Origin: a virus
Lineage: Duplodnaviria; Heunggongvirae; Uroviricota; Caudoviricetes
DNA: 14,328 nucleotides
Reading direction: 5' to 3' (one strand)
IMG/VR virus record: IMGVR_UViG_2778261450_000002
Location: 1-14,328 of that record
How positions within the stretch are numbered: position 1 is the first letter of the stretch; the number at the start of each line of letters is the position of its first letter. Made by a program: the position numbers and the translations under genes. The notes beneath the pieces were generated by a model that saw only the letters and a program-made list of their open reading frames with translations, was not told where the DNA came from and ran no database searches. Below are positions 1 through 14,328 of the stretch, one piece after another.

Positions 1-1248
1 ATGGCACTGAATATTCCATTCAGAAATGCGTACTATCGTTTTGCATCCAGTTACTCATTTCTCTTTTTTATTTCCTGGTCGCTGTGGTGGTCGTTATACG
101 CTATTTGGCTGAAAGGACATCTAGGGTTGACAGGGACGGAATTAGGTACACTTTATTCGGTCAACCAGTTTACCAGCATTCTATTTATGATGTTCTACGG
201 CATCGTTCAGGATAAACTCGGTCTGAAGAAACCGCTCATCTGGTGTATGAGTTTCATCCTGGTCTTGACCGGACCGTTTATGATTTACGTTTATGAACCG
301 TTACTGCAAAGCAATTTTTCTGTAGGTCTAATTCTGGGGGCGCTATTTTTTGGCTTGGGGTATCTGGCGGGATGCGGTTTGCTTGATAGCTTCACCGAAA
401 AAATGGCGCGAAATTTTCATTTCGAATATGGAACAGCGCGCGCCTGGGGATCTTTTGGCTATGCTATTGGCGCGTTCTTTGCCGGCATATTTTTTAGTAT
501 CAGTCCCCATATCAACTTCTGGTTGGTCTCGCTATTTGGCGCTGTATTTATGATGATCAACATGCGTTTTAAAGATAAGGATCACCAGTGCGTAGCGGCA
601 GATGCGGGAGGGGTAAAAAAAGAGGATTTTATCGCAGTTTTCAAGGATCGAAACTTCTGGGTTTTCGTCATATTTATTGTGGGGACGTGGTCTTTCTATA
701 ACATTTTTGATCAACAACTTTTTCCTGTCTTTTATGCAGGTTTATTCGAATCACACGATGTAGGAACGCGCCTGTATGGTTATCTCAACTCATTCCAGGT
801 GGTACTCGAAGCGCTGTGCATGGCGATTATTCCTTTCTTTGTGAATCGGGTAGGGCCAAAAAATGCATTACTTATCGGAGTTGTGATTATGGCGTTGCGT
901 ATCCTTTCCTGCGCGCTGTTCGTTAACCCCTGGATTATTTCATTAGTGAAGTTGTTACATGCCATTGAGGTTCCACTTTGTGTCATATCCGTCTTCAAAT
1001 ACAGCGTGGCAAACTTTGATAAGCGCCTGTCGTCGACGATCTTTCTGATTGGTTTTCAAATTGCCAGTTCGCTTGGGATTGTGCTGCTTTCAACGCCGAC
1101 TGGGATACTCTTTGACCACGCAGGCTACCAGACAGTTTTCTTCGCAATTTCGGGTATTGTCTGCCTGATGTTGCTATTTGGCATTTTCTTCTTGAGTAAA
1201 AAACGCGAGCAAATAGTTATGGAAACGCCTGTACCTTCAGCAATATAG
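1..1248 (+). CDS. cscB: LacY-family oligosaccharide:H+ symporter (MFS), probably sucrose permease; flanks the prophage
   Basis: 415-aa ORF from ATG at 1 to TAG at 1246-1248. Hydrophobic throughout, with LacY-like blocks (GIVQDKLGLKKPLIW, FEYGTARAWGSFGYAIG, PKNALLIGVVIMALRIL, EVPLCVISVFKYSV). Length and N-terminus match my recollection of E. coli CscB; the symbol is from memory and not verified. Confidence 0.8.
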   Translation: MALNIPFRNAYYRFASSYSFLFFISWSLWWSLYAIWLKGHLGLTGTELGTLYSVNQFTSILFMMFYGIVQDKLGLKKPLIWCMSFILVLTGPFMIYVYEPLLQSNFSVGLILGALFFGLGYLAGCGLLDSFTEKMARNFHFEYGTARAWGSFGYAIGAFFAGIFFSISPHINFWLVSLFGAVFMMINMRFKDKDHQCVAADAGGVKKEDFIAVFKDRNFWVFVIFIVGTWSFYNIFDQQLFPVFYAGLFESHDVGTRLYGYLNSFQVVLEALCMAIIPFFVNRVGPKNALLIGVVIMALRILSCALFVNPWIISLVKLLHAIEVPLCVISVFKYSVANFDKRLSSTIFLIGFQIASSLGIVLLSTPTGILFDHAGYQTVFFAISGIVCLMLLFGIFFLSKKREQIVMETPVPSAI

Positions 1249-1256
1249 ACGTAAAC

Positions 1257-1301
1257 TTTTTCCGGTTGTTGTCGATAGCTCTATATCCCTCAACCGGAAA
1301 A
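1257..1301. repeat. 11-bp perfect inverted repeat (TTTTCCGGTTG / CAACCGGAAAA) with 22-nt spacer, directly after the permease stop
   Basis: Arms at 1258-1268 and 1291-1301 are exact reverse complements. The loop is long for an intrinsic terminator and there is no clean T-run, so the function is unclear (terminator, REP-like element or junction scar). Confidence 0.35.
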
Positions 1302-1775
1302 TAATAATAGTAAAATGCTTAGCCCTGCTAATAATCGCCTAATCCAAACGCCTCATTCATGTTCTGGTACAGTCGCTCAAATGTACTTCAGATGCGCGGT
1401 TCGCTGATTTCCAGGACATTGTCGTCATTCAGTGACCTGTCCCGTGTATCACGGTCCTGCGAATTCATCAAGGAATGCATTGCGGAGTGAAGTATCGAGT
1501 CACGCCATATTTCGCTATCAGGATTCTGTGTGATGGTTACATCGCCCGGCTCAGGGCTGTTTAGTCATCAGCGCTTTCTGACAGTGCTGAGATTTCAACC
1601 TGTTGCAGTAAAAATGAGTAGATATAAGGCAAGTGTGCTGCCAAACCCATCTTTTACGGGGTGAAGGTAGATTTCGTTTGAAGGGTATCTGGTGCCCTGC
1701 AGACATCTACTTGGCGCGGCAGGGGATTGATTGGAATGGTGTTTTTTAGATGTGAAAAATATTTTACCCGCTATT

Positions 1776-1976
1776 TTACCCATTGGCGCGGCTTAAGAGC
1801 TTATTTTTGAATTCACAATGGTCACGATATAACCATCTTGCTCGCCCGTGGATAACTTTGGCTTTTGGCAGGTCGCCGGACTTAATCCGGTCATAGATGA
1901 AGGTCTTACCGAAGCCAGTATCAGCCATGATGAATTTCAAATCAACCAGTGAATCAGGTTGTAGTTCGTGTTGCAT
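1776..1976 (-). CDS. AlpA/Xis-family excisionase-like HTH DNA-binding protein
   Basis: 66 aa, ATG at 1976-1974 preceded by a GGAGA Shine-Dalgarno. Sequence (…LKFIMADTGFGKTFIYDRIKSGDLPKAKVIHGRARWLYRDHCEF…) fits the AlpA/excisionase winged-helix pattern. No integrase ORF follows it. Confidence 0.6.
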   Translation of the reverse strand: MQHELQPDSLVDLKFIMADTGFGKTFIYDRIKSGDLPKAKVIHGRARWLYRDHCEFKNKLLSRANG

Positions 1977-2021
1977 GAGTGCTATCTCCGAATATGGAAT
2001 CGAACCTGCAAATCAGGCAAG

Positions 2022-2042
2022 AAAAAGCCGCATTGATGCGGC
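2022..2042 (-). terminator. intrinsic terminator for leftward transcription, upstream of the xis-like gene
   Basis: Minus strand reads GCCGCA-TCAA-TGCGGC followed by TTTTT. Confidence 0.5.
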
Positions 2043-2111
2043 GATGGTAGGTCTGGATATCATTGAGCAATGAACAGGCCTCATCGAGAGTGAGGCGGTG
2101 TTATTTCATGG

Positions 2112-2456
2112 TTAGTCCTTGCGTAGCTCGCTGATTCTTCTGTAAGTCTCTGGTGCTTTGTTTCCGTGTATCTTCATTTCAGACTTCAACAGAGCAACGA
2201 GGGAATCCCATTCGTTGAGGATTCCTTTGAATGCCGGAACGCGCTTTGCAACCTTGTTGAATGAATCTCTGATTTCTGGAATCTGCTCAACAAGTGCAAC
2301 GCATCGTCTGAAATCGGCTGCGTCATGGGGAGCGCCGAAGTGATGACCATAGATATTCTTTTTCAGTCCACATGCGATTGAGGCAAGAGTTGCGCTACTG
2401 ATGCCGACATCGCCAGTCGATTGCCATTTCAAAACCTTCATAGCCAAATCTGACAT
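2112..2456 (-). CDS. hypothetical phage early-left protein (114 aa)
   Basis: ORF with ATG at 2456-2454 preceded by GGAGA (MSDLAMKVLKW…). The longer ORF-track start at 2483 would lie inside the terminator hairpin and has no RBS. Confidence 0.55.
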   Translation of the reverse strand: MSDLAMKVLKWQSTGDVGISSATLASIACGLKKNIYGHHFGAPHDAADFRRCVALVEQIPEIRDSFNKVAKRVPAFKGILNEWDSLVALLKSEMKIHGNKAPETYRRISELRKD

Positions 2457-2467
2457 TTCTTGTCTCC

Positions 2468-2492
2468 AATAAAAAACCGCCATCAGGCGGCT
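2468..2492 (-). terminator. intrinsic terminator with the upstream gene's stop codon in the loop
   Basis: Minus strand: AGCCGCC-TGAT-GGCGGTT then TTTTATT. The TGA in the loop is the stop of the 55-aa ORF 2483..2650. Confidence 0.5.
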
Positions 2493-2650
2493 TGGTGTTC
2501 TTTCAGTTCTTCAATTCGAATATTGGTTACTTCTGCATGTGCTATCTGCGCCCATATCATCCAGTGGTCATAGCAGTCATTGATGTTCTCTGCTTCGATA
2601 ACTCTGTTGAATGGTTCTCCATTCCATTCACCTGTGACTCGGAAGTGCAT
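2483..2650 (-). CDS. small hypothetical protein (55 aa)
   Basis: ATG at 2650-2648 with GGAG upstream, hand-translated as MHFRVTGEWNGEPFNRVIEAENINDCYDHWMIWAQIAHAEVTNIRIEELKEHQAA. Below the 60-aa ORF-track cutoff; flanked by terminators on both sides. Confidence 0.4.
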   Translation of the reverse strand: MHFRVTGEWNGEPFNRVIEAENINDCYDHWMIWAQIAHAEVTNIRIEELKEHQAA

Positions 2651-2660
2651 TTATCATCTC

Positions 2661-2687
2661 CAAAAACAAAACTCGCCGTAGCGAGTT
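2661..2687 (-). terminator. intrinsic terminator for leftward transcription
   Basis: Minus strand: AACTCGC-TACG-GCGAGTT followed by TTGTTTTTG. Confidence 0.5.
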
Positions 2688-2749
2688 CAGATAAAAGAAA
2701 TCCCCGCGAGTGCGAGGATTGTCATTCACCTTTAACGGCAAGTTGCAGG

Positions 2750-3361
2750 TTAGCCACGGTTAACCTCCAGTTGTGGTGCTGCCTCAATAGCAGCCCTGTA
2801 ACCAGCAGCATGACCGCGAAAGTTAGCAATCTCTGATAGCCACGCTTTAATCATGGCCTGAGTTGGTTCCTTCGGCACCATAACCCAACCATCCGGAATT
2901 ACCGGAGAGTTGCCACCGGGAATATTTTCCGGAATATTTTGTTGTGCGTTTTGTGGTTGTTCGGATTTACCCTGAAGCATGGCGGCGCGGCAGGCGTTCC
3001 AGCCAGCTGTTCGCCCAAGCGCGTAAACTTCAGATGGCTCAAGATAATCAATGTCATGCCCGTCCTCATCGTCGTTCTCAGGTAATGCAGCAGGTACTAC
3101 CGGTACTGGCGGAGCGGCGTAGACTTCAATAATCCCATTGTCAATAGGCCATTCTCCATCCTTGAGATAGTCACTTGTGCCGTCAACTTGCTGTTCAGCA
3201 ATGTGGAATGCACCAACTGGTTCTGCCTCAAGCGAGGCCAGTGCAATTCGTGCCAGTTCCCTAAGATTTTCGCTATATGGTGAAGTATTATCACGATTGA
3301 TTATGTGATTAGCTGTATCTATGAGAACTTGCTTTTGTTCTTCTCTGTTCATAGTGGTCAT
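2750..3361 (-). CDS. hypothetical phage protein (203 aa, acidic/Pro-rich central region)
   Basis: Long ORF with ATG start, 1 nt downstream of the stop of the preceding gene in the leftward operon. No family recognised. Confidence 0.65.
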   Translation of the reverse strand: MTTMNREEQKQVLIDTANHIINRDNTSPYSENLRELARIALASLEAEPVGAFHIAEQQVDGTSDYLKDGEWPIDNGIIEVYAAPPVPVVPAALPENDDEDGHDIDYLEPSEVYALGRTAGWNACRAAMLQGKSEQPQNAQQNIPENIPGGNSPVIPDGWVMVPKEPTQAMIKAWLSEIANFRGHAAGYRAAIEAAPQLEVNRG

Positions 3362-3362
3362 A

Positions 3363-3662
3363 TCACATCACCCTGAAGCCGTTGCATTTACGTAAGAAAT
3401 CGCAGATATAGCCCTTCATTTTTTCGTGCCAATCCCGATCATTCCCATTGCACCAACCATCAGGTGGAGTCCAGTTTTCTATCAGAGCAGCCATTTTCTT
3501 TGCTTTCGCCGGAGTAGCTGTTGCGGTATCGCAGTAATGACGAGTGTCAACAAACTTATCCATGCCATCGATATCAAGTACGCAAAACCATGTGTGATTC
3601 GGCATTTCAACAGATGGTATTTGTTGCCCACGTCGACGTTTATCAATAAGACATACAGTCAT
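3363..3662 (-). CDS. hypothetical phage protein (99 aa, Cys-containing)
   Basis: Its ATG (3662-3660) overlaps the TGA of the upstream reading frame (ATGA at 3659-3662), indicating translational coupling. Confidence 0.6.
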   Translation of the reverse strand: MTVCLIDKRRRGQQIPSVEMPNHTWFCVLDIDGMDKFVDTRHYCDTATATPAKAKKMAALIENWTPPDGWCNGNDRDWHEKMKGYICDFLRKCNGFRVM

Positions 3663-4202
3663 GGTTCCACCTTCTCTATTTGCTTAAGACCGTCTCTCAC
3701 TGCATTAAGTACGCGTTCCAGATACTGGTATTTCGGGTTTGGTATCGTTGGCCAGTTGGCATACCACGGATCATCACCAAAGAGATTCAGTAGTTTGTTA
3801 CCGACGCCGAAACAGCAGCAGCTTTCTTTTACGTCATCGGTGTTTTCCGCCTCGTCCCACATTTCGCGAGCCAGTACGGCGTCGATTTCTCTCTCTTCGT
3901 AACTTTATGATTTCTGACTTCACGAAAAGCAGATTTGCATCGTTGTCATCGTCGACCGTGCTTAGCAGTTGAGGGTCGAAATTGTCGATTAGATAATCGT
4001 TGCTAACTCGCTTAATGAACGTCTGCACATCATCACCGCCCATAGCAAACCAAGCCGCTGTCCACGCTTTTCCGTAGCAGGTGATGGTGATTCTTCCCTT
4101 TCCATGTTCGTAGTTTTCAATCATCACTCGAATCGGATCTAGTCGCTCTGCACCGGTTATAACGAATGACAACACATCAATCTTTTCAACCGTTACACTC
4201 AC
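3659..4202 (-). pseudogene. phage gene split into two overlapping frames (3834..4202 and 3659..3862) by a frameshift at a (TC)4T/(AG)4 tract
   Basis: The upstream frame starts with GTG overlapping the previous stop (GTGA at 4199-4202) and ends in a low-complexity tail (LRRERNRRRTGSRNVGRGGKHR). The downstream frame is open from 3904 and reads as ordinary protein (YEEREIDAVLAREMWDEAENTDDVKE…). Both frames are open only across 3834-3904, and the dinucleotide tract 3888-3896 lies inside that interval. A +2 or -1 nt change there would give one ORF of about 180 aa. Confidence 0.45.
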
Positions 4203-4630
4203 TGGTTGCCTCCTTTGCGAAGCTCAGCGGCGAAGGCTACTGCGTGATCATGATGTTCAAGTGTGTATGCGCACTCAGCAAACATCTCCACGCCCTGCGC
4301 TCGTACTTCAGCCAGGAAAGCGTCGGTGGCTGGGGTTTCAGTAACATCATCTTCCCATTCGCTAAACTCCTCACGACAAAAGTCATTAAATTCCTTCTCA
4401 GATTGCTTAAGTGAGGTATTTTCAGCAGCCATCTTCGCGCATTTAGCCTCAAGGTTATCAATCGTGATTCCAACAGAACGACACTCCCGCAACGCCGTTT
4501 CCAGTTTTGATTCAAGTTCACCGAACTTACGGACAAGATATTCAGCGTTTGTTTCGTTGACCTTTAAATCTCGTGGGATGCATTTGCCTTTCAGAAATCC
4601 ATCCATCTCAATTAGTGACATTTGTTTCAT
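4199..4630 (-). CDS. hypothetical phage protein (143 aa, predicted coiled-coil, acidic C-terminus)
   Basis: ATG at 4630-4628 overlaps the upstream TGA (ATGA). Heptad-like charged sequence (…[43 protein letters not shown]…). Confidence 0.6.
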
Positions 4631-4809
4631 TTCTTCCCACTCCGGCACATCGCATTCAGATATTTGTTTTGATTTACTGACGGAAAAGAATTTCTCTTAA
4701 GTAATTCCTCTCTCGATGGCATTGGCTTTACGCGTTGGCGAATAATCATTTCTGCAGGAAGAATGCCGGGGTTGTATGCAAGTCCTCTCATGGTAAATTC
4801 CTCAGTCAT
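4627..4809 (-). CDS. small hypothetical protein (60 aa)
   Basis: ATG at 4809-4807 lies 2 nt before the TGA of the upstream gene (short overlap). Reads [60 protein letters not shown]. Confidence 0.45.
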
Positions 4810-5098
4810 TACTGATAGCGCCATAGCGTGAGCGGTAATTACGCAGGCGCGGGTCGATATATTCAGGGAAGTGGGTATATGTGGCTTTACGGAATGGTCG
4901 GATTGATGTCTGGTAAATTCGCTCTCGTTCTTCTTTCTCTGCAAGCCATATACAGTGGCGAAATTCCTTTTCCTCTTTCGTTTCCTGTGGTAGCGACATT
5001 ATCCGATCGTAGTTTTTTCTGAATTTATCCAGCACCTCCGATACGGATTTGCCGGAACAGCGGCGCGGGTCATCCGCACCATACAAAGGCGCTGGCAT
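4802..5098 (-). CDS. hypothetical phage protein (98 aa, basic)
   Basis: ATG at 5098-5096 with AGGAGA 5 nt upstream. No family recognised. Confidence 0.6.
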
Positions 5099-5114
5099 GT
5101 TTTTCTCCTGTTTA

Positions 5115-5663
5115 TTATTTAGCTAACTTTTTCCAGATCGCTGAAACGTATTTGGCTTGGTGGATGGCATCATCAAGCGCGTTGTGGCGAGTTCCTTTGA
5201 ATGGCATATCTCGCTTAGGGTCGAATCCTATTACCTTTCCAAGCTCGACGATTGTTCTTACGTCGCGGTCATTCCACCACTGCCACGGAACTGGCTGCCC
5301 TGTCAGCGAATAACTGTTTCGGAGAATAACGCAGTCAAATGATGCTCCATTCCCCCAAACCTGAACGAATTTGTGGTTAGCGTTCTTTATGATGAATTCA
5401 GATAACCATGAAAGAGCCGTTGAAAGCTCCTGAGTGTTGCTGGTTAGCGATTTTCTGGCTTCTTCACTCTGTTCCAGCCACCATAAAATCGTTGAAGCGT
5501 CAGGACGCGCCCGATATCGCATTGATGACTCAAGCGAGATATTTACCGAGAACTCTTCTCCTGTTTCTCCGGTATTCGGTTCAAAGAATACCGCCCCAAT
5601 AGAAATAACTGGCGCGTATGGCCCGTTGCCCATTGTTTCAAGGTCAACCATCAAGTGATTCAT
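5115..5663 (-). CDS. DEDDh-family 3'-5' exonuclease (DnaQ-like fold)
   Basis: 182 aa with Exo I (MVDLETMG), Exo II (WGNGASFDCVIL) and Exo III (HNALDDAIHQAKY) motifs. AAGGA RBS upstream of the ATG. Confidence 0.8.
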   Translation of the reverse strand: MNHLMVDLETMGNGPYAPVISIGAVFFEPNTGETGEEFSVNISLESSMRYRARPDASTILWWLEQSEEARKSLTSNTQELSTALSWLSEFIIKNANHKFVQVWGNGASFDCVILRNSYSLTGQPVPWQWWNDRDVRTIVELGKVIGFDPKRDMPFKGTRHNALDDAIHQAKYVSAIWKKLAK

Positions 5664-5671
5664 GTAAGTCC

Positions 5672-6187
5672 TTAAATTGCGTGAATAGCGTGACGAGGGA
5701 AAGGGAGAGTTACTGGTGCAAAGGGGATATCGTCGTCAAAATCCATAGGTGGTTCGCTGTGATTTACCTGCTTCTGAGGCTGCTGTTTTTGTTGCTGACC
5801 GTTATTTCGCTGAGGTGAAGACTGTTCATTGCCTCCTTGCTTGCCACCAAGCATTTGCATGGTTCCACCAACGCCCACGATAACTTCGGTAGTGAACCGA
5901 TCCTGTCCACTTTGATCCTGCCATTTTCTTGTCCGCAATTTGCCTTCAAGATAAACCTCAGAGCCTTTTCGCAGATATTCGCTGGCAATTTCTGCCAGTT
6001 TCCCGCTCATTACCACGCGGTGCCACTCCGTCTGCTCCTTTTGCTCTCCAGTTTGCTTATCACGCCATTGTTCTGACGTAGCAACTGTAAGGTTTGCAAA
6101 TGCCGTTCCTGATGGTGAATATCTGATTTCTGGATCATGCCCAAGGCGACCAATAATGATCACCTTATTTACGCCTCTGCTTGCCAT
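5672..6187 (-). CDS. ssb: single-stranded DNA-binding protein with a 15-residue extension beyond the DDDIPF tail
   Basis: N-terminal OB-fold region is near-identical in pattern to E. coli SSB (MASRGVNKV…TEWHRVV…[15 protein letters not shown]…[12 protein letters not shown]…TTEV), followed by a Gly/Gln-rich linker and [10 protein letters not shown]. The ORF then continues [15 protein letters not shown] before TAA. Confidence 0.9.
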
Positions 6188-6895
6188 TTATGCCGCCTGT
6201 TTTAGTTCGTTAACTCTGATGTTCATTACCTGAACGCATTTAGCCTGCGCCTCCTCGTTGCCAGCCATTAATTGCCAGTCACGCTGATAACGCTCGATGA
6301 GTTTTTCCTTGTCAGTTTCTGTCGATGCATAATCGCTGAAGTCTTTCAGGATTTGTTCGCAGTCAACCGATGGAGATTTCTGGTTGGTATTTTCTGGTGA
6401 TGGTTGATTGCCAGATGCTGGCATTGCCCATCCCGGCAGCGATGGAGGGGACCAGTAAAATCCTGTTCCATCTTTCAGTTTTGCCCTGTGCCATCCCTGC
6501 TTTTTATCGAGAGATGTTTGTGCGAAACCTTCCTCAAGGTTATACAGATACCGACCGATTCCCCACTGAACGGCAGCGCGCTTCATTGCACCGGAACGAC
6601 CACCTTTGACGGCTTCTACCTGCGTGTTTTCAGCAGCATCCCATTTGGTTACCCATTCGGAATCAATCTTTATTGATATGCCGCATTCAACGCCGCCGTT
6701 GTTGGGAATATCGCGGTATTCATTGCGCCATCCTGCTTTGCCACAAACATCGTCCAGGCGTTTCATGATTGCCCGGTTCGTTACATAAGCCAGCACCATA
6801 GCCCACACTTTGCCATCGCGTGTTTTACCGCTTTGCTGTATTCGCCATTCGATATCTTCAGGGCTGAATGGCTCATCGAATTTATTCAAATCCAT
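6188..6895 (-). CDS. Rad52-like single-strand annealing protein (Sak-type phage recombinase)
   Basis: 235 aa with the Rad52/Sak pattern (…GKVWAMVLAYVTNRAIMKRLDDVCGKAGWRNEY…WDAAENTQVEAVKGGRSGAMKRAAVQWGIGRYLY…). Sits immediately upstream of ssb. Confidence 0.75.
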   Translation of the reverse strand: MDLNKFDEPFSPEDIEWRIQQSGKTRDGKVWAMVLAYVTNRAIMKRLDDVCGKAGWRNEYRDIPNNGGVECGISIKIDSEWVTKWDAAENTQVEAVKGGRSGAMKRAAVQWGIGRYLYNLEEGFAQTSLDKKQGWHRAKLKDGTGFYWSPPSLPGWAMPASGNQPSPENTNQKSPSVDCEQILKDFSDYASTETDKEKLIERYQRDWQLMAGNEEAQAKCVQVMNIRVNELKQAA

Positions 6896-6994
6896 AATTC
6901 ACCTCAGAATGGACATGGCCCAAGGAAATAACGCTGATTTAATACTTCGACTCGGGACAAATTAAGGCATACCCGCATTCCTTCGCGGTCACCA

Positions 6995-7153
6995 TTATGG
7001 CGATACCAGAGAGCTTTCTGCGTGTACATGCGTCTCTGTAACTTGCTCTCCTTCACTGTGGTTGCAAGTGACATGAATATCTCCTTCGTTACCGATTAAT
7101 TCTTTCATCTGACGAATGAATTCTTCGTCTGACCAGTTATCTGTAAAATTCAT
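6995..7153 (-). CDS. small hypothetical protein (52 aa) in the kil-like position
   Basis: ATG at 7153-7151 overlaps the TGA of the cIII-like ORF (ATGA). Reads MNFTDNWSDEEFIRQMKELIGNEGDIHVTCNHSEGEQVTETHVHAESSLVSP. Function not recognised. Confidence 0.4.
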   Translation of the reverse strand: MNFTDNWSDEEFIRQMKELIGNEGDIHVTCNHSEGEQVTETHVHAESSLVSP

Positions 7154-7320
7154 GGACGGCCTTGTTGTTTCAAAATATCCCAAAGCTTTTCGAGCAAACT
7201 TTTCATTCTTGGTTGTTTAAAGTCTGCTCCGGTTAAAATATTTTTTCGTGAATGCTGTACCGATAAAATCGGGTTGAAAGGGCGAACCGATGCCGCCCCT
7301 GCAATAGCGAACTGTTGCAT
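7150..7320 (-). CDS. cIII: CIII-like protein (putative FtsH inhibitor that stabilises CII)
   Basis: 56 aa, hand-translated as MQQFAIAGAASVRPFNPILSVQHSRKNILTGADFKQPRMKSLLEKLWDILKQQGRP. Resembles lambda CIII (MQYAIAGW… and …LIDILNQPG). AAGGAG RBS 6 nt upstream. Below the ORF-track length cutoff. Confidence 0.55.
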   Translation of the reverse strand: MQQFAIAGAASVRPFNPILSVQHSRKNILTGADFKQPRMKSLLEKLWDILKQQGRP

Positions 7321-7395
7321 AGGATGCTCCTTCTGTTTGATTGCATAACGAAAACGCCTCTCGTGAAGCGTTATTGGTATGCGGTAAAGCCGCGC

Positions 7396-7707
7396 TTAGG
7401 CGGCTGATGTTTCTTCTTTCAGGCTTTCGAGATATTTACGTGGGTCGTCGTAACATTGGCATTCGCTGTACCAATCCACCCAGCGATCAGTAAGCCCCAT
7501 CTCTGATAAATCTTCATCGGTAAGGCTCTCATCCCACATCTCAAGGCCGTTAGCATTGCAGTAATCAGGCTTGATGTTGTTGTCATACTGAAAGGCGTCA
7601 TAATCAGCCAGTGCGTCCATCAGGCGAACACCCTCTTCAACACTTGCCACTTCTACAATGAACGGCTTCATAGGTACTTGCGGGATATGCCAGACACGTA
7701 ATTTCAT
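7396..7707 (-). CDS. acidic hypothetical protein (103 aa, about 22% Asp+Glu)
   Basis: ATG at 7707-7705 with GGAGG 5 nt upstream, directly after a terminator. The longer ORF-track start at 7761 would lie inside that terminator. Confidence 0.6.
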   Translation of the reverse strand: MKLRVWHIPQVPMKPFIVEVASVEEGVRLMDALADYDAFQYDNNIKPDYCNANGLEMWDESLTDEDLSEMGLTDRWVDWYSECQCYDDPRKYLESLKEETSAA

Positions 7708-7719
7708 ATATCCTCCGTC

Positions 7720-7748
7720 AAAAAAATTGCCCTCACATTGGAGGGCAA
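7720..7748 (-). terminator. intrinsic terminator in the leftward operon (tL1-like position)
   Basis: Minus strand: TTGCCCTC-CAATGT-GAGGGCAA followed by TTTTTTT. Confidence 0.6.
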
Positions 7749-7808
7749 AGAAGATTTCCAATAATCAGAACAAGTCGGCTCCTGTTTAGTTACGAGCGAC
7801 ATTGCTCC

Positions 7809-7836
7809 GTGTATTCACTCGTTGGAATGAATACAC
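7809..7836. other. 9-bp perfect inverted repeat (GTGTATTCA / TGAATACAC) with 10-nt loop, downstream of ral
   Basis: Exact reverse-complement arms at 7809-7817 and 7828-7836. Could be an RNA stem-loop or a protein-binding palindrome; no T-run follows. Confidence 0.3.
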
Positions 7837-7863
7837 AGTGCAGTGTTTATTCTGTTGTTTATG

Positions 7864-7894
7864 CCAAAAATAAAGGCCACCATCAGGCAGCCTT
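7864..7894 (-). terminator. intrinsic terminator with the ral stop codon in the loop
   Basis: Minus strand: AAGGCTGCC-TGAT-GGTGGCCTT (9 bp including two G-U pairs) then TATTTTTGG. Same architecture as the terminator at 2468-2492. Confidence 0.45.
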
Positions 7895-8083
7895 GTTGTT
7901 CTGTTTACCAAGTTCTCTGGCAATCATTGCCGTCGTTCGTATTGCCCATTTATCGACATATTTCCCATCCTCCATTACAGGGAACATTTCTTCAGGCTTA
8001 ACCATGCATTCCGATTGAAGCTTGCATCCATTGCATCGCTTGAATTGTCCACACCATTGATTTTTATCAATAGTCGTAGTCAT
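7883..8083 (-). CDS. ral: Ral-like restriction alleviation protein (66 aa)
   Basis: Sits immediately left of N as ral does in lambda. Has a Cys cluster (C-x5-C-x2-C-x5-C). The lambda Ral match (MTTTIDKNQW…) is recalled from memory, not aligned. Confidence 0.6.
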   Translation of the reverse strand: MTTTIDKNQWCGQFKRCNGCKLQSECMVKPEEMFPVMEDGKYVDKWAIRTTAMIARELGKQNNKAA

Positions 8084-8153
8084 AAGGATAGTCCTGGTAT
8101 TGTTCCATCACATCCTGCGGATGCTCTTCGAACTCTTCAAATTCTTCTTCCAT
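8067..8153 (-). CDS. 28-aa highly acidic micro-ORF between N and ral
   Basis: ATG at 8153-8151 preceded by GAGGTG, hand-translated as MEEEFEEFEEHPQDVMEQYQDYPYDYDY. Overlaps the ral start by 17 nt. Too short to call with confidence. Confidence 0.3.
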   Translation of the reverse strand: MEEEFEEFEEHPQDVMEQYQDYPYDYDY

Positions 8154-8161
8154 ATATCACC

Positions 8162-8488
8162 TCAAATAAGTGGTTTGCTGCCTAATTTCATTTTCTGGCG
8201 ACCAACACAAGTCAACCCCATTTCACTACGTGGCTTGCTGTACCATGTGCGCTGATTCTTGCGTTCAATACGTTGCAGGTTGCTTTCAATCTGTTCGTGG
8301 TATTCAGCCAGCACTGTAAGGTCTATCGGATTCAGTGCGCTTTCTACTCGTGATTTCGGTTTGCGATTCAGCGAGAGAATAGGGCGGTTAACTGGTTTTG
8401 CGCTTACCCCAACCAACAGGGGATTTGCTGCTTTCCATTGAGCCTGTTTCTCTGCGCGACGTTCGCGGCGGCGTGTTTGTGCATCCAT
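8162..8488 (-). CDS. N: antitermination protein N (lambda type)
   Basis: 108 aa from the ATG at 8488-8486: MDAQTRRRERRAEKQAQWKAANPLLVGVSAKPVNRPILSLNRKPKSRV…, including the arginine-rich RNA-binding motif. The ORF-track start at 8578 would be a spurious 30-aa extension. Confidence 0.9.
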   Translation of the reverse strand: MDAQTRRRERRAEKQAQWKAANPLLVGVSAKPVNRPILSLNRKPKSRVESALNPIDLTVLAEYHEQIESNLQRIERKNQRTWYSKPRSEMGLTCVGRQKMKLGSKPLI

Positions 8489-8598
8489 CTGGATTCTCCT
8501 GTCAGTTAGCTTTGAGTAACGCGCCGTGATGCTTATCTCCACGGTTGCTGTCTTGCAGCTGCATTTCGCGCTACTCAAAGCCTTCTGCTTTGAATGCT

Positions 8599-8629
8599 GC
8601 CCTTCTTCAGGGCTTAATTTTTAAGAGCA
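8599..8629 (-). promoter_or_regulatory. nutL (boxA TGCTCTTA and boxB GCCCTGAAGAAGGGC)
   Basis: Minus strand reads GATGCTCTTAAAAATTAAGCCCTGAAGAAGGGCAGCATTCAAAGCAGAAGG, matching the lambda nutL arrangement. Lies between pL and N. Confidence 0.8.
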
Positions 8630-8660
8630 TCACCTTCATGGTGGTCAGTGCGTCCTGCTG

Positions 8661-8741
8661 ATGGCTTAAAATTACAAGAAAGATTGTATGTTGTAAACAA
8701 GAAATATTGTAATAAGAGGCGTAAAAAACAAACTCCATTGT
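8661..8741 (-). promoter_or_regulatory. pL promoter with three 434-type operators (OL)
   Basis: Three 14-bp ACAA-N6-TTGT sites: ACAAGAAAGATTGT (8674-8687), ACAAGAAATATTGT (8697-8710), ACAAACTCCATTGT (8728-8741). The leftward transcript start region CATCAGCAGGACGCACTGACCAC follows on the minus strand. Confidence 0.8.
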
Positions 8742-8791
8742 TTTTAAACGGAAAATAGTTTGTTTTTTGGTTATAGAAATCGAGGTGAGGA

Positions 8792-10144
<1,353 letters not shown>

Positions 10145-10152
10145 GACATTCC

Positions 10153-10184
10153 CGCTCTTATACATCCCCGCCCTGAAAAAGGGC
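10153..10184 (+). promoter_or_regulatory. nutR (boxA CGCTCTTA and boxB GCCCTGAAAAAGGGC)
   Basis: Exact boxA/boxB-like motifs immediately downstream of cro. Confidence 0.8.
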
Positions 10185-10261
10185 ATTACCAGAGAAAAAA
10201 TCTCTATGGTTTTGCGTTTCTTTGCGAAGCCAACTCTATCTAATCATTAAGGAAATTATGT

Positions 10262-10543
10262 ATGGGTACTATTGCAACTAAAAGCAAGAAAGCGGCTCGC
10301 ATCGAGTCAGCCTTGCTGAACAAACTGGCACTGATGGGGCAGAAGACATTCGCTCGCGCGATGGGGGTTCCGGAATACCAGGTAAGCCGATGGAAGAATG
10401 GTTTCTTCTCGCAGGTAAGCATGATGCTGGCTGTTCTGGAATACGGAATCGAAGACGATGAAATGGCTGAACTGACTAAGCGGCTTGCCGATTACCTGAC
10501 AAAAGAAAAAGCCCCGAAGAACGGCGAATTCTTCGAGGCCTGA
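10262..10543 (+). CDS. cII: CII-like transcriptional activator
   Basis: 93 aa. The block …ARIESALLNKLALMGQKTFARAMGVPEYQVSRWKNGFFSQVSMMLAVLEYGIEDDEMAEL… parallels lambda CII (…LRIESALLNKIAMLG…QISRWKRDWIPKFSMLLAVLEWGVVDDDMARL…). Confidence 0.85.
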   Translation: MGTIATKSKKAARIESALLNKLALMGQKTFARAMGVPEYQVSRWKNGFFSQVSMMLAVLEYGIEDDEMAELTKRLADYLTKEKAPKNGEFFEA

Positions 10544-10577
10544 TGTAGAAAGACTGGATCAATCCACAGGAGTAATT

Positions 10578-10739
10578 ATGACAAAACGTCGTAAGAAATA
10601 CCAGGAAAAAGAAGAGATTCGACACCCTGATTCACCTGAGGGATTAGTGGTAGCCGCAGCAAATAACAGGGCGTTCGCAGAGCGCCTTGTTGGTGTTTAC
10701 AGACTAGCCAAAGCAGGAGTGAAACATGGGCGTCGTTAA
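10578..10739 (+). CDS. small basic hypothetical protein (53 aa) between cII and the O-like gene
   Basis: ATG at 10578 with AGGAG 5 nt upstream, hand-translated as [53 protein letters not shown]. Its 3' end overlaps the O-like start by 14 nt. Below the ORF-track cutoff. Confidence 0.35.
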   Translation: MTKRRKKYQEKEEIRHPDSPEGLVVAAANNRAFAERLVGVYRLAKAGVKHGRR

Positions 10740-11556
10740 GTTAGCTGATTACAGGCCTCAACTGGAGGTCGTGGAGCATCGCGTGGCAGAACTCGAAGAT
10801 GGCTACACTCGGACTGCAAACACACTGTTAGAAGCCGCCATGCTTTCTGGACTTACTCTACATCAGTTACTGATTGTTATGGCTGTGTGGCGCAAGACAT
10901 ACGGTTACAACAAAAAAATAGATTGGATCGGAAACGAACAGTTCGCTGAACTCACTGGCATGGCACCAACCAAATGTTCTACCGCCAAAAACGAGCTTAT
11001 CAGAATGGGAGTTCTCATTCAGGTGGGGCGTCAAGTTGGTATGAATACAAACATTTCCGAGTGGAAAACGAAAGTTAACGGATTCGGTAAAACATTTACC
11101 AATTCGGTAAAACAAACCTTCACCAAATCGGTAAAAAGCAATTTACCGAATCAGTCAAACACAAAAGACAATATACAAAAGACAATAAATACAAATACCC
11201 CCTTACCCCCTAACGGGGGCGGCGATGGGCAGGTTAAACCTGAACGTCGCAAGGCAGAACGAATCGACTATGAATCCTTCCTGAACGCCTACAACACCGA
11301 AGTCGGTGACAGACTTCCACATGCTGTTGCGGTCAACGAGAAACGCAAACGTCGCCTGAAGAAAATCATCCCGCAACTGAAAACGCCAAACGTGGACGGT
11401 TTCAGAGCGTATGTCAGGGCGTTTGTGCATCAGGCCAAGCCATTTTACTTCGGAGACAACGACACGGGATGGACGGCAGATTTTGATTACCTGCTGAGAG
11501 AAGACTCGTTAACGGGAGTTCGGGAAGGGAAGTTTGCAGACAGGGGGATTGCATGA
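10726..11556 (+). CDS. replication initiator, lambda O-like N-terminal domain
   Basis: 276 aa. N-terminal region (…[17 protein letters not shown]…[25 protein letters not shown]…NELIRMGVL…NISEW) parallels lambda O. The gene contains the iteron array. Confidence 0.85.
11082..11200. repeat. replication origin: iteron array followed by an AT-rich tract, inside the O-like gene
   Basis: Direct repeats of TTCGGTAAAACA at 11083-11094 and 11103-11114, a degenerate copy at 11127-11137 and an inverted copy TTACCGAA at 11143-11150. Then ACAAAAGACAATA x2 and an A/T-rich run (11161-11197). Same layout as ori-lambda. Confidence 0.65.
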
Positions 11557-12929
11557 GACAGGATATCGAAGCGAGCGTTATCGGTGGCCTGCTGATTGGT
11601 GGATTAACACCAACCGCCAGTGACGTTCTGGCAACGCTGGAGCCGGAAGCGTTTTCAATTCCGCTCTACCGGAAAGCCTTCGAGGTTATCCGCAAGCAGG
11701 CGAGAAACAGAAACCTAATCGATGCGCTGATGGTTGCCGAGGCGTGCGGAGAGGAGCATTTCACGTCAATCCTGATGACCAGCAAAAACTGCCCGAGTGC
11801 CGCAAACCTGAAGGGATATGCCGGAATGGTCGCGGATAACTATCACCGCCGTCTGGTGCTGGAAATCATGGATGAAATGCGTGAACCAATTCAGAGCGGA
11901 ACCATCGACGCATCGAGTCAGGCGATGGATGAGCTTGTAAAGCGTCTTTCATCCATCAGAAAGCCCCGTGACGAGGTTAAACCTGTACGGTTAGGGGAAA
12001 TCATTACTGACTACACTGACACGCTTGACAGGCGTCTGAGGAACGGAGAAGAGTCCGATACCCTGAAGACCGGAATCGAAGAACTTGACGCTATCACCGG
12101 AGGGATGAACGCGGAAGACCTGGTGATTATCGCCGCTCGTCCTGGTATGGGGAAAACCGAACTGGCGCTGAAGATTGCCGAAGGCGTTGCAAGCCGCGTT
12201 ATTCCTGGTTCTGACGTCCGGCGCGGAGTATTGATTTTCTCGATGGAAATGAGCGCATTGCAGATTGCAGAGCGAAGCATTGCCAACGCCGGGAGGATGT
12301 CGGTTAGCGTGCTGCGAAATCCTGCATCGATGGATGACGAAGGCTGGGCGCGCGTTGCTAACGGCATGAGTCAGCTTGCAGATTTGGATGTATGGGTAGT
12401 CGATGCCTCGCGGTTATCTGTCGAAGAAATACGCTCAATCGCAGAACGGCACAAACAGGAAAATCCAAACCTGTCACTCATCATGGCGGATTATCTTGGC
12501 CTGATTGAGAAGCCGAAAGCAGACCGCAACGACCTCGCAATTGCTCACATCTCCGGAAGCCTGAAGGCGATGGCGAAAGACCTGAAAACACCGGTTATTT
12601 CCCTGAGTCAGCTTTCACGCGATGTTGAGAAGCGACCAAACAAACGCCCGACAAACGCAGATTTGCGTGATTCAGGAAGCATTGAACAGGACGCAGACTC
12701 AATCATCATGCTCTATCGGGAAGCGGTATATGACGAGAACAGTAGCGCCGCGCCATTTGCTGAAATCATCGTGACGAAAAACCGTTTTGGCTCACTTGGT
12801 ACGGTTTACCAGCGGTTCTGCAACGGACACTTTGTTGCATGTGACCAGGATGAAGCCAGACAGATTTGCACAACATCAAATGCACCCGCTGCACGTGGCA
12901 GACGATATGCACAAGGGGCTGACGTATGA
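11553..12929 (+). CDS. DnaB-family replicative DNA helicase (phage-encoded, P22 gene 12 type)
   Basis: 458 aa. ATG overlaps the O-like TGA (ATGA). Walker A (ARPGMGKT), an Asp-rich Walker B region (…[10 protein letters not shown]…) and DnaB-like N-terminal domain. Confidence 0.9.
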
Positions 12930-13006
12930 CCATCTACATCACTGAGCTTGTAACAGGCCTGCTGGTAATCGCAGGCCTTTTTATTTGGGGGAGAGGGAAG
13001 TCATGA
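12926..13006 (+). CDS. 26-aa hydrophobic micro-ORF coupled between the helicase and ninB
   Basis: ATG overlaps the helicase TGA (ATGA at 12926-12929) and its TGA overlaps the ninB ATG (ATGA at 13003-13006). Reads [26 protein letters not shown], one predicted transmembrane helix. May instead be chance reading across the terminator. Confidence 0.25.
12955..12986 (+). terminator. intrinsic terminator (tR2-like position)
   Basis: AGGCCTGC-TGGTAATC-GCAGGCCT followed by TTTTATTTGG. Confidence 0.5.
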
Positions 13007-13443
13007 AAAAACTAACCTTTGAAATTCGATCTCCGGCACATCAGCAAAACGCTATTCACGCAGTACAGCAAATCCTTCCAGACCCAACCAAGCCAATCGT
13101 AGTGATCATTCAGGAGCGCAACCGCAGCTTAGACCAGAATCGGAAGCTTTGGGCTTGCCTTGGTGACGTCTCTCGTCAGGTTGAATGGCATGGGCGTTGG
13201 CTGGATGCAGAAAGCTGGAAGTGTGTGTTTACCGCAGCATTAAAGCAGCAGGATGTTGTTCCTAACCTTGCCGGGAATGGCTTTGTGGTAATAGGCCAGT
13301 CAACCAGCAGGATGCGTGTAGGCGAATTTGCGGAGCTATTAGAGCTTATACAGGCATTCGGTACAGAGCGTGGCGTTAAGTGGTCAGACGAAGCGCGACT
13401 GGCTCTCGAATGGAAAGCGCGATGGGGAGATCGGGCTGCATGA
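13003..13443 (+). CDS. ninB: NinB (Orf-family recombination mediator)
   Basis: 146 aa from the ATG at 13003 (GAGAGGGAAG RBS): [34 protein letters not shown]…, lambda NinB-like as recalled. Confidence 0.9.
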   Translation: MKKLTFEIRSPAHQQNAIHAVQQILPDPTKPIVVIIQERNRSLDQNRKLWACLGDVSRQVEWHGRWLDAESWKCVFTAALKQQDVVPNLAGNGFVVIGQSTSRMRVGEFAELLELIQAFGTERGVKWSDEARLALEWKARWGDRAA

Positions 13444-13967
13444 CTATCAAATCAAATACTCCAGCACACGACAAGGACTGCTGGCAAACGCCGCTTTGGC
13501 TTTTTGATGCACTGGATATTGAGTTTGGATTCTGGCTGGATTCGGCAGCGAGCGACAAAAATGCTCTGTGTGCTCACTGGCTAACTGAGGCCGACGACGC
13601 GCTCAATTCTGAGTGGGTAAGCCACGGTGCAATCTGGAATAACCCACCGTACAGCAATATCAGGCCGTGGGTGGAAAAAGCCGCTGAGCAGTGCATACAA
13701 CAGCGACAGACGGTAGTTATGCTTGTGCCAGAGGATATGTCAGTCGGATGGTTCAGCAAGGCTCTGGAGAGTGTTGACGAAGTTCGCATCATCACTGATG
13801 GACGGATTAATTTTATCGAACCATCGACGGGGCTGGAGAAGAAGGGAAACAGCAAAGGCTCAATGCTGCTGATTTGGCGACCGTTCATCAGTCCTCGACG
13901 GATGTTTACTACCGTATCCAAAGCGGCATTGATGGCGATCGGGCAGGGCGTCAGGAGGGCGGCATGA
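13440..13967 (+). CDS. phage Dam-like DNA N6-adenine methyltransferase (orphan)
   Basis: 175 aa. ATG overlaps the ninB TGA (ATGA). Catalytic NPPY motif (…[10 protein letters not shown]…) and the conserved WQTP…LF…LD N-terminal block. No restriction endonuclease partner in the window. Confidence 0.85.
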
Positions 13968-14140
13968 GACGACAGCGACGAAGTATCACCGACATAATCT
14001 GCGAAAACTGCAAATACCTTCCAACGAAACGCTCCAGAAATAAACGCAAGCCAATCCCAAAAGAATCTGACGTAAAAACCTTCAACTACACGACTCACCT
14101 GTGGGATATCCGGTGGCTAAGACATCGTGCGAGGAAATGA
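13964..14140 (+). CDS. ninE: NinE-like protein (58 aa)
   Basis: ATG overlaps the methyltransferase TGA (ATGA). Reads [58 protein letters not shown], lambda NinE-like as recalled. Confidence 0.85.
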
Positions 14141-14142
14141 CA

Positions 14143-14328
14143 ATGGATTATTCACAGTTAAGTGATTTTGAAATTAACTTAAAAGTCGCGCATATCGTGC
14201 TAGGAAAAAACAATTACGACTGGGATCCAGAAAAGAAAGAAGTTTACTTGGCTGGAATTGATGGTGGTGAGTTTTTGCCTTGCGGATATTTCGACCCATG
14301 TAATATGGTGTCACGAACGGTGCAATAG
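14143..14328 (+). CDS. hypothetical nin-region protein (61 aa)
   Basis: ATG at 14143 with GAGGAA 6 nt upstream (an alternative ATG at 14137 overlaps the ninE stop). Reads MDYSQLSDFEINLKVAHIVLGKNNYDWDPEKKEVYLAGIDGGEFLPCGYFDPCNMVSRTVQ and stops at 14326-14328. Confidence 0.5.
   Translation: MDYSQLSDFEINLKVAHIVLGKNNYDWDPEKKEVYLAGIDGGEFLPCGYFDPCNMVSRTVQ

Follow-up and report, generated by a model that had tools for sequence, protein, structure and literature searches.

The stretch of viral DNA analysed here (14,328 nucleotides, called the window, to which all coordinates refer) was found to carry one end of a prophage next to a host sucrose permease gene. The segment 1690-2020 is very probably the attR end of a lambdoid prophage that occupies the 3'-end of argW, the gene for tRNA-Arg(CCU), with an integration module of the type known from KplE1 (CPS-53), HK620 and Sf6. 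This type of junction is already known, and it is an ordinary, well-characterised right-hand (attR) end of an argW prophage. The 16-nt core, the arm-type and TorI sites, the dedicated intS promoter in attL and the conserved module have all been published, and modules of the TorI type have been found in HK620, Sf6, CUS-3 and many argW prophages (PMC2951348, PMC3509656). The features of the prophage end and its surroundings are, from left to right:

1-1248, plus strand: cscB, sucrose permease, a host gene (Pfam LacY_symp, E = 1e-193; RefSeq cscB / oligosaccharide MFS transporter).
1249-1689, no strand: host intergenic DNA from cscB to the 3'-end of argW, the B' flank of attR (99.3% identity to ON470622).
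1258-1301, plus strand: hairpin after cscB, formed by an 11-bp inverted repeat (arms 1258-1268 and 1291-1301); host sequence, no U tract.
1690-1702, minus strand: attR core, the displaced 3'-end of argW, CTGCAGGG--CACCA (aligned to K-12 pawZ/attR, Ecol_224 and intact argW).
1703-1775, minus strand: P arm of attR, 73 bp (equal length and near-identical sequence in K-12, HK620 and Sf6).
About 1720-1732, minus strand: putative IHF-like site AATCAATCCCCTG, with one mismatch to the consensus WATCAANNNNTTR.
1760-1781, minus strand: two tandem putative IntS arm-type sites, GGGTAAAATA on the torI strand (motif match to the P' arm sites).
1776-1976, minus strand: torI, 66 aa, recombination directionality factor or excisionase (RefSeq torI in related genomes).
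1996-2011, minus strand: 16-mer TTGCAGGTTCGATTCC, comprising TTGC (2008-2011) and a T-loop-like block GGTTCGATTCC (1996-2006).
2008-2020, minus strand: TTGCCTGATTTGC, putative cII-type activator site, aligning with the lambda/HK97 pI box TTGCGTGTAATTGC.
2022-2042, minus strand: intrinsic terminator GCCGCATCAATGCGGC followed by TTTTT, in the leftward operon upstream of torI (97% with HK97, HK022 and 434).
2112-2483, minus strand: ORF of 123 aa of the early left operon, the final gene ahead of the mosaic junction with the integration module.

The host side of the junction was located by alignment with ON470622, in which an intact argW lies approximately 440 bp from cscB. Window positions 1249-1702 share 99.3% identity with the cscB-argW interval of this record up to the tRNA gene's 3'-end; the two sequences are collinear through 1702 and divergent beyond, with phage DNA from 1703. 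The suggestion of the first-pass annotation that argW, adjoining the csc locus, was the integration target was thereby borne out. The inverted repeat after cscB, which the same annotation had counted among the signs of an altered prophage end, is a perfect 11-bp repeat at the positions it had given, and as RNA the hairpin has a predicted energy of -17.3 kcal/mol (z = -3.6); a role at the prophage end was dropped, since the repeat is host DNA common to ON470622.

The phage of ON470622, vB_EcoS-716R3 (L002 4328-4399, L122 3117-3143), is a different prophage located in the 5' half of argW. In this record nucleotides 1-27 of argW are kept on the yfdC side and a complete argW, with C instead of T at position 5, is found on the cscB side, its 5' part presumably supplied by the phage. 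The 441-aa integrase gene is divergent from the tRNA gene, and replacement of the 5' part of a tRNA gene is an unusual form of integration.

On the phage side, the last prophage gene is torI, encoding a 66-aa winged-helix recombination directionality factor and transcribed toward the junction, with the same position and orientation as in K-12. The product is 100% identical over 66 aa to TorI of K-12 and to PDB entry 1Z4H, 'Tor inhibition protein', and the earlier reading of the xis-like gene at 1776-1976 as an excisionase and the last phage gene was right. TorI serves the KplE1/CPS-53 prophage as recombination directionality factor. The gap between cscB and torI, previously put at about 530 bp with no ORF longer than 62 aa, is 527 bp (1249-1775), and its longest ORFs, of 51 and 62 aa, are both without a Pfam match. 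The 62-aa ORF (1595-1783, minus strand) extends from the torI stop across the P arm and the core and on into host DNA. Its counterpart in the free phage is the gene spanning attP, HK620 hkaB or Sf6 gene 17, of which it represents the split remains; once the phage has integrated, the ORF is probably no longer a genuine gene.

Searches of the whole window by tblastn with IntS and two other argW-associated integrases disclosed no integrase-like sequence (best E 0.23), confirming that nothing of this kind is present near xis. The integrase is absent beside torI because attP sits between torI and intS and is split on integration. In the free phage the order is torI, P arm, core, P' arm and intS. 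Integration cuts this module at the core, such that torI, the P arm, two putative IntS arm-type sites and the displaced argW 3'-end remain beside cscB, while intS, five TorI sites and the reconstituted argW would lie at the opposite end of the prophage, beyond the window.

The arrangement is documented in several relatives. In the free phages HK620 and Sf6, as well as in two phages of Erwinia and one of Klebsiella, torI, P arm, core, P' arm and int all have one direction. In K-12, torI is found at attR, where the displaced copy of argW is annotated as pawZ, and intS lies beside argW at the opposite end. The prophage of Ecol_224 has the same cscB-attR-torI junction as the window, and its far end, approximately 40 kb from attR, carries intS followed by a P' arm (five TorI sites of the GTTCG type, three arm-type sites) and then by intact argW and yfdC. 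By analogy, the prophage in the window is expected to have an intact intS and attL at its far end. The intS gene is driven by its own promoter inside attL and is uncoupled from torI (PMC2951348).

About 3,800 of 5,426 complete E. coli genomes match part of the torI-attR region, and the proportion of the window covered by any one of them is at most 71%. A missing integrase beside xis is the expected look of a module that is very common in E. coli, and scans for prophages should not call it decay.

The first-pass annotation had instead suggested an end altered by integrase deletion or rearrangement, or else a tandem insertion, for a layout that proved normal for modules of the KplE1/HK620/Sf6 type. 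It is very improbable that an integrase once stood beside xis, as in lambda, and was then lost. The window does lack an integrase, and int follows xis in modules of the lambda type; however, both the torI-core distance and the sequence are as in the functional HK620 and Sf6 and in the excisable KplE1 (PMC2951348), no int remnants were detected in the window by tblastn, host DNA is undisturbed as far as the tRNA end, and the relatives carry intS at the opposite end.

Just as improbable is a tandem insertion at an argW hotspot, with the 16-mer or the core marking the junction of two elements. The gene is indeed used by at least three integrase types, namely IntS, a 420-aa P4-type integrase in contig L013 and the 441-aa integrase in ON470622, and L013 is a real case of torI, P arm and core abutting a P4-type integrase island. 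In the window, however, the normal cscB-side flank follows directly after the core, and no second core or integrase is present in 1249-1702. Moreover, the 16-mer cannot be an integration junction, as the free phages HK620 and Sf6 have it at the same place. The element in L013 (1306-5465, NORP01000056.1) consists of torI, the P arm and a core variant, CTGCAGGGGACGCCA, followed directly by the 420-aa integrase and an island, possibly for defence, with genes for RloB and AAA_15/AAA_21 proteins.

The sequence TGGTGCCCTGCAG at 1690-1702 is the 3'-end of argW on the minus strand, on the host side of torI; the first-pass annotation had pointed to a possible att-core remnant on the inner side of torI and overlooked the true core on the outer side. 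The distance from the core to the torI stop, 73 bp, is identical in K-12, HK620 and Sf6. The published core is CTGCAGGGGACACCAT (PMC2951348). At the phage/host boundary the full core CTGCAGGGGACACCA(T) is expected; in the window the core stands at the right place and in the right orientation but with 13 of 15 nt, an internal deletion having removed 2 nt. In the other notation, the core is TGGTG--CCCTGCAG in the window and TGGTGTCCCCTGCAG when complete.

The full core is kept in every other copy examined, and the deletion was not found in 5,426 complete E. coli genomes, in the GTDB species representatives or in IMG/VR. A 91-nt query across the core gave 339 records covering at least 80% of its length; in the complete E. 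coli genomes, the full-length matches listed span 93 nt, against 91 in the window, and none of those is identical to it. A 48-mer across the deletion had no match in the same genomes. The independent Logan contig L014 does carry the deletion; this contig has 99.97% identity to window 1665-12481, is reported in four samples and stops 40 nt past the core. The deletion is thus not a one-off error, since it recurs in a separate assembly of this prophage.

Comparison of the attP cores across phages suggests two inverted half-sites, GATGT and ACACC, placed around CTGCAGGGG. The two nucleotides deleted are the final G of this spacer and the A that begins the right half-site; therefore, impaired excision would be expected, and on these grounds the deletion may block or impair excision by IntS and TorI. 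It does the host no harm, the displaced tRNA end being without tRNA function. If excision is blocked, the window may hold a natural case of a prophage grounded through mutation of its displaced tRNA end.

Inward of the core, the P arm is of full length and collinear with those of functional phages, and it aligns base for base with K-12, HK620 and Sf6. Its inner part contains the tandem copies of TATTTTACCC, at 1760-1769 and 1772-1781, the second of which overlaps the Gly66 and stop codons of torI; TTTTACCC occurs four times in the window versus 0.38 expected. Their motif, GGGTAAA/TTTACCC, recurs in three copies shortly before the intS ATG in K-12, Ecol_224, HK620, Sf6 and phages of Erwinia and Klebsiella, and it is there that IntS P' arm-type sites with a conserved TAAA have been mapped (PMC2951348). 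The HK620 record labels the equivalent 23 bp as attP repeat, and the 135-bp attR substrate, which recombines in vitro, ends at a primer that is the reverse complement of window 1781-1800 (PMC3509656).

As judged by their motif, the tandem repeats are putative IntS arm-type sites and not excisionase sites; the excisionase has its five TorI sites on attL (PMC2951348, PMC3509656), and the repeats were therefore assigned to IntS. Of the earlier proposal of recombinase or Xis arm-type sites, the coordinates, the overlap with the 3'-end of xis and the integrase as binder stood, and Xis as binder did not. A further direct repeat, TTGGCGCGGC (10 nt, at 1711-1720 and 1783-1792), flanks the P arm. Its first copy varies among related prophages, and the repeat is therefore probably due to chance.

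Upstream of torI, the 16-mer TTGCAGGTTCGATTCC occurs once in the window, on the minus strand, where approximately 0.03 matches are expected even with two mismatches allowed. It had been placed at 1986-2001 and is in fact at 1996-2011, ten bases to the right. Its recognition as the T-arm of argW was correct, as it is an exact copy of the variable-loop/T-arm segment, and the identity to argW ends sharply at 16 nt. No cloverleaf surrounds it, as had been noted: ARAGORN found no tRNA gene in the window, and Rfam gave no tRNA match there even at E <= 10. Its interpretation as an att-core remnant was abandoned, the 16-mer being instead a conserved element within the upstream region of torI. An exact copy was found in 74 of 79 torI loci from IMG/VR, the 16-mer is also present in K-12, HK620 and Sf6, and it is located inside annotated promoters, named 'phage integration' in HK620 and 'pI' in Sf6.

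Conservation of the inner part extends beyond E. coli. The pattern C-x-GGTTCGATT-x-C is invariant in eight lineages, namely E. coli, Citrobacter, Serratia, two of Pantoea, Edwardsiella, one MAG and an Erwinia phage with two tandem copies, and these include six genera besides that of E. coli. The flanks are unalignable, and the T-loop-like block in these lineages is 16-25 nt upstream of the xis ATG. In the Erwinia phage, Midgardsormr38 (L008 2786-2830), the block reads CAGGTTCGATTCCC and is present twice in tandem, 16 nt apart, upstream of the excisionase gene. The block is absent from the related modules L108, L110, L111 and L115-L119 and from those of Klebsiella Chronis and Erwinia 49, and several modules without it also have no intergenic region upstream of xis.

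Since it is missing from some related modules, the block GGTTCGATTCC is dispensable; its conservation across genera means, on the other hand, that it is under selection. Taken together, the alignments indicate a dispensable yet selected cis element of putative regulatory function. The 16-mer is not needed for excision in vitro, because the 135-bp attR substrate excludes it (PMC3509656).

TorI sites are defined by the pentamers GTTCG, GATCG and GTCCG (PMC2951348), and the block might be a TorI operator through which torI regulates itself. It contains the recognition pentamer GTTCG, within GGTTCG as in site I4, and two tandem copies are present in Midgardsormr38. With a weight matrix built from 28 distinct pentamer-carrying sequences of the P' arms of six modules, however, the block scored -1.1, whereas the scores of 27 of the 28 training sites were 8.9-15.5; it ranked 684th of 28,632 window positions. 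Furthermore, GTTCG is followed by C or T in 27 of 28 P'-arm sites and by A in the block, and an invariant stretch of 11 nt exceeds the needs of a degenerate pentamer site. Autoregulation of torI through the block is accordingly unlikely.

Alternatively, the 16-mer might be a piece of argW that an ancestral phage took up, now a relic without function and att-like only through its contiguity with the core in argW. This would account for the exact identity to argW over 16 nt, for the overlap of the 16-mer with the first core base in argW, by which the two pieces are contiguous there, and for its absence from several related modules. A relic would not be expected to show, as the 16-mer does, an inner stretch of 11-13 nt without variation in eight lineages that reach from E. 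coli to Edwardsiella, Serratia, Pantoea and an Erwinia phage, with unalignable flanks around it and a constant spacing of 16-25 nt from the xis ATG. The outer TTGC, not conserved in other genera, is accounted for by the cII-type box, and a relic is an unlikely explanation.

The block GGTTCGATTCC is the part of argW immediately to the left of the crossover core, and its conservation ends where the core would start. The argW stretch to the left of the core is taken here to be the left core-type half-site of attB. The best guess is that the block might be a protein-binding site mimicking the left half of the integrase's bacterial target, the T-loop of argW. As a tentative proposal, possible though not probable, the block would act as a decoy half-site for the integrase or as some other operator, placing expression of the excisionase under the control of IntS or of a host or phage factor, and, separately, the loss from the core would have locked this prophage in.

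Expression of torI is thought to be the main control point for the excision of such prophages (PMC2951348), and no mention of the 16-mer was found in the literature searched. A T-loop-like element conserved across genera in the torI promoter region is a small lead, torI being the presumed control point of excision. A different argW integrase with the T-arm as its core was considered as the source of the 16-mer and rejected: the phage of ON470622, with its 441-aa integrase, duplicates argW nucleotides 1-27 and not the T-arm, and the 420-aa P4-type element of L013 shares the 3'-end core.

The outer end of the 16-mer belongs to another element. The HK620 record annotates the identical 13 nt TTGCCTGATTTGC as a cII protein-binding site, and in alignments with lambda-type int/xis modules (HK97 and two contigs) the homology stops immediately behind TTGC(A/G)G. 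The second TTGC of the cII-type box is thus supplied by the first four bases of the 16-mer. Next to this box is the terminator, whose counterpart in HK97 is annotated as such. The mosaic junction was observed within 2008-2650, where ORFs of 55 and 123 aa and the terminator are 93-98% identical to those of HK022, HK97, 434 and Stx1a phages; in these phages the same ORFs and terminator precede xis-int of the lambda type. The junction after TTGC(A/G)G matches the 'boundary sequence' bsq2 annotated in Sf6. The 123-aa protein is also found in other contigs, beside lambda-type, P4-type and TorI-type integration modules.

Among known systems, KplE1 (CPS-53) of E. coli K-12 shares with the window TorI, the core sequence, the 73-bp P arm with its two repeats, the 16-mer and the argW target. 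It differs in being a 10-kb defective remnant beside dsdC, whereas the window has an apparently full lambdoid early region beside cscB; upstream of the 16-mer K-12 has no clean terminator hairpin, unlike the window, and its core is full where that of the window is without 2 nt. HK620 and Sf6, which are P22-like, have the same torI-attP-int order (int-attP-hkaC/gene 18) and approximately 95% DNA identity to the window over the core, P arm, torI and promoter region, and their records annotate the attP core, the attP repeats and a pI/cII-type promoter covering the 16-mer. As free phage genomes they have attP unsplit, and the genes upstream of the module differ from those in the window. Modules of the lambda/HK97/HK022 type resemble the window in being placed at the end of the leftward early operon, after the same upstream ORFs and terminator, and in having a TTGC..TTGC box before the start of the excisionase gene. 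In the lambda type, however, xis and int are adjacent with attP beyond int, such that both genes end up at attL after integration; the families to which xis and int belong differ from those of the window's module, and the target is not a tRNA gene.

Follow-up and report, generated by a model that had tools for sequence, protein, structure and literature searches.

Introduction

Lambdoid and P22-like phages carry, between their recombination genes and xis, a non-essential mosaic segment, the usual variable "ea" accessory region, in which counter-defence genes are found. In phages HK620 (hkaD–hkaJ) and Sf6 (genes 19–25) the order runs from the recombination genes through abc2, a DUF2737 gene, an HkaH-type gene and Ea22/EaA-type genes to a TorI-type xis by attP, while the P22 ea region carries eaC–eaE, orf56, abc2 and abc1, and the lambda exo–xis region carries orf60a, orf63, orf61, ea22, ea8.5 and orf55. 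In P22, Abc2 binds to RecC, and RecBCD then serves as a partner of the phage annealing protein. For the newly described Oad2 family, a 2026 preprint reports that HK446 gp27 (Oad2) directly inhibits the P2 OLD nuclease, binding it and blocking its activation; gp33 is an OLD trigger, both proteins are encoded in the recombination locus, and the HK75 homologue failed to inhibit P2 OLD (bioRxiv 10.64898/2026.07.10.737580).

The window analysed here, a viral DNA stretch of 14,328 nt, contains at 2112–5098 what an initial annotation described as eight tightly coupled genes, none recognisable, between a recombination module and xis. That the region belongs to the ea kind was correctly seen. We consider it very probable that the block belongs to an HK620/Sf6/P22-like Escherichia coli prophage at argW/cscB and forms the non-essential "ea" part at the promoter-distal end of its early-left operon.

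With HK620 and Sf6 the window shares the gene order given above, together with TorI (100% identity), Abc2 (97% to HK620 HkaJ and Sf6 gp25), the HkaH-type protein (78%) and Sf6 gp22 (92%). It differs from them in adding a phiTE_072-family gene, lambda orf55 and an HK022 ORF, in lacking eaG, the DUF551 domain, the Lar-like gene and the P2 Orf83-like gene, and in its recombination module, which consists of a Rad52-like protein, an SSB and a 3'-5' exonuclease. P22 shares abc2 (92%), orf56 (DUF2737, 76%), a match of its EaE to residues 60–113 of the 143-aa protein (64%) and a match of its EaA to part of the 203-aa protein; the window, however, lacks abc1, eaC, eaD, eaF, eaG and eaI and has a different integrase/excisionase system. 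The lambda exo–xis region is comparable in genomic role and position, and its orf55 is 98% identical to the 55-aa gene, whereas orf60a, orf61, orf63, ea22 and ea8.5 have no detectable homologue in the block.

Results and Discussion

Gene content and layout of the block

The features of the block and of its xis-proximal flank are as follows.

4802–5098, minus strand: abc2, anti-RecBCD protein 2, 98 aa (PF11043, phrog_656)
4627–4791, minus strand: DUF2737 small protein, 54 aa (PF10930; HK97 gp38, HK620 HkaI, P22 orf56)
4199–4630, minus strand: 143-aa helical/coiled-coil protein of the HK97 gp37/HK620 HkaH/P22 EaE/HK446 Oad2 family
3659–4202, minus strand: phiTE_072-family gene (PF26211), 181 aa when intact, split here by a 2-bp deletion
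3889–3896, minus strand: (AG)4 tract, the frameshift site; (AG)5 in intact alleles
3363–3662, minus strand: DUF7739 protein, 99 aa (PF24881; Sf6 gp22, HK75_27)
2750–3361, minus strand: 203-aa EaA-family mosaic protein with a Pro-rich acidic linker, assigned from database relatives
2669–2720, minus strand: two intrinsic-terminator-like hairpins in tandem, within the 99-nt gap that follows the 203-aa gene
2483–2650, minus strand: 55-aa protein, lambda orf55 (lambdap35, NP_597778; phrog_676), with a GGAG SD sequence
2474–2493, minus strand: terminator-like hairpin over the 55-aa gene's stop codon and the ATG at 2483
2112–2456, minus strand: 114-aa protein (phrog_1229), whose gene adjoins xis in HK022
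2008–2042, minus strand: terminator-like hairpin (2042–2027) and cII-site-like TTGCCTGATTTGC (2020–2008), upstream of xis
1776–1976, minus strand: torI-type excisionase, 66 aa, 100% identical to HK620 HkaC and Sf6 gp18, annotated TorI
1691–1702, plus strand: attR core remnant (HK620 attP core), the prophage end, with the cscB flank to its left

From cI the gene order leads on to the Rad52-like gene, ssb, the exonuclease gene, abc2, the DUF2737 gene, the Oad2/EaE-family gene and the frameshifted phiTE_072-family gene, and onward to the DUF7739 gene, the EaA-family gene, the paired hairpins, the lambda orf55 homologue, a hairpin, the HK022-type ORF, a hairpin with a pI-like site, torI and attR. 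Nine leftward ORFs are read in the block (4802–5098, 4627–4809, 4199–4630, 3834–4202, 3659–3862, 3363–3662, 2750–3361, 2483–2650 and 2112–2483), at the coordinates first reported, and they make eight genes, 3834–4202 and 3659–3862 being halves of one. Tight coupling throughout, as first described, does not hold: there are nine ORFs, one gene is frameshifted, several terminator-like hairpins are present, and tight packing is found only in 5098–2750, with a 99-nt gap from 2750 to 2650. Four-base start/stop overlaps do occur at 4627–4630 and 3659–3662 (ATGA) and at 4199–4202 (GTGA). The proposed overlap at 4802–4809 depends on an unlikely start, an ATG at 4809 without an SD sequence; that at 2483 likewise depends on an ATG enclosed in a terminator-like hairpin and lacking an SD sequence; and 3361–3365 is a 1-nt spacer (TGAtATG). 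From this layout, the genes in 5098–2750 would be translated as a coupled string. All ORFs except the frameshifted gene are intact and have good SD sequences; not all of the genes are housekeeping genes, and degeneracy is confined to one of them.

The genes are not the unrecognisable set described at first: each falls in a catalogued family, and classical phages carry close homologues of each at the matching relative position. Abc2 matches PF11043 (Anti-RecBCD_p2) at E 2.9e-61 (204 bits against a cut-off of 25), its residues 1–98 aligning to profile positions 1–97; its gene is preceded by a GGAG SD sequence and follows directly on the Rad52-like gene, ssb and the exonuclease gene. Because Abc2 is functionally part of the recombination module, the block boundary had been placed one gene off, with Abc2 as first member. 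It is the sole block gene with a known function and, by analogy with its P22 counterpart, would bind RecC and make RecBCD a partner of the phage annealing protein.

Close homologues of the other block genes are found in HK620, Sf6, HK97, HK75, HK022, P22 and lambda. The DUF2737 protein (PF10930, E 3.6e-31, 107 bits against a cut-off of 25) is 93–98% identical to its HK97, HK620 and HK022 counterparts. Its start is best placed at 4791, which has GAGG upstream and is the PGAP choice in strains 1190 and MB06231 and the start given in most database entries; the PF10930 match begins at residue 7 of the 60-aa form that would start at ATG 4809, and with the 4791 start a 10-nt gap separates the gene from abc2. 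The DUF7739 protein (PF24881, E 1.2e-20, 74 bits against a cut-off of 27) occurs in exactly this sequence on at least 1000 contigs.

The 203-aa protein, whose Pro-rich acidic linker we confirm at residues 82–110, has over 7,500 relatives in databases, and many of these bear the name Eaa or DUF551 protein. Over roughly its first 160 aa (79% of the query) identity to DUF551-containing proteins reaches 98%, with a differing C-terminus; a Pfam search at E 0.1 gave no match and hence no DUF551 (PF04448), nor is PF04448 recorded for its full-length relatives. Partial matches also extend to Sf6 gp21 and an HK022 ORF. At least 80% of the gene is found in 2 of 5,426 genomes, and parts of it in 866.

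Searches for function added little to these family assignments. NCBIfam returned no match for any ORF; PADLOC defence-system models gave no credible match among the nine ORFs, the only match being of xis to mad1; PDB sequence searches with six proteins and a profile search with phiTE_072 returned chance-level matches only. Structure and profile searches assigned no function to the DUF2737, phiTE_072, DUF7739, EaA-like, orf55 or 114-aa proteins, we found no functional study in the literature on DUF2737, DUF7739, DUF551, EaA or phiTE_072, and the block sequences are absent from the supplements of the accessory-gene screens of Silas et al. Across 1200–5800 an Rfam search found no RNA family; a repeat search gave nothing meaningful. 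The remaining four small proteins would probably bind host proteins. The locus matters little beyond annotation; what is useful is the recognition of Abc2 in the block and a corrected map that shows eight genes (one frameshifted), revised starts and terminator-like hairpins.

A frameshift in the phiTE_072-family gene

Where the window has ORFs 3834–4202 and 3659–3862, strains 1190 and MB06231 have a single 546-nt CDS. The loss of one AG unit (2 bases) is the only indel relative to the intact CDS, every other aligned position matching strain 1190, and the two halves match phrog_3451 consecutively, at positions 104–216 and then 217–282. PF26211 (Phage_phiTE_072) is recorded on all 120 homologues among the matches listed, of 229 in total. 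The GTG at 4202 is preceded by a strong AGGAGG SD sequence, and the ATG at 3862 has none.

The split could be a sequencing or assembly error, with the gene intact in the living strain, a reading that we hold plausible though short of likely. The exact frameshifted product is found on one contig only, the gene does not otherwise differ from the intact allele, and a 42-mer with (AG)5 occurs in 84 of 5,426 complete E. coli genomes while the 40-mer with (AG)4 occurs in none. Against an error, 12 distinct database sequences of several backgrounds and sources, E. albertii among them, end in the same frameshifted tail. This suggests real, recurrent slippage, although an artefact arising repeatedly at this tract would give the same picture. 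Since the window is 99.95% identical to public contigs with an intact gene, the frameshift is either very recent or an error, and the gene would be inactive in the source strain or mis-assembled. Programmed frameshifting at the AG tract was also considered and rejected: it would need a +1/−2 shift, a slippery site is lacking, the gene is normally intact, and its downstream half lacks an SD sequence.

An Oad2-family protein with a distinct C-terminal module

The 143-aa protein is 78% identical to HkaH, 71% to HK75_28 and 56% to HK97 gp37, and it aligns over its full length with HK446 Oad2 at 54% identity (BLASTP, E 2e-57). A seven-sequence alignment places conserved blocks in common between it and Oad2, with motifs that include LRKGGNQ, and its gene directly follows abc2 and the DUF2737 gene, as in HK446, HK75, HK97 and HK620. 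Identity to Oad2 reaches about 93% over residues 1–73, and a gp33-like ORF, corresponding to the OLD trigger, is present in the same operon at 6995–7153 of the window. The two proteins differ in length (143 against 175 aa) and in their central and C-terminal segments: the 143-aa protein has a central segment of the HK75/HkaH type and a different C-terminal module (residues 113–136), which also occurs in phage D6. An AF2 model is all helical at low confidence (pLDDT 52), and the sequence gives weak coiled-coil profile matches. A coiled-coil protein was first proposed and an all-helical one is predicted, but the acidic C-terminus reported with it is not found; the acidic patch is central (residues 86–98), and the C-terminus reads ELRKGGNQ.

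By analogy with Oad2, we propose that the 143-aa protein is most likely an oligomeric helical protein that would bind an OLD-type ABC-ATPase/TOPRIM nuclease, encoded by the host or by a prophage, and block its activation. In doing so it would counter the alarm that the phage sets off through its own RecBCD-directed genes, among them the gp33-like gene. It is doubtful that P2 OLD itself is inhibited, because the HK75 homologue is closer to the 143-aa protein (71%) than Oad2 is (54%) and yet is inactive; the target may therefore differ or be absent. The suggestion that the block houses anti-defence functions is accordingly reasonable for a region of this kind, and the likeness to Oad2 lends it real though indirect support, but the only known function is that of Abc2.

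Somewhat unlikely, in our estimation, is the alternative that the 143-aa protein modulates the choice between lysis and lysogeny in the manner of Ea22 and inhibits no defence system. Its residues 1–43 are 100% identical to the N-terminus of HK022p35, which is annotated as Ea22-like, and lambda Ea22, which favours lysogeny, has the same plan of a short N-terminal domain and a coiled-coil (PMC10834534; PMC7093339); the lack of OLD inhibition by the HK75 homologue (bioRxiv 10.64898/2026.07.10.737580) would also fit. However, the lambda ea22 region gave no tblastn match to the protein at E 1e-3, the protein lacks an Ea22-type C-terminal domain and a PDB search returned no match to the Ea22 CTD, and its full-length likeness is to the gp37/HkaH/Oad2 group.

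Returning to the Oad2-like reading, a fuller scenario, which we regard as unlikely in its entirety, would make the protein a recombinant Oad2-family inhibitor whose swapped C-terminal module directs it against another OLD-family or related ABC-ATPase nuclease; it would act as a cis-linked antidote to the phage's own gp33-like and Abc2 RecBCD-directed triggers; the (AG)5 tract of the neighbouring phiTE_072-family gene would, in the same scenario, be a recurrent slippage hot spot and an off-switch in some lineages. The comparison links an HkaH/gp37-type gene, accompanied in its operon by a gp33-like trigger, to the Oad2 anti-OLD family. Should the protein have a new target, this locus would offer a convenient natural variant in which to follow the evolution of anti-OLD specificity by module exchange.

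Terminator-like hairpins and the xis-proximal genes

Ten terminator-like sites lie in 1200–5800, against 3.9 ± 1.9 in shuffled sequences. The tandem hairpins after the 203-aa gene have stems at 2720–2699 (9 pairs) and 2688–2669 (8 pairs), each followed by a T-run; the hairpin at 2474–2493 is 100% identical to HK620 sequence just upstream of pI; and 2008–2042 corresponds to the annotated pI/cII site of HK620. From this layout and the HK620 annotation, the block would be transcribed from pL after induction or infection, and antitermination would be needed to pass the hairpins.

Of the two genes set among these hairpins, the first encodes a protein 98% identical to that of the lambda ORF just upstream of xis, and the second a protein 97.6% identical to the product of an unannotated HK022 ORF. 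The start of the latter at 2456 has GGAG upstream and is the PGAP start in strain 1190; the exact 114-aa product occurs on at least 1000 contigs, against 16 for a 123-aa version starting at ATG 2483. Relative to HK620, the gene lies on a 435-nt insertion (2032–2466) bracketed by two related terminator tails.

That insertion, the terminator-like hairpins bracketing each gene and the independent occurrence of both in other phages (lambda orf55, HK022) would suit morons, that is, self-contained cassettes expressed in the lysogen for exclusion or host benefit, with 2483–2650 and 2112–2456 outside the early-left transcript. We judge this quite improbable: upstream of the two genes the leftward strand shows no sigma-70-like consensus promoter, both share the orientation of the operon, and neither protein matches defence-system models.

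The prophage end and the distribution of the block

Similarity to HK620 begins inside the annotated attP core of HK620, and cscB occupies 1–1248. The element that carries the block is a prophage located at the cscB/argW site; TorI is its excisionase, and its integrase lies at the other end. A decaying cryptic-prophage remnant, silent and drifting, whose ORFs are no longer relevant, is very improbable, for although one gene is frameshifted and strain 1190 has a DUF4942 fragment at the junction, the other ORFs are all intact with good SD sequences, near-identical contigs retain the phiTE_072-family gene, and the immunity, replication and recombination genes in the rest of the window are complete. 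The lack of an integrase within the window was dismissed as a sign of decay, since HK620 and Sf6 have attP between int and xis, and in this phage group int lies by design at the opposite end of the prophage. The segment is built as a cassette mosaic in which Abc2 is common and the rest is swapped between prophages and plasmids of about 100–110 kb, and the same block is found joined to three different recombination modules.

Layout and gene content of the block

Our analysis demonstrates the layout of the leftward block between the recombination module and xis, together with its homologies, its mosaic pattern and a frameshift, and shows the feature to be real but ordinary, a region of an already known kind. 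All of the ORFs that the initial annotation had placed on the leftward strand exist, and the 4-base overlaps to which it drew attention are genuine (ATGA at 4627-4630 and 3659-3662, GTGA at 4199-4202). Its count of eight ORFs needs correction, as the sequence as it stands holds nine, two of them halves of one gene. Nor are the genes unrecognisable: profile and homology searches leave no orphan, every family being catalogued, and a known gene, abc2, had been overlooked, which encodes the only established function in the block.

Genes of the block
4802-5098, minus: Abc2 (PF11043, E 3e-61; 92% identical to P22 Abc2)
4627-4791, minus: DUF2737 protein (HK97 gp38, HK620 HkaI, P22 orf56)
4199-4630, minus: 143-aa protein of the HK97 gp37/HkaH/EaE/Oad2 group
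3659-4202, minus: Phage_phiTE_072 family (PF26211), frameshifted
3363-3662, minus: DUF7739 protein (Sf6 gp22, 92% identical)
2750-3361, minus: 203-aa EaA-family mosaic lacking DUF551
2483-2650, minus: lambda orf55 (lambdap35, 98% identical)
2112-2456, minus: HK022 ORF adjoining xis (97.6% identical)

Two start codons deserve comment. The ATG needed for an 8-nt overlap proposed at 4802-4809 lacks a Shine-Dalgarno sequence (SD); the DUF2737 gene has an ATG at 4791 with GAGG upstream, which corresponds to the PGAP start in strains 1190 and MB06231, falls where the Pfam match begins and yields the 54-aa form predominant in databases. Similarly, no SD precedes the ATG at 2483, which falls within a hairpin, and the ATG at 2456, preceded by GGAG, gives a 114-aa form whose exact sequence occurs on at least 1000 contigs. 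Of the block described as tightly coupled, only 5098-2750 is closely packed; beyond it comes a 99-nt gap with terminator-like hairpins.

Hairpins and putative promoter element
2720-2699 and 2688-2669: two terminator-like hairpins in the 99-nt gap after 2750
2493-2474: hairpin following the 55-aa gene
2042-2027: hairpin preceding the xis promoter region
2008-2020: element TTGCCTGATTTGC upstream of xis, counterpart of the cII-activated pI promoter in the HK620 annotation

Terminator-like sites number 10 in 1200-5800, against 3.9 +/- 1.9 in shuffled sequences, and no RNA family matched in the region. From this layout and the HK620 annotation, we infer that the block would be the distal portion of the early leftward transcript, with the hairpins read through while antitermination is active, translational coupling spanning DUF2737 to the 203-aa gene, and a putative pI-type promoter element kept upstream of xis.

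A mosaic of conserved and variable cargo

In the 203-aa protein, roughly the first 160 residues reach up to 98% identity with proteins called Eaa or DUF551, and the last ~45 residues form a different module; no DUF551 domain is detected in it, and it is partially similar to Sf6 gp21 and P22 EaA. Relative to HK620, the 114-aa gene is carried on an insertion of 435 nt, bracketed by related 14-nt terminator tails at 2018-2031 and 2467-2480 that match one HK620 sequence at 12/14 and 14/14 positions, respectively, an arrangement suggesting that cassettes are exchanged when terminator sequences recombine.

Prevalence among 5,426 complete E. coli genomes (megablast; genomes matching at least 80% of the query, then genomes with any match)
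abc2: 1087; 1101
DUF7739 gene: 430; 431
55-aa and 114-aa gene pair: 296; 2711
143-aa gene: 76; 1002
phiTE_072-family gene: 69; 93
203-aa gene: 2; 866

The whole segment is found at the 80% threshold in one genome only. An identical stretch running from ORF3 to cscB is joined in different strains (database loci L013-L017) to three recombination modules, namely Rad52-like/SSB/exonuclease, a Sak4-like AAA protein with SSB, and Erf with a gp40-like protein. By these sequence comparisons, the block is a classic mosaic accessory region. The recombination breakpoint of the shared stretch lies near abc2. Database proteins P0375 and P0470 fuse DUF2737 to a 143-aa-type protein, and P0006 and P0007 fuse phiTE_072 to DUF7739 or DUF551; each may be a genuine fusion or an artefact of reading through a 4-base overlap.

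An Oad2-related protein

That the block is accessory, possibly anti-defence cargo is reasonable overall, with homology to a characterised inhibitor supporting one gene, that of the 143-aa protein; defence-system models match none of the nine ORFs. The protein is 78% identical to HK620 HkaH, 71% to HK75_28 and 56% to HK97 gp37, and part of P22 EaE matches. A July 2026 preprint describes HK446 gp27, or Oad2, as a relative of P22 EaE that protects cells against the P2 OLD nuclease, forms a stable complex with OLD and prevents activation of the OLD tetramer; gp33, a small protein of the Oad2 locus, is reported to trigger OLD, and an HK75 homologue 54% identical to Oad2 is reported not to inhibit it (bioRxiv 10.64898/2026.07.10.737580).

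The 143-aa protein is 54% identical to gp27 (E 2e-57), and its gene occupies exactly the position of gp27, directly after abc2 and DUF2737. Residues 1-73 are nearly identical, and a 15-letter motif and LRKGGNQ are common to both, whereas the central and C-terminal segments differ. A 52-aa gp33-like ORF lies in the same operon (6995-7153, minus), the first 45 residues of its product being nearly identical to HK75/HK446 gp33. Because of the gp27 identity, the shared position and this gp33-like protein, an Oad2-like direct inhibitor is the most likely kind of function for the 143-aa protein. Its target may be something other than P2 OLD, since its centre resembles the inactive HK75 homologue more closely and its C-terminal module, which occurs in phage D6 too, is unlike that of Oad2. 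An AF2 monomer model, all helical and unreliable (pLDDT 52), fits an oligomeric coiled coil.

P22 Abc2 redirects RecBCD, and the Abc2 encoded here would be expected to do likewise; the 143-aa protein would be expected to inactivate, through binding, a defence of the nuclease type that detects RecBCD interference.

A frameshifted phiTE_072-family gene

The ORF pair 3834-4202 and 3659-3862 is one broken gene: the halves cover consecutive phrog_3451 positions (104-216 and 217-282), and strains 1190 and MB06231 carry a single 546-nt CDS at the equivalent of 3659-4202. The upstream half has an excellent start (AGGAGG-N6-GTG), and no SD precedes the ATG at 3862. In alignment, the window is short of exactly one AG unit from (AG)5 and is otherwise identical to strain 1190 in the aligned stretch, which places the frameshift as follows.

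3889-3896: (AG)4 tract, frameshift site

Programmed frameshifting is unlikely, as it needs a +1/-2 shift, a slippery site is lacking and most alleles are intact. Two public contigs with the intact gene share 99.95% identity with the window over 8,432 nt, so the frameshift either arose very recently or is an error. The (AG)5 allele occurs in 84 of the 5,426 complete E. coli genomes and (AG)4 in none of them. The same frameshifted tail ends 12 distinct database sequences of different allelic backgrounds, including E. albertii, so slippage recurs at this tract, whether in vivo or during sequencing.

Members of the family are often found on contigs and plasmids of ~100-110 kb. E. coli plasmid p4_0.2 (NZ_CP023851.1, 110 kb) carries at 3716-7231 an array of phiTE_072-family, DUF7739, Ea22-like, ClpX-zinc-finger and DUF551 genes, and thus lambdoid prophages and large plasmids, the latter possibly phage-plasmids, exchange the same accessory cassettes.

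Prophage setting and host junction

After cscB, the window is a lambdoid prophage reading leftward from the immunity region.

1-1248, plus: cscB, sucrose permease
1691-1702: attR core remnant, GGTGCCCTGCAG
1776-1976, minus: 66-aa excisionase
5115-5663: 3'-5' exonuclease
5672-6187: SSB
6188-6895: Rad52-like annealing protein
9193-9825: cI

The excisionase is 100% identical to HK620 HkaC and Sf6 gp18, both annotated TorI, and similarity to HK620 starts within the annotated HK620 attP core. In HK620 and Sf6 this core lies between int and xis, so an integrated prophage has xis at one end and int at the other; the integrase must therefore lie at the far prophage end, outside the window, and we rejected its absence as a sign of decay. 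The prophage/host junction, marked by the attR core remnant, sits directly beside the TorI-type xis, with a host-side spacer at 1249-1690; in strain 1190 the equivalent spacer contains a fragment of a DUF4942 gene. Related prophages occupy the same cscB-adjacent site in many E. coli genomes. A further ORF (8792-9268, minus) follows immediately downstream of cI and is read in the same direction, with an internal start giving a signal-peptide-like N-terminus; strain 1190 has rexA/rexB in its place, so it may be expressed in the lysogen.

Follow-up and report, generated by a model that had tools for sequence, protein, structure and literature searches.

Two small genes on the minus strand of a tailed-phage sequence each run into a GC-rich hairpin, with the stop codon in the hairpin loop just ahead of a U-run. 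The original prediction for this DNA (IMG/VR record IMGVR_UViG_2778261450_000002, positions 1 to 14,328, hereafter the window) was that a single reused module, tying the end of translation to the end of transcription, is present in two copies at these sites. The question is whether the resemblance reflects such a module, or two terminators that came to look alike separately. The evidence presented here indicates that the window probably contains two independent Rho-independent terminators of the early-left (pL) operon, each at a mosaic boundary, with the in-loop stop codons arising from tight packing of genes against the hairpins.

Setting in the early-left operon

The genes of the window match early-left genes of Sf6, HK97 and lambda that lie downstream of N and nutL. 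The same confidence covers, jointly with the reading above, the assignment of the region to the N-antiterminated pL operon of a lambdoid (Sf6/HK97/P22-like) prophage. The features surrounding the two sites are as follows.

2483..2650, minus strand: orf55 homologue, 55 aa (lambda orf55 = lambdap35, 29118..29285), C-terminus ...EHQAA, TGA at 2485-2483
2112..2456, minus strand: 114-aa gene 3' of site 1, SD GGAG at 2467-2464, ATG at 2456
2669..2720, minus strand: two terminator-like hairpins directly upstream of orf55 (2720-2699 and 2688-2669), corresponding to predicted lambda t3 and t4
7883..8083, minus strand: ral (restriction alleviation), 66 aa, Pfam Ral PF11058 (E=1.6e-48, 162 bits), C-terminus ...NNKAA, TGA at 7885-7883
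7727..7748, minus strand: homologue of lambda tL2a, a separate hairpin (7748-7727) about 125 nt downstream of site 2; Sf6 annotates tL2A

The orf55 coding sequence is called identically by PGAP in E. coli 1190, and a Pfam search assigned no family to orf55, the 114-aa gene or a 203-aa gene. Only 26 nt separate orf55 from the 114-aa gene, and these are occupied by the 3' arm of the site 1 hairpin, the U-run and the SD. The spacer between site 2 and tL2a corresponds to the lambda sRNA LPR1/PreS (bioRxiv 10.1101/2024.10.31.621285). An Rfam scan of the entire window at gathering thresholds returned no family match. Two other candidate elements were set aside. TGATG, with an in-frame ATG at 2483, was considered as translational coupling to the downstream start and rejected, the frame being closed by stops in both P22 and lambda; in addition, lambda ral has TGATAG, and PGAP begins the next gene at the SD-linked ATG. 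A 7/8 match to Chi, GATGGTGG, was dropped, about ten such matches being expected per window by our arithmetic.

Anatomy of the two hairpins

The basic anatomy was correctly described in the original prediction. Both minus-strand hairpins can be read directly from the sequence, both appear in the terminator scan, and both have the loop UGAU, in which the UGA serves as the upstream gene's stop codon and the last two alanine codons lie in the 5' arm.

2468..2493, minus strand: site 1, predicted intrinsic terminator t'I; AAGCCGCC-UGAU-GGCGGUUU at 2493-2474, then UUUAUU; stem 2493-2486 / 2481-2474, loop 2485-2482, U-run 2476-2471 then AUU; GCC GCC (2491-2486) makes up the 5' arm and the orf55 stop lies in the loop
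7864..7894, minus strand: site 2, predicted ral-end terminator hairpin; AAGGCUGCC-UGAU-GGUGGCCUU at 7894-7873, then the tail UAUUUUU; stem 7894-7886 / 7881-7873 (two G-U pairs), loop 7885-7882; GCT GCC lies within the 5' arm and the ral stop in the loop

The minus strand is the coding strand of the pL operon, and the U-tracts, UUUUUUAUU at site 1 and UUUAUUUUU at site 2, abut the stems at the 3' side of a gene end, as in intrinsic terminators. Both stems are more stable than their composition predicts, with folds of -13.0 kcal/mol (z -3.6) at site 1 and -13.9 kcal/mol (z -3.5) at site 2, and at each site none of 200 shuffled sequences was equally stable.

Site 1 is the lambda/P22 terminator t'I

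The sequence AAGCCGCCTGATGGCGGTTTTTT is the same in the window, lambda and P22, the lambda copy lying at the end of orf55 and upstream of xis, and the identity with P22 and lambda extends over hairpin, loop and U-run as well as the 45 nt before them. The P22 record L06296 labels the same 23-bp hairpin t'I, 'function inferred from identity to lambda t'I', and the sequence also equals predicted t5-lambda (-11.2 kcal/mol; Bloch et al. 2014, PMC4195576). By sequence identity, site 1 is thus the already-known t'I; its terminator activity would follow from the P22 annotation, which itself reasons from lambda t'I. The element shows no difference from t'I of lambda and P22, and only the downstream neighbor varies: the 114-aa gene here, xis in lambda and eaC in P22. 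In 22 of 135 copies, P22-like ones among them, the hairpin is kept with no ORF ending inside it. When all phage records were searched for t'I in a third setting, only orf55-linked or vestigial copies appeared, plus chance-level matches (E>=0.09).

Site 2 as a predicted allele-dependent terminator at the end of ral

The ral-end hairpin carries no annotation in the lambda or Sf6 records. It shares with the lambda tL2 cluster both the ral-to-ea10 interval of the pL operon and the structural type, and its identity with lambda tL2a (TTGCCCTCCAGTGTGAGGGCGATTTTTT) was considered; this was rejected, as the tL2a homologue is the different hairpin further downstream. The site 2 hairpin folds strongly in the window and in about 56% of relatives, and is degenerate in about a third of ral genes or more (33 of 80 loci), including lambda, whose allele folds at -4.3 kcal/mol, no better than shuffled sequence, which indicates that the element is dispensable in some phages. 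In the alignment of the ral-slot family 92.7% of cells are paired, versus 11-62% with the partner slid, and the changes are mostly from G-U to G-C. The structure is therefore kept, but compensatory covariation did not exceed that of shuffled alignments and is not counted as evidence of selection on the hairpin. From these features we infer that site 2 is an unannotated, allele-dependent terminator of the lambda-family pL operon, with predicted activity.

Both hairpins lie on mosaic boundaries

Downstream of each U-run at least five unrelated sequences alternate among 80 related loci, and at the ral slot at least seven different genes lie upstream; some ral-slot loci carry two tandem copies of the terminator, seen when an extra gene is present. 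By this pattern of a short conserved stretch flanked by unrelated alternatives, both hairpins are portable boundary elements of lambdoid mosaicism, and the word module in the original prediction is right in this sense. They resemble the bsq boundary sequences of Sf6 and HK620, which are likewise short conserved gene-end stretches between alternative modules. In the Sf6 record bsq2 adjoins the t'I hairpin and bsq4 covers tL2A; the ral-end hairpin, in contrast, is not annotated as such a feature, and the conserved stretch here starts within the upstream gene's final two or three codons.

The position of both sites exactly on mosaic junctions, the HK620 and Sf6 boundary sequences next to t'I and tL2a, and the tandem duplication of the ral-slot terminator with an extra gene could also mean that the hairpins are kept mainly as recombination linkers, or as stabilizers or processing sites for 3' ends of the pL transcript, with terminator activity secondary. 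A third hairpin of the same architecture points in this direction:

7388..7405, minus strand: Ala-Ala-stop-in-loop hairpin (tca GCC GCC TAA gcg cgg ct) at the end of a gp17-like gene (7396..7707), -10.4 kcal/mol

It has no U-run, a terminator-like hairpin at 7372-7353 comes after it, and the same gene-end boundary also closes lambda ea10. Sites 1 and 2, however, have canonical U-tracts right after their stems, which neither recombination nor stability alone would need; junctions at gene ends are also expected from selection against disrupted genes, and the conserved stretches are short (20-30 bp). A mainly non-terminator role is accordingly quite unlikely.

The reading of two independent terminators accounts for the boundary position as follows. 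Site 1, directly upstream of the xis-side genes, and site 2, which closes the ral slot, would each be retained as a hairpin with U-run while the DNA beyond is swapped. Such hairpins would stop polymerase that lacks the N modification, as in the prophage state, on stray transcripts or in early infection, and N-modified polymerase from pL would presumably read through.

Likeness of the two sites

The 30 nt around sites 1 and 2 were said to be roughly 75% identical. This is about right when gaps are allowed, the best local alignment having 31 identities in 39 columns including three gap columns, but not for the ungapped, loop-anchored comparison (20/30). The 23-nt consensus offered for them conceals a 1-nt indel, which puts the upstream match AGAACAMCAAG out of frame between the sites (EHQAA-stop versus QNNKAA-stop).

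The proposal that the sites are copies of one module with a deliberately placed stop codon, such that a translated message reads through and an untranslated one terminates, draws on real similarities. The loop and closing pairs are identical, the stop is in the same frame and both genes end in Ala-Ala. With a score of 35 the two form the best genuine terminator pair in the window, first of 405 non-overlapping terminator-like pairs (406 in total; the next scores 26), and they fall in the extreme tail of a chance comparison: related phage DNA (1.4 Mb) yielded 124 terminator families, and 4-12 of the 7,626 family pairs (0.05-0.16%) score 35 or more. At that rate 0.2-0.6 such pairs are expected per comparable window. 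Against common descent, t'I reaches scores of 31-34 with unrelated terminators, close to its 35-38 with the ral end, and a blastn search of 2.3 Gb of phage DNA with the t'I 51-mer (E<=10) found a single place in lambda-type records and did not retrieve the ral end. Together with the frame difference upstream, these results do not bear out the idea that a single module was used twice. Shared constraints, rather than a shared module, best account for the resemblance, although the extreme-tail similarity means that t'I and the ral end may have a distant common origin.

Stop codons and the expected effect of the ribosome

Placement of the stop codon varies among the loci. The ral-slot terminator serves seven different upstream gene families, whose stops fall variously within the loop, inside the 5' arm, or 4 or 40 nt upstream. 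Four of the seven, unrelated to one another, retain the in-loop stop in the same frame, ending (K/E)-A-A-stop, which exceeds a random junction model and hints at some selection for the arrangement. Across these loci the gene end falls in a hairpin loop for 16 of 339 families, and 21 of 49 gene-proximal terminator families have a stop inside the hairpin or within 12 nt of it. In compact phage genomes, terminators that overlap a stop codon are thus frequent (about 5% of our sampled gene families), and their efficiency should depend on transcription-translation coupling.

That a ribosome can mask a terminator near a stop codon is an established principle: when a stop codon was moved to 5 bp before lambda tR2, termination fell from about 90% to below 10%, and the effect was relieved in the absence of translation (Li et al. 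2016, PMC4824070). The mechanism is therefore physically sound, and at these two sites it is plausible by analogy. As in other ribosome-repressed terminators (PMC4824070; pyrBI-type), the stop lies within a ribosome footprint of the terminator, and a coupled ribosome should accordingly keep the hairpin from folding. Transcript 3' ends are predicted to lie about 15-20 nt beyond the CDS end here; the median in E. coli is 48 nt (PMC12207403). A ribosome close behind polymerase and halted at the UGA of the loop would mask the 5' arm, making termination less efficient.

In the manner of an attenuator, both sites have an ORF end that overlaps the hairpin, the stop codon falling in its loop. Unlike pyrBI-type attenuation, the overlap is not conserved among homologues, given the t'I copies without an ORF end, the variable stops at the ral slot and the degenerate ral hairpins, and the sites have no leader peptide, promoter-proximal position, pause or regulatory codons. 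During lytic growth, by established lambda biology, polymerase carrying the N modification should pass these terminators in any case. These observations do not support the claim of a selected link between translational stop and terminator, and copies of one reused, ribosome-sensing module are on balance unlikely. We infer, by analogy, that any ribosome effect on termination is a side effect of the geometry rather than a demonstrated or conserved regulatory design.

Under the reading of two independent terminators, stops would fall in the loop because genes packed this closely extend into the hairpin. No stop codon fits in a GC-rich 5' arm, which, read in frame as GCN GCN, would give Ala-Ala, an ending already favored in these phages, and the A/U-containing loop would be the earliest position at which an in-frame stop can occur.

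The finding itself matters little. One site is a textbook-era terminator, and the other adds an unannotated, allele-dependent predicted terminator, which lies a short way upstream of PreS/LPR1, an sRNA described recently.

C-terminal Ala-Ala in the phage genes

C-terminal Ala-Ala is about ten-fold enriched in the genes of these phages. It is the commonest C-terminal dipeptide, ending 26 of 344 gene families. Internally the dipeptide frequency is 0.8%; host genes have the ending in 3 of 141 cases (p=0.02), and shifted positions give 0-8 families; among annotated CDS it ends 4 of 18 in lambda and 4 of 35 in Sf6. Such endings are common without hairpins too, which speaks against Ala-Ala as a mark of a reused module. 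Their codon choice varies, and this and the enrichment would fit selection on the dipeptide itself, as an ssrA-like tail for ClpXP/ClpAP or as termination context, with the GCN GCN hairpin arm as by-product. The degron idea for Ala-Ala tails comes from the ssrA/ClpX literature. Selection on the tail leaves the complementary 3' arm and the U-run unexplained, and the last Ala codon is GCA in 14 of 25 cases and never GCG, which suggests a cause at the nucleotide level, e.g. ATGA overlaps. As the source of the hairpins it is very improbable.

An arrangement of two Ala codons, stop and hairpin occurs at three slots: orf55/t'I; the ral, 83-aa, 107-aa and 207-aa genes; and ea10/gp17. It could represent a recurrent lambdoid 'gene-end cassette', with or without a U-run, that bounds a conserved boundary sequence on its left. 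Module exchange would then fuse unrelated accessory genes to the cassette in frame. We consider this unlikely; if true, the Ala-Ala tail and in-loop stop would be functional, for example in protein turnover or translation-conditional termination. The Ala-Ala enrichment, together with mosaic boundaries that often start inside the last two codons, is relevant to the joining of lambdoid modules and to how stable early phage proteins are.

Two probable terminators in the early-left operon

The hairpins that close the 55-aa ORF (orf55) and ral on the minus strand are most likely ordinary intrinsic terminators. The anatomy in the original prediction, two GC-rich hairpins each with the upstream gene's stop codon in a UGAU loop and a U-run after the stem, is confirmed by the sequence, by folding, and by an independent terminator scan of the window that recovered both.

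2493-2468, minus strand: site 1, 5'-AAGCCGCC UGAU GGCGGUUU UUUAUU
7894-7866, minus strand: site 2, 5'-AAGGCUGCC UGAU GGUGGCCUU UAUUUUU

At site 1 the TGA at 2485-2483 ends the 55-aa ORF (...EHQAA, then stop) and GCC GCC forms the 5' arm; at site 2 ral (Pfam Ral, E=1.6e-48) stops at the TGA at 7885-7883, with GCT GCC within the 5' arm. Folding energies are -13.0 kcal/mol (z -3.6) and -13.9 kcal/mol (z -3.5), respectively, and no shuffle was equally stable.

Megablast against phage records showed 96-98% identity, in patches, between the window and Sf6, HK446, HK544, HK97, Sf101 and CUS-3, and the minus-strand gene order is the early-left (pL) operon order of those phages: by transcription, N, ral, a gp17-like gene, the kil/cIII region, erf, accessory genes and a TorI/xis-like gene. 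Sites 1 and 2 therefore both lie within one long leftward operon. In lambda-type phages the pL operon is transcribed by N-modified polymerase. Unmodified polymerase would be halted at both sites while N-modified polymerase would read through, as expected from their position downstream of nutL and established lambda biology. At the window edge, Pfam identifies a host LacY-type MFS transporter (1-1248), and the transporter/prophage junction is also present in E. coli chromosomes. This gene, a complete LacY-family oligosaccharide transporter, opens the stretch 1-1330, and the prophage's xis/TorI side comes immediately after it without an integrase, which fits Sf6/HK620-type phages with attP between int and xis.

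Site 1 is the known terminator t'I

A search with the site 1 region led to P22 records that already annotate the identical hairpin. GenBank L06296 (P22) labels it t'I, on the strength of its identity to lambda t'I, inside a stretch noted as identical to lambda, and RefSeq P22 has the same hairpin, on the opposite strand, as the terminator of the antisense aI RNA. Direct reading shows that the window, lambda and P22 are identical through the hairpin and U-run and for 45 nt before, and the ORF is lambda orf55 (lambdap35). The hairpin was also predicted as t5-lambda (-11.2 kcal/mol) by Bloch et al. 2014, who predicted two hairpins directly upstream of orf55 as t3 and t4 (PMC4195576). Given the P22 annotation, the lambda/P22 identity and the t5-lambda prediction, site 1 is already known, as t'I. 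The terminator scan found equivalents of t3- and t4-lambda in the window.

2720-2699, minus strand: t3/t4-lambda equivalent
2688-2669, minus strand: t3/t4-lambda equivalent

These stand in tandem within the 100 nt separating a 203-aa gene from orf55, and orf55 is bracketed by three hairpins within 250 nt. The orf55 TGA also overlaps an ATG (TGATG; 2454-2485, minus strand) that shares the frame of the downstream gene and could extend its N-terminus by 9 codons (MAVFYWRQE) across the U-run. This ATG is probably not used, because P22 and lambda have stops in that frame and PGAP picks an SD-linked ATG.

Site 2 is a predicted, allele-dependent terminator

Site 2 is a new, predicted terminator of familiar intrinsic type whose strength depends on the allele. 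It is not tL2a, the known lambda terminator downstream of ral, whose homologue forms a separate hairpin some 125 nt further downstream, at 7748-7727; the annotated tL2A of the Sf6 record likewise lies downstream of the ral-end position. The lambda ral end (AAAGCUGCCUGAUAGUGGCC) carries two G-to-A differences that lose the closing pair and an outer pair, and its folding energy of -4.3 kcal/mol does not beat that of shuffled sequence. This weak allele probably explains the missing terminator annotation at the lambda ral end. Among 80 IMG/VR ral loci, 45 have the strong allele of the window, 33 the weak lambda type and 2 an intermediate; in Salmonella, P22-like ral genes close with another degenerate form of this sequence and have a separate terminator some 45 nt beyond it.

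Between the ral-end hairpin and the tL2a homologue lies a spacer (about 7727-7815, minus strand) that is about 97% identical to lambda and corresponds to LPR1/PreS, an Hfq-binding/-dependent lambda sRNA of about 88 nt whose 3' end is tL2a and which is reported to up-regulate host dnaN (bioRxiv 10.1101/2024.10.31.621285). The window prophage thus probably encodes this sRNA. The ral-end terminator, if functional, would lie roughly 50 nt upstream of the LPR1/PreS 5' end.

Resemblance between the sites and their mosaic context

The best local alignment of the two sites has 31 identities in 39 columns, 3 of these being gap columns, and 20 of 30 positions are identical without gaps. The consensus originally proposed conceals a 1-nt indel, and the upstream match AGAACAMCAAG therefore falls in different reading frames at the two sites. 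For comparison, we applied the hairpin and U-tract rules used on the window to 248 related phage sequences totalling 1.4 Mb; 306 distinct hairpins passed a dG cut-off of -7 or below and were grouped into 124 families. Local alignment scores of 61-nt segments between families average 13 (sd 2.7), and a score of at least 35 occurs in 4 of 7,626 family pairs using representatives and in 12 of 7,626 using the best allele pair. Members of the t'I family reach at most 38 against the ral family, 37 against t4-lambda (via a common downstream flank) and 31-34 against unrelated families. About six points of the similarity between sites 1 and 2 arise from the TGA in both loops. The window's 29 hairpins make 406 pairs, among which 0.2-0.6 would be expected to score this high. 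A blastn search of all phage records with the t'I 51-mer (E<=10) found one place only in lambda-type records and did not retrieve the ral end, and gave chance matches to other terminators at 34-40 bits. Judged by these alignments, the resemblance appears to lie at the upper edge of chance and not beyond. The scores against unrelated terminators and the ral end missed by blastn leave the idea of one common, reused module unsupported.

Both hairpins are mosaic boundaries. At least five unrelated sequences follow the t'I U-run in related loci, including lambda xis, the window's 114-aa gene, tRNA-like/att sequence and two others. At least six alternatives follow the ral U-run, several beginning a new gene within 5-25 nt. 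Just beyond t'I, at a distance of about 15-45 nt from the U-run, roughly 25 of 80 orf55 loci (L089, L091, L138 and others) carry ATTGCCTGATTTGCAGGTTCGATTCCC..., which resembles the 3' portion of a tRNA (T-loop GGTTCGATTCC) and suggests that t'I there directly abuts an attachment site in a tRNA gene. On the other side, at least seven unrelated genes precede the terminator of the ral slot, the position that it closes.

Genes upstream of the ral-slot terminator and position of their stop codons
ral, 66 aa, ending KAA: stop in loop
83-aa gene, ending KAA: stop in loop
107-aa gene, ending KAA: stop in loop
207-aa gene, ending EAA: stop in loop
156-aa gene: TAG overlaps 5' arm
121/149-aa gene: TAA 4 nt upstream of hairpin
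87-aa gene: stop 40 nt upstream of hairpin

The ral-slot hairpin has two variants, AAGGCUGCC-UGAU-GGUGGCCUU and AGGCCG-CAUAGU-CGGCCU, with the outer stem, U-run and downstream flank in common, and some loci carry both in tandem, one after ral and one after an inserted gene. Across 26 aligned variants, 92.7% of cells are paired versus 11-62% with the partner slid, every change but one is one-sided, and covariation is not above shuffles. The hairpin is retained, which is no proof of selection on structure.

Stop codon position and ribosome occupancy

The stop-in-loop arrangement is not conserved: among the 135 copies of t'I in the loci retrieved, 22 P22-like ones retain the hairpin plus the final 45 nt of orf55 with no ORF ending at the loop UGA, and the stop position in the ral slot is variable. 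The four ral-slot genes that read into the hairpin all do so in the one frame that stops in the loop, which hints at selection against reading through the 3' arm and U-run. Base rates came from 49 terminator families near which an ORF of 40 aa or more ends.

Stop position in terminator families (n=49)
13-60 nt upstream: 28
0-12 nt upstream: 12
5' arm: 4
Loop: 3 by majority category; 5 with at least one such member
3' arm: 1
Tail: 1

A stable hairpin loop coincides with the gene end in 16 of 339 gene families, and the window's three stop-in-loop cases (orf55, ral and the gp17-like gene) among about 28 genes are unremarkable. In E. coli Term-seq data the median distance from CDS end to 3' end is 48 nt (PMC12207403); by that measure the phage terminators here sit unusually close to their genes, as would be expected in compact genomes.

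A ribosome terminating at the loop UGA would cover the 5' arm and part of the 3' arm. At lambda tR2, with the stop codon moved to 5 bp before the hairpin, Li et al. saw termination fall from about 90% to <10% and recover once translation was abolished (PMC4824070). Ribosome-dependent termination, as originally suggested, is therefore plausible and physically expected for the stop-in-loop geometry; the principle is established and the concept not novel. Its importance at sites 1 and 2 is doubtful, because the arrangement is not conserved and normal operon expression would bypass the terminators via N.

Ala-Ala gene ends

The most interesting by-product of the analysis is the pattern of gene ends and boundaries. 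Ala-Ala C-termini are strongly over-represented in lambdoid early-region proteins. Of 344 families in a crude gene set, 26 have an Ala-Ala C-terminus, far ahead of any other terminal dipeptide (KK, with 6 families, is second), against an internal Ala-Ala frequency of 0.8% and 0-8 families at positions shifted by 1-7 residues; in 150 kb of host chromosome the count is 3/141 (p=0.02). Annotated CDS give 4 of 18 in lambda 27-36 kb (orf55, Bet, Ea10, Ral) and 4 of 35 in Sf6. Stop-in-loop hairpins occur in 6/27 Ala-Ala enders versus 10/312 others (p=7e-4), and the majority of Ala-Ala enders have no hairpin. GCN GCN before the stop is thus a common gene-end feature in these phages that incidentally makes a good 5' arm, and its generality further weakens the case for a dedicated module common to sites 1 and 2.

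One slot is occupied alternatively by lambda ea10 or the window's gp17-like superinfection-exclusion gene (PF17420). These unrelated genes have the last two Ala codons, the stop and a hairpin in common, the shared boundary beginning GCC GCC T(G/A)A GCGCGGCTTTACCGC (lambda ea10 end, GCCGCCTGAGCGCGGCTTTACCGC). The gp17-like gene ends ...SAA, with its TAA in the loop of a third such hairpin, which a terminator-like hairpin follows after 20 nt.

7388-7405, minus strand: Ala-Ala-stop-in-loop hairpin, AGCCGC-CUAAGC-GCGGCU, -10.4 kcal/mol, no U-run
7353-7372, minus strand: terminator-like hairpin

Seven of about 28 window genes end in Ala-Ala: 2483-2650, 6188-6895, 7396-7707 and 7883-8083 on the minus strand, and 9929-10144, 13003-13443 and 13380-13967 on the plus strand. 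Such ends also occur in related phage loci L001, L002 and L168-L247. The last Ala codon is mostly GCA and never GCG, and the Ala-Ala end often comes after AGG/GAGG and is followed by an ATGA or TAATG start overlap.

Follow-up and report, generated by a model that had tools for sequence, protein, structure and literature searches.

A phiTE_072-family gene of a P22-like E. coli prophage split by the loss of one AG unit from a short dinucleotide tract

One gene of the Phage_phiTE_072 family, at 3659..4202 on the minus strand of the window (the whole 14,328-nt stretch of viral DNA analysed, drawn from contig NOCP01000003.1 of draft assembly GCA_002549415.1), is split by a frameshift. The gene is part of the early-left accessory region of a P22-like E. 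coli prophage, whose genes run in the order Rad52, SSB, exonuclease, anti-RecBCD, DUF2737, YfdS-like, phiTE_072, DUF7739, then further accessory genes. The explanation we favour, and consider very likely, is that replication slippage at a short-repeat hotspot inactivated this early accessory gene. The features concerned are as follows.

3659..4202, minus strand: the whole frameshifted phiTE_072-family gene (pseudogene), 544 nt long, 2 nt short of the intact 546 nt
3834..4202, minus strand: 5' fragment ORF, 122 aa, made up of 105 native residues and a 17-residue out-of-frame Arg-rich tail
3659..3904, minus strand: 3' portion, ancestral frame, free of stops from 3904; gene calling gives an ORF at 3659..3862, 67 aa
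3888..3896, minus strand: dinucleotide tract TCTCTCTCT, on the coding strand AGAGAGAGA, i.e. (AG)4 plus A; site of the one AG lost relative to (AG)5
4199..4648, minus strand: upstream gene, phrog_614, in an operon with the split gene; 'YfdS family phage-associated protein' according to PGAP in EC38
3363..3662, minus strand: downstream DUF7739 gene (PF24881, E=1e-20), with its own AAGGTGG ribosome-binding motif

The 5' fragment begins with a GTG preceded by AAGGAGG, the GTG overlapping the stop of the upstream gene as GTGA, and it ends as ...KLRRER-NRRRTGSRNVGRGGKHR* at a TGA at 3834-3836; the overlapping start and the Arg-rich tail had been described correctly in the earlier note, which was made from the letters alone. 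The ancestral frame of the 3' part, which is +1 relative to the 5' ORF, is open upstream to 3904, as that note had also stated; from there it reads SYEEREIDAVLAREMWDEAEN... and continues to a TGA that overlaps the ATG of the DUF7739 gene as ATGA (3659-3662). The note had taken this ATGA to mean that the second frame is the one being translated. The overlap with DUF7739 is real, but it bears on the ancestral frame only and does not indicate translation in this allele: the called ORF 3659..3862 starts at what is internal Met115 of the gene, and no Shine-Dalgarno motif was found upstream of that start (CTGGCTCGCGAAATG).

Both frames are open over an interval of only 71 nt, and it is this interval that contains the AG tract at 3888-3896. 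Adding a single AG to the tract joins the two halves in one ORF of 181 aa, which bears out the suggestion that one unit gained would yield a protein of about 180 aa; the intact homologues described below, with (AG)5, have exactly this form. The sequence AGAGAGAGA occurs once in the window, where 0.04 copies are expected from dinucleotide-preserving shuffles. The only other four-unit dinucleotide repeats in the window are at 436-443 (GCGCGCGC, inside the MFS transporter gene) and 13221-13228 (GTGTGTGT).

Alignment to intact homologues, the check that had been proposed, identifies the lesion directly. A single 546-nt CDS occupies the same position in strains 1190, EC38 and FDAARGOS_497 and in phage EC.W1-9; PGAP calls it 'phiTE_072 family protein' in EC38 and 'hypothetical protein' in 1190 and FDAARGOS_497. 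Over 560 nt aligned between the window and these four homologues the sole indel is the AG absent from the window tract: the homologues read CGA AGA GAG AGA GAA ATC, that is (AG)5, the window CGA AGA GAG AGA AAT C, that is (AG)4. In the ancestral allele the peptide K-L-R-R-E-R-E is thus encoded by AAG TTA CGA AGA GAG AGA GAA. The strain-1190 region is 99.4% identical to that of the window over 1.4 kb, and within the gene the two alleles differ by no substitution at all, the AG unit being the only difference; the repaired window protein is identical to one already present in 27 public contigs (P0013). Flanks that match an intact allele so exactly are those of a recent single event, and an indel that lies inside a tandem repeat, amounts to one whole unit and is the only one in the gene is of the kind left by slipped-strand mispairing. 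Of the options that had been put forward at the outset, slipped-strand inactivation is therefore the one supported.

Since the homologues carry (AG)5 and a single 181-aa ORF, the window holds one gene here and not two. Proteins from E. coli, Salmonella phage SSU5 and Klebsiella phages align without a break where the two halves meet (KLRRERE[IL]DA). The intact form matches phrog_3451 over residues 2-179 (E=6.3e-86), and precomputed tables list PF26211, Phage_phiTE_072, for both window fragments and for all 120 homologues listed, so that both halves fall in one family, as the proposal of one split gene of about 180 aa implied. Searches with NCBIfam and Pfam profiles gave no family match for the split gene, so that the Pfam assignment rests on those tables together with the PGAP labels. 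Across Enterobacterales the family is typically 178-181 aa long, and the fused form is found from E. coli to Pectobacterium and Tatumella; the intact form resembles other members over its full length, including the conserved motifs ITCYGKAWTAAWFAMG, KLRRERE and CC, whereas the window copy is a frameshifted member, matching the profile over the whole protein but divided into ORFs of 122 and 67 aa. A literature search for phiTE_072 found no paper mentioning it.

Some members of the family are altered in other ways. Natural read-through fusions (P0032, 280 aa, and P0033, 281 aa) join phiTE_072 to the downstream DUF7739 or DUF551 to phiTE_072, and therefore other frame or stop changes also arise at the overlapping junctions of this operon (ATGA, GTGA). 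A PHROGs profile of 71 positions, phrog_35423, matches residues 115-176 of the intact protein only; it appears to derive from the orphaned C-terminal ends left by frameshifts in phiTE_072 genes, and would thus be an annotation artefact in a reference resource. In phage-plasmids of the SSU5 type (about 105-115 kb; L050-L056, L060-L062, and phage SSU5 itself, L005) the gene before phiTE_072 is always an HD-domain gene, annotated as (p)ppGpp hydrolase/synthetase-like, whose stop overlaps the phiTE_072 start. This pairing, conserved in the phage-plasmids and absent from the P22-like context, could be a hint at function.

The consequences for the protein can be judged from a structure prediction. 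An AF2 model of the intact protein, based on a 47-sequence alignment, shows one compact fold (pLDDT 88.5) in which residues 9-51 form a four-stranded sheet and helices come after it; the frame is broken in the loop that follows helix 87-103. Full-length phage homologues match the predicted fold at TM 0.76; comparison with solved structures gave no match, and the fold, which is predicted with confidence, is novel. The frameshift deletes residues 106-181, which comprise the helices at 109-179 and the invariant W116, C129-C130, W151-P152, Y159, Y161, R164 and R170.

The course of events would then be the following. Slipped-strand mispairing during replication would have removed one AG from an ancestral (AG)5. 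Ribosomes starting at GTG 4202 would pass out of the native frame beyond Arg105 and add 17 aberrant residues, rich in Arg, before terminating at 3834, and the product, short of its last 76 residues, about 40% of the fold together with the invariant CC pair and W, P, Y and R positions, is for that reason most likely inactive. The 67-aa downstream ORF, with its internal Met start and no ribosome-binding site, would be a remnant. Translational coupling into DUF7739 would be lost, because ribosomes now stop 172 nt upstream. Within the gene, promoter and terminator motifs were no more frequent than expected by chance, and no terminator-like site was seen before DUF7739. PADLOC returned no credible defence-system match. 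The gene would have to be dispensable enough for broken alleles to persist, and the same one-unit contraction seems to have arisen separately on ten or more allelic backgrounds, which include prophages of the P22-like and lambdoid types as well as SSU5-like phage-plasmids.

The evidence for this recurrence comes from a collection of 15 billion proteins, in which 12 distinct N-terminal products of the (AG)4 type form one cluster with an identical out-of-frame tail. Their backgrounds differ (MSVTVEK... against MKVEK...; NDYLIDNF against NEYLIGYF). DNA fetched for the truncated products carried (AG)4 in every case and represents ten haplotypes, all of the frameshifted alleles being of this length; they lie in the early-left region of P22-like prophages, downstream of replication genes in lambdoid prophages, and beside the HD-domain gene in SSU5-like phage-plasmids. 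When the missing AG is restored, the protein of every (AG)4 haplotype is found exactly as an existing intact protein, two of them in at least 1000 contigs. The precise 122-aa product of the window is itself in the public collection (P0001). On the commonest background the intact protein (P0016) is in 491 contigs and its (AG)4 product (P0167) in 96; the prophage context was the same in 22 of the 24 P0167 contigs read, and therefore points to clonal spread of a broken allele.

Nine of the (AG)4 haplotypes retain both halves open. L022 (IMGVR_UViG_2639762987_000013, 2856-3050) has decayed further. It belongs to the widespread broken lineage, that of prophages L057/L058, and carries (AG)4 on the commonest background together with an 83-nt deletion in the 5' half of the gene, and so shows that decay went on stepwise once the frame had been lost. 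We had considered L022 as a separate (AG)4 event matching L017, and rejected this: its flanks place it in the L057/P0167 lineage, plus the 83-nt deletion.

Expansions occur as well. (AG)6 was confirmed in DNA on two backgrounds, one P22-like (L059) and one of phage-plasmids (L060-L062, from three sequencing runs), whereas predicted (AG)3, (AG)7 and in-frame (AG)8 products on the common backgrounds tested were absent from the protein collection. The changes in tract length are thus of single units only, contractions being much commoner than expansions, and this is the spectrum that replication slippage produces. Had the lesion arisen once and spread by recombination, every transfer would have required crossovers only a few bases from the tract, and independent slippage accordingly appears far more parsimonious as judged from these alleles. 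With at least ten backgrounds and the (AG)6 expansions, the tract must count as a natural hotspot of mutation and not as the site of a one-off event.

How common the (AG)4 allele is was estimated by a pattern scan of public collections for the two tract flanks with any 4-16 bases between them, which yielded 23 IMG/VR and 10 metagenome loci. Thirty of these 33 loci have a pure (AG)5, two an in-frame interrupted repeat, and one, L022, (AG)4; a 10-nt tract is thus present in 32 of the 33, and the ORF is open in all 32. The two interrupted alleles (L030 and L039, both IMG/VR) read AGAGAGAAAG, encoding R-E-K-E in place of R-E-R-E, and this interruption should stabilise the tract against slippage. 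The same flank pattern had no match in GTDB species-representative genomes. Complete-genome E. coli records carrying the region number 86, none with the window allele; in each of the 60 matches listed, this stretch exceeds the query by 2 nt. Overall, (AG)4 alleles would seem to persist at a few percent, a figure that can only be rough because clonal spread inflates contig counts, which are not independent samples.

Lengths of 4, 5 and 6 units, found on shared backgrounds, changing by single units and toggling the reading frame, could also mean that the tract is kept as a contingency switch, ON with five units and OFF with four or six, through reversible slippage in prophage or phage-plasmid populations; this was among the options of the earlier note. 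We think it improbable, though the least improbable of the alternatives. The polymorphism and its recurrence do speak for it: there are ten independent OFF backgrounds, each with an exact ON counterpart, most OFF alleles are otherwise undamaged in both half-ORFs, and on one background OFF reaches a substantial frequency (96 against 491 contigs). There is a precedent, moreover, in the repeat-mediated phase variation of neuO in CUS-3, a P22-like E. coli prophage (PMC3046976). The tract itself argues the other way, being both short and poorly conserved. At the corresponding position SSU5 has CGC AGA GAG AGG GAA, and the Klebsiella phages pJN2-26 and Kp4856-1 have no repeat at all (CGT CGC GAA CGG GAA and CGG CGT CAG CAG GAA, respectively), so that synonymous or near-synonymous codons have dissolved the tract there, as the interruption has in L030 and L039. 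The repeat has thus not been maintained across orthologues where synonymous alternatives were available; since the peptide motif is conserved and the repeat is not, the repeat is a codon-choice accident of the E. coli clade. Known dinucleotide switches are in general longer than five units, an example being the (AG)12 of MmyCI (PMC3498834). Nor do the OFF alleles behave as one side of a switch might: they make up only a few percent overall and are missing from all 86 complete genomes, and their widespread lineage looks clonal, with one member decayed further.

The fullest form of this idea, in which the (AG)5 of E. coli-clade phiTE_072 genes is a reversible ON/OFF switch whose OFF state might be left leaky by -2 slippage, is equally improbable in our view. 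Were it true, temperate phages and phage-plasmids would carry a dinucleotide contingency locus in a species that is not known for repeat-based contingency loci, and lysogen or phage populations could hedge their production of an accessory protein made early, one that perhaps serves in host takeover or against host defences.

That the (AG)4 is a sequencing or assembly artefact, the real genome having (AG)5 and an intact gene, was another option raised, and there are grounds for suspicion: the source is a draft assembly, a 2-nt indel is all that separates the gene from its nearest relative, and no complete E. coli genome has the window allele. We nevertheless give this little credence. The exact 122-aa product is present in an NCBI assembly and in a Logan re-assembly, the contig in three samples, and (AG)4 is found in well over 100 contigs from many projects and assemblers. 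Short dinucleotide tracts are, besides, not a typical site of consensus error in short-read data.

Still less probable is recoding, by which the (AG)4 allele would go on giving full-length protein through -2/+1 ribosomal frameshifting on AGA GAG AGA or through transcriptional slippage. On paper a perfect -2 re-pairing on AGA GAG AGA is possible and would restore the exact wild-type peptide, and three rare Arg codons (CGA and AGA being rare) are clustered at the tract; by this route (AG)4 may have a low level of leakiness. A programmed frameshift, as the earlier note had envisaged, finds no support, however: the two-frame arrangement is rare, derived and not conserved, all listed family clusters having in-frame single ORFs; folding of 3800-3925 (minus strand) showed no significant downstream RNA structure (z = -0.47 against shuffles); and no Shine-Dalgarno-like stimulator lies upstream of the tract. 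The predicted fold is dominated by a 10-bp complementary pair, AUCGACGCCG and CGGCGUCGGU, at 3877-3886 and 3800-3809 (minus strand), which starts 2 nt past the AG tract and whose two arms have about 66 nt between them. Comparison with shuffles gives it no significance, and other alleles, namely those of the EC38 type, disrupt it. As for transcriptional slippage, it is well documented at long homopolymers and is not known from tracts of four dinucleotide units.

Finally, the notion of two genuine, independently functional overlapping genes, which has in its favour that gene callers annotate both ORFs and that phrog_35423 represents the C-terminal piece by itself, can be considered effectively refuted by the intact homologues and is hardly credible, given that the fused form is in the overwhelming majority, that the first ORF ends in a stretch read out of frame, that the second has no ribosome-binding site, and that the fold is predicted as a single unit to which full-length homologues correspond.

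Replication slippage thus remains the preferred explanation, and the lesion is real but an ordinary slippage mutation, of modest interest as a recurrent hotspot with a 4/5/6 polymorphism. In annotation, the two ORFs should be combined under a single entry for a frameshifted phiTE_072 pseudogene; such fragments already contaminate family resources, as phrog_35423, derived from the C-terminal piece, and the PF26211 hits on both pieces illustrate. The tract is a clean natural example of how a run of just five dinucleotide units can be hit by indels again and again in the genes of enterobacterial phages, and the broken alleles show that prophages survive the loss of this conserved accessory gene. 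The case would matter more widely only if switching at the tract were rapid or the protein had a selectable role.

Elsewhere in the window, a TorI-like excisionase ORF (1776..1976, minus strand) comes no more than about 500 nt after a host LacY/MFS sucrose-type transporter gene (1..1248, plus strand). No integrase was found between the two (window 1-1976), and no tRNA gene in the window. This layout suggests a prophage end of the Sf6/HK620/KplE1 type, with int and xis at opposite ends.

Among known systems, the Helicobacter pylori oipA gene varies in phase through CT repeats (PMC10564699) and the Mycoplasma mycoides MmyCI methyltransferase gene has an (AG)12 tract (PMC3498834). The phiTE_072 gene resembles these in that AG/CT copy number within the coding region decides whether a full-length product is made; the oipA and MmyCI tracts are longer, with documented high-frequency switching, while the present one is at the lower limit of appreciable slippage. 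Closer in setting is neuO of CUS-3 in E. coli K1, in which a poly-psi heptanucleotide VNTR of 2-93 copies follows the start codon and a phase-variable phenotype has been proven (PMC3046976). Like phiTE_072, neuO is a prophage-borne E. coli accessory gene whose frame is set by repeat copy number and altered by single-unit slippage, but here the unit is of 2 nt, present in 4-6 copies in mid-gene, in a tract not conserved among homologues. A further likeness is to the slippage pseudogenes that PGAP marks as 'frameshifted' in prophages, which share with the window gene the loss of a whole unit from a short repeat in a coding tract, intact-like flanks, a truncated product with an out-of-frame tail and an orphan 3' ORF. 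The present lesion is distinguished by its recurrence on at least ten backgrounds and by its reciprocal, an allele with one unit more.

Follow-up and report, generated by a model that had tools for sequence, protein, structure and literature searches.

The C-terminal tip of SSB, the protein that binds single-stranded DNA, is among the best-studied protein-interaction hubs of bacteria, and by the textbook rule its final Phe must be the free C-terminus. Partner proteins use the side chain of this terminal Phe together with its carboxylate (PMC6393309), as an earlier note on the DNA studied here had stated for the carboxylate, and fusing GFP directly to the C-terminus of E. coli SSB abolishes detectable ExoI binding (PMC7293020). 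The tip closes the homotetrameric SSBs of bacteria, plasmids and phages (PF00436; E. coli SSB, 1EQQ/4MZ9). The lambdoid "SSB-1" proteins (Sf6 gp27 and ES18 gp48; PMC12315714) belong to the same family as the protein described below, and their genes lie in the early-left operon, after the annealing-protein gene and before nuclease/anti-RecBCD genes; the passages of that source that were searched describe the Sf6 and ES18 proteins as not yet studied experimentally and mention no extension beyond the tip. The SSB of phage HK620 (HkaK, "SSB-2") requires its C-terminal six residues, NDYPPF, to stimulate its Sak4 annealase (PMC5928155). It is not a PF00436-type protein and its tip is terminal, but it provides a precedent for phage SSB tails as partner-specific docking sites.

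The ssb gene, its product and its neighbours

The window (the whole stretch of 14,328 nucleotides that was analysed, from IMG/VR record IMGVR_UViG_2778261450_000002, Caudoviricetes) contains an ssb gene on the minus strand at positions 5672 to 6187, which comprises 171 codons plus TAA and was assigned from the ORF list, its translation, Pfam, phrog_44 and PDB. The product of 171 amino acids starts with MASRGVNKV. Residues 6–105, the OB-fold DNA-binding and tetramerisation domain (5873–6172, minus strand), match PF00436 (E = 2e-38; score 131 bits, cutoff 26), and the closest PDB matches in a full-length phmmer search were enterobacterial SSBs (7f2n, and 1eqq of E. coli; E ~1e-66). A Gly/Gln-rich disordered linker (approximately residues 113–144; 5756–5851, minus strand) is hypervariable between alleles and lacks a consensus at many positions of the family alignment. 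It is followed by the acidic tip (residues 145–156; 5720–5755, minus strand), which is identical to the tips of chromosomal SSBs. The window protein thus has the OB fold, disordered linker and tip of the homotetrameric family, in agreement with the earlier note, and ssDNA binding as a tetramer would be its expected family property. Canonical SSBs have the tip as their C-terminus, whereas here the codon of Phe156 (5720–5722) is followed by fifteen conserved residues (157–171; 5675–5719, minus strand), so that a host-type SSB C-terminus has been made internal. The translation of the minus strand confirmed that the frame continues through these residues to the TAA at 5672–5674, and the PDB alignments stop at the tip, without the extension. 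The extension contains the motif phi-x-[L/M]-x-aromatic-P and, after it, has an aliphatic C-terminus.

The whole protein was modelled as a monomer with AF2, using a family alignment of 43 sequences. The strands and helix of the OB fold were predicted with pLDDT 61–76 in the residue blocks 21–100 and lower values N-terminally, while residues 106–171 (linker, tip and extension) were predicted to be disordered; the monomer model gave no sign of the tail docking onto the OB fold, in a region where pLDDT was 25–31. A programmed frameshift at CCC-TTT-G, ending near the Phe codon, was considered and rejected: the frame gives no X-XXY-YYZ heptamer, and the codons concerned vary synonymously between alleles (ATA CCC, ATC CCC, ATT CCG and ATA CCA).

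The gene is part of a recombination module, all of it on the minus strand, in which the order is a Rad52/22-family single-strand annealing protein gene (6188–6895; PF04098, E = 5e-26), ssb, an Rv2179c-like (DnaQ-type) 3'-5' exonuclease gene (5115–5663; PF16473, E = 5e-73) and, last, the anti-RecBCD gene abc2 (4802–5098; PF11043, E = 2.9e-61). The stop of the annealing-protein gene adjoins the ssb start codon. The ssb stop lies, as had been observed before, inside the ribosome-binding site of the downstream exonuclease gene, whose Shine-Dalgarno sequence AAGGA (5669–5673) overlaps the TAA and whose ATG is at 5661–5663. The same module order was found in Sf6, ECP1, mEp235, epsilon34 and HK75, and the position of ssb corresponds to that of the SSB-1 genes. 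The similarity of the window to ECP1 and Sf6 stops at the ssb stop codon, directly after which there is a module boundary; the gene located 3' of the extension in relatives was abc2 in 44 and the exonuclease gene in 35. Genes upstream of extended SSBs belong to three annealing-protein families (Rad52/22, ERF and Sak4-like AAA_24), and an exonuclease gene, abc2 or a gene of unknown type lies downstream. Like HK620 SSB, these phage SSBs are encoded beside an annealing protein, in some cases a Sak4-like one. The adjacent annealing protein was considered as the partner of the tail and is disfavoured, since the same tail occurs beside members of all three families.

Distribution of the extension and selection on it

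Comparison with related ssb genes, which the earlier note had recommended, showed that close homologues carry the same extension. Of the 120 SSB clusters that matched best, from prophages of five genera (E. coli, Klebsiella, Citrobacter, Salmonella and Enterobacter), about 111 have the C-terminus [AS]P[VIL]TLPFPRH[ATV][IVM][HY][AV][IL]. The tail is identical in the cultured phages ECP1, mEp235, HK75 and epsilon34, which have the uninterrupted extended form like the window, whereas the Sf6 and ES18 SSB-1 proteins are tip-terminated; the DNA identity of the ssb core to the window is ~98% in ECP1 and ~78% in the other three. The region was matched in 406 of 5426 complete E. coli genomes (~7%). 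As a control, other gammaproteobacterial genomes were searched with the OB domain alone as the query, which listed mostly chromosomal SSBs rather than near relatives from prophages. Among the matches listed, 74 of 76 SSBs ended exactly at DDDIPF, so the extension is unusual for SSBs in general, and the earlier note was right that the final Phe is the C-terminus of ordinary SSBs. The same scan contained, among the matches listed, diverged extensions in Mixta and Motiliproteus prophages (L154, AYIGLQYPSHAIHSI; L175, ARLGMQWRGGELII). Further diverged tails were found in P0212 (APIGLQYPALLSVM) and P0264 (MGLGYDTARSAIYAL); a search of 50% representatives, in which many matches were frameshifted or fused ORFs, yielded few extra variants. 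Across the subfamily, the tail comprises 14–15 residues after D(D/E)(I/V)PF, with the pattern phi-x-[L/M]-x-aromatic and an aliphatic C-terminus (HAI, HVI, HAL, HSI or LII). Its core is VTLPFP in close alleles and IGLQYP or LGMQW in distant relatives, and the replacements are conservative (A/S, V/I/L, A/T/V, H/Y and I/L). Judged from these sequences, the extension is the normal state of the temperate-phage SSB family to which the window belongs. PVTLPFPRH had no match in a text search of the paper library consulted, and literature searches for Sf6 gene 26 and for extended SSBs turned up no mention of a tail after the tip.

The pN/pS values, which carry a mild ascertainment bias from the retrieval of alleles with a query that included the extension, were 0.103 in the extension and 0.035 in its PVTLPFPRH core, compared with 0.586 in the linker (12 codons before the tip) and 0.158 in the OB fold. 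The tip had a pN/pS of 0.028 in extended alleles, that is, the internal tip is still strongly selected. The pS was lower in the extension (0.45) than elsewhere in the gene (0.73–0.81), which suggests that some DNA-level homogenisation or constraint contributes to the conservation. [quoted passage not shown]

The endonuclease gene at the junction of tip and tail

The junction of Phe156 and Ala157 (5717–5722, minus strand) is the site of an endonuclease cassette in Sf6-type relatives, where the Ala codon is replaced; the window allele is uninterrupted. The junction was defined from an alignment of the window, ECP1, Sf6 and CurroJimenez and from the Sf6 sequence and translations. The cassette consists of a stop, a ribosome-binding site and the endonuclease ORF minus its last 14 codons. 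In Sf6, the SSB ends with NFDDSDIPF*, and the gp26 ORF runs into the old extension codons and ends on the stop of ssb, the C-terminal 14 residues of gp26 being 14 of the 15 residues of the window extension. The endonuclease is present in Sf6, IME10, N7 and CurroJimenez, in which the SSB ends at a free tip, and the tips of occupied alleles are altered (DDSDIPF, DDQDIPF or DDEIPF, vs DDDIPF). The Sf6 and ES18 SSBs are tip-terminated because the endonuclease gene follows the tip. In 80 loci sampled via the neighbouring annealing-protein gene (at least 97% identical), 57 had the extended SSB and 22 (~28%) the split form. The endonuclease is thus present or absent at one precise site in modules that are otherwise 97–100% identical; 19 distinct SSB/HNH combinations were found among endonuclease-bearing loci, and the endonuclease gene showed a consistent linkage to the 3' ends of ssb genes in phages. 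On the evidence of these alignments, a mobile gene for a putative HNH-type endonuclease inserts at this junction.

The gp26 protein matched the PHROGs family phrog_2340, "endonuclease" (E = 2.6e-47), over residues 1–143 only, and its sequence shows CxxC and HH...WH motifs; no Pfam HNH match was obtained at E <= 1. Endonucleases that are only 47–48% identical to gp26 (P0021 and P0022) have the same tail, and closer gp26 homologues in other ssb contexts have different ends. The extension therefore appears to be native to ssb, the endonuclease tail being borrowed from ssb and not the reverse. Decayed copies and deletion fusions of ssb, endonuclease and exonuclease genes were also found (P0011, P0014, P0024 and P0060), as was an extended allele (P0116) whose linker and NFDDEIPF tip are of types seen in endonuclease-linked alleles. 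A location at the annealing-protein gene's 3' end (...KQAA*) was considered for the endonuclease homologues that end in ...AA* and was rejected: P0003 and P0019 directly follow ssb.

With free-standing HNH homing endonuclease genes of phages the gp26 cassette shares the polymorphism at a single site, the altered adjacent target and the decayed copies. It differs from them in that it lies within a coding sequence, at its 3' end, and its cleavage specificity is putative. It supplies a new stop to ssb and borrows the last 14 codons and the stop of ssb, which makes it a tidy example of a mobile gene inserting in a coding sequence by giving a stop and taking the last codons of its host gene. A candidate role of the gp26-type insert is that of a homing endonuclease that would cut the empty allele near the site and spare the occupied one.

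Explanations of the tail and its possible function

The sequence comparisons show that the extension is a genuine C-terminal module, maintained by purifying selection in a large group of SSBs from temperate phages (the SSB-1 of lambdoid recombination modules in Enterobacterales), and that its junction with the tip serves as an insertion site. We lean, with modest confidence, towards the fuller reading in which this module would mask the tip and add a new docking motif. The earlier note had considered instead that the stop after the Phe codon was recently lost, or that the extension was an assembly or mutational artefact. Chromosomal SSBs do almost always end at IPF (74 of 76 among the matches listed), but an accident in one sequence can be discounted almost completely: many phages that were sequenced independently carry the identical extension, as do hundreds of prophages and metagenomic contigs, it is conserved across synonymous variation, and it has diverged relatives in other genera. 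It would also be very improbable that the tail is a neutral scar, a functionless remnant that arose when a deletion joined the codon of the Phe to the final 14 endonuclease codons and that recombination then spread, the ancestral state being an ssb gene that ended at the tip and was followed by the endonuclease gene. The identity of 14 tail residues with the end of Sf6 gp26, the existing deletion fusions and the mixed features of the P0116 allele agree with such an origin; however, the tail has a pN/pS of 0.10 (core 0.035) next to a linker with 0.59, and the prophages with diverged extensions (L154 and L175) have no such endonuclease ORF beside ssb. Moreover, the endonuclease profile ends before the tail, endonuclease homologues from different ssb contexts end in tails of an unrelated kind, the tail is common to two endonuclease lineages that are 47–48% identical, and the extended form is the majority. 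Conservation at the DNA level would make the peptide irrelevant and the 45 bases a homing arm or recognition region, a recombination "boundary sequence" or an element of translational coupling. The reduced pS, the near invariance of these bases among E. coli and Salmonella phages with synonymously varying tips, the module boundary directly after the stop and the overlap of the stop with the next ribosome-binding site are all in keeping with it. We nevertheless regard it as distinctly unlikely, given that distant alleles accumulate synonymous changes and almost no replacements, that the replacements present are conservative, and that distant versions retain the residue pattern and not the DNA.

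Two further explanations ascribe a specific activity to the peptide. The clamp-binding motif is Q-phi-x-[L/M]-x-[F/L], in which Gln is important but not essential and Trp weakens binding (PMC11139829). A tail with such a motif might bring the host beta-clamp (DnaN) to recombination or replication intermediates, or might sequester the clamp. PVTLPF fits five of the six positions (2–6), and the distant IGLQY and LGMQW keep phi-x-[L/M]-x-aromatic and so fit positions 2–5. The full consensus is not reached by the tail in sequence comparison: position 1 is P, Y or R and never Q, and position 6 is [F/L] only in VTLPF and is Y or W, the residue reported to weaken binding, in the distant versions. We consider clamp binding unlikely. 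A degron or a processing signal seems to us rather doubtful as well. The MuA degron ends with ...RRKKAI (PMC12723719), and the tail, which ends with ...PRHAIHAI, might make the protein a ClpXP substrate (MuA-type, C-motif 2) whose level is kept low or timed; alternatively, clipping after Phe156 might free the tip of a pro-SSB. In all variants the last residue is I, L or M and follows a small or aliphatic one, and unmasking would explain the strong conservation of the internal tip (pN/pS 0.028). The resemblance of ...HAI to ...KAI, however, amounts to two or three residues with the basic cluster only partly matched, the invariant PVTLPFPRH core is left unexplained by a degron, and F|A is not a known protease site.

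Returning to the reading of a selected module, it is reasonable to infer that the extension may mask or redirect the tip, since partners use the terminal Phe with its carboxylate and a GFP fusion abolishes ExoI binding. Because host SSB partners dock this residue with a free carboxylate, the extended SSB would be expected to show weak binding, if any, to proteins such as ExoI, chi, PriA and RecQ, and it would still coat ssDNA. As GFP is much larger than a peptide of 15 residues, the loss of host-partner binding is an extrapolation. The tail peptide may act as a second linear motif with a different docking site. A conserved host factor or the SSB tetramer itself is a more probable partner for it than a neighbouring phage protein, considering that the neighbouring genes vary while the peptide is nearly constant. 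The strong conservation of the internal tip suggests that the tip still does something, which might be contacts in cis with the OB fold, binding of partners that tolerate an internal tip, or action after unmasking. Phages without the tail on their SSB are viable (Sf6 with the endonuclease, and ES18-type phages with a canonical stop), and thus growth, in the laboratory at least, does not require the tail.

More speculatively, it is possible that these phage SSBs bury the tip and add a motif of their own in order to coat ssDNA without engaging or titrating tip-dependent host proteins while recruiting another conserved partner; this we hold only tentatively. One variant would be the evasion of defences that watch over the SSBs of phages or over the SSB-tip/ExoI axis, and activation of DRT10 has been linked to host SbcB and to an SSB-like phage protein whose tip is FDDDIPF (2026 preprint). 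Capture of the sliding clamp would be another variant. On the same tentative reading, the endonuclease insertion would be a natural switch by which near-identical phages have either a "masked" or a "free-tip" SSB.

A large natural family keeps a perfect tip yet always puts a conserved peptide after it. It offers a natural experiment on what an internal tip can still do, on how the SSB of a phage is kept apart from the host interactome or redirected in it, and on whether this has a bearing on SSB-sensing defence and on recombineering that uses an annealing protein and an SSB of a phage as a pair. The endonuclease polymorphism gives matched pairs with and without the SSB tail, such as Sf6 and ECP1, or CurroJimenez and the window type. 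In the databases, the extended proteins are labelled simply "single-stranded DNA-binding protein", and the Sf6 record remarks only on an unexplained 14-residue identity.

The extended SSB and its distribution

The ssb gene of the window belongs to an SSB subfamily that carries a conserved peptide past the acidic tip DDDIPF and whose gene is split by a mobile endonuclease gene at the junction between the two. It lies at 5672-6187 (minus strand) and encodes 171 residues starting MASRGVNKV; residues 6-105 match the SSB OB domain (Pfam, E = 2e-38), and enterobacterial SSBs are the nearest solved structures (E about 1e-66). On the same strand, translation places the Phe156 codon at 5720-5722, the 15-residue extension (the tail, residues 157-171) at 5675-5719 and the TAA stop at 5672-5674. 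The stop overlaps an AAGGA (5669-5673) five bases ahead of the ATG of the next gene (5661-5663). These data and the neighbouring genes confirm the description of OB domain, tip, 15-residue extension and overlapping stop in the earlier note.

A Rad52/22-family annealing protein gene (6188-6895) lies upstream and abuts the ssb start codon, and genes for an Rv2179c-like 3'-5' exonuclease (5115-5663) and the anti-RecBCD protein Abc2 (abc2, 4802-5098) lie downstream. The remaining window is a lambdoid prophage with N, an S24-peptidase (LexA/cI-type) repressor (9193-9825, minus strand), an O-like initiator adjoining a DnaB-like replicative helicase (11553-12929, plus strand) and a Dam-type adenine methyltransferase (13380-13967, plus strand); the last four are usual lambdoid gene content. 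The prophage adjoins a chromosomal LacY-family sugar/proton symporter gene, which opens the window (1-1248, plus strand; PF01306, E = 1e-193) and is followed by prophage early-left genes. No ORF of integrase size was found between them (1249-2750) and no tRNA was found in the window; the prophage may be cut short at this end, or its integrase gene may be situated elsewhere.

The earlier note had weighed a single stop loss or an artefact, and had proposed a comparison with the 3' ends of related ssb genes. The match to the window runs as far as the stop codon in two cultured phages, ECP1, whose 171-aa protein is the same, and HZ41, which is unannotated and agrees as a DNA match only. The ssb core of phages mEp235, HK75 and epsilon34 is only about 78% identical in DNA; their C-terminal end is identical nonetheless. 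When the best 120 clusters of a protein search with the window SSB were taken (from E. coli, several Klebsiella species, Citrobacter, Salmonella and Enterobacter), about 111 carried [AS]P[VIL]TLPFPRH[ATV][IVM][HY][AV][IL] after the tip, behind a hypervariable linker. Thus, with the tail in ECP1, mEp235, HK75, epsilon34 and these clusters, it is neither an artefact nor a one-off stop loss. The region was also matched in 406 of 5426 complete E. coli genomes, where it is annotated as plain ssb. Among the matches listed for control SSBs in other gammaproteobacterial genomes, located via the OB domain alone, 74 of 76 stop directly at DDDIPF.

The annealing-protein gene ahead of extended ssb genes is of the Rad52/22 (window, L209, L210, L214 and L216), ERF (L212 and L213) or AAA_24/Sak4-like type (L207, L215 and L154), and the gene behind is the exonuclease, abc2 or a 94-residue gene without assigned function. 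Mosaic relatives cease to be similar past the stop codon, so the tail moves together with ssb and independently of the genes around it.

Extended SSBs carry only a generic name in databases, and the tail motif was not found in the literature searched. A recent survey of lambdoid recombination modules (PMC12315714) describes their SSB type as not studied experimentally, and no mention of the tail was found in the passages searched. We hold the descriptive and evolutionary conclusions with high confidence. The extended SSB runs counter to the textbook expectation on SSB tips and occurs abundantly in hosts of clinical relevance; simple peptides and phage pairs already in existence would allow direct tests.

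Selection on the tip and the extension

Nei-Gojobori pN/pS was calculated for 13 diverse alleles (the window, four phages and eight prophage/metagenome loci). It was 0.158 in the OB fold, 0.586 in the 12 linker codons ahead of the tip, 0.028 in the tip, 0.103 over the 15 codons of the extension and 0.035 in its core PVTLPFPRH. The internal tip itself is very strongly constrained. The 45 bases of the extension show 3-7 synonymous differences and almost no replacements in distant alleles; the conserved entity is the peptide. DNA-level homogenisation, by recombination or homing arms, probably adds in part to this conservation; synonymous divergence was 0.45 in the extension versus 0.73-0.81 elsewhere in ssb.

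The two exceptional control loci are prophage SSBs whose diverged tails keep the length and pattern of the extension: DDDIPF-AYIGLQYPSHAIHSI in Mixta sp. (L154, adjoining a Sak4-like ATPase) and DDDIPF-ARLGMQWRGGELII in Motiliproteus sp. (L175). Further tails among 50%-identity representatives were APIGLQYPALLSVM, MGLGYDTARSAIYAL, AQVPYLAGI and APVPFY. The common pattern is A/x, aliphatic, x, L/M, x, aromatic, often with Pro, and the last residue is aliphatic.

Endonuclease genes at the junction

About 450 bp interrupt the match to the window in Sf6, IME10, N7, CurroJimenez_Bas106 and Huey. The Sf6 SSB (gp27, 157 aa) ends in EPPMNFDDSDIPF and a stop, and gene 26 begins nine bases later. Its product gp26 (159 aa) matches phrog_2340 'endonuclease' (E = 2.6e-47) and has CxxC and HH...WH motifs; the 3' end of gene 26 consists of the DNA that encodes the extension in the window. 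The Sf6 record already mentions 14 residues common to an 'E. coli SSB'. The insert thus comprises a stop, an RBS and an ORF minus its own last 14 codons, in place of the Ala157 codon.

Four results argue that the tail belongs to ssb and not to the endonuclease. The endonuclease family profile spans gp26 residues 1-143 only; homologues in other contexts end soon past KP(I/S)Y, with unrelated tails; the endonucleases P0021 and P0022 are only 47-48% identical to gp26, yet have the same tail, whose variants (HAI, YAI, HAL) parallel ssb alleles; and prophages exist with an extended SSB but without such an endonuclease ORF adjoining ssb (L154, L175). Two more members of the family (P0003, P0019) lie directly after ssb genes ending DDQDIPF and a stop, so the family seems to be a specialist for the conserved DNA that encodes the tip. 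Occupied alleles carry altered tips, some with an extra residue (DDSDIPF, DDQDIPF or DDDQDIPF) and some with DDEIPF replacing DDDIPF (Sf6, 1990-2050; L297 and L298, both 1950-2010), which points to this DNA as the putative endonuclease target. The altered tips look like the cleavage-resistant variant expected beside a homing endonuclease gene. In L298, a 153-residue protein (1531-1992) ending in NEPPMNFDDDQDIPF and a stop has an ERF gene on one side and a gp26-family endonuclease gene on the other. It has no Pfam SSB match on record; apparently the same tip and mobile gene have been acquired here by an ssDNA-binding protein of another fold.

Among 80 viral contigs chosen via an annealing-protein gene of at least 97% identity, 57 were extended, 22 split and one without recognisable ssb. 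A third state occurs in the ES18-type Salmonella phage 103203_sal5 (L006, 1064-2095), where TAATAA comes after the tip and an unrelated AT-rich gene annotated HNH, at a guess HNH_3, comes next; no tail remnant was found after TAATAA. Here the position is taken by a second endonuclease gene, unrelated to the first. Near codon 26 of this phage's ssb, a frameshift or sequencing error interrupts the reading frame; the CDS in the record begins later.

Four rare in-frame chimeras (P0011, P0014, P0024 and P0060) seem to have arisen from the split locus by deletion. In two of them the SSB OB domain runs into the C-terminal half of the endonuclease, in P0014 at an IVG common to both proteins; in the other two the endonuclease runs into the downstream exonuclease. 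Four extended SSBs (P0116, P0138, P0176 and P0184) have the NFDDEIPF tip of the second endonuclease lineage, in P0116 also with the linker of endonuclease-bearing alleles (QQRQQSQQHGN...) fused to the tail; each is either a site that lost the endonuclease gene by recombination or an original recipient allele. Tail-coding DNA also follows short or frameshifted ORFs, neither intact ssb nor endonuclease, in the viral contigs L082, L089, L110 and L118, probably further rearranged or degraded copies. In one E. coli chromosome (NZ_AP027957.1, 1920672-1920716) the match is confined to the 45 extension bases (97.8% identity) and no feature is annotated beneath it; this may represent the 3' end of an endonuclease gene missed in annotation, or else an orphaned remnant.

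Possible roles of the tail

The tail makes the tip internal, is under selection and is disordered in the structure model (pLDDT 25-31). SSB partners dock Phe177 by its ring and carboxylate (PMC6393309), and GFP fused directly to the E. coli SSB C-terminus left no ExoI binding detectable and abolished chi-dependent synthesis (PMC7293020). The extended SSB would then be uncoupled from host partners that depend on the tip and would gain the tail as a new docking peptide, a mechanism that we propose tentatively and rate somewhat below even chances. Its partner would be conserved across hosts and phage mosaics, and would therefore be a host factor or SSB itself. Candidate readings are a clamp-binding-like motif, as PVTLPF fits Q-phi-x-[L/M]-x-[F/L] (PMC11139829) save for the Q; a MuA-like ClpX tag (...PRHAIHAI versus ...RRKKAI); a putative removable mask; and a putative means to avoid defence systems responding to phage SSBs or the SSB-tip/SbcB axis. 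Since Sf6 and ES18 are viable phages without the tail on their SSB, plaque formation does not require it.

Follow-up and report, generated by a model that had tools for sequence, protein, structure and literature searches.

Gene 17 and orf28 counterparts in the leftward early operon of a lambda/P22-mosaic prophage

Several small, very acidic proteins that phages or plasmids make early counter host defenses, among them Ocr (T7 gp0.3), ArdA, and T7 gp5.9. Ocr is an all-helical dimer. Even shorter phage products can act on restriction enzymes: with just 26 residues, the peptide T4 Stp acts on EcoprrI, a type Ic enzyme. For phage P22, the RefSeq record states that gene 17 "allows growth on phage Fels2 lysogen," and two papers (PMC6486243 and PMC9409062), citing Semerjian et al. 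1989, give gene 17 the same function, growth on Fels-2 lysogens. The record of lambda orf28 is thinner. A literature search returned only strain names and one CRISPRi entry of "non-essential," with no translation data. In that CRISPRi work, knockdown of orf28 caused no plaque defect, in a host without type I restriction.

We analyzed a window of 14,328 nucleotides of tailed-phage (Caudoviricetes) DNA from a prophage related to both lambda and P22. A first-pass annotation had picked out two strongly acidic proteins flanking the restriction alleviation gene ral as candidate DNA mimics. We consider it probable that they are instead ordinary genes, already catalogued, that a lambda/P22-mosaic prophage carries in its leftward early (PL) operon, namely, a gene 17 orthologue and orf28, acting through the mechanisms proposed below.

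Identity and operon position of the gene 17 orthologue

The larger acidic ORF has 103 codons and lies on the minus strand at 7396 to 7707. Its composition is as first described: Asp and Glu make up 22.3% of the residues, and from the translation we computed a net charge of -14 and a pI of 4.14. Residues 59 to 74 form the acidic run DESLTDEDLSEMGLTD. The strong ribosome-binding site was also found as claimed, with GGAGG 4 nt ahead of the ATG. The product matched the Pfam family PF17420 (GP17) with an E value of 7.3e-56 and 186.8 bits (cutoff, 25), residues 1 to 98 aligning with profile positions 1 to 98 of 98. It also matched PHROG phrog_1510 (E, 5.7e-58) and is 88% identical to P22 gp17 over 103 of 103 residues. 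NCBIfam and PADLOC profile searches gave no match for gp17, and comparison with the sequences of solved structures returned only chance matches to PPR repeats, with E values above 0.1. On this evidence, which is that of sequence, we identify the ORF at 7396 to 7707 as the orthologue of Salmonella phage P22 gene 17.

The surroundings of the gene agree with those in P22. The order ral, 17, c3, recombination genes, abc2 is common to the two, the proteins are of equal length, and in both cases the gene fills the PL slot downstream of ral and directly upstream of cIII/c3. Both copies also have a terminator-like signal at the 3' end. In the prophage, the terminator scan placed a hairpin directly past the gene 17 stop (7353 to 7372, minus strand), and in the P22 record an annotated terminator overlaps the gene 17 3' end. 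However, orf78 and orf87 separate ral from gene 17 in P22, whereas the prophage has about 175 nt and two terminator-like hairpins in this interval.

The scan bore out the earlier statement that the gene follows a terminator. An intrinsic-terminator-like hairpin with a T-run (TTGCCCTCCAATGTGAGGGCAA then TTTTTTTGAC) sits at 7748 to 7727 (minus strand), in the interval from ral to gene 17. Terminator hairpins thus flank gene 17, and the scan found no promoter-like site upstream of it. A search of the whole window against Rfam gave zero matches. The PL operon begins with the gene for antiterminator N, on the minus strand at 8162 to 8488 (PF11438; E, 1.6e-26; phrog_271), and this gene sets the context in which orf28, ral, and gene 17 are transcribed. 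We propose that PL transcription would reach gene 17 only once N-modified RNA polymerase passes the terminator at 7748 to 7727.

Charge, fold, and conservation of gp17

It had been proposed that both acidic proteins are DNA mimics of the Ocr, ArdA, or gp5.9 kind, occupying the DNA-binding sites of type I or type III restriction enzymes or of RecBCD. Several observations are in keeping with this. gp17 and orf28 share the high net negative charge of Ocr and ArdA (-14 and -12, respectively). The acidity is conserved across the gp17 family, in which the mean net charge is -11.5 to -13.5. Both genes belong to the early operon, gp17 is already known as a counter-defense gene, and orf28 is physically tied to ral. 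Acidity is, however, common in the window, where two other ORFs have a net charge of -14 or below, and the more specific signs of mimicry were not found. No HMM match to any mimic family was obtained, GP17 being the only Pfam match for the 103-aa protein at E values up to 0.1. The acidic run, which had been read as a mark of mimicry, falls in part within an insertion loop absent from about 63% of the family members. Twelve residues are invariant among 68 gp17 homologues; aromatic and polar residues predominate among them (P, Q, Y, F, K, N, and W), and they form no ordered acid array.

Structure prediction, which had been suggested as a check, led to the same view. The AF2 model of gp17 is confident (pLDDT, 93.4; pTM, 0.82) and has an alpha/beta fold, without the B-DNA-like array of acidic side chains that characterizes the folds of Ocr and ArdA. 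Thus, gp17 differs from Ocr, ArdA, and gp5.9 in predicted fold as well as in sequence family. Searches of PDB and BFVD with the model gave no significant match outside the gp17 family. The fold of ERH (enhancer of rudimentary homologue) scored below significance, at 3 to 9% identity, and we claim no homology. Because the fold has no informative structural neighbor, any binding mechanism for gp17 has to be drawn from conservation.

Some members of the family are longer than gp17. In ten of them, the fused domains were Phage_gp49_66 and DUF6166, which are uncharacterized small phage domains, and the same scan gave a weak match to the RNA polymerase alpha subunit C-terminal domain. In two further long members, an N-terminal extension looked Walker-A-like by eye. 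None of these features was interpretable.

The argument from recombination fared no better. The first-pass annotation had held that the prophage carries no recognizable Gam-like RecBCD inhibitor. Abc2 is in fact encoded on the minus strand at 4802 to 5098. It matches PF11043, "anti-RecBCD protein 2," with an E value of 2.9e-61, is 92% identical to P22 Abc2, and has a homologue in a related E. coli prophage that is annotated "phage anti-RecBCD protein." Because Abc2 is encoded in the prophage, the argument from a missing inhibitor fails; RecBCD inhibition is already supplied. The two acidic ORFs themselves gave no Pfam or PHROG match to the RecBCD inhibitors Gam, Abc2, and gp5.9.

The position of gp17 beside ral had likewise been taken as a functional hint. 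Gene 17 follows a lambda-type ral in just 2 of 80 loci; its adjacency to ral is incidental, and the association is not conserved. In addition, the phenotype on record for gene 17 concerns a P2-like prophage and not a restriction system. We therefore regard DNA mimicry by the two proteins as quite improbable. The broader idea that gp17 acts against a defense did stand, since P22 gene 17 permits growth on Fels-2 lysogens, while the arguments specific to mimicry fell away.

Counter-defense by gp17 and its candidate target

In Pfam, PHROGs, and many GenBank records, gp17 is called a "superinfection exclusion protein," which would make it a prophage product that keeps other phages out. The genetics point in the other direction. 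According to the P22 record, and to the papers citing the original genetics, gene 17 lets P22 escape exclusion by Fels-2. Moreover, the gene belongs to the PL operon, which is repressed, and has a terminator ahead of it and no promoter-like site of its own, and homologues are common in strictly virulent phages (N4-like phages and Kuttervirus). That gp17 excludes other phages is therefore the reading to which we give the least credence. Gene 17 lets P22 grow despite a resident Fels-2; therefore, it encodes a counter-defense protein and not an exclusion protein. Thus, gp17 is a genetically defined counter-defense (counter-exclusion) factor with a phenotype known from P22, and its database name is a misnomer that has the direction wrong. 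The family comprises 1199 clusters at 50% identity, with homologues in virulent N4-like, Kuttervirus, and Bacillus SPO1-like phages, and its presence in virulent phages suits an anti-defense role rather than a prophage-protective one.

What gp17 acts on may be sought in Fels-2. The Fels-2 protein STM2723.1 matched the PADLOC model AbiU with an E value of 2.7e-112 and the Pfam family AIPR with an E value of 8.8e-43. Among the 15 Fels-2 nonstructural ORFs scanned, the only other match to a defense model was an orphan methyltransferase. The AbiU/AIPR gene occupies an accessory-gene site adjoining the portal gene, and abiU has been noted in Fels-2 before (PMC3853940). We suggest that gp17 would bind and neutralize a prophage-encoded abortive infection protein, for which the Fels-2 AbiU/AIPR protein is the best candidate. 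The pattern of conservation points to a likely contact patch made up of P9-Q10, Y36-D37-x-F39-Q40, K46-P47-D48-Y49-x-N51, and W76-x-D78-W79, and the negative charge found throughout the family could assist this contact. In a literature search, we found no paper naming the determinant through which Fels-2 excludes P22 17- phage, and STM2726 and further functionally unassigned Fels-2 ORFs stay as alternative candidates. P22 has a Salmonella host, whereas the prophage has an Escherichia/Shigella-type host; the natural target of gp17 is therefore not necessarily Fels-2 itself.

A different target would be a nucleotide immune signal, which gp17 would sequester or destroy in the manner of the sponges Tad1, Tad2, Acb2, Lockin, and Sequestin. 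gp17 is small and widespread in unrelated phages, and its conserved aromatic and polar residues could line a pocket. However, no solved sponge appeared among the PDB or BFVD fold matches, and the scan of Fels-2 revealed no signaling-type defense system. The structure-guided screen for sponges sought positively charged pockets, whereas gp17 is strongly acidic, and the text of the Sequestin/Lockin preprint makes no mention of gp17, P22, or PF17420. We consider a sponge very unlikely. If gp17 instead neutralizes the Fels-2 protein, it may be the first inhibitor to be recognized for abortive infection of the AbiU/AIPR type, whatever the reading of orf28.

Conservation of orf28 and its linkage to ral

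The second acidic ORF, of 28 codons on the minus strand at 8067 to 8153 (MEEEFEEFEEHPQDVMEQYQDYPYDYDY), was confirmed as described, with an acidic and aromatic product and a 3' end that overlaps the start of ral by 17 nt. Asp and Glu account for 43% of the residues and aromatic residues for 25%; there are no basic residues, and the net charge is -12. The peptide is identical to that of lambda orf28 (lambdap47, NP_040623) in 28 of 28 residues (100%) and matches phrog_16060 (E, 7e-19). It had no match in Pfam at E values up to 0.1 or in the NCBIfam and PADLOC profile searches. The identity of ral also held up: it encodes 66 aa at 7883 to 8083 on the minus strand (PF11058; E, 1.6e-48; phrog_1055) and forms the downstream half of what we describe as an orf28-ral cassette.

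Lambda has both the same orf28 peptide and the same 17-nt overlap with ral. The two phages differ upstream. In lambda the sieB side precedes orf28, whereas in the prophage sieB is absent and orf28 comes right after the N stop. The TGA of N here falls inside the orf28 ribosome-binding site, a Shine-Dalgarno-like GAGGTG at 8156 to 8164 on the minus strand (TGAGGTGAT). Every lineage keeps this purine-rich motif, although farther upstream the DNA diverges. Whether the upstream neighbor is N, the sieB side, or gene 24, the mosaic junction falls immediately before the motif.

All 80 of the 80 lambda-type ral loci have an intact orf28, and its common polymorphisms fall at synonymous third positions. 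P22-like phages keep it as well, unannotated and overlapping the start of ral, and its homologues have the same overlap in loci of four further genera, Providencia, Proteus, Erwinia, and Pantoea. Even in loci where Ral is just 68 to 79% identical, an acidic ORF of 22 to 30 codons lies over the ral ATG. The pN/pS ratio is 0.00 to 0.31 in 21 of 21 pairs, with only about 7 to 8 synonymous sites per pair and several pS values saturated. By frame arithmetic, the variable sites of orf28 would be second codon positions of an opposite-strand ORF. The conserved peptide motif is EEF-D/E-E-HP-x-D-x-M-x-QYQDY-x-Y. The intactness of orf28 across ral loci and other genera, together with these ratios, therefore marks it as a real micro-gene. 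From its sequence conservation, we conclude that orf28 genuinely codes for protein, as a micro-gene with its own putative ribosome-binding site that forms a fixed cassette with ral, and that its linkage to ral is strongly supported. Natural orf28-ral fusion proteins also occur.

This linkage could serve translation. Ribosomes that translate orf28 may be handed to the ral start, a form of translational coupling. In its extreme form, orf28 would be a translated leader only, allowing re-initiation at the ral ATG or opening mRNA structure, with a functionless peptide. In every lineage the orf28 end still overlaps the ral ATG (by 11 to 17 nt), the ribosome-binding site of orf28 is good while ral has just AGGA inside orf28, and the orf28 stop and the opening codons of ral lie within a perfect hairpin, as a leader would have it. 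RNA folding at the junction is unexceptional (z = -1.7). However, a pure leader's sequence could drift freely, whereas orf28 shows purifying selection on the peptide upstream of the overlap, at the ratios given above. The segment HP-x-D-x-M-x-QYQDY survives across phages of Escherichia, Salmonella, Providencia, Proteus, Pantoea, and Erwinia although synonymous sites are saturated. A leader without a working peptide thus seems unlikely to us.

Besides any coupling, the acidic and aromatic orf28 peptide may itself have a function, for which partnership with Ral, a basic and Cys-rich protein, is the most plausible form. It may act with or beside Ral on type I restriction-modification enzymes as a cofactor, a stabilizer, or a competitor resembling the phosphate backbone. 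When a natural orf28-ral fusion (P0270) was modeled with AF2, confidence was low (pLDDT, 62; pTM, 0.41), and the model gave no support for contact between the peptide and Ral. T4 Stp offers a precedent for a phage peptide of fewer than 30 residues that modulates a type I restriction enzyme, and this precedent makes a direct role of orf28 beside Ral conceivable. The resemblance is in kind only, as Stp and orf28 have no sequence relationship and we know of no acidic character in Stp. We tentatively suggest, with more doubt than confidence, that Ral, seen for 45 years as a one-protein system, is really a two-gene cassette in which orf28 is a functional microprotein and not a leader.

Both genes had already been annotated, as P22 gene 17 and lambda orf28, and in this respect the finding is largely ordinary; the linkage of orf28 to ral is modestly interesting. 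The analysis serves mainly as a correction: the proteins put forward as DNA mimics are those of P22 gene 17 and lambda orf28, the argument from RecBCD was wrong, and the label on gp17 is reversed. For gp17, this concerns a large family of some 1200 clusters (50% identity) in temperate and virulent phages of enterobacteria and Bacillus, with a counter-defense phenotype established by genetics but no solved structure and no recognizable fold relative. Its pairing with the Fels-2 AbiU/AIPR protein is a directly testable hypothesis. orf28 is among the few lambda ORFs without a function, and yet purifying selection acts on it, and in several genera it remains inseparably linked to ral. This selection and linkage justify an experiment in the best-studied phage.

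The leftward operon and its acidic genes

The minus-strand region is the leftward (PL) early operon of a lambdoid prophage. In order of transcription, it carries the antiterminator gene N (8162-8488; PF11438), the 28-codon orf28 (8067-8153), ral (7883-8083; PF11058), the 103-codon gene 17 (7396-7707), cIII (7150-7320), a 52-aa ORF (6995-7153), and genes for a Rad52-type (Rad52/Rad22) annealing protein (6188-6895), SSB (5672-6187), an Rv2179c-like 3'-5' exonuclease (5115-5663), and Abc2 (4802-5098). A terminator-like hairpin with a T-run (7873-7894, minus strand) overlaps the ral stop codon, so there are two successive terminator-like sites between ral and gene 17, the second at 7748-7727 on the same strand. 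A further minus-strand hairpin separates gene 17 from cIII. The nearest phage records (HK542, Sf101, Sf6, HK544, and lambda) are 97-98% identical over parts of 7000-8600, and related prophages adjoin the csc sucrose genes in Escherichia coli chromosomes.

The first-pass annotation had proposed that two acidic proteins, the products of gene 17 and orf28, are candidate DNA-mimic or anti-restriction factors in a prophage without a recognisable Gam-like RecBCD inhibitor. We confirmed its coordinates, lengths, and sequences for both ORFs, which are encoded by the minus strand. Of the two products, the 103-aa protein is strongly acidic (22.3% Asp+Glu, net charge -14, pI 4.14); its ORF has a GGAGG ribosome-binding site 4 nt ahead and lies behind the terminator-like hairpin at 7748-7727, which carries a T-run. 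The 28-aa peptide is 43% Asp+Glu and 25% aromatic with no Lys or Arg, and its ORF overlaps ral by 17 nt. However, the prophage does carry a RecBCD inhibitor: Abc2 matches PF11043 (E 2.9e-61) and is 92% identical to P22 Abc2. Acidity alone is not distinctive, as two other ORFs in the window have net charges of -14 or lower.

We made further observations on the surrounding genes. The recombination module (4802-6895, minus strand) is complete and P22-style, but the Rad52/Rad22-type annealing protein replaces Erf; Abc1 is absent. A 158-aa ORF (8792-9268, minus strand) lies between N/nutL and the cI-like repressor gene (9193-9825), the position of rexAB in lambda. It has a signal-peptide-like stretch of 20 residues and no match in Pfam, NCBIfam, or PADLOC, and it could be a prophage-expressed moron or exclusion gene. 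A TorI-like excisionase ORF (1776-1976, minus strand) lies within about 500 bp after a cscB-like MFS transporter gene of the host (1-1248, plus strand), with no integrase ORF between them; a related E. coli prophage has the same arrangement plus a DUF4942 fragment. This prophage end (1-2000) seems to be cut short, and the element may therefore not be able to excise.

Gene 17 and exclusion by Fels-2

Every available test places the 103-aa protein in the family of P22 gene 17. It matches PF17420 ("GP17") end to end (E 7.3e-56) as well as phrog_1510, aligns with P22 gp17 at 88% identity across its full 103-aa length, and is 100% identical to the product of an unannotated gene of an Stx1a-converting phage. 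The P22 RefSeq record notes that gene 17 "allows growth on phage Fels2 lysogen," and two papers, citing Semerjian, Malloy, and Poteete (1989), state that gp17 is needed against the Fels-2 superinfection exclusion system (PMC6486243, PMC9409062). Thus, "superinfection exclusion protein," the product name in wide use, is a misnomer, because the gene defeats exclusion. Its location in the repressed PL operon, behind a terminator, fits this role; we found no promoter-like site for gene 17 itself. Also fitting a counter-exclusion function, homologues are common in virulent phages, including N4-like phages (N4 gp18, 65% identity), Kuttervirus, and Bacillus phage SBSphiC (41% identity).

Searching 1.84 billion representatives with a profile (E up to 0.001) gave 1,199 clusters of the family. 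In two members, P0050 (155 aa) and P0063 (159 aa), about 50 residues are added at the N terminus and include a Walker-A-like GxxxxGK[ST] motif; others are joined to Phage_gp49_66 or DUF6166 domains. Such arrangements may be genuine or may come from errors in gene calling.

AlphaFold2, with an alignment of 68 sequences, gave a confident model of gp17 (pLDDT 93.4, pTM 0.82) with the predicted order beta-beta-alpha-beta-alpha-beta-alpha. Foldseek against the PDB gave no match at E up to 0.001, the BFVD fold search found only gp17-family members, and the PDB-chain sequence search found only chance matches. Given these searches, gp17 as modelled has no solved relative and no likeness to any known DNA mimic. 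Invariant positions (P9, Q10, L33, Y36, D37, F39, Q40, K46, D48, Y49, N51, and W76) fall, by predicted secondary structure, behind strand 1, in the C-terminal half of helix 1 and the loop next to it, and in strand 76-78. Part of the acidic run that had drawn attention to the protein, namely residues 64-66, lies in a loop missing from 62-65% of aligned homologues. However, overall negative charge is family-wide: net charge averages -13.5 for the close set and -11.5 for the 50% representatives, and at least 90% of members have an acidic residue at positions E25, D37, D42, D48, D78, E82, D87, and D88.

To look for a target, we scanned 15 nonstructural ORFs of Fels-2 (NC_010463, locus L093) against PADLOC. 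STM2723.1 (565 aa; L093 22639-24336, minus strand), labeled only "hypothetical protein" in the phage record, matched AbiU (E 2.7e-112) and Pfam AIPR (E 8.8e-43). It adjoins portal gene Q, at what we take to be an accessory-gene hotspot of P2-like phages. The sole other defence-model match among the 15 ORFs was a Dam-like orphan methyltransferase. AbiU was first described in Lactococcus, which would agree with gp17 relatives being found in Bacillus phages as well as in those of enterobacteria. Fels-2 has been reported to carry abiU, with function unknown (PMC3853940). From this evidence we propose that the AbiU/AIPR protein of Fels-2 is the target of gp17, which would neutralise this abortive-infection protein through direct binding. 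Alternatively, the target could be STM2726 (243 aa), a neighbour of STM2723.1 with no family match, or another Fels-2 ORF.

orf28 and ral as a unit

Lambda orf28 is a real gene, and by every available test the 28-aa ORF is that gene: its product is 100% identical to lambda NP_040623 (phrog_16060, unknown function). Beyond a CRISPRi study that scored it non-essential in a host without type I restriction (PMC10695390), we found it in the literature only as the deletion label "Delta-orf28-ral" (PMC2327257). orf28 is intact in all 80 IMG/VR loci with lambda-type ral. Variants present in more than one locus are all silent changes, affecting the third positions of codons P12 and P23; the singletons comprise three synonymous changes and five amino acid substitutions. 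The ORF is kept, though unannotated, in P22, BTP1, ST160, ST-35, and UPF_BP1. Ral is only 68-79% identical in loci of Providencia, Proteus, Erwinia, and Pantoea, yet each has an acidic ORF of 22-30 codons that overlaps the ral ATG behind a purine-rich ribosome-binding site, with the consensus EEF-[DE]-[EQ]-HP-x-D-[DV]-M-[SE]-QYQDY-[PR]-Y-[DE]-[YHF]-DY. Nei-Gojobori counts over codons upstream of the ral overlap gave pN/pS of 0.00-0.31 in 21 of 21 pairs, from few sites but in the same direction every time; synonymous sites are near saturation between genera. The antisense ORF 8015-8185 was ruled out as the constrained frame by frame arithmetic, since the variable sites are its second codon positions.

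The proposed association with ral held for orf28 and not for gene 17, which follows lambda-type ral in only 2 of the 80 loci (Ea10 does so in 45) and is an incidental neighbour. Homology between phages begins only about 20-25 nt ahead of the orf28 start codon, immediately 5' of its ribosome-binding site, and does so with N (here), the sieB side (lambda, P22), or gene 24 (ST160) as the upstream neighbour. Thus, orf28 and ral move as one cassette. They are also fused naturally. In phage ST-87 (L007, about 601-714), the P0270 cluster (76 member sequences), and P0274, loss of 1 nt from CAGGAC, itself the putative Shine-Dalgarno sequence of ral, yields an 89-aa protein in which orf28 codons 1-20 run on into full-length Ral. 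In P0280 an in-frame deletion joins orf28 to Ral residues 10-66.

Translational coupling of ral to orf28 would fit the conserved geometry of the overlap, and the conserved peptide sequence argues that the orf28 product itself would matter too. Given the basic character of Ral (pI 8.8) and its four conserved cysteines, it could plausibly have an acidic partner, and the orf28 peptide may be that partner. An AlphaFold2 model of the natural fusion P0270 had low confidence (pLDDT 62). At the RNA level, no Rfam family matches the region, and folding of the orf28/ral junction is unexceptional (z = -1.7). A perfect hairpin, AUUGAU-AAAA-AUCAAU (8057-8078, minus strand), covers the stop codon of orf28 together with ral codons 5-10, and the Proteus ral locus has a similar palindrome by eye; the hairpin may be relevant to coupling.

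Relation to known inhibitors

Neither sequence nor fold places the acidic ORFs with Ocr, ArdA, Gam, Abc2, gp5.9, or the nucleotide-sponge families, with which they share only being small, early, and acidic. The original interpretation is therefore partly supported: gp17 acts in counter-defence and orf28 is tied to ral, but the DNA-mimic, anti-restriction, and anti-RecBCD specifics are unsupported and one premise was false. Novelty is low because both genes were already known. The remaining value lies in a testable pairing of gp17 with AbiU and in having shown that orf28 and ral form a conserved two-gene unit.
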